A DNA stretch of 64,000 nt from the NCBI GenBank assembly GCA_011364985.1, contig RDOC01000003.1, positions 32,001 to 96,000 of the forward strand. The letters are read 5' to 3'. The DNA is from Candidatus Thorarchaeota archaeon (GTDB taxonomy: Archaea > Asgardarchaeota > Thorarchaeia > Thorarchaeales > Thorarchaeaceae). This document shows positions 1 to 64,000 of the stretch, piece by piece; the stretch's first letter is position 1, and every line of letters begins with the position of its first letter. Under the pieces are notes generated by a model. The model saw nothing but the letters and a program-made list of their open reading frames with translations, did no database searches and was not told where the DNA came from. A program made the position numbers and the translations under genes.

Positions 1-246
1 ACGGAAGCCGTATTCTGGCGTGGATCGTATTCTTTCAAGCACCTCTGAAGGCTCTGAGAGTTCAATCCCTGATCCTGTGAATCTGTTGGGACTAAGGGGA
101 ATCAATTTGAGCTGAAAGGCAGACTCTGTCCCAACGACTAACATCTCACCCCTAGGAGTAGACATGACTCTCCAGCCTCTAGGCTCCGCTGAGTACTGCT
201 TCAATATGCGCGGCAGAATGTCGTCTACTGGTTCTATATCAGTCAC
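1..246 (-). CDS. hypothetical protein, 3'-truncated by window edge
   Basis: Manual translation from GTG at 246 gives (M)TDIEPVDDILPRILKQYSAEPRGWRVMSTP..., open to position 1. Confidence 0.6.
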   Translation of the reverse strand, partial: MTDIEPVDDILPRILKQYSAEPRGWRVMSTPRGEMLVVGTESAFQLKLIPLSPNRFTGSGIELSEPSEVLERIRSTPEYGFR

Positions 247-383
247 GGTTCATCATAGAATATAGGTTCGCTTTCCCCTCATAATCATGTTGCTATAGGA
301 GTTATCGTGGAAAACAGCTTTTATGAATGTAGTATACCTAGCTCCGAGTGTGGGAAGAATGACCTTGTATCTTTCCTATTACT

Positions 384-761
384 TCATGGACGTATAGTCA
401 AGGCTTCCCCAAATGAAATACCCATGTCGACAGTACCACGCACCAGAGTACTACCTAGGTCCAATCCGTGTATAATCTCTGAAAGCAGGTCATCGCCTGC
501 TGTACTAGCATCCTCGTATCCATCCAGTTTGTCATAGTCAAAGACATACTTGAAAGTGAGTGTCACATCCTTAACCTGAACTCCGAGGGCTGTCAGTGTC
601 AGCCTACGAAGTCGCTTCTGGTCATTCAAGAAAGGGCTTACGAAGAACTCGGGGAAGTACACAATCACAGCCGCATTCTTTGCAAATCCTTTGAAATCGG
701 CATAATCCTCCAGCACTATCGGAGGAGTAAGAGTTGTTGATTCTTGTTTCATTAAAGCCAT
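384..761 (-). CDS. hypothetical protein
   Basis: 125-aa ORF with plausible composition and an AT-rich promoter region upstream. Confidence 0.65.
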   Translation of the reverse strand: MALMKQESTTLTPPIVLEDYADFKGFAKNAAVIVYFPEFFVSPFLNDQKRLRRLTLTALGVQVKDVTLTFKYVFDYDKLDGYEDASTAGDDLLSEIIHGLDLGSTLVRGTVDMGISFGEALTIRP

Positions 762-1026
762 CTCACTGTTTCCTGTTCGAATCCCTCCCGCCCCTTCATT
801 TCCAGTGGAGCAGGGAAGGAATTCGGCGTCAAATTAGGCCTCCCGGCCAACTCTAATATGGTATATGTATAACTACTAATAAATTTATCTCTTCTTTTAT
901 TTTTTAAACTTATAGTTTGATATTAATACTTAGAACACGTGTTCTAGTTGATTGAGAGATGGATCGCAGAAGAGTTATGAGACTCCAATGTCCAGAGGAC
1001 TACTACACGGCAAAATCTGAAGCCTT

Positions 1027-1506
1027 TTAGGATGGAGAAGCAAAAGACTCGCATACCTTTCTCAGACGCTTCAAGTGCTGATTCTTCAGATATGCAAGAT
1101 ACTCAAAAACCACACCAACAACTTTCGATTTGGCGCGAGACGAGATGGAGAGATAGAATTTGTGAGACTTCAGCCCCCGTTCGAGAACCTGATTGCATAC
1201 TGTCACACGCTGGAATTGCAGAGTTGAACCAAATGGTGATGTGAAATCAAACGGGTCGCTGTTAGGAGGTTCCCATTTGCCGTGAACCACTTGAGCCTCT
1301 TCAATTGCGCTGACAACACCAGTAAACATCATGTCTTCGATCTTAGCAATAAGTTCCTCTTCCGACTCCTGTAGAACCAAGAGAAGTGCTTGAACCTCTG
1401 GTATCTTCGTTTTTTCAAGCTCGTCTGCGTAATACTGCAGGTCATTCAGTGCGGTAGCTAGGGCCAGATTCAGCATGTGTTTAACCGGGTCCTTGAAATC
1501 AGACAT
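1027..1506 (-). CDS. ferritin/rubrerythrin-like four-helix protein
   Basis: Two helical-hairpin repeats (ALNDLQYY...ESEEE / ERGLKSHKFY...KNQH); metal ligands are partly degenerate. Confidence 0.55.
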   Translation of the reverse strand: MSDFKDPVKHMLNLALATALNDLQYYADELEKTKIPEVQALLLVLQESEEELIAKIEDMMFTGVVSAIEEAQVVHGKWEPPNSDPFDFTSPFGSTLQFQRVTVCNQVLERGLKSHKFYLSISSRAKSKVVGVVFEYLAYLKNQHLKRLRKVCESFASPS

Positions 1507-1565
1507 GTGAGATTGCCTTAGTATACATTCGGATAAAAGAGATTATTGTTCGTTGTCGAAATGAA

Positions 1566-2291
1566 CTATCTCTCGGCAGCGAGATAGGTTCTGATTTGTT
1601 CATATTCTTGGATGTTCATCAAGTCCTTTATGTCGGGAAGGCCCTCATCGACGAATCTAATGACTGAATGGAGGTTCAAGCCTAATTCCTGTGCCTTCTT
1701 CAATGCACCTTGTTGCCGGTCGATAACAACCGCGATGTCAGTACACTTGATATCATGTATTTCGCGTCTTTCCGCCTCGGCAAGAACTTGGTCACGAGCT
1801 ACAAGCTTAGTCGTCAATCCAGTCACAAGGTCGTCCACGATGCAGAGGCGATCGCCATCTTCAAGGACCCCTTCAAGAAGCTCATGTTGACCGTAGCTAT
1901 CGATAGCCTTCGCGAAGTCCTCCTGACTCTTGACTCCTAGGATTTTCCGTGTGTGACATGTAGGAAGGCCGGATTCAAGAGAGAGAGCAGTAGCAATTGG
2001 TATTCCAGCAAAGGCAACCCCAACAAGCTTGGTGACATCAGGAGCCTCTTCTCTAAGTAGTATTGCCATTGCTTTTCCGACTCTTCTCAATGTACTGGGA
2101 AAGGAGCTTAGAAGCCTAAGCTGGATGTAGAACGGACTCCAGAGGCCCGAGACTAATGTCCATCCCTCTTGCCTGTCACGATTGGCAGTAAGTAGCATTC
2201 GATTTTGATATATCTCTCTCATGATCTCCTGCTTTAGTAAGTCCACATCTTTAGTCATATGAAATGCCCGAGCACCAAGAACTGCTGACAC
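1566..2291 (-). CDS. pyrE: orotate phosphoribosyltransferase-like PRTase
   Basis: LVSGLWSPFYIQLR, GVAFAGIP and PRPP-binding motif CIVDDLVTG. Confidence 0.8.
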   Translation of the reverse strand: MSAVLGARAFHMTKDVDLLKQEIMREIYQNRMLLTANRDRQEGWTLVSGLWSPFYIQLRLLSSFPSTLRRVGKAMAILLREEAPDVTKLVGVAFAGIPIATALSLESGLPTCHTRKILGVKSQEDFAKAIDSYGQHELLEGVLEDGDRLCIVDDLVTGLTTKLVARDQVLAEAERREIHDIKCTDIAVVIDRQQGALKKAQELGLNLHSVIRFVDEGLPDIKDLMNIQEYEQIRTYLAAER

Positions 2292-2346
2292 TCTTAATCT
2301 TACCGAGAGAAGAAAGCATAAGCAGGAGATGAAAGATTAATGGGCT

Positions 2347-3417
2347 GTGAATATTCCAGAACCTATGCAATGGTTGCTGGCAAATTCAGGCCCAGCAATA
2401 CGCTTTCAGATGATAGTGGACATGCTTCAAGAGCAGGATGTCACGCGAGTTAGCCAGGCGCTTGACGATCTGCATAGGAGCCCGATCGTGTCCGAGTGGA
2501 TGGCACGTGTCGGGCGAGGCTTCGAAATGAAACAGCTTCACTCTTCAAATCCTTTGGCATTTGAGAATGTCATGGGAAAACTGGGGGATCTTGGATTGCG
2601 AGCTGGACTTCAACCCTTCGACACTAAGACCCTTCCATTCAGGGTATGGCTATCTGAGGGGGCAAAGAGGGCTGATGATTCTCCCTTCAGAGTGTTCCTA
2701 CGAACTTTAGTCGCTTCATTCCTATCCTTTGTAGGATATGGTGACACGGAGCCGGTCCATGAAGTGCTTGTTAGACGTCTGAAGAGTCTATACTCCTTCG
2801 CAGTGAGCCCGAGTTTTCAAGATATATACACAGAGAGCTATATCACACATGATGTGAAGCAAGAAAAGAGGAAGCATAGGTTTCTGAACCCAGACCTGTA
2901 CTTTGGGCAGCAGCTTGTACTGCCGTGGGTCCATGACATCAGAGGACTTGCCCATTCCAGAAAGATTCTTGATGACCCGGACCTTCGTCACAAAGCAGAG
3001 ACCGTGGTCTCCATGGTCTTCAGTCCTGAGTATCAAGATCTCCCCCTTGGTTATGGTCTGATCAAACATCAGGAAAGATCGTATGTAATTGGATGGAGCG
3101 TTCATCTTCCGGGCTTTGAGTCCCTCCCTAACGATTCATCGATGCCAAAGATACTCCTTCTTCTCCAATCCTTTGCTTCATTTAGGACTGCCCGAGAGAG
3201 CGATTGGTTTCTCCGGATGATGGAGATTTTAGAAGGATGTTCTACTGAGTATGAAACCTACAGATTTCCAAAAGAATGGCTGCCTGAGAAGAACGCAGGA
3301 TACTGGGTGAATGGTGCGTACATGGCTCTTGAAGATGATCGGCAAAAGAAGTCTGCAATTGAGTGTGAGTCCACCTTTAGAATGCTCAAGATAAAGCACC
3401 TGATGACAAGGCAATGA
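2347..3417 (+). CDS. hypothetical protein
   Basis: 356-aa ORF. Confidence 0.7.
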   Translation: MNIPEPMQWLLANSGPAIRFQMIVDMLQEQDVTRVSQALDDLHRSPIVSEWMARVGRGFEMKQLHSSNPLAFENVMGKLGDLGLRAGLQPFDTKTLPFRVWLSEGAKRADDSPFRVFLRTLVASFLSFVGYGDTEPVHEVLVRRLKSLYSFAVSPSFQDIYTESYITHDVKQEKRKHRFLNPDLYFGQQLVLPWVHDIRGLAHSRKILDDPDLRHKAETVVSMVFSPEYQDLPLGYGLIKHQERSYVIGWSVHLPGFESLPNDSSMPKILLLLQSFASFRTARESDWFLRMMEILEGCSTEYETYRFPKEWLPEKNAGYWVNGAYMALEDDRQKKSAIECESTFRMLKIKHLMTRQ

Positions 3418-3424
3418 ACTGAAT

Positions 3425-4528
3425 CTAGACTGTCTGTGAGCCCTGAGCAGAAGTAGGGACAATCCTAGGCTGGAATGAACCTCTGAACAGAAAAGAGAGA
3501 AACTTGCTCTGCGTGAGAACGCGACTTGCCAGTGGAACAGATATGGCTATTCCAATGACAAATCTGGCTGGCCATAGATTGTACATCAGAATTGGATCTG
3601 TGATAGGAAATCCAACAAGAAGAGCCACCAGCGGAATCAGATAGAAGGTAACTGGATGAATCTCATACACTTCTTGCGAGTTGGCACCCAATGCCATCAA
3701 TAATCTTCGAGTATCGCTGAATCGAAGAAGCAGGCTAGAGGCTGAGAAAACCAAGATAGTACCAATGGTTCCATTCAAGATATACAGCCACGCATTTACT
3801 CCGTAGTTGTCAACTGCAATATCGGTGAATCCGTTTAGATTCGAAGTGAAGATCAAAAAGACGACTAGTATCACCAGCATTGCTGTTGTCCTAGGGACTG
3901 ACGTTGCCCCCCATGGCTTCAGTTCCCTTACCCTGCGCATCTCATTGCCTAGAAGAACAAATGTTGCAGCAAGAAAGGCACTACTGAGTCGCCATGGCAC
4001 CAAATTAGGCGCAAACAATGATTGAATAAGTACTGCAACGACAGGAAAAGTCACTACCAGTAGCCATCGAGCTGCCATAGGGGCATCCTTCAGGACACGG
4101 TCAGATATGACAAAGAGGACCATTCCAAGAAACAGGACTGGCAAGAACCAGAGATGCATGGCTGAGTTGGGAGGGCCGTTTCCGTAGAGAAACCAGAACA
4201 GGAGCTGGTCTGGAGTTAAGTATGTGTCCACAGTGGATGCCAACGGTACGAACATGGTCATGATGATGACATAAAGTAGAAAATAGGGAATGAGATACTG
4301 CCTAGCTCGAGAGCTGATGAAAGCACCTAGGTTCTTCTGGTGTTTCGTGTTGTTATATGTGAGTCCTGCAAGAATGAAGAACAATGGTATTGTGAAGCTG
4401 CTAAGATGGATGGTAACAGGATTAACAATAGGAATAATAGAATGGACAAGAATGACGAACATGACACCGAGACCCTTGGCCGCCTCGATCCAATGGAGCC
4501 TTGTGATATCATCTGCCCTATTAGACAT
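3425..4528 (-). CDS. acyltransferase 3 family membrane protein
   Basis: RLHWIEAAKG...VILVH, FTIPLFFILAG, LWFL motifs and multiple TM segments. Confidence 0.85.
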   Translation of the reverse strand: MSNRADDITRLHWIEAAKGLGVMFVILVHSIIPIVNPVTIHLSSFTIPLFFILAGLTYNNTKHQKNLGAFISSRARQYLIPYFLLYVIIMTMFVPLASTVDTYLTPDQLLFWFLYGNGPPNSAMHLWFLPVLFLGMVLFVISDRVLKDAPMAARWLLVVTFPVVAVLIQSLFAPNLVPWRLSSAFLAATFVLLGNEMRRVRELKPWGATSVPRTTAMLVILVVFLIFTSNLNGFTDIAVDNYGVNAWLYILNGTIGTILVFSASSLLLRFSDTRRLLMALGANSQEVYEIHPVTFYLIPLVALLVGFPITDPILMYNLWPARFVIGIAISVPLASRVLTQSKFLSFLFRGSFQPRIVPTSAQGSQTV

Positions 4529-4641
4529 TCTTCGGTCTCATCCTGTTGTCATGTCGCCGCTAGCTTTCAACGAAAATTCGCAGGTTATTTTCACCTCTTG
4601 GCAAACTTTTTTAACACTGTCTATGGCGGAATGCATTGACT

Positions 4642-4807
4642 GCGCTCGTTGTCTAAAGGACATCGGATTCTGAAGTCCTGACAAAGGGGCTATGATGGAT
4701 CCCTGCCACGGATCCGGCAATCACATTCACTATGAATGTGATCGGGAACCGGGAACTGCGTTCAGTTTCGAATGTGGTCGGGAATTCGAGTCCCGGCGAG
4801 CGCACCA
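4642..4807 (+). tRNA. tRNA-Gly(GCC) with three BHB introns (4656-4685, 4719-4748, 4754-4784)
   Basis: After removing the introns: GCGCTCG TT GTCT AGGGGCTA TGAT G GATCC CTGCCAC GGATC CGGC CCGGG TTCGAGT CCCGG CGAGCGC A CCA, a 75-nt cloverleaf. Each intron has a 4-bp central helix, 3-nt bulges and an internal stem. Confidence 0.92.
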
Positions 4808-5008
4808 TTCCTTAGTTTCTCAGAAGTGATGATTCTTCGGTAGCGCCATTCGAAATAGGGATTTGGTTCACTGATGATAAAGAGCATTCTGATTTGCTGA
4901 TGATAAGCGAGATGCTGTAAAGGATGCAAGAATCAACTTGGTTTTTTACAGATGTTTGGACGCATGGCATCTTTCTGTTTCAATGGTTATCTCTTCATGG
5001 CCTCTCAC

Positions 5009-5299
5009 TCAGAATTGCTGTTTCTTGTCAAGATGAGGGCTTTCATGGTTTTCTGATAACAATCGTATCGCAAGAACGAGAACCACAATGGGTGCAACTA
5101 TGACAATGAGCGAGAACATATAGTCAAGTGGCGTTCCAGTAACTATGATTTGACCAGTAAGAGCCGAAGGCCAAAAGACGAGGATTATGATGAGCACAAT
5201 AAACGTCACAATGAGTCCAAGAAACGAACATCCGTAGTCTTCCACATGAAGGTCACTCAACGAGCCACCCATGCGAACGGAGCGAATCACAACAGCCAT
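5009..5299 (-). CDS. small membrane protein
   Basis: 96 aa with two hydrophobic segments. Confidence 0.55.
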   Translation of the reverse strand: MAVVIRSVRMGGSLSDLHVEDYGCSFLGLIVTFIVLIIILVFWPSALTGQIIVTGTPLDYMFSLIVIVAPIVVLVLAIRLLSENHESPHLDKKQQF

Positions 5300-5639
5300 C
5301 CCTACAATTAATGCACACAGATTGAGATAAGGTTGATGTTTCCAAATCGCCTACAACTTCAAGACAGACTCATAGTTTACCACAAAATGCAAGATGCTAG
5401 GCACGGATACTCAGCTATCTTGAAAACGGACTGGTGCTCTATCTTGATGCAATCTTTGGGTAGTGAATGCTCTTTCGATTTTCATCTCAAGGTAAGCATA
5501 TCACTTCTCAATCTTATATCGAGCGCTTTCATTTGCTCTCTGCGCACTATCCAAGCCATAGGATGAAGTTTAGCTCATGCGAAAGGTATCTCCTTATCCA
5601 AGATGGGAAGAGGAAGACAATGGTAGGAACCTTGAACTC

Positions 5640-6575
5640 CTAGGTTCTGTAAATGCGAACAGCGTTGTCCCAATATAGCTTCCGAAGCACCGAAAGCGGA
5701 AGATCAAGTCCGTTGATGAATGTCCCCCCAGAGTCCCTTGTGTCAGCATCTTCGAAGGGAAGGGGCGTATGTTGAGCCCGAGTTTCCCATAGAACTCTTT
5801 GAGCATGATATCTCCCTTGGAAGTAGTCCCTATCAGTCCTATCAGTGGAAAGATCGGTACCAAAGAGAATTCGGTCACTGTGTCTCATTAAGAATTCGCG
5901 TGCATCTTTAACATCCTTGCTGAGCTCTCTTGCCATCCAACGAGAGGAAGCCGTATCAATGATTACATTAGAATACTGATTAAGCCATGTAGATAGATTA
6001 GAGAGTCTGTGTATTTCAGGCTGAGAAGCAAAATGAGGAAGCTGGAAAAGCAGTCTATCATACCGTTCTATTACATTCTTGAGTTGTGCAAGGTGATCTT
6101 CTTTTGTGCCATACTTATCGGTATCAGCATAGTGTAGCTTATAGTAGGTGTCAGGATCTCCAACATGAATAAGCAGAGGTAGGCTATTATCCTCCAAGGC
6201 TTGAAACACCGGTTCTAATCGAGTATCATCGATCCTGAAATCTTTCGGTGCATTCTCATAGTAGTCTCGCCAGCGAGGACCAAACCACATCTTCGTCAAC
6301 ACGTAACCTTCGTCTTTGGTTCTGTAGATATCATCAACAATCTTGTCGGTTTCAAAATGTGCAATGTCATTAAGAAACAGGTATTTTGCAAAAACGAACC
6401 TGTCGGGGTATTTGTTTCTGGCATCCAAGAAGACTTCCTTCGTATGGACTATTGCCAACTGGGCGGTAATCCCGAACTCATCTTCAAACATAATCATCTC
6501 TTCCAGATTCTTGGGGTTGCCGATATGCGTGTGCGCGTCGAAGATTGGTCCATTATACTTCCACATATTGGTCAA
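5640..6575 (-). CDS. amidohydrolase family (amidohydro_2) protein
   Basis: FDAHTH, LLIHVGD and ILFGTD motifs. Confidence 0.85.
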   Translation of the reverse strand: MTNMWKYNGPIFDAHTHIGNPKNLEEMIMFEDEFGITAQLAIVHTKEVFLDARNKYPDRFVFAKYLFLNDIAHFETDKIVDDIYRTKDEGYVLTKMWFGPRWRDYYENAPKDFRIDDTRLEPVFQALEDNSLPLLIHVGDPDTYYKLHYADTDKYGTKEDHLAQLKNVIERYDRLLFQLPHFASQPEIHRLSNLSTWLNQYSNVIIDTASSRWMARELSKDVKDAREFLMRHSDRILFGTDLSTDRTDRDYFQGRYHAQRVLWETRAQHTPLPFEDADTRDSGGTFINGLDLPLSVLRKLYWDNAVRIYRT

Positions 6576-6625
6576 TACGCCTCTACTGAGTTTCCAAGAA
6601 TGCCTACTGAAAAGGAATTCCGTTC

Positions 6626-7726
6626 ATGCCAAATAGAATCAGCGAGTTGGAATGGAGTCTTGACAAACCTTATTATCCGATTATTCGCCAGCTACCTGAG
6701 AGTACCTGTGGTATGTACGAGGAGATTGACAGAAGTGACCAAGGCAAATGGTTTCCCGTTGCTGCCTTTGGCTTTATTGTAGTTGTTGGACTATTGAGCA
6801 TCCGATTACTATCCAACCCAATTGTGGTAGTACCGCTGAATGCAGAAGACCTTGTCGCAATAATAGGATTCTCACCGATGCTGGGATATCTCATAGGAAG
6901 TCTTTTTGGATTCTTGAGAAAGCGTAGTACAAAGATCAATCTGGATATGCTTGAATTCTCCGATGAGGTTCGAGATCTCGAGGATTTTGGGAAGGTCTAT
7001 TTTGAGGGCGAGTTTGAAACCACAAACCTTGGAGGCCATCCAGCATACGGATGCGGGTGGGCGATTGTTTTGATGTTTACCGCATTTGCAGGATTCGCAG
7101 TGCTATTTGGGATGGATGCTATTGGCTATTCACTGGGATCCTACATAGAAATCATCATAGTAGCAGTACTCTATCCAGTCGGATTCCATTTTGCATTTCG
7201 GGGAAGTCCCATAAGCAGTTCGTATGTGAAGAACCCACTGCATTATCGCATTACCAAGTACCTGTCGAAAGAAGATGTCCTTCGCAGTATTCTCCGTTGT
7301 GAAACTGTGGAATCAATCATAGTAAGGTTCAGACTCGGCAAGGGGCAGTCACTCCTAGTCATTGATGATATTCGTGTTTATGCAGTGACCTCAGCAAACC
7401 CACCGCTGGAGATTGAAATCACCATTGAAAACATGGAAGACATAGGACCACAATTCACCTATCATCTAGCAGAAGGAACTCCTCTACATAAGGAAGAGAG
7501 AATAGATGTTGATGAAAAGAATGCCTTTCTCATAATCGATGAAGTTGATTTGGATTCGATAATCCGAGTAAGATACGATGTGGGATCAATACGAGCAAAA
7601 TGGACACTTGGCACTCCTAAGGACCTATGCAGTCTAATGCACACACTTCTCGACGAAGTAAGCAAGTTTACCGATATCTCAGCACCCTTCAAGGACTCCA
7701 CAGATGTTGAATTCGGATTTCAGTAG
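6626..7726 (+). CDS. membrane protein of unknown function
   Basis: 366 aa, four TM segments then a soluble C-terminal domain. Confidence 0.7.
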   Translation: MPNRISELEWSLDKPYYPIIRQLPESTCGMYEEIDRSDQGKWFPVAAFGFIVVVGLLSIRLLSNPIVVVPLNAEDLVAIIGFSPMLGYLIGSLFGFLRKRSTKINLDMLEFSDEVRDLEDFGKVYFEGEFETTNLGGHPAYGCGWAIVLMFTAFAGFAVLFGMDAIGYSLGSYIEIIIVAVLYPVGFHFAFRGSPISSSYVKNPLHYRITKYLSKEDVLRSILRCETVESIIVRFRLGKGQSLLVIDDIRVYAVTSANPPLEIEITIENMEDIGPQFTYHLAEGTPLHKEERIDVDEKNAFLIIDEVDLDSIIRVRYDVGSIRAKWTLGTPKDLCSLMHTLLDEVSKFTDISAPFKDSTDVEFGFQ

Positions 7727-7815
7727 GCAATTGGACCAACTCCAAGTTTGGGATCAGTGGAATTCAATGTATTTCATGACACAATATTCATTTCATTTCA
7801 ATGTTATATTAGGGA

Positions 7816-8715
7816 TTGCTTCCTCAACTCCATAGGAGGCTGTGGAACGTGGACGAGACATCAAAGAAGAAGATTCTTCAAATTGGAAACTTGCTTACAC
7901 CCATCTTTTGCGCCTTGACAATTGGACTCTCAGGATTGGATTTTAGTTCAACGGTGATTAGTGACTCGGGCTATCCAAAGATTCTAAGTCCAGCACCATT
8001 CACATTTGCAGTCTGGGGACCAATCTTCCTCTTCCAGTTCATGTTCTACTTCTATCAGGCTAGAGACCTATTCAAATCTAGAGAGAACAAGATTGAGATG
8101 CCCTATGTTCACGAAGTCAGTGTCTTCTTCATACTCTCGTGGATATCCACTACTGTGTGGTATGTGCTCTGGGTACTTGGCTTTGTCTGGCCAGCTATTG
8201 GAGCGATGTTTGCATACCTCTTGAGCTCGTTAGGAGCGTATCTAGGACTTGGAATCAACCTTCGCGCTAGGTCCCTAAAGGAACATCTCTTTGTCACAGT
8301 GGCCTGGAGCCTACTTGCAGGGTGGGTGACTGTTGCTGCAATTGTCAATACCACGACCGGATTCGTATATTCTGGGTTTGACCCCGGCGTCATTGGGGAA
8401 GCCGGATGGACAAGTATAATCTTGCTCATGGCTGTAGGAATCTACCTTCTAGTGTTGGTAAGAAGAAATGACTTTGTCTTTGCAGGGGTGGGCTTATGGG
8501 CGATTATCGGACTAATTGCAGATCTACTGGACCCTACCAATGTGCCGCAACCATTAGTCACCCTTGTAGCAATATTAGGAGTAGGGATCCTTTCTGTGGC
8601 GATGATTGTGTGGTTTTATCTTCAGAGTAGGCGGGGAGTAATCTCCTTGCCATCATTTTGTGATTTCAATCAGGAAAGCACTAGTCAAGTCACGATTAGG
8701 ATTATAAGCCAATAA
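7816..8715 (+). CDS. TspO-like/tryptophan-rich membrane protein
   Basis: SPAPFTFAVWGPI and GWVTVAAIVN motifs, multi-TM; true start may be slightly downstream. Confidence 0.7.
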   Translation: MLPQLHRRLWNVDETSKKKILQIGNLLTPIFCALTIGLSGLDFSSTVISDSGYPKILSPAPFTFAVWGPIFLFQFMFYFYQARDLFKSRENKIEMPYVHEVSVFFILSWISTTVWYVLWVLGFVWPAIGAMFAYLLSSLGAYLGLGINLRARSLKEHLFVTVAWSLLAGWVTVAAIVNTTTGFVYSGFDPGVIGEAGWTSIILLMAVGIYLLVLVRRNDFVFAGVGLWAIIGLIADLLDPTNVPQPLVTLVAILGVGILSVAMIVWFYLQSRRGVISLPSFCDFNQESTSQVTIRIISQ

Positions 8716-8856
8716 TCTGAGCTGCAATCAAGTGGGAACCATGGGTCTACCAATTGACGATACGCTTGTCGCAGCAGAATACTACTCGGGCAGTAATATT
8801 ATGTATAATTGTGTTTTTTTGAAACAATCATGAGGCCCAAAAGAGCCTAGGTCAAG

Positions 8857-9857
8857 TTGTCAGACTCTTGGGTTTCTAAAGAGGGCAATGTGCTGCTGAT
8901 GACTGTGACAACAATGAATTCCATTAGGAAAGCAAGCCAAACAATAAGGGAACATGTGAAACATACTCCCCTGATTAGATCCGACTATCTTAGCAAGCTC
9001 TGCCGGTGTAGTTCATATCTAAAGCTTGAGAATCAGCAGCATACAAACTCCTTCAAAATTCGAGGCGCACTGAATAAGATGTCGCAGCTGACTTCCGAAC
9101 AGAAGGAGGCTGGTGTTGTCACAGCATCTTCTGGCAATCATGCCCAAGCCGTGGCTCTGGCTGCCCAGATACTCGGTATTCATGTCATCATTGTTGTTCC
9201 AGAACAGGTATCAAAGGCCAAACTTGAAAAAATGCGGGAGTACAGCGTCGAAGTCGTACTTGGTGATGGTTTTGACGAAGTGGAGCCAAAAGCCCGTTCA
9301 ATTGCAGGTGAGCAAGGAAAGTCATACATAAGTCCGTACAATGACTACGAAGTGATCTCTGGCCAAGGTACCATGGGATTGAAGTACTTCAGAACCTTGA
9401 TAGTTTCGACACCATCATCGTGCCAGTTGGTGAAGGAGGACTCATTGTAGGCATAGCAGTCGCCGCAAAAAGCCTCAAACAGGACTGTGAAGTGATTGGG
9501 GTTCAGACAAAGGCCTCCTCTAAAATGTACGAGTCTTGGAAAAAAGGATCCTTTGTTCATGTTGAAGAAACTGACACGCTGGCAGAGGCGTTTCTGGGTG
9601 GTGTTGAAGATGGCTCTGTGACGCTTGATTTGACACTGAAATATGTTGACAAAATGCTTCTTGTTATGGAGAACACGCTGAGAGATGCAATTCGGATTCT
9701 ATGGACAGAGGAGAAACAAGTGGTAGAAGGTGCTGGTGCAACATCCATAGGCCCGCTTCTTGAGAATCCAGAATACTTCAAAGGAAAAGCCATAGTATCG
9801 ATTGTGAGTAGTGGAAATATAGAAAAGACGCTCTTTGAGAACATCACTAAACAATAG
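8857..9857 (+). pseudogene. ilvA: threonine/serine dehydratase, frameshifted
   Basis: LKLENQQHTNSFKIRG and SSGNHA in ORF1; VPVGEGGL in ORF2. A 1-nt deletion at ~9380 (GGA TT GAA GTA) joins the two frames. Confidence 0.8.
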
Positions 9858-10015
9858 GACGCTGCCACCACTGTATACAAGTTCAGCGAACGATTCGATC
9901 AATACTTCTCATTTATGGCAGAGTTCTTCATCTTTTCAGTAATAGAAGACCTGCTGCCATGACCATCTTGGAAAGGACAGCCAAGTCTGATACATATGCA
10001 ATCTAGCAATGGACG

Positions 10016-12019
10016 CTAATTCTCAACCCAAGCAAACTTTCGCTGCAGAGTCCTAGGATATACTCTTTTCCAATCATAGTCCACTTTCTTACACCACGTA
10101 TAGACAACCTTTGGATGAATGTAAGACTTCAGTGAAGTTCCCAAGTTCCACGTCCTACTGGCTTTCGCCAGTGCAAAATCGGTTTCGATCCTGCTCTTAG
10201 CAATCTCAGCCTTTCTTACCTGCTCCTTCATCCGTTCGAGGGCCTTCTCAGCTTGTGCAATTCGTTCAGTAGATTTCTCCTTGAAATCTGCAAGTACTTG
10301 CTGCTGCTTCTCAAGAGATGTTTTGCTCTTGGTGTAACGATCCCTTGTGCGAGAAAGACCCGTTTCTGCATCATCTAGGCGTGCTCGAGTGCGCTCAATA
10401 CTTGTCTGGGCTTCTTCCAGTCGTTCTTTCTTCGTGGTCTTCGCCTTCCTCTTGCTTGTTCTGGTCCTGCGCTTTCGTTCTCGAGCGTTGTCCCACGTGG
10501 TCTTTGCACGGTTTCTCTTCTCACGCCAAGAGAGGACGACTTGCCAGTTCTGATCCATGGTTTTCTTCTTTTTCGCAAGTGAGCTTTGTTTCTTTTCCTG
10601 CATCTGTTTCTCTTTCTTTTTTCTGGCTCGTAGTTTCTTCTTCTGTTCTTGCAGCTTTGCCTTGGTCTTTGTAATTCGCTGCTCAGCTTTCTTGATTCGG
10701 TCAACGTATCTATCAGCGGTACGACTCCAGCCCTTGGGAGCCTGCTTTGTGTGATTCATTATACGAGCTACCTCAAGATTTGCTCTCTTGACAGCAGCTT
10801 TCTTGATGAAATCAGGGTCTGCTTGCTTAGTCTTGCTCTTACGGAGCTCATCTTGCATTGTAAGGGTGGCATGAAAAGTTCTGAACACTTTTGCTGTGAG
10901 ATTCTTGTCCACTTTGCCAAGGAATCTGTTAACATGAGAGCTATTGATTCTAGGGAATAACTGTGCAGGTTTCTTAGGGTCTATCTTTGTCTTTCCTTTG
11001 CGAGACTTGAAGGATGCAATACGCTCCTCGGTTCTCTCATAAAGCTCTCTGAATACATTATAGACATCAAGCGGCATTTCCAGCTCCTTATGCCAAGGAA
11101 CGCTATCCTTGCCCAAGAAATTGAACACGACTGAATTCTTCTTGAAAGTTAGATGCTCAGCTCGAAGGGTTGTTGCTCCGACGGTGTCAGCCTCGTCTGG
11201 ATCTTTCTCATCACCCACTCTGAGACTCAGAGCATCTATGAGGTAGCATGCCGCAGCAACCATTCTTGTTTTGTAATCCTCAGAATGAATTCCCTCCATG
11301 ATGTGCGCCCGTATAGCATCGATCTTTTTGGCAACCTTCATTGCCTTGTCATATTTCTCTGCCTCACGTTCTTGCTTTATGGGGCTGCTATCATGTAGCC
11401 ACAGGTACTTGACCTTTCCAGTGAGTTCATCAACCCACTTGGCAATCCACATTGAATCAGAAGCCCAAACAATCTCATCCCAATCACCTTCAGGAACGGG
11501 CGCATCAGGACTCAGATTCAACGTTATGTCTTTATGCGTCACGCCCTTCTTCCAGCGGCCTCTCAGGGGGTGCTCGCCTCGCCCCATAAATATCCCTGAT
11601 GGTTCTGTCTGATAGCTTCCAAGCTCCATACGTTCCCCATCAACTATGGCATAGCCGTACTCCTCCTTTAGACGCTCGCGCTCAACCTTTCGAGCCTCTC
11701 TTTGTGCTTTCTTCTCTTCCTTCGTCATTGCCTCCTTCGTAGCACGCTCCTGCTCAACGAATTCAATGATTTCTGAGAAGTCGATTTCATCAACGGACAA
11801 TGGGGAAGTTGTCTCCAGGGCTTTAGAGAAGTCAGTCATGAAGTTCTCACAAAAAATGGGGTCCTCGACGTATGGAGTTCCTAGCTTTCGCACCCAAGCA
11901 ATTGCCATCTCTTCTTGGAGCCGAGTTAATGCTTTCTTCTGACCATGAACAGTAATATGAAACCCCTTGGATTCGGGTGGTTCTAGGACAATGATGCCGC
12001 GGTGTACAAGAGACTCCAT
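10016..12019 (-). CDS. DNA topoisomerase IB, eukaryote-like, with long coiled-coil linker
   Basis: IFMGRGEHPLRG, LRVGDEK, DTVGATTLR, FLGKDS, AKVFRT, NH and GTSLKSY (catalytic Tyr) motifs. Confidence 0.93.
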   Translation of the reverse strand: MESLVHRGIIVLEPPESKGFHITVHGQKKALTRLQEEMAIAWVRKLGTPYVEDPIFCENFMTDFSKALETTSPLSVDEIDFSEIIEFVEQERATKEAMTKEEKKAQREARKVERERLKEEYGYAIVDGERMELGSYQTEPSGIFMGRGEHPLRGRWKKGVTHKDITLNLSPDAPVPEGDWDEIVWASDSMWIAKWVDELTGKVKYLWLHDSSPIKQEREAEKYDKAMKVAKKIDAIRAHIMEGIHSEDYKTRMVAAACYLIDALSLRVGDEKDPDEADTVGATTLRAEHLTFKKNSVVFNFLGKDSVPWHKELEMPLDVYNVFRELYERTEERIASFKSRKGKTKIDPKKPAQLFPRINSSHVNRFLGKVDKNLTAKVFRTFHATLTMQDELRKSKTKQADPDFIKKAAVKRANLEVARIMNHTKQAPKGWSRTADRYVDRIKKAEQRITKTKAKLQEQKKKLRARKKKEKQMQEKKQSSLAKKKKTMDQNWQVVLSWREKRNRAKTTWDNARERKRRTRTSKRKAKTTKKERLEEAQTSIERTRARLDDAETGLSRTRDRYTKSKTSLEKQQQVLADFKEKSTERIAQAEKALERMKEQVRKAEIAKSRIETDFALAKASRTWNLGTSLKSYIHPKVVYTWCKKVDYDWKRVYPRTLQRKFAWVEN

Positions 12020-12145
12020 TCAGATTCCTCATTGGTTATAGGGAGTGGGATGTCGTTTTGTTACTAACAAAAGGATTGTTGTCGTGGTATCTATGAGAAG
12101 GCAATCGCCAATAATTTCAAGTGGCCAAAATAGAACATCTCATCT

Positions 12146-12430
12146 ATGGTTGATGAAGTATCAGAACTCTTTGACGACCTTCTGAAGGAGCGAAGTTATA
12201 GAAAGACGAGAAAGCCCGATCCATCCAAGAAGAAGGAGTTGGAGAAGTATCATAGAGTACACTATCTGAGCAAGCTAATTGCTGAACTGGAGGCAGTCAA
12301 AGTAAAGGCACGTGCTCTGATATCTTCTGATGAGGAGTACCTCCATGTGTGCGAACTCCTCGATTCTGTGGTCAATCGTCTCACCTATACCAGACTCGAA
12401 ACAAGAATTGGAATTCAGTCTGAACGATGA
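12146..12430 (+). CDS. hypothetical protein
   Basis: 94-aa helical ORF. Confidence 0.55.
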   Translation: MVDEVSELFDDLLKERSYRKTRKPDPSKKKELEKYHRVHYLSKLIAELEAVKVKARALISSDEEYLHVCELLDSVVNRLTYTRLETRIGIQSER

Positions 12431-12513
12431 GTTTAAAACCGCCAATCAAAGAGAGCCGTCTTGATGCAACCGTGGCTTGGATGACACGGCAAATGATTAA
12501 TCCCATCAAAAAT

Positions 12514-12530
12514 GCGGCCATAGTCTAGGG
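12514..12530 (+). repeat. tRNA-Gly 5'-end fragment (possible att remnant)
   Basis: GCGGCCATAGTCTAGGG is 15/17 identical to the 5' end of tRNA-Gly at 16803. Confidence 0.55.
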
Positions 12531-12646
12531 CGCTCGGAGTTACCGTTTTTTGTCTTGGGTATCGTGTCCATTTCCGGCATTCAGCTCGTCCTCTCTGAGC
12601 TAAGGACTTATATCATCACCAGAATATCCATAGTCGGTGGTATGGA

Positions 12647-12901
12647 ATGGCCTCTGTATTGGGTGGCATAGCAAAGGGTCTAGCTAAGCTATTGTCAAAG
12701 GTCGAATTCTGGCTCGCTTTGATAATCTTGGCCGTCATTGTGTTCTTTGGGCTACTGATTTCAAATATTGCCCTCGTTGGAATAGAACATCCCGAAGCAT
12801 TTCCCGTAGTTGCTGGAATTGGTGTGTGGATAATTCAGATTCTATTCCTGTTTGCACTAGTTGCATTCCTATTGTATTTCGCTTGCAAACTCATCAAATA
12901 A
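12647..12901 (+). CDS. small membrane protein
   Basis: 84 aa, two TM segments. Confidence 0.6.
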   Translation: MASVLGGIAKGLAKLLSKVEFWLALIILAVIVFFGLLISNIALVGIEHPEAFPVVAGIGVWIIQILFLFALVAFLLYFACKLIK

Positions 12902-13015
12902 ACCTCTGCCGGTTTCGGGTTGCGTTTCTTCTCGGAGTGAGTTAGGTATAAGTTCAAAAGACTGCCTAACCACACTCAGTATGTAAACAGCATCGCAGAT
13001 GGACTACAGGATTCC

Positions 13016-14332
13016 ATGGAGAAATCAGACATCATGCATGAAACACAGAACGAGAGTTCGGAATCTGAAAAACGAAAAGCAATCATACGGCAGGTTACCC
13101 TAAGGGAGTTCGACAAAGACCAGAACCAGAAAGAGCAAGATGTTTCTCTGCGGGATCTCGTTGATTTTCCGTCCACAACATACAGTACCTTTGGCATCTA
13201 CAACTACCCTGCGAAGTTCATCCCTCATGTTGTCAACTATGTCCTTGAGAACTACGGGGAGGAGGGGATGACAGTCTTCGACCCATTTGCAGGTTGTGGC
13301 ACCGTCGGACTTGCATCTCGTATCTATGGGCATGGCTACGAACTCTGGGATCTAAATCCCATTCTAGAACTGCTGCATCGAGTAGCGATAGCCGCGCCTG
13401 TCAATATCGACATTGTATCCCTTGTGGATCATGTTCTTGAATATGAGGAATCATATATCCCAAAATGGTCAAACTTTGACTACTGGTTTGCAGAAGACCT
13501 TCAGAATCTTCTTGCACAATCTTGGGGATTCTATCACGCACTAGAAGACGAAAGTGTGAGGGATTTCCTTGCTGTCCCGCTCCTTAAGGTAAGTAGACAC
13601 TTCTCGTATGACGATATGGGTCGTATGAAGCTATCGAAGTCCCCGAAGTCAAAGGCCCGTGTGAAAGAGATTTTGAAACAGGACTGGAAATGGTTGTTCC
13701 GTTCGATGCTCATCGATGAGCTCAATGATTTGCACAAGAAGCAGAAGGAATATCAATCACTCAACCCCGTCGATGTAGAGGCAACTATACGTGCAGGTGT
13801 GGACTCTCTCAAGGAGAGCCTTCGAGAAGACCGTGATATTCTCATCACCTCTCCTCCGTATCTTCAGTCACAGGAGTATATGAGGCAGGCAAAGATGGAC
13901 CTGTTCTGGCTTGGATACTCCGATAAGGAAGTAAAACAGCTTAGCAAGATGGAAATACCCTATCGAGATTTGCATGAGATAGACATCAAATCTGAAACAT
14001 ACAGACGAGTGAGGAAAGTCATAGGTGAAGAGCATATTCAGGACGTCTATGACAACTATTTCCGGGGTGTGACTCAGTGTCTTGAGCGACTGTCAACAGA
14101 CATCTCGACTTACCTCTTCTTCTTCGTTGGAAGGTCAAGTATGAGGGGCAGACCTGTCCCCATCGACACGATACTAACTGAACACTTCACCCAATTGGGC
14201 TGGACGCATGAGAGAACACTAGTGGATACTATTGTTTCACGGCGGATGTTCTCATATGGTGTCAATCCCGCCACAAATCAGCGAGATGTGAGGACCAAAA
14301 CAGAGCATCTAATCGTCCTTAAGAGACCTTAA
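13016..14332 (+). CDS. DNA amino-methyltransferase, likely N4-cytosine, alpha motif order
   Basis: YPAKFIP and FDPFAGCGT (motif I) precede ITSPPY (motif IV). Confidence 0.88.
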   Translation: MEKSDIMHETQNESSESEKRKAIIRQVTLREFDKDQNQKEQDVSLRDLVDFPSTTYSTFGIYNYPAKFIPHVVNYVLENYGEEGMTVFDPFAGCGTVGLASRIYGHGYELWDLNPILELLHRVAIAAPVNIDIVSLVDHVLEYEESYIPKWSNFDYWFAEDLQNLLAQSWGFYHALEDESVRDFLAVPLLKVSRHFSYDDMGRMKLSKSPKSKARVKEILKQDWKWLFRSMLIDELNDLHKKQKEYQSLNPVDVEATIRAGVDSLKESLREDRDILITSPPYLQSQEYMRQAKMDLFWLGYSDKEVKQLSKMEIPYRDLHEIDIKSETYRRVRKVIGEEHIQDVYDNYFRGVTQCLERLSTDISTYLFFFVGRSSMRGRPVPIDTILTEHFTQLGWTHERTLVDTIVSRRMFSYGVNPATNQRDVRTKTEHLIVLKRP

Positions 14333-14367
14333 GAAGTTGGAGCGCTCCGAATAATCAGAGGATAGTC

Positions 14368-14877
14368 ATGGGCCGGGTGACCGATCTCAATATCACTGGC
14401 AAGGATGAGAGTGCCTTTGCAGCAGACATGGGTATGGCACACGAGTTTCTAGTAACTGCAATACTAATTCGGCTTGGTTTTGAAGTCGGTGTTATGCAAG
14501 TTTCGAGAACCCCGTATGATCTCTGGCTTCTTGCATACGACCGGCCCGATGGCAACAGTGTTTCCTTGCGGGTTCAGATAAAGACAGTTTCTAAGGGTGG
14601 CACCATCAAACTCACAGGTGGAACCCGTGGGGGCATAGACCGCGAGTACAAGAGTGACGTGAAAGAATACAAGTACAGCACCGAGCATAGCGACCTACTC
14701 ATTGGGGTTGACAGGAATACATTCGATTTGTATTTGGTACCGACAAGCTTTCTTGACGATTGGGGGAAGTCCAAGGCTGTGTCACTGCTTAAGCCCTTAA
14801 AGAACAACTGGGACTTGCTGATGAACTGGAATGATGAATTCATTATCTCACTTCGGAATGATTTGATCCAGTCATGA
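14368..14877 (+). CDS. PD-(D/E)XK endonuclease, putative type II restriction enzyme
   Basis: HE...PYDL...RVQIKT motif, directly downstream of the MTase. Confidence 0.75.
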   Translation: MGRVTDLNITGKDESAFAADMGMAHEFLVTAILIRLGFEVGVMQVSRTPYDLWLLAYDRPDGNSVSLRVQIKTVSKGGTIKLTGGTRGGIDREYKSDVKEYKYSTEHSDLLIGVDRNTFDLYLVPTSFLDDWGKSKAVSLLKPLKNNWDLLMNWNDEFIISLRNDLIQS

Positions 14878-14982
14878 AGCAGTTATGGTTGGCAGGTGTT
14901 TTAGCACTATCCAGTCTATCGAAAGCATGAGGGCCCAATATCTTCGGCTTCAGCTTATTGTCGATTTGGCTTACACTTTCTT

Positions 14983-16326
14983 CTATGCTTTCAGGCTTAG
15001 AACGAATTGGTCAAATTGAGCAGGACCAATAATCTTAAAGTCCAATTCTTGAAAGAAGGATGCGAAATCCTCATTGAGAGAACTAGTTGCAGAAGAAACA
15101 TCTTCATCAAGGTTCCAGACCAATATGGCCCGGCTGACGTTGCGGCCGTTAGCAACGCACGAACGAACGTGTTTCTCAATCTGTTGTACAGTCTTCCTTA
15201 GCTCCTGTGTGACTGCAGTCCTATCGTCTATAGTACGCTTTCGGAGGACTTTGCATTCCACAAGCGTGTCCTTCACGAGGAAGTCGATTTCTCTCCCTCC
15301 CGCGTATTGATTGCACTCGAACGGTATTTCCTCACTCTTAAGCATCCATGCCAAGTACACGGAGAGGAAACCATCCTTACACAGAAGCGCCTTCTTGAAG
15401 TTTTCAGAGGGTTCATAGAGGGCCGAGAATGAATAGGGTTGCTTGCAGGTAAGGCAGTGATACTTGGTCATCTTATCAGGGGCAGCCCTACCATGTAGTT
15501 CGACATAGGATGGACTCTCAAGAGCGCAGCTATCACACCATAGGATTGCACCCTCGAGGTCTATGAGTTTGTGCAGATAGAGGGCATTCATCAGATTGAA
15601 GTATTCATCATACTCCATATCGGCATTCTGAAGAACACTGCGATGCCATGCCACAGAAATAAGTAGTAGAGGCAATCTCAGATTTGGCATGATTCTTGAG
15701 AATGATCCGAGTAGCCCCATTTTATCGCTCTCGAAATGTTTTCTTAGGGCCGATGCAACCTTCTCTGCTTTTTCCGCCACAATGCTGGACGTGTCGTCGA
15801 TGTAAGGGGATCCTTCTTTGCCAGCCGATGTCAACGCGGATGTAATGAACTCCTGAATATCTCCGAGTTTCTCCTTCATGAGTTGATAATTGAAATTCGG
15901 GCTGCTGATCAAATCAACGACGTCTTTGTTGGATCTGGCTGCATGAATCAAGATATAGGCAATTATATCAAGGAAGTCCGAATACTGCTTAGTTTCAGGA
16001 CCAAGTCCGAGATTCTCCATTATCCTCCTACTAATATCCTGTTGCATCGTCATTTCAGCAAGATACTCAACAACTCTTGTTCTCTCGGCAGGGACATAAG
16101 TGTCGATATGGAACTCACCCGATAGCGGGAACGCATGCATAAGATGTTCTCCCTCGATTCCAAACATGTCGGTGTGGTGCGTGAAAAGAAGCCGCCTGTA
16201 ACTCTCTTCGCGTCCCACTGATTGCATGAAGACATCCAGCTGTTGATTCCCCTTCAGTATGTTCATTATCTCTTCCACAGTAGGTCTATACATGAGATCA
16301 TATCCTTCGAACAGTGGACCTTGCAT
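14983..16326 (-). CDS. Zn-finger plus C-terminal PD-(D/E)XK nuclease-domain protein
   Basis: CDSC...CLTC and REIDFLVKDTLVECK motifs. Confidence 0.65.
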   Translation of the reverse strand: MQGPLFEGYDLMYRPTVEEIMNILKGNQQLDVFMQSVGREESYRRLLFTHHTDMFGIEGEHLMHAFPLSGEFHIDTYVPAERTRVVEYLAEMTMQQDISRRIMENLGLGPETKQYSDFLDIIAYILIHAARSNKDVVDLISSPNFNYQLMKEKLGDIQEFITSALTSAGKEGSPYIDDTSSIVAEKAEKVASALRKHFESDKMGLLGSFSRIMPNLRLPLLLISVAWHRSVLQNADMEYDEYFNLMNALYLHKLIDLEGAILWCDSCALESPSYVELHGRAAPDKMTKYHCLTCKQPYSFSALYEPSENFKKALLCKDGFLSVYLAWMLKSEEIPFECNQYAGGREIDFLVKDTLVECKVLRKRTIDDRTAVTQELRKTVQQIEKHVRSCVANGRNVSRAILVWNLDEDVSSATSSLNEDFASFFQELDFKIIGPAQFDQFVLSLKA

Positions 16327-16343
16327 TATGTGAATTCAAATCT

Positions 16344-16679
16344 CAAGATTGTTGAGTAATCTTGGACAGGAGTTGGGGTGTGATGAAATTCTTTCTTGGT
16401 ACCCTCAGGAGCTTCGATACAGCGCCTACATCGTTCATGGTATGTAGACTAATCAACCTTCTCGTAGGTCTTTGATGATTGAACCGTTTGCTGGCATTGT
16501 CCTCTCGGAGGCTTTAATTAGAACCTACTCCCGAGAATCCCACCCTTCCACGGACCATCCGATCTGGGTGGTGCAGTTGGCCACTATGAACTGAAGATAG
16601 TGGCCTTCCACAGATTCGTTCGGTTGACCCGGCATCACTGTATCCAACTCATGATACAAGCCTTCCACTAACGGTCCGC
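16344..16679 (-). ncRNA. putative structured RNA or long 5' leader
   Basis: BRE/TATA-like GGAAATTTAAG (16709-16699), at least six helices with G-U pairs favouring the minus strand, and three GTGGAAGG motifs. Confidence 0.5.
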
Positions 16680-16802
16680 ATGATGAGGAAACAATATGCT
16701 TAAATTTCCAGCTCGAACAGCCGTAGATTAGAGGCCCGAAATCACTTCCTTGTAAGGAAAGATAATTCGAGCCTTTCGCTAACAGTCTGTGAGTGGACAC
16801 CT

Positions 16803-16877
16803 GCGGCCGTTGTCTAGGGGTTAGGATGCAGCCCTTCCAAGGCTGGGGCCCGGGTTCAAATCCCGGCGGCCGCACCA
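16803..16877 (+). tRNA. tRNA-Gly(TCC)
   Basis: Complete cloverleaf: anticodon arm CAGCC CTTCCAA GGCTG, T-loop TTCAAAT, encoded CCA. Confidence 0.97.
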
Positions 16878-16904
16878 CATCATAGCCCATAGAACATGGC
16901 TGAA

Positions 16905-17265
16905 GTGAATGAACCCCACCTACGGACTTCTGTGTTCCATCCGTCTTCTGCCCGATGTCGCCATCAACTCCTGGAGCCACCCAGTAGCAAGCAAAAGCAT
17001 TGGCTGCAATCATCGAGACACGGTCCCTCCTACAGCCCTGACTTCTTTCTCCTGCTTTATTCCAGTCGCATCTTTCCTGGGAGCAGTGAGCCTTTCCACA
17101 GCATTTTCCACGGCACGGTCATCATCGCCATCCCCGTCCTCGTCACCGAATTCAAGGACACTCGTCTGAGCTGAGCGAACCACCGCGGACTCCCTCGGGC
17201 TTGATGCACTACCCTTGCGAGGGAGTGAGGACTTCTGTTTAGGGGAACGAGCCCCCCTAACAGCC
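16905..17265 (-). ncRNA. putative omega/reRNA overlapping the tnpB 3' end
   Basis: Stems ACTCCCTCG/CGAGGGAGT (17189-17226) and 17235-17263; TGTGGA...AAGCAGGA motif reminiscent of TnpB right ends. Confidence 0.5.
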
Positions 17266-18692
17266 TTCGGGACTGAGCCCAGCCTCCGCTCGGGAGTGGC
17301 CCACCGCCCTAGTCCATTCTCACTCCAAAGTGAAGGAATGAGCGTGATAAGTCGACGCGCTATGTTCAGGGAACCGTTGCGGTCCGCGTTTGTGCGGAAC
17401 CCACAGGTGTGGCACACGAAGAGAGACTGCCTCGGTCGGATTCCCTGATGCCCGCACTTCCAACAGGTGATGGAGGTCCAGTTCTCCGGGATCACATGGA
17501 AACGACTTTGTTTACCCTCTGTCCGCCAACCGAGTTGTTCGAGGCCGTGCTTCAGCGTGCGCGTCACCCGCCCGAAGCACCATCTGTGCATAAGGCCTCG
17601 AAACCGCTTTCCCTGATAGTTGCCCTTGCGGGCCGTGTTGCGGATGCCCTTGAGTCGACCGATGGCCACATGCACGACATACCGCTCACTGAGCCCCCCT
17701 ATGTATGAGAGAAGCCAACTCACCGTGAGCCTATCATACTCCTTGGACACATTCTCGCGCTTCGACCGAAGCCCCTTAAGTTTCCGAACAACATTGTCAT
17801 ATCGAAGCCCCCGGTCCCTGCGCGTGTCAGCCTCGTGCTGGAGATTAGCCACCTGCCGGTCGTATCGCCGCATGAGTCTGACCTTGTCATGTTGGACGAA
17901 ATAGCGGGTTTCCGAAACACGCGTAGGCGTCAGCAACGTCGTGCACACCGCCCTGTTAATCCCGAGGTCGATACCAAGAATCGCCGGGGGAAGGCCCCGC
18001 TTCTCCACCATGGTTTCAGGAATCCGGATGGCCACAGCGGCCCACCACTTTCCTCGCCTATCGGTGAAGACCTGCACGCTCTTCTCATTCCCGCGTTCAA
18101 GCTGCTGGAGATGGAAGGGCGCCGTCTTCAGGGGCACAGTCAATCTATCATGCACCTGCCTGCCCTCTGCGACCGAGTCCAATGAGTCGCGGAGCTCCAG
18201 CCACCATGTGGCCACGGTATTCTCATGCTTTACAAGCCTAGCGCGATACGGAATGAAGATTCGTCTGGGAATTCGCCTGTCCCGATTGACCTGACTGGGG
18301 CGGGAATGTCTTCCCCCACCCCTCCGAAGAGCCAGATAACTCTCATAGTTCGCTGCAGCCACCCTCCGACACTCGGAGAGTTCGTTAGCCGATATCCTCG
18401 GGAAGCGCGCTTTGAGGTCATGCTCAACAATCAACCTCTGCTTGCCATCTCCAGAGACCCGTTCGGCTGTCATAGTCAGGGTATGCAGCTTGCTCTCATC
18501 GATTCGCTTTCTGTTCACCCCCCTCAAGAGCTGTTCCTCGTTCTCCTCGATAATCCTGAAGAACGCCCTGATGACTCTGGTGTCTCGGCCCACCATCTGG
18601 CGCAGCCGCTGTTGCGCCCTCGTGGTCATCATCTCCCAGTTGATGGGAATTTTGACCGTAATCACTGGTTGCTGGTTTTTCACCATAGCCAT
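17010..18692 (-). CDS. tnpB: TnpB/Cas12f-like RNA-guided endonuclease with rearranged RuvC-II
   Basis: GIDLG (RuvC-I), AIGRLKGIR (canonical Glu replaced by Gly), IPENWTSITCWKCG...CHTCG (alternative Glu plus Zn ribbon), NADRNGSLNIA (RuvC-III). Confidence 0.9.
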   Translation of the reverse strand: MAMVKNQQPVITVKIPINWEMMTTRAQQRLRQMVGRDTRVIRAFFRIIEENEEQLLRGVNRKRIDESKLHTLTMTAERVSGDGKQRLIVEHDLKARFPRISANELSECRRVAAANYESYLALRRGGGRHSRPSQVNRDRRIPRRIFIPYRARLVKHENTVATWWLELRDSLDSVAEGRQVHDRLTVPLKTAPFHLQQLERGNEKSVQVFTDRRGKWWAAVAIRIPETMVEKRGLPPAILGIDLGINRAVCTTLLTPTRVSETRYFVQHDKVRLMRRYDRQVANLQHEADTRRDRGLRYDNVVRKLKGLRSKRENVSKEYDRLTVSWLLSYIGGLSERYVVHVAIGRLKGIRNTARKGNYQGKRFRGLMHRWCFGRVTRTLKHGLEQLGWRTEGKQSRFHVIPENWTSITCWKCGHQGIRPRQSLFVCHTCGFRTNADRNGSLNIARRLITLIPSLWSENGLGRWATPERRLGSVPKAVRGARSPKQKSSLPRKGSASSPRESAVVRSAQTSVLEFGDEDGDGDDDRAVENAVERLTAPRKDATGIKQEKEVRAVGGTVSR

Positions 18693-18941
18693 CGCTCCTA
18701 CAATATAAAGTTCTGACCTGTTCAGTCAGTGGAGTTCATTCGCAACCTTGTGCTTGCAAGACTGTATTGAACTCCTACAATTAGTAGGTATGAAACAATA
18801 TAAAGTTATGAAGCAATTTAAATAAACGAAAAGTTGAATTAGTCAGTCCATTCCTTCTTTATCAAAATCTAAGTAGAAAAAGATTTAATCTGCTTTTGAT
18901 ATAGTCACAAAAAAGTCTATAGTTTTCTACACGAAAGGAGA

Positions 18942-28738: not shown

Positions 28739-29068
28739 ATGAGCGACGAAGAACTTGATGAGATTCGGCAACGTAAACTTGCTGCGATACGCAATCAAGC
28801 TCTCGATGAACAGGCACAAGAGCAAGCATCTGCTGAGGCACAAGCGCAAAAAGAAGCGATCCTTCGGCAGATACTGACTCCCGAAGCCAGGTCAAGACTT
28901 ACTAACATCAGAATGGTACGACCCCAGCTGGCTGAGCAAGTTGAGATGCAGCTCATTCAGCTAGCAGGAGCCGGAAGACTCCGAGCAAGGGTCACTGATC
29001 AACAACTCAAGGCGCTCCTTCAGCAACTTCAGGGGAAGGAACGGGAACGAAAGATCTCATTTAGATAG
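28739..29068 (+). CDS. PDCD5-like DNA-binding protein
   Basis: ILRQILTPEARSRLTNIRMVRP. Confidence 0.92.
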   Translation: MSDEELDEIRQRKLAAIRNQALDEQAQEQASAEAQAQKEAILRQILTPEARSRLTNIRMVRPQLAEQVEMQLIQLAGAGRLRARVTDQQLKALLQQLQGKERERKISFR

Positions 29069-29088
29069 AGATGCTATAGGTGATAATA

Positions 29089-29244
29089 ATGGCACGAAAT
29101 AAGCCTCTCGCAAAGAAGCTCCGGATGGCACGGGCAATGAAGAGTAACTCCTCTGTACCCACATGGGCAATTGTGAAGACCGGCGGCAAAGTCAGAAGGA
29201 CTCCAAAGCAGCGGAACTGGCGTCAGTCCAAACTCAAACCATAA
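29089..29244 (+). CDS. rpl39e: ribosomal protein L39e (below ORF-track cutoff)
   Basis: [51 protein letters not shown]. Confidence 0.95.
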
Positions 29245-29260
29245 TCAGGTGTGCTGTGCA

Positions 29261-29665
29261 ATGAAGGAAGAGAATGAATTGGAGGAAATCCAAGAGACCG
29301 AAGAGGTAGAGGAAGAGCTCGTGGAGATGGAAGACATCGAAGCTCTTGATGAAAAGAGGTTACCAGCCGAAGAGGTCGCTCCAGCAGAGGTCATTCCCGA
29401 GGAGGAAATTGTTGATGAGAGAATCTACACTGTTCCACTTAGGAAAGCATATTGGACTGGTAGTAGACTGAGAAGAGCCAATAGATCTGTCAGAATAGTC
29501 AGACAATTCGTGGAAAGGCATATGAAACCTGAAGAGATTGTACTTCAATCAGAAGTAAACGAACGAATTTGGTCACGAGGCATCCAAAAGCCGCCCCGCA
29601 GAATACGCATTCGTGCCACTAAAAACTCTGATAATCTTGTCCGGGTGTATTTGGCGGAGGGATAG
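29261..29665 (+). CDS. rpl31e: ribosomal protein L31e with acidic N-terminal extension
   Basis: ERIYTVPLR...VNERIWSRGIQKPPRRIR. Confidence 0.94.
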   Translation: MKEENELEEIQETEEVEEELVEMEDIEALDEKRLPAEEVAPAEVIPEEEIVDERIYTVPLRKAYWTGSRLRRANRSVRIVRQFVERHMKPEEIVLQSEVNERIWSRGIQKPPRRIRIRATKNSDNLVRVYLAEG

Positions 29666-29671
29666 TCCCAT

Positions 29672-30337
29672 ATGATCGCCCGAACGGACTTCGAGGGCGA
29701 TTCTAATGTAGGAGCCTTTGGAATTGCCACAGACAAGTTTGTGTTCATATCACCGAATATGTCAAAGAAGTCTATTGAATCAATAGAACGGGTTTTCAAT
29801 TTACCACTCGTACAAACCACCATAGCTACACTGGATGTTGTGGGACTAGTTTGTGTTGCCAACTCCAATGGAATACTTGTTCCGTACACTACCGGTGACG
29901 AGGAGCTTGCAGAACTCAAGAAGTACTCAGAGTTTGAAGTCGATTGGATAGACAGCAAAATGACAGCCCTTGGAAACATTGTGACCACCAATGACAAGGG
30001 AGCAATATGCCATCCTGATTTTGACGTCAAAGCGCGCAAAAGAATGGCGGATGTACTAGACGTTGAAATCCTTCCTGGTAGCGTGGCCGGACTTCCCATT
30101 GTTGGTGCAAGCACAATCATTACGAATAATGGAGCTGTTGTTCATCCATTGGCACGGGATGAAGAGATTGAACAGATATCACAGCTGTTAAAAGTACATG
30201 TTGAAGTGGGCACTGTGAACAGAGGCAGTCCGTACACCAGTCTTGGTGTCATGGCCAACATTGATGGTATGATTGCTGGAACGGACACGACAGGTGTGGA
30301 ATTAGCACACATTAGTCAGGTTCTAGGATTTGTATGA
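29672..30337 (+). CDS. eif6: translation initiation factor 6
   Basis: ANSNG, LGNIVTTND, GTVNRGS and TTGVEL motifs. Confidence 0.95.
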   Translation: MIARTDFEGDSNVGAFGIATDKFVFISPNMSKKSIESIERVFNLPLVQTTIATLDVVGLVCVANSNGILVPYTTGDEELAELKKYSEFEVDWIDSKMTALGNIVTTNDKGAICHPDFDVKARKRMADVLDVEILPGSVAGLPIVGASTIITNNGAVVHPLARDEEIEQISQLLKVHVEVGTVNRGSPYTSLGVMANIDGMIAGTDTTGVELAHISQVLGFV

Positions 30338-30348
30338 GGTGTTTGAAT

Positions 30349-30591
30349 ATGAGCTCAAAGATATGGAGAGCAACTGGCGAATACGGTAAGAAACGGAGAA
30401 GATTCAGATTCATGAAAGAAATGATTGCCATGAAGGAGGCTCATGTTCGTGAGCGATTGTACTCGGAGATTGGCAGTCGTCATCGTGTGAAGAGAAAGGA
30501 TATCACAATTGAAGAAGTTGTTGAGATACAGCCAGAGGAGCTTCGTGACCTAGACCTGAGAAGGATTCTTGGTGTGGAGAGCGAACTATAA
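30349..30591 (+). CDS. rpl18a: ribosomal protein L18a/LX
   Basis: ERLYSEIGSRHRVKR. Confidence 0.9.
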   Translation: MSSKIWRATGEYGKKRRRFRFMKEMIAMKEAHVRERLYSEIGSRHRVKRKDITIEEVVEIQPEELRDLDLRRILGVESEL

Positions 30592-31031
30592 TGAGCCAAG
30601 AACAGCAGAAGGCTCTTGAATCACTCTATGTAGAAAGACAACTTACGGAATCGAACATCAGCTTGCTACAACAACGCCTTGAATTCTCACAAGTCCTACT
30701 AAATAGCTACAGAACAGGGTTCATGGTTCTTGAAGAACTTGAAGCTAAGAAGAAGGATGAAGAGATGCTGATGAACGTCGGAGGCGGCATCTTTGTTCCA
30801 GCTCGGCTAGTCAATCCCGAGAGGATTATGCGGACACTAGGTAGTGGGATAAGGATCGAACAAGGGTTGGAAGAGGCCAAGAAAGGAATCGAAACGGCTA
30901 TCACTTCCCTTGAAAACCAGTATAAGCAGCTTGCAGAAGAGCATGACAAAATGGTGGCTCATCTAAATCGAGTAAACGCTCAGATGAACCAACTAGTGGA
31001 AGCGATTCAAGGACAGAGCAGGGAGGGATAA
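30591..31031 (+). CDS. pfdA: prefoldin alpha subunit
   Basis: Coiled coils flanking MLMNVGGGIFV...LGSG. Confidence 0.92.
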   Translation: MSQEQQKALESLYVERQLTESNISLLQQRLEFSQVLLNSYRTGFMVLEELEAKKKDEEMLMNVGGGIFVPARLVNPERIMRTLGSGIRIEQGLEEAKKGIETAITSLENQYKQLAEEHDKMVAHLNRVNAQMNQLVEAIQGQSREG

Positions 31032-31034
31032 CCC

Positions 31035-31943
31035 TTGTTCGACAATCTTCGAACAGCGGTTGATTCTGCCGTAACCAAAGCAACAACAAAGGAACTGAAT
31101 GAAAAGAACCTCTCGGATGCTATCTGGGCACTTCAAATGGTTCTAATTCAGAATGATGTTGCTGTAGAGGTTGCAGAGTGTATTTGCAGCCTGACGAAAG
31201 AGAAGTTGATAGGTACTAGAGCAGGCCGGCTTGAGAATTTGAAACGGCTTTTCAAGACAGCAATATACGAGTCTGTACTTGAGGTTTTGACTCCAGAGCA
31301 TCCGTTAGACCCTGTTGAGATTGTGTCACAGAAAAAGAGCAAGGGCGAGCCAACAGTGATTCTCTTTGTTGGGGTTAATGGAACAGGGAAGACAACCACG
31401 CTAGCAAAGATGGCGAATATGTACAAACAGAAGGGCTTCTCGGTTGTCCTAGCCGCTGGAGATACTTTTAGGGCAGGCAGCATTGAGCAATTGCAAAGGC
31501 ATGCCGATGTACTGAATTTGAAACTCATTAAGCAGGATTATGGATCCGATGCTGCTGCTATTGCATACGATGCGATATCTCATGCACGTGCCAAGCATGT
31601 AGATGTGGTACTGATCGATTCCGCAGGAAGAATGCAAAGCAACAGGAACTTGATAGAAGAAATGAAGAAAATTGCTCGTGTGGCTGAACCGGACTTGAAG
31701 ATTTTTGTCGGAGACTCCCTGGCGGGGAATGACGCTCTTTCACAGGCAAGGGAGTTCAATGATGCTATCGGGATTGACGGAACCATACTTACGAAGGTTG
31801 ATGCGGACCCATCTGGCGGAGCAGCTCTTTCAGTAGCATTTGTCACAGGCAAACCAGTCATCTATGTCGGAGTTGGTCAGAAATACGATGACCTTCAACG
31901 TTTTGAACCGAAATGGTTTGCACAAAGACTTGTCGGCGAGTAG
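31035..31943 (+). CDS. ftsY: SRP receptor FtsY
   Basis: GVNGTGKTTT, DTFRAG, DSAGR, TKVD and GVGQKYDDL motifs. Confidence 0.96.
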   Translation: MFDNLRTAVDSAVTKATTKELNEKNLSDAIWALQMVLIQNDVAVEVAECICSLTKEKLIGTRAGRLENLKRLFKTAIYESVLEVLTPEHPLDPVEIVSQKKSKGEPTVILFVGVNGTGKTTTLAKMANMYKQKGFSVVLAAGDTFRAGSIEQLQRHADVLNLKLIKQDYGSDAAAIAYDAISHARAKHVDVVLIDSAGRMQSNRNLIEEMKKIARVAEPDLKIFVGDSLAGNDALSQAREFNDAIGIDGTILTKVDADPSGGAALSVAFVTGKPVIYVGVGQKYDDLQRFEPKWFAQRLVGE

Positions 31944-32016
31944 TAGTAACAGTGGGCAGTTTTATTACAGAGCGCATTTTTATCCCCTTTAACCATTCAT
32001 CACAGAGGTTACTAGT

Positions 32017-32943
32017 GTGAGTTTCAAGAGAAGGAACTTCATCGATTTGGCTGACTTCAAGAGGCATGAGCTTAGAGCCTTCTTGGACGCTGGACACGAT
32101 TTGAAGAGAAAACAAAAATGTGGAGAACCGCATGAGGTATTGAAAGGCAAGTCCATGGCCATGATTTTCATGAAATCAAGCACCCGAACGCGTGTTTCCT
32201 TTGAAGTTGGGATGACACAGCTTGGTGGGCATGCTCTTTACCTGCAACCTGGCGGCACACAGCTTGGGCGTGGAGAAACTATAGGAGATACTGCAATTGT
32301 GCTCAGCAGATACTGTGATGTAATCATGGCAAGAGTCTTTGGGCATGGTGAAGTGGTGGAGCTTGCCAAACACGCGACAGTTCCCGTCATCAATGGTCTA
32401 TCTGATCTTCTGCATCCATGCCAAATCATGGCGGACATGATGACCATAGAAGAGCACAAGGGCACTCTTGAAGGACTCAAGGTTGCTTATGTGGGCGACT
32501 CCAACAATGTCAGCAATTCCATAATGCAGGGTTGCACGATAATGGGGATGGATGTCACGATTGGCTCCCCGAAGGGCTACACACCGACCGATGAAATAAT
32601 GGAACGTGCAGAGAACCTCAGTAGGACCTATAAGACACATCTTGAAGTTGTTACAGACCCTGCAGAGGCTGTGAAAGCCGCTGACGTTATTTATACTGAT
32701 ACCTTCTTTAGTATGGGTCAAGAGAGAGAAAAAGAAAAGGAAGAAGCTCTTATGCCATTCCAAGTGAACAGAGCACTTGTTAACAACGCAAAAGAGGATG
32801 TCATTGTGATGCATTGTCTGCCTGCGCACCGCGACGAGGAATTAACATCTGATATCATGGACGACCCCAAGCATTCTGTTGTGTTTGATCAAGCTGAAAA
32901 TCGACTTCATGCACAGAAAGGCATACTGGCACTTATTGTCTAA
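32017..32943 (+). CDS. argF: ornithine carbamoyltransferase
   Basis: STRTRVSF, HPCQ, SMG, HCLP and QAENR motifs. Confidence 0.95.
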   Translation: MSFKRRNFIDLADFKRHELRAFLDAGHDLKRKQKCGEPHEVLKGKSMAMIFMKSSTRTRVSFEVGMTQLGGHALYLQPGGTQLGRGETIGDTAIVLSRYCDVIMARVFGHGEVVELAKHATVPVINGLSDLLHPCQIMADMMTIEEHKGTLEGLKVAYVGDSNNVSNSIMQGCTIMGMDVTIGSPKGYTPTDEIMERAENLSRTYKTHLEVVTDPAEAVKAADVIYTDTFFSMGQEREKEKEEALMPFQVNRALVNNAKEDVIVMHCLPAHRDEELTSDIMDDPKHSVVFDQAENRLHAQKGILALIV

Positions 32944-32955
32944 GAGGCGGACGAG

Positions 32956-33927
32956 TTGGCGGGCGAAGTTGTAGTCATAGGCAGAATCAACACAGATGTG
33001 GTGATGCGTATCGAGAGCCTGCCCGGACCAAATGATCATTTCATCACAGATGAGGGATACATATCATTTGGCGGTTCAGCATGCAACTTTGCGACTCAAT
33101 CAGCCCGTCTCGGAGTGCCGACGAGTCTTGTAAGTTGTATTGGCAACGATTTGTATGGTCGGCTTGCACTCAAGGAATTATCACAGATAGGAATAGACAC
33201 TAGCCAGATTCTTGTTTTGGACCAGCAGTCCACTGGTATCTTCTTTCTGGCCGAGCAACCAAATGGAACCGGATTCGTTTTCACTGAGCCAGGTGCGAAC
33301 CGATTCTTGGAAAAGCATATTTTCGATGAGGAAGCTATTGCTAAGGCAAGAATTGTACACATGGCAGGGGGATTTCCAATGATGAATGGAAGAGCCCTAG
33401 AAGTAGCCACCCTGAATGGTATGATATTCTCTCTCGATCCAGGCCGAGTTGCTGGAAATCTTGACTTCCCGAAAGTGCTAGCTAAGACAGATCTCTTCTT
33501 CGTGAATGAAAAAGAATTGAAGACTTACTTTGACACCACACCCACCGAGAAGAGCCTCAAGATGTTTGCCAAGAATTTCCCGGGTATTGTTATCGTGAAG
33601 AGAGGAAAGAAGGGGGCCATAGCCACAGATGGTTTTGAATACTGTACTTCACAAGCATTCGAAGTGAAAGCAGTCGATACCTTGGGAGCTGGTGATGCGT
33701 TTGCTGCTGGTTTTGTCACAGCATGGACGCGCTCTGAGAACATAGAGAAAGCACTTCATGTTGGGAATGCCGTGTCTGCCCTTACAATAACAAAGCAAGG
33801 TGCACAGAACGGACAACCAACGCTCAAGGAAGTATCGAAATTACTCAAGGATAATGGCGTATCAATTGATGCGATTTTGAGAACTTTCGGCGAACGAAAG
33901 AGAAGAAAGAAACGATATAACAAGTAA
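32956..33927 (+). CDS. PfkB family carbohydrate/nucleoside kinase
   Basis: GGSACN and DTLGAGDAF. Confidence 0.9.
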   Translation: MAGEVVVIGRINTDVVMRIESLPGPNDHFITDEGYISFGGSACNFATQSARLGVPTSLVSCIGNDLYGRLALKELSQIGIDTSQILVLDQQSTGIFFLAEQPNGTGFVFTEPGANRFLEKHIFDEEAIAKARIVHMAGGFPMMNGRALEVATLNGMIFSLDPGRVAGNLDFPKVLAKTDLFFVNEKELKTYFDTTPTEKSLKMFAKNFPGIVIVKRGKKGAIATDGFEYCTSQAFEVKAVDTLGAGDAFAAGFVTAWTRSENIEKALHVGNAVSALTITKQGAQNGQPTLKEVSKLLKDNGVSIDAILRTFGERKRRKKRYNK

Positions 33928-34002
33928 TACCAGCGTAGTATTCTACTTTTTGTTAGCGAAATACAGCCGTATTAGTGGAAGATGTAAGGTGAGAGTGAGC
34001 TA

Positions 34003-35175
34003 ATGCATCCATTACTAGAAGAAGTCCTCCGCAGTCCAGCACGACGGGACGCTCCTATTACTAAACCAAGCAAGAGATCCTCAAGATCTGCAATCACTGA
34101 TGAAGAATTGGCTGACTTGCTGGAGTCAGTGACCGCACGAATCCTTGTCGTAGGCGTTGGAGGAGCAGGCAATAATGCTGTAACGCGTCTAATGGAAGTA
34201 GGTGTTGAAGGTGCAGAGACTCTCGCCGCAAACACTGATGCGCAAGACCTCTATGTTTGCAATTCTAACCACAAATTACTCCTTGGCAGAGAAACCTGTG
34301 GTGGGCTTGGTGCCGGTAATAATCCAGATATCGGAGAGGCTGCAGCGCAGGAAACGTATGATATCATCAAGGATGTTGTAAGAGCGGATCTTGTCTTCAT
34401 CACTGCAGGAATGGGGGGAGGAACAGGAACTGGTGCAGCACCATTAATAGCAAAGGCTGCAAAAGAAACTGGTGCGCTTACAGTTGCGATTGTATGCCTT
34501 CCTTTTGAAGTTGAAGGTGCCACACGGAAGAAGAATGCCACGAGAGGACTTAAGGCCCTCATGGAGCATGTTGATACTCTTATTGCAATCCCTAATGAAA
34601 AACTCCTTGAGATTGCTCCTGACTTGTCAATGCCAGAGGCGTTCATGGTAGCTGATGAAGTACTTGTCAGAGCTGTAAAGGGCATTGCGGAACTTATCTC
34701 AAAACCGGGTCTTGTTAACTTGGACTTCGCTGATGTCAGAACCACAATGAAAAACGGCGGGGTTTCAATAATTGCACTGGGAGAGGGAACTGGCGAGAAC
34801 AGGGACGAAGAGGCTGTCATTAACGCACTGCGTAATCCTCTAATTGATGTATCAATTGAGAATGCTAGAAACATCTTGATCAATGTCAGTGGAAGCACAG
34901 ATCTCCAGCTCGCAGAGGCTAAGAGAGTTGTTCAGTTAGTGACTGAGCAGGTCAATCCAAATGCGGAGATCATCTATGGTGCGTTAATATCTCACGAATT
35001 GGAAGATAGACTACGTGTGACGATAATTGCATCCGGCGTCAATTCTCCGTATGTTTTTGATAACTCCGAACGAGTTTTACCCCTAGCAGATGACCTAAAA
35101 TCAGATTTGGGACTACAGCGTTTGGATGATACAGATACAGACACTCAGGAAGGGTTAAAAGAAGACCCGAAATGA
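34003..35175 (+). CDS. ftsZ: cell division protein FtsZ
   Basis: GVGGAGNN, GMGGGTGTG and NLDFADV. Confidence 0.96.
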   Translation: MHPLLEEVLRSPARRDAPITKPSKRSSRSAITDEELADLLESVTARILVVGVGGAGNNAVTRLMEVGVEGAETLAANTDAQDLYVCNSNHKLLLGRETCGGLGAGNNPDIGEAAAQETYDIIKDVVRADLVFITAGMGGGTGTGAAPLIAKAAKETGALTVAIVCLPFEVEGATRKKNATRGLKALMEHVDTLIAIPNEKLLEIAPDLSMPEAFMVADEVLVRAVKGIAELISKPGLVNLDFADVRTTMKNGGVSIIALGEGTGENRDEEAVINALRNPLIDVSIENARNILINVSGSTDLQLAEAKRVVQLVTEQVNPNAEIIYGALISHELEDRLRVTIIASGVNSPYVFDNSERVLPLADDLKSDLGLQRLDDTDTDTQEGLKEDPK

Positions 35176-35230
35176 AAACATTCCAATACAGCATTGCAAA
35201 AGCAGATTTGCATAAGGATGTGAAGCCAGT

Positions 35231-35419
35231 TTGGGATTTAGCAGTTTCATCAAAGAAAGCAGGCGGATATTGAAGCTTGCGACCAAGCCATCAAGGAAGG
35301 AGCTTTGGATGAGTACTAAGATAACCATTCTTGCGATGCTCGTGGTGGGAATGCTCAGCTTCATTGTCCAAGTGTTCATGATTGTCATAACTGGCGATTG
35401 GGGAACCACAACATCATAG
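35231..35419 (+). CDS. secE: SecE/Sec61-gamma
   Basis: RRILKLATKPSRKE plus one TM; position between ftsZ and spt5. Confidence 0.92.
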   Translation: MGFSSFIKESRRILKLATKPSRKELWMSTKITILAMLVVGMLSFIVQVFMIVITGDWGTTTS

Positions 35420-35530
35420 ACAAAAGTCCTTCGACAGCTCAGGCTGGAATGGACAAAAGCATCCCTTGGGAATCTGTGGTGTGCTTTGCGTGCTATACTT
35501 TCTTCGGAGTCAAATCTTGGATGTGCTGAA

Positions 35531-36193
35531 ATGGAGCATAGAAACAGTATCTACGCGATAAGAACTACGATAGGCCAGGAGCGATCAGTCACAGACCTCA
35601 TAACGACCGCAGTTACTGGTGAAACTGACGTCTGGGGCTGCCCATTTTGCGGCGAGGATTTCGCCTCAAAGGCTGCTACAGTAGAGCACATGAAGAGCTG
35701 TAAAAAGAAAGGAAAGAAGAGCGGAGAGCCTAAACTAATATCACAAAATCCGCTAATTGGCAGAGTCATGGCCATTCTGGTTCCTGAAACTCTTCGAGGC
35801 TATGTCTTTTTGGAAACACTGGAGTTCAGAGATGTTGAACTGGCAATATCTGGTGTACCACATGTCCGAGGGCGTGTTGGAGGGAAAGTGAGTTACGAAG
35901 AGATTGACAAATTCCTTGTGCCGAAACCTGCCGCAGAAGGAATCTCAATTAGTGATGTTGTTGAAATCATTTCAGGGCCATTCAAGGGAGAACGAGCGAA
36001 GGTTGCGAGAGTAGACTCCGCCAAAGAAGAACTCATTCTTGAATTGCTGGACAGCCCCCACACGATTCCTATACGCGTTCACGCAGACTTTGCGAAAATT
36101 GTTGAGAAGGCTGTTAGAGAAGAGCCCTCGATTGCTGAGACAGCGGAGAAAGACGAGAAAGAAGAAGATGATTCCTTCTGGGCACACGACTAA
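35531..36193 (+). CDS. spt5: transcription elongation factor Spt5 with inserted Zn finger
   Basis: YAIRTTIGQE, LRGYVFLE, KOW motif VEIISGPFKGE; insert CPFC...H...C. Confidence 0.9.
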   Translation: MEHRNSIYAIRTTIGQERSVTDLITTAVTGETDVWGCPFCGEDFASKAATVEHMKSCKKKGKKSGEPKLISQNPLIGRVMAILVPETLRGYVFLETLEFRDVELAISGVPHVRGRVGGKVSYEEIDKFLVPKPAAEGISISDVVEIISGPFKGERAKVARVDSAKEELILELLDSPHTIPIRVHADFAKIVEKAVREEPSIAETAEKDEKEEDDSFWAHD

Positions 36194-36424
36194 CTCTTCG
36201 AACATCGTATCTTCAGATTAGATGTAATTGTCAGTCCAAAAGCCTTAAAACAGTCCTGCGAGGGGGAGGCTCAACTCCTTAAACAGACATTAACGCAAGA
36301 CGTTGTGTCAGGGGTGAAATATGATGATGAATGCAGTAGACTATATTGGACGTTATTCTTGTTGTGCCATTTGGTCGACCCCGGTGATACACTTTGAATG
36401 TGTTAACCTACTGCATCAGGAGTT

Positions 36425-36937
36425 GTGCAAGAATTGAGTGAGAAACCGATAGTAGTAGAGGCAATGGTAGAAGGAGGCAAGGCCTCTGGTGGCCCTCCAA
36501 TCGGTCCTGCGCTTGGACCAACAGGTGTCAATATCTTTCAGGTTGTCACCAAAATCAATGAGGAAACTGTGCCCTTTACTGGGCTGAAGGTGCCCGTGAA
36601 GATCACGGTCAATCCATCTGATAAGAGCTTTGAGGTTGAAGTAGGCACTCCTCCAACAAGTGCTCTAATCCTTAAGGAGATTGGACAAGCAAAGGGTTCT
36701 GGAGAAGCAGGTAGTACCGTAATAGGCAATTTGACTATCGACCAGCTAAAGGCCATTGCAAAGGGAAAAGCAAGCGATTTGTCTGCACTTGAGATGAAAT
36801 CGGCTGCAATGATAATATCGGGCACCTGTGTTTCCATGGGTGTCACAATCGAGGGAAAGGCACCAAAGGAGTTCCAAGAAGAGGTCCGAGAGGGTCTCTG
36901 GGACAGCCAACTTGATGAACTTCTTAGGGAGGAATAA
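36425..36937 (+). CDS. rpl11: ribosomal protein L11
   Basis: GGKASGGPPIGPALGP. Confidence 0.95.
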   Translation: MQELSEKPIVVEAMVEGGKASGGPPIGPALGPTGVNIFQVVTKINEETVPFTGLKVPVKITVNPSDKSFEVEVGTPPTSALILKEIGQAKGSGEAGSTVIGNLTIDQLKAIAKGKASDLSALEMKSAAMIISGTCVSMGVTIEGKAPKEFQEEVREGLWDSQLDELLREE

Positions 36938-36939
36938 CG

Positions 36940-37602
36940 GTGTCATTCAATGTCGATGTAATTGAGACAGCAGTTGCTGAGGCACGCGCAAAAGGCAATG
37001 GAAAGAGTACGAAATTCGAACAGAGCTTTGATATCGCAGTCAACTTCAGAAAGAAGGAATTGGATGTCTCAAAGCCGGAGAATCGATTCAATCAGGAAGT
37101 TGTCTTGCCTAATAGAATGTACCCTCCAGTCAAGGTATGCGCATTCGGCGATGGTGAGTTTGCCGACAAGGCCTTGGAAGCAGGTGTAGAACGCGTTGTG
37201 GGCAGAGAGGAAATTCCAAAGATCGGGGAAGAAAAGAAAGAAAGAAAACTGCTCGCAAAGACTTTCGACTTCTTCATCTCAGCCGTTGATGCAATGTCTC
37301 TTGTTGGTCGCTATCTTGGTCAAGCATTGGGTCCGCGAGGAAAAATGCCGAGGCCATTTCCACCACAAGCCGATTTGAGTGCGGTTGTTGATCAGTATCA
37401 ACGCACCGTCCGCATAAGAATGAGGAACACACCCACCTTCCATGTGAAGGTGGGACATGTGAGAATGAGTGATAGAGAGATTGCTGACAACATAGCCACG
37501 GTTCTTGGCTTTGTTGACAGCAAGGGTATCATTGACCGTGTAGGACGTGTCTTGGTAAAGACCACAATGGGACCTCCCGTTGATGTTAGCATTGAGAGGT
37601 GA
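36940..37602 (+). CDS. rpl1: ribosomal protein L1
   Basis: LGPRGKMP and KTTMGP. Confidence 0.95.
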   Translation: MSFNVDVIETAVAEARAKGNGKSTKFEQSFDIAVNFRKKELDVSKPENRFNQEVVLPNRMYPPVKVCAFGDGEFADKALEAGVERVVGREEIPKIGEEKKERKLLAKTFDFFISAVDAMSLVGRYLGQALGPRGKMPRPFPPQADLSAVVDQYQRTVRIRMRNTPTFHVKVGHVRMSDREIADNIATVLGFVDSKGIIDRVGRVLVKTTMGPPVDVSIER

Positions 37603-37606
37603 TCGG

Positions 37607-38626
37607 ATGTCAGTATATGAAAAGAGCATTCCGCAATGGAAGGTTGACCTAGTAGAAAAGCTTTCCACTCGAATCAAAGATAGCGCCATGGTTGGACTTG
37701 TGAATGTGGAGGGTGTGGGTGCCAAGCAGCTTTCAGGTATTAGAGAGAGTCTGAGATACTCTGCAGAGATCAAGATGGCACGGAACACACTTATGATCAG
37801 AGCTCTTGAAGCGTCAAAAGTAAAGGGGATTGACTCCTTGATCGAACATGTCAAGGGACCCGTCGCTTTTGTTTTCAGTGATCAGGATCCTTTTATTCTC
37901 AGTAAGTTCCTTCGTGAGAACAAGACACCAGCGCCAGCTAAAGGGGGTCAGACTGCTCCAAATGACATCATGGTGCCAGCTATGAATACTGGTGTTGCAC
38001 CAGGACCTTTCATTAGCGAACTCGCAGCCCTCAGGATTCCATCTCGAGTCAAGAGCGGTGTGATTCATATCACTGACGACACCGTTGTTGTGAAGGCAGG
38101 CAATGTCATCTCTAACGCAATGGCTATGATGCTGACAAGACTTGGGATAGAACCAATGGAGCTTCAGCTGAAACTGATTGCAGCATATACCGATGGAGCT
38201 GTACTTACAGCAGAAAGCTTCGATATTGACCTACAGAGTCTCTTCCAGAGTGTCATTCTGGGCCATCAATATGCAATGAATCTCTCAATCAATTCTGGCT
38301 ATCCCACCAGTGATACTATGCCGATGATAATCGTCAAAGCAGACAGAGAAGCGAGAAGCTTGGCTTTGAGCCTTGACTTCTTTACACAGGATTTGCTCGG
38401 CGATTTCCTCGCAAAGGCGAGCTCAGAAGCGTTTGCCCTTGCAGCGGCAATATCGGAAAAGGATCCAGAAGCAATACCCTCAGAAGTCCTCGACCAAGTT
38501 CGATCTGGTGTAACAGATACATCAGCCGCTACATCGGCTGAACAGACTTACAAGAAGCCAGAGGAACCCGGAGAGGACGAAGAGGAGGAAGAATCAGTTG
38601 CAGGTCTCTCAGGCCTGTTCGGATAG
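37607..38626 (+). CDS. rplP0: acidic ribosomal stalk protein P0 (L10)
   Basis: [19 protein letters not shown] and C-terminal GLSGLFG. Confidence 0.95.
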
Positions 38627-38643
38627 AAAATGAGGTAGAAACA

Positions 38644-38949
38644 ATGGAGTACGTATATTCCGCACTTCTGCTCCATAAAGCCGGAAAGAAAGTAGATGCA
38701 AAGGGCATGGAGGCTGTTCTCACCGCTGCAGGTGTGACACCTGACAAAGGAAGAATAAAGGCTCTTCTAGCAGCTCTTGAAGGGGTCGATATTGATGATG
38801 CCCTGAAGAGTGCAGCAATGCCCATGGCGATGGCCGCAGCTCCTGCTGCTGGTGGCGCCACAGCTGCAGCTCCTGCCGAGGAGAAGAAGGAAGAAGAAGA
38901 GAAGGAAGAAGAGGAAGAAGTTGCAGGACTTGGCAGTCTATTCGGGTAG
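38644..38949 (+). CDS. rpl12: ribosomal stalk protein L12/P1
   Basis: [11 protein letters not shown]...GLGSLFG. Confidence 0.96.
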
Positions 38950-38995
38950 GTCAAGCAACCAGCTTCAGACTCTCAGTTACTTCCTTAGCCTAAAC

Positions 38996-39043
38996 GGATG
39001 GACAGGTAGCAAGCCTGTCTGTCCATCGATTCTCTTTTCTTTG
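38996..39043 (+). terminator. hairpin plus pyrimidine tract after the ribosomal operon
   Basis: GGATGGACAGG-tagcaag-CCTGTCTGTCC followed by TTCTCTTTTCTTT. Confidence 0.5.
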
Positions 39044-39114
39044 ATATCATTCATCTAGTTGGAGATTTGTATCCAGTTTTCCAAGATTGTCACAGAATGA
39101 AATGATGAAATAAG

Positions 39115-39939
39115 TTGGCCAACAGAGAGAAATGGAAGTGGTGCATACCAATTCGTGTGAAAATCATATATCATCCACTTATGTTGCAACCGTATGATAG
39201 TACTCCTGCTGGAGCGCCAGGCAGACTTGAGAGCGCTGTTGAGATTCTCAGTAAAGCCACAGGATACGAGCTTCTCACATCCGAACCAGCAACTGATGAG
39301 CAGATATTGCGTGCTCATGGCCCGAATCATTTGGAGAGTGTAAAGAGTGATGGAGAATTCATGAGAGGCGGCCTGCTCTTTGAGATGGCAGCCCTAGCTG
39401 CTGGAGGCGCGATTCTTACAGGACATATTGCAGCCAGAGGCGAACCAGCTTTTGGTCTAATTCGCCCGCCAGGGCATCATGCCTCTCGAAATAGCTACTG
39501 GGGATTCTGCTATCACAACAACATTGCTATCTCGCTGTTGGACCTGGAAAACAAGGGGATCATAAAGTCAGCCTTCGTACTTGACTTTGACCTTCACATA
39601 GGAGATGGAAATATCGATATCCTTGGCGGCAAACCTGGGTATATCATCTCAAACCCGAGAAGTCAGGGAGATGATGCATATCTTGCTGAAGTTGGGCAGA
39701 TCTTGGATGCGGCGCCCGATGTTGATATCATCGTAGCTTCCGCCGGATTTGACCAGTATGAAAACGACTGGGGAGGAAATCTATCAACAGACGCGTTTAG
39801 ACAGATTGGGAAGATGATGCATGATTTTGCCATGGAAAGATGCGAAGGAAGACGTTATGGTCTGTTAGAGGGTGGTTACAACTTCCAAGACCTTGGGACG
39901 AATGTCTATGCCTTCTGCGAAGGATTGCAGGGAAGATAG
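39115..39939 (+). CDS. histone deacetylase family protein
   Basis: RPPGHHA, GFCYHNN, DFDLHIGDG, SAGFD and LEGGY. Confidence 0.92.
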   Translation: MANREKWKWCIPIRVKIIYHPLMLQPYDSTPAGAPGRLESAVEILSKATGYELLTSEPATDEQILRAHGPNHLESVKSDGEFMRGGLLFEMAALAAGGAILTGHIAARGEPAFGLIRPPGHHASRNSYWGFCYHNNIAISLLDLENKGIIKSAFVLDFDLHIGDGNIDILGGKPGYIISNPRSQGDDAYLAEVGQILDAAPDVDIIVASAGFDQYENDWGGNLSTDAFRQIGKMMHDFAMERCEGRRYGLLEGGYNFQDLGTNVYAFCEGLQGR

Positions 39940-40008
39940 TAGGAGTGCACAAGCAACATAACTTGAGATTCCTTCAGGAGTTTATATTGCATACTGGCTG
40001 ATGAAATT

Positions 40009-40278
40009 ATGGTGTGGAATTTGCAGTTGGGTTGGCTCCTAAGTCCATTGACAGACTTCATGAATATGATAGCAGTATACTTCACCGAGATTTGGGGCTT
40101 CCTGATTTTCATCGGTCGAATTTCAGGAGTAATAGTCGTTCTTGTGGGAGCCATTCTCTGGTTCACAGAGATTAACTCCAAGAGAGGAAAAGGATTAGTT
40201 GCCAGCGGAATCCTTCTATCAATAGTAGTCCAATATTTCGTAATGTATCCGCCAGCCTTTGCTTTGATTGGTGATTAG
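40009..40278 (+). CDS. small membrane protein
   Basis: 89 aa, two TM segments. Confidence 0.55.
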   Translation: MVWNLQLGWLLSPLTDFMNMIAVYFTEIWGFLIFIGRISGVIVVLVGAILWFTEINSKRGKGLVASGILLSIVVQYFVMYPPAFALIGD

Positions 40279-40493
40279 GCAGGGAATTGTGGGCACCTTA
40301 TATTCTAGAGTGCCAACGGTAGGATAGACGTCTAGTCTTTCTTGGTTTCACACACCCATCTCGCCCGGGGATGGTTGATTCGCCCCGGGCATCCCTGGCT
40401 TCTTATTCTCCGAGGGAATGTCGAAAATCCGTTTTGTACTCAAATCTGTATAACGAAGAGTCTATAAGCATAAGAAGAGGCACTCGGTTTTCA

Positions 40494-40602
40494 GGGCCCG
40501 TTGCCTAGTATGGACCAGATGGAATTTTTCCCGTCTGGGTACAAATAGGGCGCTAGCCTTCTAAGTTAGAGGTCGCCGGTTCAAATCCGGCCGGGCCCGC
40601 CA
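40494..40602 (+). tRNA. tRNA-Arg(TCT) with 31-nt D-loop intron (40514-40544)
   Basis: Anticodon arm CTAGC CTTCTAA GTTAG; strict BHB with CCTA/TAGG, GTAT/GTAC, and bulges GGA and AAA. Confidence 0.93.
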
Positions 40603-40614
40603 TGAAACAATTTT

Positions 40615-42348
40615 CTACATATTGAAGGAGTTCTGTTCAAAGTCAAGCGATTGCTTGAGCCAATCTGGGAAACTGACATCGAGAATATGCTCAAGGTCGT
40701 GGTAGCTGTGGAGAGGGGGTGCTGTTCTCAGACGCGCTGCTCGCTTTGCACCAAACCCACGAATTGCTCTCCACTGTGCCATGGAGACCATATTTGGGTG
40801 TAGGGGAAAGGGGAGAACTGTTAGCGACCTGGGGCCATGGCCGACAACAAAGACATCCCTCTTCTTAGTCAGGTCTTGCCCCTTGGGCATATAACAAAGC
40901 AACGGGTAGGACCCAAGAGGCCGCAGAAGCTGGTAATTGACCTCATCTTGATCAATGAATACGTGCCTTATGATTGTGCCAAGAGGAGCAACATTACGAA
41001 GCATCTCAATATCGATCTCTTGGCGAATTATCTTCTTATGCCGAAAGAACTCGTTTCTCTTTATCTTAGGCTTCTTCTTAGAGTTTGCCAATGTCCCTGG
41101 GAAGCCTATAACCTGTCTGATATTGATTCGACGAACAAGGAGTCCTTCAGCCAGAAGCATCTTCAGAAATGCATAATTCGCTTCTAGTGTTTTCTTGCTT
41201 TCTCCAGGAAGGCCGTATAACAGATTAATCCCGGGCAAGAGATGTGGAAGTTCTCGTGGAGGCCGAAACCCACCCACTTCATTGAGCAGTCGAATCGCAT
41301 CCAACACCTGATCTTCATCCGCTTTGAGATTGTTCCTTCTCTGCACCTCAGGATCAAGAGATTCTACACCCAGAGCAGCAACATCACCAGTAGTGTGATA
41401 CTTCATGACTATCTTCGCTATAGCACGGCTCTCCTCAGGGTGTATGGCAATCGTACCAGGATTCACATTATCTATGTGAAGCACAGTCAAATCAGGCGCG
41501 GCCCGACGTATCTTTGCGAATAAGCTTTCGACTGCTTCAGGGGAAGGGCGAGGAAATTCATCTTCACCAATTTCAGTAGAGCCATAGGTGAAGAGGTCGG
41601 CCTGATTTCCAATCCTGAAAGCCTGAATCCCGTATTCATGAAGCGCACGCACTTCTGCCGCAATATCAACCGCATCTCTTTGCTGCGGGTGTCCGTAGAA
41701 TGGTTCAGTACAAAATGAACAGCCACCAGAGATGTAACGGGGACAGCCACGATAGGTTTCAATCTCACAAATGGCGTATCCAACAGCATGTCCTGGATGT
41801 TGTACTACAACATTTGCTCCACGTACGGCAAACCCCCTAATTTCGTCAGGTCCTTGACGGGAGTATGATAGGTCAACATCGGAGGGATTCCAGCCTATCT
41901 GAGCAATTTCTGAAAGGACAACCTCTGGATCCCCAGGCACAATGAAGTCGAATGGAGGACTGAGGATATCCGGAGGAACGGCAAGTTCCCCCCCTTCAAG
42001 GCCACAACCAAATCTCGCCCACGGTCCAGTCAGCAGTTTTGGTATATCAAGAAGTCTGTTATCGGAAAAGAATTGGCTGGCTTCTTTGACAGAGATGGGT
42101 GTGCCACCGATATATTTCCCAGGAACTATCATTCCTGCGATGAGAATCAGCATATCTGCAGTTGCCCACATTCCTTGTGGGTCCCTCATATTGCGAATTT
42201 GGTCGATTGTCTGATAGAACACTTCTGTCCTTGGCGAATGAGTCCAGATTGAGCCAGCGATGTATCGAGGATAGGGACTGATATAGGGAGGGACACCTAA
42301 ACATGTTGGTTCATCAACATAACCATCAATGAGAATGACACGGTCCAG
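40615..42348 (-). CDS. radical SAM protein
   Basis: ETYRGCPRYISGGCSFCTEP; N-terminal IDGYVDEPTCLGVPPYISPYPRY extends the frame to CTG at 42348. Confidence 0.85.
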   Translation of the reverse strand: MDRVILIDGYVDEPTCLGVPPYISPYPRYIAGSIWTHSPRTEVFYQTIDQIRNMRDPQGMWATADMLILIAGMIVPGKYIGGTPISVKEASQFFSDNRLLDIPKLLTGPWARFGCGLEGGELAVPPDILSPPFDFIVPGDPEVVLSEIAQIGWNPSDVDLSYSRQGPDEIRGFAVRGANVVVQHPGHAVGYAICEIETYRGCPRYISGGCSFCTEPFYGHPQQRDAVDIAAEVRALHEYGIQAFRIGNQADLFTYGSTEIGEDEFPRPSPEAVESLFAKIRRAAPDLTVLHIDNVNPGTIAIHPEESRAIAKIVMKYHTTGDVAALGVESLDPEVQRRNNLKADEDQVLDAIRLLNEVGGFRPPRELPHLLPGINLLYGLPGESKKTLEANYAFLKMLLAEGLLVRRINIRQVIGFPGTLANSKKKPKIKRNEFFRHKKIIRQEIDIEMLRNVAPLGTIIRHVFIDQDEVNYQLLRPLGSYPLLCYMPKGQDLTKKRDVFVVGHGPRSLTVLPFPLHPNMVSMAQWRAIRGFGAKRAARLRTAPPLHSYHDLEHILDVSFPDWLKQSLDFEQNSFNM

Positions 42349-43341
42349 TTACTCCCACTCCCGGAAGTTGTCATATCCGTTCGGTGGAACCTCGATATAT
42401 CCCTCTGATGATTCGAAGACAACTCCCTTGCCGGAAGTTGTATAGCCAATCTCTTTCAAAGGCACGTGGAGATTTCCAGCAATTTCAACGGCTTCATCCC
42501 ACTTCTCAGAGGGGACTGTGACGACCAAGATGAATTCCTCACCGCCCTCAAAGACCATACGTCGCTCGTTTATGTATAGATTTCTCGAGAAGTAGATTAC
42601 ACCTTCAGCGACGGGGAGTGTTTCAACCACGAATGAAAGGTTGCTCTGAGTTGCCATTGTATTCAAGGTTATTCCAAGCCCGTCACTGCTGTCCATGGAT
42701 GATGTGACAGCGTCTTTCTCAGCAAGGGCAGAGATCAGTCCAATAGGGATTTCGGGCTTGTATGCAGCTGTAATCGCGCGTCGCTTGAACGAGTCTTCGG
42801 CTTTCTCGCCCTTGAGAAGAATTTCATACGCTGCCGAAGTCAGTCCGAAGTCACCTGTCACCGCTATCACATCCCCTTTTTTGGCACCACCACGAGAAAT
42901 GATTCCCTTTGGTGGGGCTACACCTACCGCCACTCCAGTTAGAATGACATCATTTGAAGCTCCCAAGTCTCCACCAAGGAATGGTATTGCCTTTTTCATG
43001 CAGTACTGAGAGAACCCACGTATCAACTCCTGTGTAGCAATGACATCATAATCATGTGGAACGCAGAGCGAGAGCATGGCAGCCAGAGGTGAGCCCCCTT
43101 TAGCGGCAATGTCGCTTAATGCCATTACGGCAGTTTTCCTGCCAACTTGGGCATCAGTCATTCCGGGAAGCCAGTCAGTTGTGCCCACGAATGTATCCAC
43201 GTTCACAATGATGTTCTGATTCTCTGATAAGGGAAAATCTGAGGCGTCATCGTCAAATCTGAGCTTCGCACCCTCTGGTACCGCAACCATATGTTCGATG
43301 GTTTTCAAGAAGTTGCGTTCGCCCAATTCACCGGTCTTCAT
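42349..43341 (-). CDS. thiL: thiamine-monophosphate kinase
   Basis: LGER, DDDA, ALSDIAAKG, GGD, MDSSDGL and GGEEF. Confidence 0.92.
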   Translation of the reverse strand: MKTGELGERNFLKTIEHMVAVPEGAKLRFDDDASDFPLSENQNIIVNVDTFVGTTDWLPGMTDAQVGRKTAVMALSDIAAKGGSPLAAMLSLCVPHDYDVIATQELIRGFSQYCMKKAIPFLGGDLGASNDVILTGVAVGVAPPKGIISRGGAKKGDVIAVTGDFGLTSAAYEILLKGEKAEDSFKRRAITAAYKPEIPIGLISALAEKDAVTSSMDSSDGLGITLNTMATQSNLSFVVETLPVAEGVIYFSRNLYINERRMVFEGGEEFILVVTVPSEKWDEAVEIAGNLHVPLKEIGYTTSGKGVVFESSEGYIEVPPNGYDNFREWE

Positions 43342-43420
43342 TGAGAAACCTCTAGTCGAAGAAATTATGGTTTCATGATAAACTTTTATAACAAATAAGA
43401 AGGCAATTCGCTCCAGTCAA

Positions 43421-43554
43421 GCCTCGGTGGCCAAGTGGTTATGGCGTCTGCCTCGTAAGCAGTAGATTAGTCTCTCTGCTGAGCCAGCAGGAAAACGTTG
43501 ATTGATTACCAATCTCCGGTCGAATCGCGGGTTCGAATCCCGCCCGGGGCTCCA
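43421..43554 (+). tRNA. tRNA-Thr(CGT) with ~58-nt insertion (one or two introns) in the variable region
   Basis: Acceptor GCCTCGG/CCGGGGC-T-CCA, anticodon loop CTCGTAA, T-arm GCGGG TTCGAAT CCCGC; splice sites unresolved. Confidence 0.85.
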
Positions 43555-44234
43555 TTAATGATATCTCATTCTTCCAGTGTCTTGGATTCAAGATGTCACA
43601 TTATGTCATGAATCCCACATTCTTGAGTCTTCGAAGTACTTCAGGATCTTACATTCCTTACAGCGATGAGCTCGAATGAAGCCATGACGAAATATAGGTT
43701 GAACATTCTTGACAGAACTGGAAGAAACTTATTTCCTGAGGAAGTATCCGATACTGTCTGAAAGCAGGACTTGTCCAGTACGCGGAAGAGCAATGGGGAG
43801 AGTGTGTCTCAGTGCCAGAGAAGGTATCTACTGAAGTGGGACTGTTCCAAGAATGATTCTATCTGGTATCCCGCTTACTAACCTCATTTCTGCTTATCAA
43901 CATTCAATTTCCACATGCAGCATCCCACATCTTTATACGGCATCGGATGAGAAGTTGACTTCCAAGAGATGAAATCTGAAATGAAAAACAACAATGAACA
44001 GAAAAAGAGCCTTAACAAGACAAACAAGCCAGCCTTGTTTGAATGGCTTGCTGGAACTACAAGGTAGTTGTGATTCACAAAACAGACAGATGGATTGTCA
44101 CTTAATGGTGGCTCCTTCTGTTTGAAATAAGTCGCTTCTTTTCAAGTCACAAATTCAAAACATCGGATAGAAATCCTTATCACCGGTGGGAGGCCGATTT
44201 GGGACCAACCAACTGCATACGAACATCCACAAGT

Positions 44235-44352
44235 GCGGAGGTTGCCAAGCCTGGCCAAAGGCGCTAGGTTGAGGGCCTAGATTCTGTGGATTTTCATCAC
44301 TGAAAGGCTATCTCGTAGGAGTTCGCGAGTTCAAATCTCGCCCTCCGCACCA
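44235..44352 (+). tRNA. tRNA-Leu(GAG) with 30-nt intron (44281-44310) at 43/44
   Basis: Anticodon arm CTAGG TTGAGGG CCTAG, long variable arm after splicing, central helix GCCT/AGGC. Confidence 0.92.
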
Positions 44353-44397
44353 TTCTCTCCAATCAAGAAGATTAAATGAATTCAAGACTAATATAAC

Positions 44398-44916
44398 GTG
44401 AAGTTGGTATCTATGGATGCTTCAAGCAAAGCTTTTGCGGCGATTGCAGTTTGTGTCTTCTTGGTCATTTCATTCTTAGTACTATATGGACCAAGCGTGG
44501 GTCTTTCTTCTGGCACCGATATGCCATTCGAGATGGTTGATCCAGGCAACGGATATGGATATGAATCAAGAGCCAATTTCACTATTGAGAACGGCACATT
44601 CTGGGAGAGTCTCTGGTTGGAGCTGTACAGTGGATATGAACCTATACCAGAGGTACCAGCTGTTAACTTCACATCGGAAACGCTCATCGCAGTGTTTCAA
44701 GGTGTTCGTAGTTCAGGAGGCCATTGGACAAACATAACACGGATCATTATGACTGATACCAACTATGTAGTCTATGTCGACGAAATGCATCCTGGTAATG
44801 GATGTGGTGTTACAGCAGTCTTAACATATCCATATCAGATTGTCAAGATTAATGAACATCCACTCAGTCTGCCAGTGCAGTTCATCTATAATATCATAGT
44901 CTATGAATGTGAATAG
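44398..44916 (+). CDS. membrane-anchored PrcB C-terminal-domain-like protein
   Basis: PAVNFTSETLIAVFQGVRSSGG...VTAVLTYPYQIVK plus N-terminal TM. Confidence 0.7.
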   Translation: MKLVSMDASSKAFAAIAVCVFLVISFLVLYGPSVGLSSGTDMPFEMVDPGNGYGYESRANFTIENGTFWESLWLELYSGYEPIPEVPAVNFTSETLIAVFQGVRSSGGHWTNITRIIMTDTNYVVYVDEMHPGNGCGVTAVLTYPYQIVKINEHPLSLPVQFIYNIIVYECE

Positions 44917-44930
44917 AACAAGGACCCAGT

Positions 44931-44962
44931 GTTCGTAGATTCAAATCCTGCCCTTCACGTCA
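44931..44962 (+). repeat. degenerate tRNA-Leu-like 3'-end remnant
   Basis: GTTCGTAGATTCAAATCCTGCCCTTCACGTCA is 22/32 identical to 44321-44352, and all mismatches are transitions. Confidence 0.45.
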
Positions 44963-45011
44963 TACACTCCTGACACACTGAACTTCAAGAAGACCTGATG
45001 TGATGTTTATT

Positions 45012-45338
45012 TCAGGGTTCAGAAAGGCCGATTTCCATCACAACCCTATTCTCATTCTTGTCATATTCCGTCCAGAGAATAACGTCACGCCAATCTGATA
45101 GTGCAATCTCTGAGTGCCTTGCCAATGAAGCTTCATCACCAACAGTGAGATGGAGAAGACAGCGAAAGATACGTGGGCTGGGCTCAACCTTATACAAATC
45201 TACGAAGTGATTTTCGAAATCCTCTAGACTAGCCTCTACGGCATTAGCTCTTTCGGGTCCATAATCACTGCGGATTCGTTTTCTAATGTTGGTAGGCAAC
45301 ATTGCCATTTCTTGGTCTTTGGGGAGAGAAAAAGGCAT
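45012..45338 (-). CDS. hypothetical protein
   Basis: 108 aa, with RIFRCLLHL...DWRDVILWTEY. Confidence 0.6.
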   Translation of the reverse strand: MPFSLPKDQEMAMLPTNIRKRIRSDYGPERANAVEASLEDFENHFVDLYKVEPSPRIFRCLLHLTVGDEASLARHSEIALSDWRDVILWTEYDKNENRVVMEIGLSEP

Positions 45339-45356
45339 GAGTTAAAGAAATGAATG

Positions 45357-45559
45357 ATTGGGCCCGCTCTGATACGGGGGGAGGCAACCCGTATCGTGAG
45401 AGCGGACCCTTGGAAGGAGTTGTCTTTTGAAGCCTTCGGGTTTCCGTGAGCGGGAAGAGAGGATTACAGACCGTAGAAAATGTCAACCACAGTCAATTGA
45501 GGGACGCATGGATGGCAAAGGCTCCGGGGGCGTTCGATAGTTGCCCGCTCACGCCCAAT
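45357..45559. ncRNA. putative ~200-nt four-way-junction structured RNA
   Basis: Nested helices ATTGGGC/GCCCAAT, CCGCTCT/AGAGCGG, GATACGGG/CCCGTATC, GAAGG/CCTTC and GTGAGCGGG/CCCGCTCAC in intergenic DNA. Confidence 0.6.
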
Positions 45560-45768
45560 TATTGAAGGGATTCTTACAAATTAGAATTGACTTAGGTCAA
45601 TATAAGGTCGTACTGATGATCTGTTTCATTCTTGAACTCCGAAACTGTCAAAGCCTAGTAAACATCAGACACATAGCATACGTGTTATGCTTGTAGGTTT
45701 GTAGCTTGCCAACGATAAGCTATAAAGGAGGCATATGGAGGGACAAGAGCAAACAGGAGTGAAGCAAA

Positions 45769-46773
45769 ACGGCAGCCCCAAAGATAGGCATCATTGGCGC
45801 AGGCAATATGGGACGGATTCATGCACGAATATTGAGTAATATGCGTGCCTTGGCGGGTGTAGCAGACAAGGAATTCGAGAAGGCTGAACAAGTCGCTGGT
45901 ATGTACGGGTCACCAGCCTACCGTGAATATTCAGAGATGATAGAAGAACTGAAACTTGATGGGATTATTATTTCAACTCCCACTGGTACGCATGCGGAGA
46001 TTGCAGAAGCCATAGCCAAGAAATATGATGGCCTTCGAGGAATTCTGATCGAGAAACCATTGGCTAGTACCCTAAGAGATGCAAAGAAAGTAGCAGACAC
46101 CCTTAGGAAGAGAAGGGTTTGTACACTCATTGGCCATTCAGAGATATATAATCCCGTTGTGGAACGCGCTCTTGAGCTAATCCACAGGGGTGAAATCGGG
46201 CAACCTCACACTGTCATTCATGACAGAAGAGGTTATGTTCAACCTTCAAGAATAGCATCCCTTGGGGACGTTTTTGAGGACATCGGTGTGCACGATTTCG
46301 ATATCATGTCAAGAATAAGCAAGGGTCCTGCAAAGCTCTATGCCCAGTGCAATACAAGAAGTGGAATATTGAACATGGGCACTGTCATGGTCAAATTTGA
46401 AAGTGGTACTGAACACTTCTTCCATCTCTCTCGCCAGTATGTCGGTAGAAAACGCAGTATGGACGTTTCGGGCTCAAAGGGTACTTTGTCTTTGGACCTC
46501 TTCGGGCAAATCATAAAGATTCAAGACCTTGATGAAGCCCCAGAAGCAGACGGTCGGACTTTGAGCTTGCCGGAACGTGGGGCAACAATAAAGGTCTACG
46601 GGGAGCCCGTTCAACAAGTCATTACTGATTTTCTGAATTGCATAGAAACGAGTCAACCACCGAAAGTGGGGCTTGATGATGGATTACTTGCCCTCGAAAT
46701 CGTTGAGGCAGCCAGAAAGAGTGCCAAGGATGAGAAGCCAATAGATATCAACATTCAATCTAAGCATCTATGA
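45769..46773 (+). CDS. Gfo/Idh/MocA family oxidoreductase
   Basis: IGIIGAGNMG, IEKPLA and DIGVHDFD motifs; start inferred at ACG 45769. Confidence 0.85.
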   Translation, partial: TAAPKIGIIGAGNMGRIHARILSNMRALAGVADKEFEKAEQVAGMYGSPAYREYSEMIEELKLDGIIISTPTGTHAEIAEAIAKKYDGLRGILIEKPLASTLRDAKKVADTLRKRRVCTLIGHSEIYNPVVERALELIHRGEIGQPHTVIHDRRGYVQPSRIASLGDVFEDIGVHDFDIMSRISKGPAKLYAQCNTRSGILNMGTVMVKFESGTEHFFHLSRQYVGRKRSMDVSGSKGTLSLDLFGQIIKIQDLDEAPEADGRTLSLPERGATIKVYGEPVQQVITDFLNCIETSQPPKVGLDDGLLALEIVEAARKSAKDEKPIDINIQSKHL

Positions 46774-48059
46774 GCTACTAAATGGGTCCTCTCAGCTGAG
46801 TCTATACAGACATCAAGTTCGGTTCCCAGCGGTATAGGATCTTCAAGAATAATGGACTTGTATGCGAAATTCCTGCAAACCACACCACCCTTTGGTCCTT
46901 TCTCAATAGCAATCGCATGGCCTTTCCAACCAGTCCAAGTGGCATTAGTTTCCTGTATCATCTTGGAAACCATTCGGGAGAGCTCTCTGCTTCTTGACTT
47001 CTTAAGCTTACTATCAATCTTCTCCGTTGATTTCGAAGCCTCTGTTCCCGGACGGTCCCCATATTTGGAAATATTCACAACATCTGGCTTGATTCTTCTC
47101 AGGAGTTCTTCAGTCATTCTAAAATCGAAGGCAGTTTCACCGGGAAAGCCAACGATTATATCTGTGGCAATGGTAGCGCGCGGAAAGATCGTTCTTGTTT
47201 TGTGGACTATCTCAGTCCACTGCTCTACGGTGTACTGCCGGCCCATCTTCTTCAGCAGCTCACTGCTGCCAGTTTGAAGAGGTATATGAAAGAACTTGAA
47301 GAAGTGGTCAGACTTCATTGCTGAAAGGAGATTTCCAATGCTATCAATGACAAGATTCGGATTGAACATGCCAAGACGAAACCGGTGTTTTCCTGGAATT
47401 CTTGATAGGGACTGCAATAGCTCGTGCAGATTCTCTCCCGTATCATGCCCAAAGACACCTGCATCTTGAGATGTCAGCCGAACCTCACGATAGCCGAGAT
47501 GTGTGCATCTTTCGACAATCTCGTAGATTTCATCAATGGAATAGCTCCTGACAGCACCTCTTGCAAAACGAACAGCACAATAGGAACAATGACCAAGGCA
47601 GCCTTCACAAATTGGGATGGTACAAATCACGCTATTGGGTGGACCCTCGAAGAAGCGCAGCTTTGAAGCAGGATCGGAATCCAGATGCAGAATTCCCCGT
47701 TTCCCATCAAGTACCTGTTCTGCTATTTTTCCAAGCGAGTCTACAGACTGAGGTCCTAAAATGGCCGCATATGAGGGAATTGCCGATTCGATTCGCTGCA
47801 ATGAGATGCATGGAAGACAACCTGCAATAATAACAGGAATATCGATTTCTGCCAGAGTCCTCAGTCGATGAATTATCCGGTCTTCGGTTGGTTCTTTGAC
47901 TCCACAAGTGTTTACTAGGATCAGGCTTGCCTCATTAAGAGTTTCTGTGCGGTGTAAACCAATCGCATTCAGACGGCCAACCATGAGATCTGAATCAGCT
48001 TTGTTTAGTGAACAGCCATAGGTTTCCAAATAGAAATCCATCGACATGATGAGTAGCAC
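46755..48059 (-). CDS. tRNA t6A37 methylthiotransferase (MiaB-like, CDKAL1/MtaB type)
   Basis: ETYGCSLN, NTCGV, CLGHCSYC, TDIIVGFPGET and C-terminal TRAM. Confidence 0.9.
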   Translation of the reverse strand: MLLIMSMDFYLETYGCSLNKADSDLMVGRLNAIGLHRTETLNEASLILVNTCGVKEPTEDRIIHRLRTLAEIDIPVIIAGCLPCISLQRIESAIPSYAAILGPQSVDSLGKIAEQVLDGKRGILHLDSDPASKLRFFEGPPNSVICTIPICEGCLGHCSYCAVRFARGAVRSYSIDEIYEIVERCTHLGYREVRLTSQDAGVFGHDTGENLHELLQSLSRIPGKHRFRLGMFNPNLVIDSIGNLLSAMKSDHFFKFFHIPLQTGSSELLKKMGRQYTVEQWTEIVHKTRTIFPRATIATDIIVGFPGETAFDFRMTEELLRRIKPDVVNISKYGDRPGTEASKSTEKIDSKLKKSRSRELSRMVSKMIQETNATWTGWKGHAIAIEKGPKGGVVCRNFAYKSIILEDPIPLGTELDVCIDSAERTHLVAHRCLD

Positions 48060-48341
48060 CTAGCCGCCTTGAACATGAGGGAGAATGGTGACCTCATCAT
48101 CATCTTTGATGGGTTCTCCAAGTCCACCCAGAGTATTCACATCTCTCTTATTCAACATCACAATAAGGTTTCCACTGATGCGTTCTTCCTCCATAATTAG
48201 CTGCTCCAGCTTTGGTCCTGCGATTTCGATAACCTTGGCTATTACGTCTTCAACAGTGGCTCCGCTTTGCATTTCGAGCTCCAAGATGCTGCTTTCCAAA
48301 ATCCTTCGAAAAGGGCCAAATGACTTGAATTTCACCCGCAC
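48060..48341 (-). CDS. MoaD/ThiS (SAMP) ubiquitin-like protein
   Basis: 93 aa ending in PHVQGG. Confidence 0.88.
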   Translation of the reverse strand: MRVKFKSFGPFRRILESSILELEMQSGATVEDVIAKVIEIAGPKLEQLIMEEERISGNLIVMLNKRDVNTLGGLGEPIKDDDEVTILPHVQGG

Positions 48342-48373
48342 TTCAACGACCTTTTGGTTTGCTCTCTTCTATG

Positions 48374-48757
48374 CTATTCAGGCTTTTGATAGTGTGAAAT
48401 CGCATCATTAGTGAGGGACTCAACCACCTTGATGATCTCGTCAATTTCCACCTTGGTCACGTTATCATAATGGATTCCAACCGTCACTACCACTGGGCGA
48501 TTCAGAGCTTTGGTGAGTGTCACTGCTGTGGAGTTAGCTATGATATAGTCCTTATGTCCAGGAAGTGTTATACTGTTCAGACTCACAGTGGTGGCACTAC
48601 GATAGTGGCTTGGAGTTGGATAAGATACCGCCACTCCTCCAATATGACATTCGTCGCCACCAGATACTGCAACAAGCAAGTCGTTGCCAATTTCCCTTAC
48701 CTCGAAGAAGATCATGTGACGACCTGCCGCTTTTTTGAATATCATTTTCATTTGCAC
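48374..48757 (-). CDS. LpdD-like protein
   Basis: IGNDLLVAVSGG..HIGG, PGHKD and GIHYDN. Confidence 0.65.
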   Translation of the reverse strand: MQMKMIFKKAAGRHMIFFEVREIGNDLLVAVSGGDECHIGGVAVSYPTPSHYRSATTVSLNSITLPGHKDYIIANSTAVTLTKALNRPVVVTVGIHYDNVTKVEIDEIIKVVESLTNDAISHYQKPE

Positions 48758-48807
48758 CTTTAGCAGTAAAGGCTGTTTCAGTATTGGTTTCTTCTTATAC
48801 TCAAGCT

Positions 48808-50379
48808 CTACTGCATCTGTCTTTCATCTTCGCGTTTCTTGAACATTCGCCATGAAAGCGTAAGTGTCTTTGGATGTGCTGCGGTATACTCATCGAGTTT
48901 GCGAAGAGCAGTAGAGTGTGGTGCCTCCATCACAATAGAGGGCGACTCATAGGCTTCCTTTGAAATCTGTTCCATTGCAGCGATGAAGAGGTCGAGTTCC
49001 TCCTTTGACTCGGTTTCTGTTGGTTCTATCATCAATGCCTCCGGAACAATGAGGGGGAAATAGACTGTAGGTGAATGTATTCCAAAATCAAGTAGACGCT
49101 TTGCCACATGCATGGTAGACACTCCAGTTTCATCATGGAGCTGCTCTGCAGAAATAACGCATTCATGCATCCTTGGAGCATCTTGAGAGTAGGGCAAGGT
49201 AAATCCTTTGATTTTTCTCACATGGTATGCTACATAGTTTGCATTCAGGACGGCATTCTCTGCAACACTAGAGATTCCTTGTTTGCCAAGTGAGTAGATG
49301 TAGCTATATGCCTTTACGAGAACTCCGAAGTTCCCGTAGAACCCATGTATTTTTCCAATAGACCTTGGTCTATCATACATCCATTTGAAAGCGCCATCAT
49401 CATCCTTGATAATTGTTGGTACTGGAAGGAACTTCTCCAAGTGCTTCTTGACACCTACCGCGCCTGCGCCGGGCCCGCCTCCACCGTGTGGTGTGGAAAA
49501 CGACTTGTGAAGATTCATGTGTACAACATCAAAACCCATGTCACCAGGACGAGTGATTCCCATTATCGCATTTAGATTGGCACCATCGTAATAGAGAAGG
49601 CCTCCAGCATCATGCACAATCCCTGCGATCTGATCTATGTCTTTCTCAAAAACACCAATTGTGTTAGGGTTTGTTAGCATGAGCCCGGCAGTCTTCGGAC
49701 CGGCTGAGGCTCTCAGTGCATCAAGATCAACAAGACCCTCATTACTTGAGGGAAGAACTACAACCTTATAGCCAGCCATGGCTGCAGAGGCGGGATTTGT
49801 TCCGTGGGCAGCGTCCGGAATAAGAATCTCATCGCGTTGTTCACACTCATGTGTTATGCATTTATGGTATTCGCGAATAATCGTGACTCCTGTATATTCG
49901 CCCTGCGCTCCTGCCGCAGGTTGAAGTGTGACTGCATCCATTCCAGTTATCTCTGCCAACCATCGCTGAAGTTCCCACATCAATTCCAATGCACCTTGAC
50001 AGTTGGAAACGTCCTGCAATGGGTGCAGCCATGAGAAGCCAGGAAGAGCGGCTGCCCATTCGCTAATAATAGGATTATACTTCATAGTGCAGCTACCAAG
50101 AGGATATGTACCTGAAGTTACCGAGAAGTTCATCTGAGAGAGTCGTGTGAAGTGGCGAACTACCTGTAATTCTGATAGCTCGGGTAAGATAGGAGGAGTG
50201 GACCGTTGCATCTCTCTTGGAATAACTAGGTCAATGGAACCAATTTCCTTCCTAATACCATCTCGAATCTTTGGATACTTGTGACTTATTTTGCCCTCAA
50301 CAGACTGCTCAAAGAGGAGGGGTTCCATCCACTTCGCCTGCCTAAACCGTGAATCGAGATCATCCATTCCCTTGGCCAC
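48808..50379 (-). CDS. gcvPB: glycine dehydrogenase subunit 2
   Basis: YPLGSCTMKYNP and NLHKSFSTPHGGGGPG. Confidence 0.96.
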   Translation of the reverse strand: MAKGMDDLDSRFRQAKWMEPLLFEQSVEGKISHKYPKIRDGIRKEIGSIDLVIPREMQRSTPPILPELSELQVVRHFTRLSQMNFSVTSGTYPLGSCTMKYNPIISEWAAALPGFSWLHPLQDVSNCQGALELMWELQRWLAEITGMDAVTLQPAAGAQGEYTGVTIIREYHKCITHECEQRDEILIPDAAHGTNPASAAMAGYKVVVLPSSNEGLVDLDALRASAGPKTAGLMLTNPNTIGVFEKDIDQIAGIVHDAGGLLYYDGANLNAIMGITRPGDMGFDVVHMNLHKSFSTPHGGGGPGAGAVGVKKHLEKFLPVPTIIKDDDGAFKWMYDRPRSIGKIHGFYGNFGVLVKAYSYIYSLGKQGISSVAENAVLNANYVAYHVRKIKGFTLPYSQDAPRMHECVISAEQLHDETGVSTMHVAKRLLDFGIHSPTVYFPLIVPEALMIEPTETESKEELDLFIAAMEQISKEAYESPSIVMEAPHSTALRKLDEYTAAHPKTLTLSWRMFKKREDERQMQ

Positions 50380-51779
50380 TACGTAGCACCTCCCTCATGA
50401 ACAATCTCTGCGACACAAGATGCCATCTCATCTATGACTTCTTTGGAGTGTTTTTCAGTTACACAGAACAGCATTGATTCCCCAAGTTCGGGAAACTCCT
50501 CTGTTAGTATCTTGCCACCATGCAAGTTTCTCTTTAGAAGCCCCTCATGAACGACTTGCGCACTCGTCCCATTTTCAAATCGAACTACAAACTCCTTCCA
50601 GAAGGCGTGACCGATAGCAGGAGCTTTGATGCCTTTGATTTCGTTTAGTTTCTTTGCTGCATAGTGAGACTTGTACGCTACTGCTTCGCCCAAATCCCGG
50701 AACGCACTTGGGCCCATAATCGCTGTGTAGACTGCTGCAGTAACTGCCATCAACGCCTGGTTAGAACAGATATTGCTGGTTGCCTTCTCCCTTCTGATGT
50801 GCTGTTCTCTCGGACTGAGTGTCAGCACATATCCACGTTCATATGGTTCTTCTTCGGTACGTGTCATTCCTACAAGTCGCCCAGGGAGCTGTCTTATGAG
50901 CTTCATATCATCCTTGCAGCCAAATACACCAAGAAATGGTCCCCCAAAGGAAACAGGAGAACCCAAGCCTTGTCCCTCGCCCACCACAATGTCAGCATCA
51001 TAGTCACCGGGAGCTCTGAGAATACCCAGAGACATGATGTCCGCACCAACGACGAACAGAACATCTGCATCATGAACCAAATCCGCTATCCTATCAACTT
51101 GACTTTCTATTAACCCTAGATAGGACGGATTCTCGATGTATACTCCAGCAACACCATTATTGAGCTTTGATTCAAGATCATCTAAGGACATTAGTCCTGT
51201 CTGCGTATCAAAATCCACCTTCTGAAGTTCTATTTCAAGAGGGTCTGTATAGGTCTTGGATACTCGGTAGTGGGAAGGATTGATTGATGCCGGTAGGAGA
51301 AACTTGGTGCGTCCCTTCTTTACGCGAGCACACATCAGGATTGCTTCAGCAAGACCACTAGCCATGTCATACATGCTGCTATTGACTACATCTACACGCA
51401 GTAGCTCAGCCATCATGCTTTGATATTCGAAAAGCGTCTGAAGCATTCCCTGACTAGTCTCTGGTTGATAACTGGTATAGGATGTAACGAGCTCTGATCG
51501 ACCTGCCAATGCAGGAACAGCAGCGGGGATGTAGTGCAGTGAGGCCCCAGCACCAAGGAAGACACGCCCATTGTCTGCAGACTTATTCCTAGATGCGAGT
51601 TCAGTGAGCCTCTGAACGACTTCCATCTCAGAATGAGAATCCGGCAATTCCAGTTCGTACTTAAGCCGGAATTCAGAGGGAATATTAGAAAAGAGGTCGC
51701 CAATCTCTTTCTTTCCCATGGATTGAAGCATCTCAGCTCGAATCTCTTCTGTCATTGGAATCCAAGGATGTTTCTCCAT
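50379..51779 (-). CDS. gcvPA: glycine dehydrogenase subunit 1
   Basis: YTSYQPETSQG and REQHIRREKATSNICSNQ. Confidence 0.96.
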   Translation of the reverse strand: MEKHPWIPMTEEIRAEMLQSMGKKEIGDLFSNIPSEFRLKYELELPDSHSEMEVVQRLTELASRNKSADNGRVFLGAGASLHYIPAAVPALAGRSELVTSYTSYQPETSQGMLQTLFEYQSMMAELLRVDVVNSSMYDMASGLAEAILMCARVKKGRTKFLLPASINPSHYRVSKTYTDPLEIELQKVDFDTQTGLMSLDDLESKLNNGVAGVYIENPSYLGLIESQVDRIADLVHDADVLFVVGADIMSLGILRAPGDYDADIVVGEGQGLGSPVSFGGPFLGVFGCKDDMKLIRQLPGRLVGMTRTEEEPYERGYVLTLSPREQHIRREKATSNICSNQALMAVTAAVYTAIMGPSAFRDLGEAVAYKSHYAAKKLNEIKGIKAPAIGHAFWKEFVVRFENGTSAQVVHEGLLKRNLHGGKILTEEFPELGESMLFCVTEKHSKEVIDEMASCVAEIVHEGGAT

Positions 51780-51918
51780 GCTATCATCAGCCTCATTTTG
51801 GCATTGCGCTTGTCCTGAACTTCCCCCAAAATAGGCTTTCGTTTCGAGCTCTTTTTGGGAAAGTAGAGAAACCTCGAATAGTTTTTAACAATATGAAAGT
51901 AACTCGCGACCCGAGCAA

Positions 51919-52251
51919 GTGGAGGTATCAGTGGTGAAACCGTGGCTCATGGATCTGCTCATCTGCCCTGCAAAAGAATGTGGAGGGAATCTCTCAATCG
52001 AGATTTTCGAAAAGCATCAAGAGAAGATTGGAGAAGAGAGCTTTGAGGAGATTGATGAAGCCCTCATCATCTGCCAAAAATGTGGACGCTGGTATCCTGT
52101 CATTGATACAATACCCTGTATGCTTCCGGATGATTTGAGGATGGAGGGAAAGCAGAGAATTGAAGAAACCAGATTTCTAGAGAGATGGAAAAGTAGAATT
52201 CCGCCTGGAATCATTGAAGAGGGCATTCCCTTCGGTCTATTGTCAGAGTAG
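51919..52251 (+). CDS. Trm112 family protein
   Basis: LMDLLICP...CQKCGRWYPVID.IP.ML. Confidence 0.88.
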   Translation: MEVSVVKPWLMDLLICPAKECGGNLSIEIFEKHQEKIGEESFEEIDEALIICQKCGRWYPVIDTIPCMLPDDLRMEGKQRIEETRFLERWKSRIPPGIIEEGIPFGLLSE

Positions 52252-52354
52252 AGGCGTTTTCGTCCCGAGTAATCGCGAAGGATAGACAAGCTAAGGGATG
52301 CTTAGAATACTTTTTAATGTGAAAAAGAAGCCTGTCATTAGATTTCATGGCACT

Positions 52355-52430
52355 AGCCCCGTGGTGTAGCGGTCCAGCATAATGGGTTTTGGCCTCATTG
52401 ACGGAGGTTCAAATCCTCCCGGGGCTACCA
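52355..52430 (+). tRNA. tRNA-Gln(TTG)
   Basis: AGCCCCG/CGGGGCT acceptor, loop TTTTGGC, encoded CCA. Confidence 0.95.
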
Positions 52431-52435
52431 CTTCT

Positions 52436-52924
52436 CTAATATTTGAACTTGTAATTGCCCACTTGTACCGTTGAAAAATTCTTCTCTCCTGTCCAAGGTC
52501 TACGTATCTCAACAAGGTTTAGAACATTGTATCCTCGCTTCTTTAGAAACAGAATGATTCCATCATTATTCGGGTGTATCCAATTATAGACCGTTTCAGA
52601 GCCTAGCTTCTCAACAAGTTGTTCAGCCTTGGCATACAAAGCTGACCCAATACCCCTTCTTCGTTCTGATTCCTTTACAAACAAGGACTCTGCCCATACG
52701 ATATCTTGGTCAATTCGACAAACTAAGTAACCAAGTATATTCCTATAATCATCTGCGACATAGATGCAGTACTTGGAAGACATGTATTCTCCTAGTTCAA
52801 TACTTGCCAATTCGAAATCAGGATTCTTTGTGACCGACTTAAGACTCGAAAGGAATACTCGATATTCTGCAATGAGCGGGACAATCTGGTTATTGTCTTC
52901 GGGCCGATATCTTCTGATTTCCAT
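52436..52924 (-). CDS. GNAT acetyltransferase
   Basis: LFVKESERRRGIGSAL and FLKKRGY. Confidence 0.88.
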   Translation of the reverse strand: MEIRRYRPEDNNQIVPLIAEYRVFLSSLKSVTKNPDFELASIELGEYMSSKYCIYVADDYRNILGYLVCRIDQDIVWAESLFVKESERRRGIGSALYAKAEQLVEKLGSETVYNWIHPNNDGIILFLKKRGYNVLNLVEIRRPWTGEKNFSTVQVGNYKFKY

Positions 52925-52977
52925 GAGCGAAGCCTAGACTTTCTTAATAAGTGCCTTTGGTTTCGATGGAGAGTGGT

Positions 52978-53823
52978 CTATTCCTTTTCTCTCACAATTG
53001 GCTGGGCATCTTCAGTCATATGAACCCTGAAAAGCCTCTTGACCTGAGATAGAACAAGGCGATTACCATTGACTAGTACATCTATCTCTACATGGTCACT
53101 AAGACCAGAAGTGGACAGTTTCTTCTCAAGCACAGCCTGTACCTGAAAGACACCAGCAGGATTGTCCATGCCAACGGTGAATCGAAGTGGCTTGTTACCT
53201 CTGTCAAGGTCAAGGTTTCGAATCGCCATAGCACTAACAGAGTGGATGTCAACCTTTCCCTTATGATAGGGGATGATTGTTCTACCCTTGGTAAGATCGC
53301 ACCCGTCTCCTATCTTTGTAAGTCCAGCTTCAAGCGTTAGGCACTGCGTGTCATCATCATGTGCATATATTCCATGGAGAATGAAGCTCATGATATCCGT
53401 GGCTACTGCCGGGTCAGAATAGATTTCCTTGAGCTTCTCTTCGAGAATGGGAGCAGCCAGAAGAATTGCAGCTTGAGGATGTTCGTTCCTATGAACAACC
53501 ATTCCGATATCATGGAGGTAGGTTGAAGCTAACACAACCAGACGGGCATCGTCAGTATCACCTATTCCTTCAGCCACGACATTTGGCTGAAAGGTTTCGT
53601 CAAGAATATCAAATGCTTTCAGAGCATACCATGTGGCAACCTCGGCATGCACAGGACCGTGGTCTGTATAGCCCAGGCGGGATACCGCCATTCGATTTGC
53701 AGTCTTGAGATAAGACTGTACTTTGGGGGAGCCTGATAGATACTGATACATCTCTAATGCCTTGGTATCGCTCTCTAGCAGTTCACGGACTCTTATCTCA
53801 TCGCGATTCAAGGATTCTCTCAT
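52978..53823 (-). CDS. HD-domain phosphohydrolase
   Basis: DHGPVHA, YLHDIG and GDGCD. Confidence 0.88.
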   Translation of the reverse strand: MRESLNRDEIRVRELLESDTKALEMYQYLSGSPKVQSYLKTANRMAVSRLGYTDHGPVHAEVATWYALKAFDILDETFQPNVVAEGIGDTDDARLVVLASTYLHDIGMVVHRNEHPQAAILLAAPILEEKLKEIYSDPAVATDIMSFILHGIYAHDDDTQCLTLEAGLTKIGDGCDLTKGRTIIPYHKGKVDIHSVSAMAIRNLDLDRGNKPLRFTVGMDNPAGVFQVQAVLEKKLSTSGLSDHVEIDVLVNGNRLVLSQVKRLFRVHMTEDAQPIVREKE

Positions 53824-53895
53824 ATCTATGCCCCTTTTGGGGAAGTGCGGTTCTTTCTTTGCTTGATAAGATTTACTAAATAGGACACCAAGGGA

Positions 53896-56868
53896 CTAGA
53901 TGTCCCCTGCTTCTTCCTGAATAGAAAGAAGTGTCCTATCTATTGCAGTCGTGGCCTTCTGAATGGTCTTGAGATAATCTTGGCGAGATTTTTCGAACGC
54001 TGTTGTACTAATTCGTTGCTTCTTCTTGCGAAGCAGAAGCTGCCTCAGCCCAGCTTTCGCACCCTCGATCTTCTCGTTTTGAAGCTCAAGCTGGCCCACC
54101 ATGTCGCGGTATTTTGCGCCATATTTTGAAAGCTCATCCTTGACCTCTGGCAGCCTTGAATCAATCTCCTCAAGCTGTGCCTTCAGATCTCGTTCTCGAA
54201 TCATGAACTCGCGCTTCTTGACCTTCCCTCTTCGTCTTGCAGCCTCAAGTTTGTCTAAGTCCAAGTTTAGCGCAGTCTTCTTTGAATACAGAGTGGCAAA
54301 CTCGCTCAATACTTCCAGTGGAGCACCCACTTGACGCTTCTCTGATGCAGTCTGCAAGTCATCCTCTTCGGACATAACTAATTCGGGTAGTTCTGTCATC
54401 CTATAGGCAATGTATGCTAATGCTACGAGGCAAATAATCATAGAAATCGCAAAAGGCCTTGCGCCAATATTGAGAGTTACTTGATAAAGCATTGTAATGC
54501 TGAGGGGGTTGTACTCACTGACATTATATGTTTCATACCTGAAAATTACATCGAATACGTCATAGAGCAGTCGATAACCTGGAGCTGCCTCAAGTGTGAC
54601 GAAAGAGAAGGGTACAACCACATCAAGAACATGATGCTTCACAAGCATCTCATCAATAGTACCTATCGGAATGGCAAGTAAGTTTGCTCCATCGGCTAGT
54701 TCTTCATGGGCCGATAGCTCGACTACATATTCGATATTGAAGGTGTACTTGAAGCCCGACGATAGACCTTCTTCACCAAAGCGGTCGCTAAGTAGCTCGA
54801 TAGTGACATATTGAGAAGAGTTGAAGTCACCCTTGATGTTAGTCATAGATTCCGCAAGAAGTCCAACTCCATCGTATATCCGAATCTCTGTTGCATAAGT
54901 TGGAAATTGGAAAATCACAGATTCTTCAGGGCTGGGGCCCACGTTATGAAGTGTAATGGTTTCCTTGTAGGCAAGCCAACCCCATGGATCAACACGTACA
55001 ACAGTGTTCTGTTCAGCAAAAAGCTCCGGATCATAAGACGTGAATTGTGCAGTAAACTCCTCTACAGTCATTGGTGAGAGGTTAGTGGTAGTAGTATCGG
55101 GAGCCTCGGTGCCAGATGCTTGCTGGTCACCAGTTTTGTACGTCAATACAAGACTTGCCTTGGTAAGGACATAAGGCACAACTGGATACTTTAGATAGGT
55201 TATGCTGTATTTCTTATTCACCGAACTCAAGAGCGTATCAAGAGAGTGCAGTTGTGTAACGGTGGAAAACACAAAGCTCTCATCATAATCTACCTGCTGG
55301 CTGAAGTGTATCTTCCAGTGAAGCATTCCATTGGGGCTGGGAATATTGGTCATCTTTAGGATAGTTCCTGATGCATCACGTGCTTCAATACTAAGGAAGT
55401 AGGAAGTCCACTTTGCAGGAAGATACAACTCGAGGGCTGAGAAGGGGGTTGAACCGTTATTATGTACAGTAAAGATGTCGCTTACATACGTTCGGTGGTA
55501 GATCTCGGTGATTACCTCACGGCTGACACTTATTTTGGCACCAAGAACAGGAATGTAAGGACGATCTATTGTCACATCGATTTGCACAACACTGCTCATA
55601 TTTGAGGGATCAGTAGCATTGAATGATATCGTGTGGGGACCGTTTTCATACTCTGTCGACTCTAACACTTCCTCCCAAAACCCGGAAAGGAAGTTGTAGG
55701 ACATGTCATTCCAGTTAGAATCATCTATCTTGTACTTTACACTTCGCACATAGGTGTCCGCTGCATCAACCTGGAATGTTTCAAGCAGCCCAAGAACGGC
55801 ACCTTGTGTTGGATGCAGGAGATTGATTTGAGGAGGTACATTTGGTAAGAAGCTCATCAAAGCAGGATATGCCCAGTGTGTGCGCTCCAAAGGTATCTCA
55901 TTGAAGTCTTCAGTAGAGCCATACATGAAAATGAAAGGATATACCAAGTCGGGATCTGCAATCAAAGAGATGTCATTTGTATCTGTGCTGTTCATAACGA
56001 TGACATACTCGATTATTGTAGTCGATCCCGTGTCAGATGCATTCACGGCCACAATCCGACTCTGATTCTCATCTTCGAGGTGCTGGAGAGTACTTACCCC
56101 ATGCTGGTCATTATAGACAACTTGGCTGCTGAGAGCGGGATCTTCTGTATGAGTCAGGTCATTTCTAGTAATTCGAGTGAGTGTAATCACATATTCGAGG
56201 TCTTGACCGTATAGCTCGTGGCTGGGAGAAGTATAGGCCTGATCTGCTGGGATAATGAAATGGCGCACCTCTCCAATTCTCATGCCATAAATCATGTCTT
56301 TGTACATCTGAAGACAAGACAGCTTCTCCAATTGCTCAGTAGACTCGATTGAGGGGTAGTCATTTTCTTGATATACTGTTCCATTGCGTAACGATAGAAC
56401 ATAATGCACGGTTACAATGTCGGTACCAATTACCCTCCAGTAGTCCTCAGAAGGAGTACCTGGAGCATATCCGTAGACCAAGTCGCTATTGTTCAGACCG
56501 GCAACAGAGAATGAATCGGTATAGTTCTGCCAACCAAAGCCAATCCAGCCGGATGTATTTGCCAAAAGGCCAATGTAGAGCGTAGTTCCATTGTGTTCGA
56601 TATAGGCAGTGATTCCAGTACTCGGATCTGTATAGTCGCTTGCGTATTCGTAGGGGTCAATGATACCATCAGCTGAACCATAGTGCTTGTCCACGTAGGG
56701 AATCGTGAGATTGTTTGCTGATTCTGCAATGGACTGCTGCACAGAGTTCACGACGAAGGTATCTTCAACCGTTAGATTATCAGGAGCAGATACTAATGTC
56801 ATTGTACTGGTAGTCACAAACAAAGCCAGTAGCACAATTGTTGCAATTCTTCTATACAGCAAGCTCAA
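53896..56868 (-). CDS. ribophorin-I (OST1)-like membrane protein with N-terminal DOMON, FKBP-like and Ig-like domains
   Basis: Signal peptide; TSGWIGFG (DOMON); VTVHY...GMRIGEVRHFIIPADQAY (FKBP); VRVDPWG..YKETITLHN (ribophorin-like); TM; C-terminal coiled coil. Confidence 0.65.
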   Translation of the reverse strand: MSLLYRRIATIVLLALFVTTSTMTLVSAPDNLTVEDTFVVNSVQQSIAESANNLTIPYVDKHYGSADGIIDPYEYASDYTDPSTGITAYIEHNGTTLYIGLLANTSGWIGFGWQNYTDSFSVAGLNNSDLVYGYAPGTPSEDYWRVIGTDIVTVHYVLSLRNGTVYQENDYPSIESTEQLEKLSCLQMYKDMIYGMRIGEVRHFIIPADQAYTSPSHELYGQDLEYVITLTRITRNDLTHTEDPALSSQVVYNDQHGVSTLQHLEDENQSRIVAVNASDTGSTTIIEYVIVMNSTDTNDISLIADPDLVYPFIFMYGSTEDFNEIPLERTHWAYPALMSFLPNVPPQINLLHPTQGAVLGLLETFQVDAADTYVRSVKYKIDDSNWNDMSYNFLSGFWEEVLESTEYENGPHTISFNATDPSNMSSVVQIDVTIDRPYIPVLGAKISVSREVITEIYHRTYVSDIFTVHNNGSTPFSALELYLPAKWTSYFLSIEARDASGTILKMTNIPSPNGMLHWKIHFSQQVDYDESFVFSTVTQLHSLDTLLSSVNKKYSITYLKYPVVPYVLTKASLVLTYKTGDQQASGTEAPDTTTTNLSPMTVEEFTAQFTSYDPELFAEQNTVVRVDPWGWLAYKETITLHNVGPSPEESVIFQFPTYATEIRIYDGVGLLAESMTNIKGDFNSSQYVTIELLSDRFGEEGLSSGFKYTFNIEYVVELSAHEELADGANLLAIPIGTIDEMLVKHHVLDVVVPFSFVTLEAAPGYRLLYDVFDVIFRYETYNVSEYNPLSITMLYQVTLNIGARPFAISMIICLVALAYIAYRMTELPELVMSEEDDLQTASEKRQVGAPLEVLSEFATLYSKKTALNLDLDKLEAARRRGKVKKREFMIRERDLKAQLEEIDSRLPEVKDELSKYGAKYRDMVGQLELQNEKIEGAKAGLRQLLLRKKKQRISTTAFEKSRQDYLKTIQKATTAIDRTLLSIQEEAGDI

Positions 56869-57071
56869 TCCGAATCACCATGTTGTTATGGGGTCGAAGC
56901 AGACTATAGTCTTGTCTAGCCACAAACGAATCGCTCGAATTTCGAGAGTCGTTAAATAGATTTCGTACCATCAAGCAATGCACTATTACCAATCCACAAA
57001 TCTCAAGAGCCAACCTGATTCCGGAAATATGAAATGAAATCAGATTTCGCCCTGAGACAGGAGACGAAGAT

Positions 57072-58091
57072 ATGCTACAAATCATTCTCGCCATAGTAAT
57101 TGCTTTTCTCGTGGTGTTTCTCTCGATACCAAGGACTATTGAAATCCTGAAAGAGAAAGGGATCATCGGCGTAGATGTCCATAAACCAAATCAGCCTGAG
57201 GTGGCAAAGGGTGGTGGTTTCATCGTTCTCTTCGCCATTGTAGCTGCCCTCTTGGTTGTGATAGGCTTCATCCGATTTCAAGCTCAAGAGGTGAACTCTG
57301 GATTACTTGCTGCTCTTGTATCCATTCTTATGGCTGGGATGATAGGTCTCCTAGATGATATCTTGGATTTCAATACTCGAACAAAAATTGTTCTCCCGCT
57401 TATAGCATCAATTCCAATGCTAGTGATGCAAGTGGGAACTACGACAATGTCCATTCCAATTATCGGAACCGTTGACTTAGGAGTGATCTACCCACTCGTG
57501 ATTGTTCCCTTAATGATGACATTCATAATTGACTCAACAAATATGTATGGCGGCATGAATGGGCTTGAAACTGGATTAGCAACCATTAATGCATCATCCC
57601 TATTGCTCTACATTCTCTTCGCTCCTCTTTTCACAAATGTTGAGAACACATCTCAATTGATGGATGCTGGAATTGTATCGGGAGCATTACTTGGTGCCGC
57701 ACTTGCCTTCATGTTCTTCAACAAATGCCCAGCAAGAATTCTGCCTGGTGATGTTGGTAGACTTCCACTTGGGGCGACAATGGCAGCTGCATTGATTCTG
57801 GGAAATATGGATCGACTCGCTGTGATTCTATACATACCCTTTTTGATTAACTTCATGTTGTACTTGCTTTATCGAATTCATGTGAAGCGCACCAGAATGG
57901 AATATATCAAGTTCGCAACTCCTCGTAATGATGGAACACTAGAAGTCCCAGGTCCGTTCACTATGTACTGGTTATTGCCGTATCTATCAAATGGAATTAC
58001 TGAAAAGAGGAATGTGATCTTGCTTCTTCTATTGCAGGCCATTCTAGCATATGGCGGTGTCGTAATTCTTCTCTTTGGAATTCCATTCTAA
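57072..58091 (+). CDS. polyprenyl-phosphate GlcNAc-1-P transferase (MraY/GPT family, AglH-like)
   Basis: GVDVHK, GLLDD, NMYGGMNGL and ILPGDVG. Confidence 0.88.
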   Translation: MLQIILAIVIAFLVVFLSIPRTIEILKEKGIIGVDVHKPNQPEVAKGGGFIVLFAIVAALLVVIGFIRFQAQEVNSGLLAALVSILMAGMIGLLDDILDFNTRTKIVLPLIASIPMLVMQVGTTTMSIPIIGTVDLGVIYPLVIVPLMMTFIIDSTNMYGGMNGLETGLATINASSLLLYILFAPLFTNVENTSQLMDAGIVSGALLGAALAFMFFNKCPARILPGDVGRLPLGATMAAALILGNMDRLAVILYIPFLINFMLYLLYRIHVKRTRMEYIKFATPRNDGTLEVPGPFTMYWLLPYLSNGITEKRNVILLLLLQAILAYGGVVILLFGIPF

Positions 58092-58100
58092 GTGGATTGC

Positions 58101-59156
58101 TTAGGGAAGTTTCTCTTTAAGATAGGTATCGACAACATAATCCATTCCATGTCTGCTGAAAGCCTGTTGCTCTGCCTTAGAACGAAGTTCTCGGAAGGCC
58201 TTGATATAATCCTGCCAGACAGGTCCCGCATATCGAACGTCATGAAGAAGCTCATCGAGACGTTTTAGGTCTGCATTGTTCATCGGTTCTGTGGGAAGGC
58301 TGTGATTCACTATGTCGCTAGGCGTGACACCAATCCACTCAGCATCAGGTACGGCTAATCCTCTTAGATGCGCAGAATTCGCACTGCCACCGATTATGAC
58401 ACGAGCTATATGCATTCCCCATGGGTCACCGTCTGTGAATATGAAGATGGGCAGTTCCAGCTCCTCACGAAGTCTCCTCATTAGACTACGTGTAGCTCTT
58501 GGCGGCTGTCCTCCAAGATGAATAAGGACCGCCTGATATCGCTTCCAAGCTCCTGTTTCTATTAGCCTGGAAAACATCCCACCTGACTCAATAGCAAGAA
58601 TGATCTCTGCTGAGGCATCCACAGGCTTAGCAGTCATCAAGGCACGACCTATGGGAAATCCATCAGGACTTGCAGTGAGGCAGACCTCCTGATTCTCGTA
58701 TCCTGATACTGTGTAACGCATTCTTACATCGCCAAATATGGAGGAACGCTCTTCAGGAAATATCCCAAAGTTCTCCCTTGCGAGTCCAGTGAGTGTTTCT
58801 AGATCAGTAACAATTCTGTCAGATTCGGCTTGGTTCGAGAATTTTACTCCATAGGCCTCGCTGGAATAATAGAGATCTCGAAGCGAACTTGTCCGTTGAG
58901 CACTTGTCAACTTTTTTGCAAAATAGGCAACCCATATCAATTGTGCAAAGCTTCTTACATGCCTGAGATTGCTTGAGTCGCGAGTGGTACTGGAATCACC
59001 AAGAACGAATTGATTGGTTACGCCATCATAGACAATGTTATCTGTGCTGCGATCAGGGAAATGGAGAGATGGAAATTCGCCTTCAAGAATTGCATCCATA
59101 ACATCTCGCCCTATTGATGTGAGCGTCTTCACTGTACTTTCTTTACTCATCTTCAC
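58101..59156 (-). CDS. top6A: DNA topoisomerase VI subunit A
   Basis: LRDLYY, IESGG, TDGDPWG and KAEQQA. Confidence 0.93.
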   Translation of the reverse strand: MKMSKESTVKTLTSIGRDVMDAILEGEFPSLHFPDRSTDNIVYDGVTNQFVLGDSSTTRDSSNLRHVRSFAQLIWVAYFAKKLTSAQRTSSLRDLYYSSEAYGVKFSNQAESDRIVTDLETLTGLARENFGIFPEERSSIFGDVRMRYTVSGYENQEVCLTASPDGFPIGRALMTAKPVDASAEIILAIESGGMFSRLIETGAWKRYQAVLIHLGGQPPRATRSLMRRLREELELPIFIFTDGDPWGMHIARVIIGGSANSAHLRGLAVPDAEWIGVTPSDIVNHSLPTEPMNNADLKRLDELLHDVRYAGPVWQDYIKAFRELRSKAEQQAFSRHGMDYVVDTYLKEKLP

Positions 59157-60660
59157 TCACCTCGAACAGCCTTTGAACTATGTGTTCTGTAGGCGGCGGA
59201 GAATCAAAATCAGCCAATTCGGATCCGTATTTTGCAACAATTCCTATAAGCTCGGAGTATTCACGGCGTTTCTTAACGTTTCTAGCTGCTGCTCCGCCTG
59301 AGGATACCTTCTTACTAAGAAATCGTCCGAGGACCTTCAGAAGCAATGATGTCTCTCTTTCAATTTCCATAATATGAGCCAATGATTGCTTGCCAGTTGC
59401 TCGATAGGGTATCCTAGTTGATGACACATTCAAGAATAGCGCAGCCGGTTGAGGCTTTGAGAAACCATACCTGCGCCAGCTAGTCTGTCTAACCACCTTC
59501 GTAAAAATATCCTCACTTGCATCGTATAGTAAGGGAACACGGTTCGCCATTCTATATAGAGTAGGTGTATCAGACACAGAAAATGAATCCCCTACTGCCA
59601 ATACGCCTTCAAGTATGACAGGGTTCCCTTGCCACTCAAACACACCCTGACGTCCATAGGATAAGAAGCTCGTATTGAATGTGGAACGTACTCCTGCAGT
59701 AAATGATGCTTCGCCAATTGGACTTAGACATTTGCTATCCGGACTACAGAACCCATCATAGTGACGCATGCCTTGACATAATCGAGAGATATCTTGACGC
59801 GTTAGTACATCAAGTGGAGTTTTCGGATCAATGTTCATGAACGCAAGAAGTTTTGACGCAGTTCTTGTTCCCAATTGTTGAAAGGATGTGACCAAGAAAT
59901 CGCGAATTGTAGTACTCTCACACTCATTCAGGAGTCTTTGTATGAGTTCAACATCGACAGCCCTTGGATGAGGTTTCACAGGAATAGATGTCTTTGGTGC
60001 CTCACTTGTCCAAGGCCCTATACAACCCTGGATTTCATCGTCTATGTTGAATATAATACGTGCATTTGGCGTGCCAACTGTGGTTAGGCGAAGGTATTCC
60101 AGAACTCGTTCTTGTGCACGTTTGAGATCGCCTTTGAAGCATATACTCACGGAAGTTCCCAAGGAATGTTGTCTCTTCGTGGTTTCGCTCAGCAGGATGG
60201 GAGCATTCTTTTCAATATCAATGAGGAGTCGGTAAGCCCTTCCTAGCCCTTCACCGAATCGAGTACAAATCAGAACTGGAGAGTCGGTTGTGATTTGACC
60301 ATAAAGGATAGCCATTGTCACTCCGAGACCAAATGTACCCCGCTTTTGCCTTCGTTCGTATTTGCTACCATAGAGTATCCTTCCAAAGGCTTGAGCAACC
60401 TCATCGTAGGGCAAACCAGTTCCATTGTCCTTAACAGTGACGGTGACATTATCCGAGTCCTCATCGACTATCTTGATACGTATCTCTGGCGCTTTGCCAG
60501 CATCTTCGCATGCATCAAGGCCGTTTTCAATTAGTTCTCTTACTGTTGAGTATACGGCTTGTGTAGGATTACCAAAGCCGGCCATCTGACGATTTCGATA
60601 GAAGAATTCAGCAGGAGATATGCCTGAGAACTTTTGGACCGATCGCTCTTGGGAACTCAT
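59143..60660 (-). CDS. top6B: DNA topoisomerase VI subunit B
   Basis: SPAEFFYRN, ELIENGLDA, DNGTG and NRVPLLY. Confidence 0.93.
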   Translation of the reverse strand: MSSQERSVQKFSGISPAEFFYRNRQMAGFGNPTQAVYSTVRELIENGLDACEDAGKAPEIRIKIVDEDSDNVTVTVKDNGTGLPYDEVAQAFGRILYGSKYERRQKRGTFGLGVTMAILYGQITTDSPVLICTRFGEGLGRAYRLLIDIEKNAPILLSETTKRQHSLGTSVSICFKGDLKRAQERVLEYLRLTTVGTPNARIIFNIDDEIQGCIGPWTSEAPKTSIPVKPHPRAVDVELIQRLLNECESTTIRDFLVTSFQQLGTRTASKLLAFMNIDPKTPLDVLTRQDISRLCQGMRHYDGFCSPDSKCLSPIGEASFTAGVRSTFNTSFLSYGRQGVFEWQGNPVILEGVLAVGDSFSVSDTPTLYRMANRVPLLYDASEDIFTKVVRQTSWRRYGFSKPQPAALFLNVSSTRIPYRATGKQSLAHIMEIERETSLLLKVLGRFLSKKVSSGGAAARNVKKRREYSELIGIVAKYGSELADFDSPPPTEHIVQRLFEVSEDE

Positions 60661-60719
60661 CGTATTCAGAAACTGAGATGTGGTCTATTGATATTAGAGC
60701 AGGTATTACACGGCGCGAT

Positions 60720-61286
60720 TCAAAGGTCTGTATTCTCCCATAACTCGGTCTGGGCACGTTTCATGTGACGTCTCATACGTTCAAGCTGGGAGTACACAGC
60801 ACTGTGTGGAGCCCCGCCAATGAGCATATTTACAGCTCTCTGAGCATAGTCGATGCCGGGGTCAAAGCCTATAATTGAAACTGTCCTTCCATACACTGCA
60901 ATCTTTGTTTCTGTGATTTCCTCAATAACACGACGAGTACGACCACTTTCACCAATGATCCGTCCAGCGACTCGCTTGAGTTGATTTGCAGACGTTCCAA
61001 CGGATTCCCGTAGTGAGATAACTATTAATCTTGCATCTTCATCTATAAGCCCGAGAGCGTTCTTTGGACTGAACCCACGAGCCATTGCGCGTACTATGTC
61101 CTTGGCCTTCCAAGCAAGAACTGGGTCGTCGGTACTATCTGAGCCAGTGATTGTTACAAGACCCTCGGAGCCAACCTCAATTATAGTATTTGTAAGCTGT
61201 TCCACTCTTCGCTTTACTTTGCCATTACGACCGACGATTACTCCCACTCTATCAACAGGAACCCTGAGAGTTTCGTGATATATCAT
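60720..61286 (-). CDS. KH-domain pre-rRNA processing protein (Dim2/PNO1)
   Basis: RVGVIVGRNG, RGFSP and GRIIGESG. Confidence 0.92.
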   Translation of the reverse strand: MIYHETLRVPVDRVGVIVGRNGKVKRRVEQLTNTIIEVGSEGLVTITGSDSTDDPVLAWKAKDIVRAMARGFSPKNALGLIDEDARLIVISLRESVGTSANQLKRVAGRIIGESGRTRRVIEEITETKIAVYGRTVSIIGFDPGIDYAQRAVNMLIGGAPHSAVYSQLERMRRHMKRAQTELWENTDL

Positions 61287-62083
61287 TTGTTTTCACCAGA
61301 GGCTAGAATATGGTTTGTAATTATTTTCGGCTCTTCAGTGTCTACGCCCAGTTTTTTGAAGAAATTGCAGAGGTTTTGAATATCACGGTATAGATATTTG
61401 CTCGCATTATCATGACTCGTGAGAACAGATTGTGAAACGTCAATGATTATTGGTTGATTGAGCCATAGTATATTGTATTCACTAAGGTCTGCATGAACAA
61501 GATTCGCGGACTTATATGCCAATTCTACGAAACCAATAATCTCGTTAAATGTTTTGACAGGAGAGGGAATCGTGACATTTTTGAGTAGGGGAGCAGGTGT
61601 GACAGTCTTCTTGTCACCAATGAATTCCATTACGACTACATTTCGCTCAATATCAATTGGATGTGGTACAGGTACTCCTGCTTCGTAGAATCTCTGGAGG
61701 TTCTTGTACTCTTTCATAGCCCATTGAGGAATTAGTACTCTACTACGTCGCCGAACACGTCTGAACCTGGGGTCTCCGACGATATACTCAAGCATGAAAT
61801 CAGTCTCTGCTGTACTCATTCGATAAATCTTGACTGCAACAGGTGTCCCATCACCTGCCTCGCCTCTGTACACATTGGCTTCCTTTCCGGCACTTATTAC
61901 CCCATGGACCGCTTGTAGTACTCCGCGATTAAGAAGCTTGTAGAGAATTTTGAGTGTCGGAGGATCAATGACACCCTCAACGACCTTGAACTCATCAGAA
62001 TCCATGCGTCGTTTCATCTTTCGGCGGTCAAGCTCTGATAGAATTCGCTCATGTTCTTTTTCACCTCTATCCATCCAGAGCAC
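61283..62083 (-). CDS. rio1: RIO1 kinase
   Basis: SAGKEANVY, LVHADLSEYN and IIDVSQ. Confidence 0.93.
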   Translation of the reverse strand: MLWMDRGEKEHERILSELDRRKMKRRMDSDEFKVVEGVIDPPTLKILYKLLNRGVLQAVHGVISAGKEANVYRGEAGDGTPVAVKIYRMSTAETDFMLEYIVGDPRFRRVRRRSRVLIPQWAMKEYKNLQRFYEAGVPVPHPIDIERNVVVMEFIGDKKTVTPAPLLKNVTIPSPVKTFNEIIGFVELAYKSANLVHADLSEYNILWLNQPIIIDVSQSVLTSHDNASKYLYRDIQNLCNFFKKLGVDTEEPKIITNHILASGENK

Positions 62084-62154
62084 CTTATTTCCAGTAGAAG
62101 ATGAAGACTTTTTTCCGAACGGAGATACAATCGTACGAAGAAAAACATTGACTC

Positions 62155-62484
62155 CTAGAACATCTTGAGGAGACCTCGTTTATCCAGCCAATCCAGTTCA
62201 TTGCCTCTGTATCTATATACAACGTCACATTTCTCGTCGGTTTGAAAGTCCCAAGGAATGATAACGACGGTGTCACCCACACGCATCCATACTCGTTTCT
62301 TCATGCGACCAGGAATTCGACCTATTCGTATCTCTCCGTCTTCACATCTTACTCTAACTCTATCAAATCCAAGCATCTGAATGATGATGCCGAACATCTC
62401 ACCATCACCTCGATTGGGAGTACGTATTCTAACTAGCTCCTCGGGGGGAGAATCAGACCTATGACGTTTATCTTTACGAGACAC
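62155..62484 (-). CDS. eif1a: translation initiation factor 1A
   Basis: RIPGRMKKRVW..GD.V.IIPW; start set to GTG 62484. Confidence 0.92.
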   Translation of the reverse strand: MSRKDKRHRSDSPPEELVRIRTPNRGDGEMFGIIIQMLGFDRVRVRCEDGEIRIGRIPGRMKKRVWMRVGDTVVIIPWDFQTDEKCDVVYRYRGNELDWLDKRGLLKMF

Positions 62485-62589
62485 AATAAGCCTCCATTGA
62501 CTGGTCGAATCACAAAGATGATCGATCTGAAATGAGAATCCTGTGGGCACCATTTAAGCGTACCGAATAGCTCAGAAAACGCGAGACCA

Positions 62590-63672
62590 TCAGCTCGGTA
62601 GGGGAAGAATTCTTCCGCTGTAAGATAGAGCATAGATTGTATCCCCGGCAGCCACATTAGAAAGGAACACCGAGGAGTCGATTTCATGCATTTCAAAGGT
62701 CACAGAATCCATAAGTTGTATTGGTTGATTTTGCACCTTTGATACAATCATATACTGCCGCCTCTCGGAAGCCTCGGCTAGGAACTCGAGAGATCTCCAT
62801 TTTGAGCTCTTTTGATTAATTGTAAAGGAACAGCCATCAAGCAAATTGTAGCAGCCCAGTCCTCCCTTTCCCATGCTTACAACTTGGCATGGTGTACCTT
62901 CCACAAGCACAAAGTCGTTCTGAGAGAATCGCTGCAGCCTGATAAGAATTGTAATTCTGTATTTCTTCTTTCCACCTCGATCCTGCCCAATGAGTTTGTA
63001 ATTCTCTTTTCGTTGAGCCAGAAAACCAGACTCCAACTGGTCTGCTATTCGTCTGCATAGATGTTCGGAGCCCACTTTGAAGTCAAGACCATACTTGTCT
63101 CTACTTGTCTCTATAACGAAAGCCCTTGCGTCATTCCCATATTCTGCAATTGTAAGGTCGGTTACGAGACCATGGATGACATCTTCTTCAGTTTCTGTCA
63201 AGATCCGATCATCTGCTCGAACTTGAAGAATGGCCTCGTGATATCCACCACTCATCATGGTACATGAGGCACAGGTACTAAACTCAAATCGTATCTCAAG
63301 TGGGTAAGATTCGTCATGGGTAGGTAGACTCGAATGTGATTTTCCTGACACGTTAAGACGAATGTGGGTAACTCGGTCCAGTTTTTTCTCCTCCACATAG
63401 GAGGTTTCCACCTCTAACCCTAGGATATTTGTTTCCTGTTCCAAGAGAATCTCAATCTGTCTATCAGTAATCTTATCTGGGTCAGATGAGAACGTTTGGA
63501 GTTTTATCCAGCCATCGGAAGTTCTTACTGCGCCGCACCGTCGGCAAGCTATGAGGGAGAGAGGAGACCTTACTTGAACTAAGGGATGCTTGTTTTGATA
63601 GCATCTGCTGCATAGTCCTTCTAGGACTGCCTCAGCTCCACATTCATAGCAGGGTGCAGTCAATATTTGCAA
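62590..63672 (-). CDS. nmd3: NMD3 ribosome export adaptor homolog
   Basis: Four CxxC pairs and GGYHEAILQVR. Confidence 0.88.
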   Translation of the reverse strand: MQILTAPCYECGAEAVLEGLCSRCYQNKHPLVQVRSPLSLIACRRCGAVRTSDGWIKLQTFSSDPDKITDRQIEILLEQETNILGLEVETSYVEEKKLDRVTHIRLNVSGKSHSSLPTHDESYPLEIRFEFSTCASCTMMSGGYHEAILQVRADDRILTETEEDVIHGLVTDLTIAEYGNDARAFVIETSRDKYGLDFKVGSEHLCRRIADQLESGFLAQRKENYKLIGQDRGGKKKYRITILIRLQRFSQNDFVLVEGTPCQVVSMGKGGLGCYNLLDGCSFTINQKSSKWRSLEFLAEASERRQYMIVSKVQNQPIQLMDSVTFEMHEIDSSVFLSNVAAGDTIYALSYSGRILPLPS

Positions 63673-63864
63673 CCATCATATTTTCATCCGCTTCACCTTA
63701 AAATGTGGTGGATATAGCGAAGACACAATAAGGCAGATGAAATGCGATTAACAGAAGCTTTTTGTAACGCTCAGGTTTGTTCCTCATAGGCTTTCGGAAC
63801 ATAGTCAATTGCTGGCTTTTGACTGTTTCCAAGTCAATCATTCTGTTCTCAGGAGATTATCCAA

Positions 63865-64000
63865 ATGGCGATTGAAAAGGTGGCAATACCTGCAGAAAGC
63901 GAAGATGGGCTTAATAGCCTAGTAAGCGGCCACTTCGGCCAGGCGCCGGTCTTTGTCCTATCCACCATCAAAGATGGCGAAATATCTGAAATTGAGCTGT
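63865..64000 (+). CDS. NifB/NifX-family FeMo cofactor-binding domain protein, partial
   Basis: MAIEKVAIPAE...VSGHFGQAPVF. Confidence 0.75.
   Translation, partial: MAIEKVAIPAESEDGLNSLVSGHFGQAPVFVLSTIKDGEISEIEL

What the first reader, a model, noticed from the sequence alone, without database searches (positions are those of the whole stretch)
4642..4807. tRNA-Gly(GCC) with three introns, a 5-nt exon and predicted ordered splicing
Seen: introns of 30, 30 and 31 nt at about positions 14/15, 48/49 and 53/54; exon 3 is only CCGGG (4749-4753). The central helix of intron 3 (CCCG/CGGG) is complete only after intron 2 is removed, since beforehand it is ACCG/CGGG. Known: multi-intron tRNAs are described mainly in Thermoproteales. 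Standard annotation could easily miss this gene.
Basis: partly seen in the sequence, partly recalled or inferred. Interest (0 to 1): 0.7.

Follow-up and report, generated by a model that had tools for sequence, protein, structure and literature searches.

The report
Three-intron glycine tRNA, Thorarchaeota
This is a real glycine transfer-RNA gene of an Asgard archaeon that must have three short introns cut out before it works; such genes are a known kind, and the proposed fixed cutting order looks like a preference rather than a rule.

Summary
Confirmed: window 4642-4807 (+) is tRNA-Gly(GCC) of a Thorarchaeota (Asgard) archaeon, with introns at 14/15, 48/49 and 53/54 (30, 30, 31 nt) and a 5-nt third exon. 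Intronless orthologues (73/75 identical to the spliced product) fix the boundaries. ARAGORN and Rfam miss it, and it is the only Gly(GCC) gene found in the assembly. The motifs of introns 2 and 3 share bases, so they are cut one at a time; folding favours 2 before 3 in 19/19 alleles. The order is probably not obligatory: the same outer-pair mismatch (A.G) persists in this genome's single tRNA-Asp intron and an outer mismatch sits in 13/17 intron-1 alleles. 'Mainly Thermoproteales' is out of date: heavily interrupted Asgard tRNAs and nested, ordered splicing are published, and this genome holds a four-intron tRNA-Tyr. Extras: introns 2 and 3 look like copies of each other, always occur together (14 genomes, 7 genera), never with the 37/38 intron, and do not follow the neighbouring gene's tree, which hints at exchange of intron blocks. 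The scan found this same gene earlier in another genome (e1-5585957). No RNA evidence.

The parts
4607..4614 (+). Likely archaeal TATA box (T-run then AA), about 30 nt upstream of the mature 5' end, preceded by a purine-rich BRE-like stretch
   Evidence: TTTAA lies 31-33 nt upstream in 48 of 79 distinct upstream sequences of orthologues; function inferred
4642..4655 (+). Exon 1 (tRNA positions 1-14)
4656..4685 (+). Intron 1 at 14/15, 30 nt; central helix TGTC/GACA (4 of 4), folds independently of the others
   Evidence: present or absent independently of the 3' introns in relatives
4686..4718 (+). Exon 2 (positions 15-48) with the GCC anticodon
4719..4748 (+). Intron 2 at 48/49, 30 nt; HBh' motif: central TCCG/CGGG, 10-bp inner stem, no outer helix
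4749..4753 (+). Exon 3, 5 nt (positions 49-53, the 5' strand of the T stem)
   Evidence: invariant in 19 alleles
4754..4784 (+). Intron 3 at 53/54, 31 nt; 3-pair central helix while intron 2 is present, full hBHBh' after its removal; probable paralogue of intron 2 (23/31 identical here)
4785..4807 (+). Exon 4 (positions 54-76) with encoded CCA
3425..4528 (-). Neighbouring acyltransferase gene (PF01757); marks the syntenic site in many Thorarchaeia; context only

Best explanation
A functional single-copy tRNA-Gly(GCC) gene of a Thorarchaeota archaeon. The precursor is cut at three BHB-type motifs by the host's (alpha-beta)2 splicing endonuclease and joined by RtcB. Intron 1 is removed independently. 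The motifs of introns 2 and 3 overlap (the 3' bulge of intron 2 is part of the central helix of intron 3), so they are cut one after the other. Intron 2 usually goes first, and its removal turns intron 3 into a full motif. The reverse order is probably slower but possible, and leads to the same product. Shown: structure, boundaries, orthologue states, presence of the enzymes. Inferred: transcription, splicing and order.
For: Spliced product is a canonical tRNA. Intronless orthologues are 73/75 identical. No other Gly(GCC) gene in the assembly (74% complete). Compensatory changes in all three stems. EndA alpha subunit closest to PDB 3p1z/3ajv (E 2e-46; from my own knowledge the Aeropyrum enzyme), aligned through the N-terminal specific loop with its lysine and the catalytic Tyr/His/Lys, plus a second paralogue that lacks the His motif, and RtcB. 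Folding at 37 C: intron-3 motif probability 0.0004-0.003 with intron 2 present and 0.17-0.30 after its removal; intron-2 motif 0.02 with intron 3 present and 0.003-0.004 without; intron 2 is the cheaper motif in 19/19 alleles. Against a strict order: outer-pair mismatches in 13/17 intron-1 alleles and in the tRNA-Asp intron of this genome and two relatives.
Against: No RNA shows expression or splicing. Nearest-neighbour folding ignores enzyme binding and co-transcriptional folding. At 15 C the two motifs tie in the full precursor (3.8 vs 3.8 kcal/mol), and one allele is a near tie at 37 C. That the Asp intron is spliced is itself inferred from its being the only Asp gene found.
Confidence: 0.72

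Rival explanations
1. Strictly obligatory order: intron 3 cannot be cut at all until intron 2 is removed and exons 2 and 3 are ligated.
For: Central helix 3 of 4 before and 4 of 4 after in 19/19 alleles, always with a purine-purine mismatch; the outer helix grows from 1-2 to 2-3 pairs; 60-700-fold gain in motif probability. Nested, ordered archaeal introns are described (Sugahara 2007 and Tocchini-Valentini 2009, as cited in PMC3978253 and PMC3728597).
Against: The same A.G outer mismatch stands in the single-intron tRNA-Asp of this genome, whose boundary is fixed by an intronless orthologue; 13/17 intron-1 alleles have the outer pair broken.
Confidence: 0.17
2. No meaningful order: once bound, EndA cuts introns 2 and 3 at similar rates in either sequence.
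For: Both motifs are minor conformers of the full precursor (0.02 and 0.003); they tie at 15 C; the mismatch is tolerated elsewhere.
Against: All 19 alleles rank intron 2 first at 37 C; intron 3 gains most from removal of intron 2.
Confidence: 0.07
3. Introns 2 and 3 are cut out together with exon 3 as one 66-nt piece (5' arm of intron 2 pairs with 3' arm of intron 3), giving a 70-nt product that lacks one T-stem strand; or the locus is a dead gene.
For: A formally complete 'skip' motif can be written in this genome: central 4 pairs, inner 9, outer 2.
Against: It costs 10-24 kcal/mol in every allele (P about 3e-11 here); its inner helix decays to 2-7 pairs in most alleles while the true stems covary; exons are conserved across 16 genera; no other Gly(GCC) gene was found.
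Confidence: 0.04

Closest known systems
[quoted passage not shown]
   Same: Several non-canonical BHB introns per gene, in the D-loop and T-arm, missed by standard annotation; two EndA paralogues; up to five insertions per gene reported.
   Different: Those papers centre on Freyarchaeia, Jordiarchaeia and Atabeyarchaeia. The preprint's main text has no hit for 'Thorarchae', splicing order, nesting or tRNA-Gly. It found almost no copying between tRNA types, whereas here two adjacent introns of one gene look paralogous.
Multiple-intron tRNAs of Thermoproteales with nested, ordered splicing (Sugahara 2007, 2008; Tocchini-Valentini 2009; primary papers not held, read through PMC3978253, PMC3728597, PMC4033280)
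   Same: Up to three introns; a later intron completes its BHB only after another is removed; (alpha-beta)2 EndA with the specific loop; similar introns at different sites (Fujishima 2010).
   Different: Other phylum. Here the dependence rests on one outer pair that this lineage often leaves mismatched, so it is probably a preference. Whether positions 48/49 and 53/54 or a 5-nt exon occur in those genes I could not check.
Multi-intron tRNAs of the red alga Cyanidioschyzon merolae (Soma 2013, PMC3728597)
   Same: Three-intron tRNAs whose order of removal follows the free energy of each motif, shown by RT-PCR.
   Different: Eukaryote; its motifs fold independently, whereas introns 2 and 3 here overlap.

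Membership tests
Archaeal multi-intron tRNA gene (BHB introns) | Removing the inserts gives a canonical tRNA | tested here: met
   75-nt tRNA-Gly(gcc), ARAGORN; intronless orthologues 73/75 identical
Archaeal multi-intron tRNA gene (BHB introns) | Each junction forms a strict or relaxed BHB with cuts after the second bulge base | tested here: met
   Intron 1 central 4/4; intron 2 HBh'; intron 3 hBHBh' after intron 2; stems covary
Archaeal multi-intron tRNA gene (BHB introns) | Host encodes a broad-specificity EndA and an RNA ligase | tested here: met
   Two EndA paralogues, the alpha with specific loop and catalytic triad by alignment; RtcB. Activity not tested
Archaeal multi-intron tRNA gene (BHB introns) | Precursor is transcribed and spliced in the cell | not testable with these tools
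   No RNA holder listed
Nested introns with obligatory order (Thermoproteales type) | The later intron's motif is incomplete until the earlier intron is removed | tested here: met
   3/4 to 4/4 central pairs in 19/19 alleles
Nested introns with obligatory order (Thermoproteales type) | The incomplete motif cannot be cleaved | tested here: inconclusive
   The same mismatch occurs in introns that must be cut, but folding disfavours this motif; needs an assay
Split or permuted tRNA | Exons on separate transcripts or in swapped order | tested here: not met
   All four exons are colinear in 166 nt

The most novel reading that the evidence does not exclude
Introns 2 and 3 arose when one mini-intron was copied into a near-identical target site 5 nt away in the same gene, and the two-intron block has since been exchanged between Thorarchaeia lineages by recombination in the conserved exons, replacing or being replaced by the 37/38-intron allele. 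That would be a traceable route for both arrival and spread of Asgard tRNA introns, which the current census calls open.
Probability: 0.35. Interest if true: 0.5.

Novelty: new member of a known kind. Interest (0 to 1): 0.27.

Why it matters
The gene itself is ordinary for an intron-rich Asgard genome. Its use is practical: annotation tools drop it, so the genome looks as if it lacks tRNA-Gly(GCC); and it is a short (166-nt) substrate for testing what an Asgard EndA cuts, which has not been measured according to the 2026 preprint. The allele series (none, 14/15, 37/38, 48/49+53/54, combinations) across 72 genomes is a ready data set for asking how tRNA introns arrive and spread.

Tried and rejected
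ARAGORN and Rfam on the unspliced gene: no call. Sequencing runs: no RNA holder listed; two RNA runs of the same study laid nothing, which is no evidence either way. Sigma-70 promoter and terminator scan: nothing, and not suited to archaea. Primary papers Sugahara 2007 and Tocchini-Valentini 2009 are not held. Exon skipping was rejected on energy and covariation. Mobile-element delivery of the intron pair was considered because two loci hold a partial second copy, but the genes between the copies have no Pfam match and no integrase was seen, so it is not supported. The careful tree did not finish; quick trees were used, with long-branch, near-duplicate and two-allele rows left out of the AU test. 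I give no P value for co-occurrence of introns, because kin are not independent.

Full report
1. Observation. Joining 4642-4655, 4686-4718, 4749-4753 and 4785-4807 gives 75 nt that ARAGORN calls tRNA-Gly(gcc), with a normal cloverleaf and encoded CCA. The introns are 30, 30 and 31 nt at positions 14/15, 48/49 and 53/54. ARAGORN and Rfam do not report the unspliced gene. The assembly (74% complete) has intronless Gly(TCC) and Gly(CCC) genes but no other Gly(GCC) gene that I could find. Contigs of a public marine-sediment run tile the gene at 99+% identity; a related allele in the same run differs at 10 places plus one insertion, all inside introns 2 and 3, two pairs of them compensatory.

2. 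Host and orthologues. Exon 2 matches records named Ca. Thorarchaeota, so the host is an Asgard archaeon. The gene was found in 72 of 86 genomes of the family, often beside the same acyltransferase gene. States: 15 genes have no intron, several of them 73/75 identical to the spliced product, which fixes the boundaries without any use of the BHB motif. 36 have an intron at 37/38. 14, in 7 genera, have the 48/49 + 53/54 pair; 7 of these, in 4 genera, also have 14/15, as here. Four have other states and three are cut off or degenerate. Neither intron of the pair was seen alone in a complete gene, in these genomes or in the metagenome contigs, and the pair never occurs with 37/38. The 14/15 intron combines freely with both.

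3. Motifs. Intron 1 has a full central helix and forms whatever the state of the others (P 0.5-0.6). Intron 2 is HBh': four central pairs, a 10-bp inner stem, no outer helix. Intron 3 has three central pairs while intron 2 is present and a full hBHBh' afterwards; this holds in all 19 distinct alleles. Stems of all three introns show compensatory or wobble-keeping changes. The genome has an EndA alpha subunit whose best solved relatives are 3p1z and 3ajv (E 2e-46), aligned through the N-terminal specific loop and the catalytic Tyr, His and Lys, a second paralogue without the His motif, and RtcB. PMC5829648 reports this (alpha-beta)2 type with the L1 loop for Asgard archaea and links the loop to cleavage of relaxed motifs.

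4. Order. The sequence shows that the 3' bulge of intron 2 (4747-4749) overlaps the central helix of intron 3 (4748-4751), so the two are cut one at a time. Constrained folding gives the intron-3 motif a probability of 0.0004-0.003 with intron 2 present and 0.17-0.30 after its removal; the intron-2 motif has 0.02 with intron 3 present and 0.003-0.004 without it; intron 2 is the cheaper motif in 19/19 alleles at 37 C, though one allele nearly ties and the full precursor ties at 15 C. So 2-then-3 is favoured. In 13 of 17 intron-1 alleles the same outermost central pair is mismatched, with nothing to repair it. In this genome the only tRNA-Asp gene found has one intron with ACGG/CCGG, the same A.G mismatch; an intronless orthologue fixes its boundary and two relatives keep the mismatch. 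The enzyme therefore very probably cuts such motifs (inference). Removing intron 3 first would not block intron 2, whose central helix does not change. I read this as a preferred, not an obligatory, order. A 'skip' motif that would drop exon 3 can be drawn, but it costs 10-24 kcal/mol in every allele.

5. Origin of the pair. Introns 2 and 3 are 23/31 identical here and 26/31 in the best cross-allele pair. With the BHB-dictated ends removed, their similarity ranks 3rd of 171 intron pairs in this genome and exceeds stem-preserving shuffles (P about 0.0005, uncorrected). Their targets are similar too (TCCGGC and CCCGGG). Common origin is likely, but other intron pairs of the genome are as similar, so both may be members of a wider family of 30-nt introns. 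Only 5 nt separate the two introns, and only 10-11 nt separate 37/38 from 48/49, so recombination would move these as blocks; this alone can explain the perfect linkage and the exclusion (inference). Both 3' alleles occur within four genera. On the tree of the neighbouring acyltransferase the pair-bearing rows are not one clade (3-5 changes; AU test rejects). Two contigs carry one allele whole and the other as a fragment. Lateral exchange fits this, but so does one old gain followed by repeated loss, and the neighbouring gene is not a species tree. Intron 3 is more conserved (0.84) than intron 2 (0.68) or intron 1 (0.57), which I cannot explain.

6. What is known. Multi-intron tRNAs are not confined to Thermoproteales: 92-95% of tRNA genes in three complete Asgard genomes carry introns and over half carry several (PMC11291895); a 2026 census reports up to five per gene, systematic misses by annotation, two EndA paralogues, and no general route of arrival (bioRxiv 10.64898/2026.10.13.758758). 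Nested introns in which the last motif forms only after others are removed are described for archaea. In this genome a rough census gives 42 tRNA genes, 27 with an insertion and 12 with two or more, among them a four-intron tRNA-Tyr with a 3-nt exon. The scan also met this gene in another genome and reached a similar reading (e1-5585957); that is not independent support.

7. Verdict. Real, correctly parsed, a new member of a known kind. Interest 0.27. What remains open and testable is whether the order is enforced, and whether the intron pair was copied within the gene and then moved between lineages as a block.

Noticed in passing
window 40494-40602 (+): tRNA-Arg(TCT) with a 31-nt D-loop BHB intron (40514-40544); missed by ARAGORN, found only in part by Rfam.
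   Followed up: partly
window 43421-43554 (+): tRNA-Thr(CGT) with about 57 extra nt after the anticodon arm; perhaps two introns, but my BHB search gave no clean parse.
   Followed up: partly
window 44235-44352 (+): tRNA-Leu(GAG) with a 30-nt intron (44281-44310) at the start of the variable arm, four central pairs.
   Followed up: partly
genome G000 C15:169402-169598 (+): tRNA-Tyr with four introns and a 3-nt exon; the last intron has 2 central pairs before and 3 after removal of its neighbour, a stronger case of order dependence than this finding.
   Followed up: partly
genome G000 C15:184471-184578 (+); L156-L172: tRNA-Asp(GTC) D-loop intron with an A.G mismatch at the outer central pair, kept in G020 and G094; relatives show present/absent states like the Gly gene.
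   Followed up: yes
L063 963-1098 (+) and 4400-4520 (-); same arrangement in L123 (G035:C22): One contig holds a whole Gly(GCC) gene with the 48/49+53/54 pair and, 3.4 kb away and inverted at the syntenic site, a 3'-truncated copy with 14/15+37/38; a 1021-aa ORF without Pfam match lies between.
   Followed up: partly
L067 9074-9211 and 10750-10875 (+): Whole gene with 14/15+37/38 followed 1.5 kb later by a 5'-truncated copy with the 48/49+53/54 pair at the contig end; one 491-aa ORF without Pfam match between.
   Followed up: partly
L011 / L034 (G013): Gly(GCC) gene breaks off 13 nt into intron 2 and runs into a long ORF on the other strand; the 3' part was not found. Truncation or misassembly.
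   Followed up: partly
L097 (G081), L106 (G091), L063, L067: A 10-12-nt copy of the tRNA 5' end of another acceptor-stem allele stands shortly upstream of the working 5' end; possibly a scar of gene replacement.
   Followed up: no
window 8857-9857 (+): Threonine dehydratase-like gene split over two frames near 9375-9385; looks like a 1-nt deletion, not an intron. Assembly error or pseudogene.
   Followed up: partly
window 10016-12019 (-): Eukaryote-like type IB DNA topoisomerase (PF01028, PF02919, PF14370).
   Followed up: no
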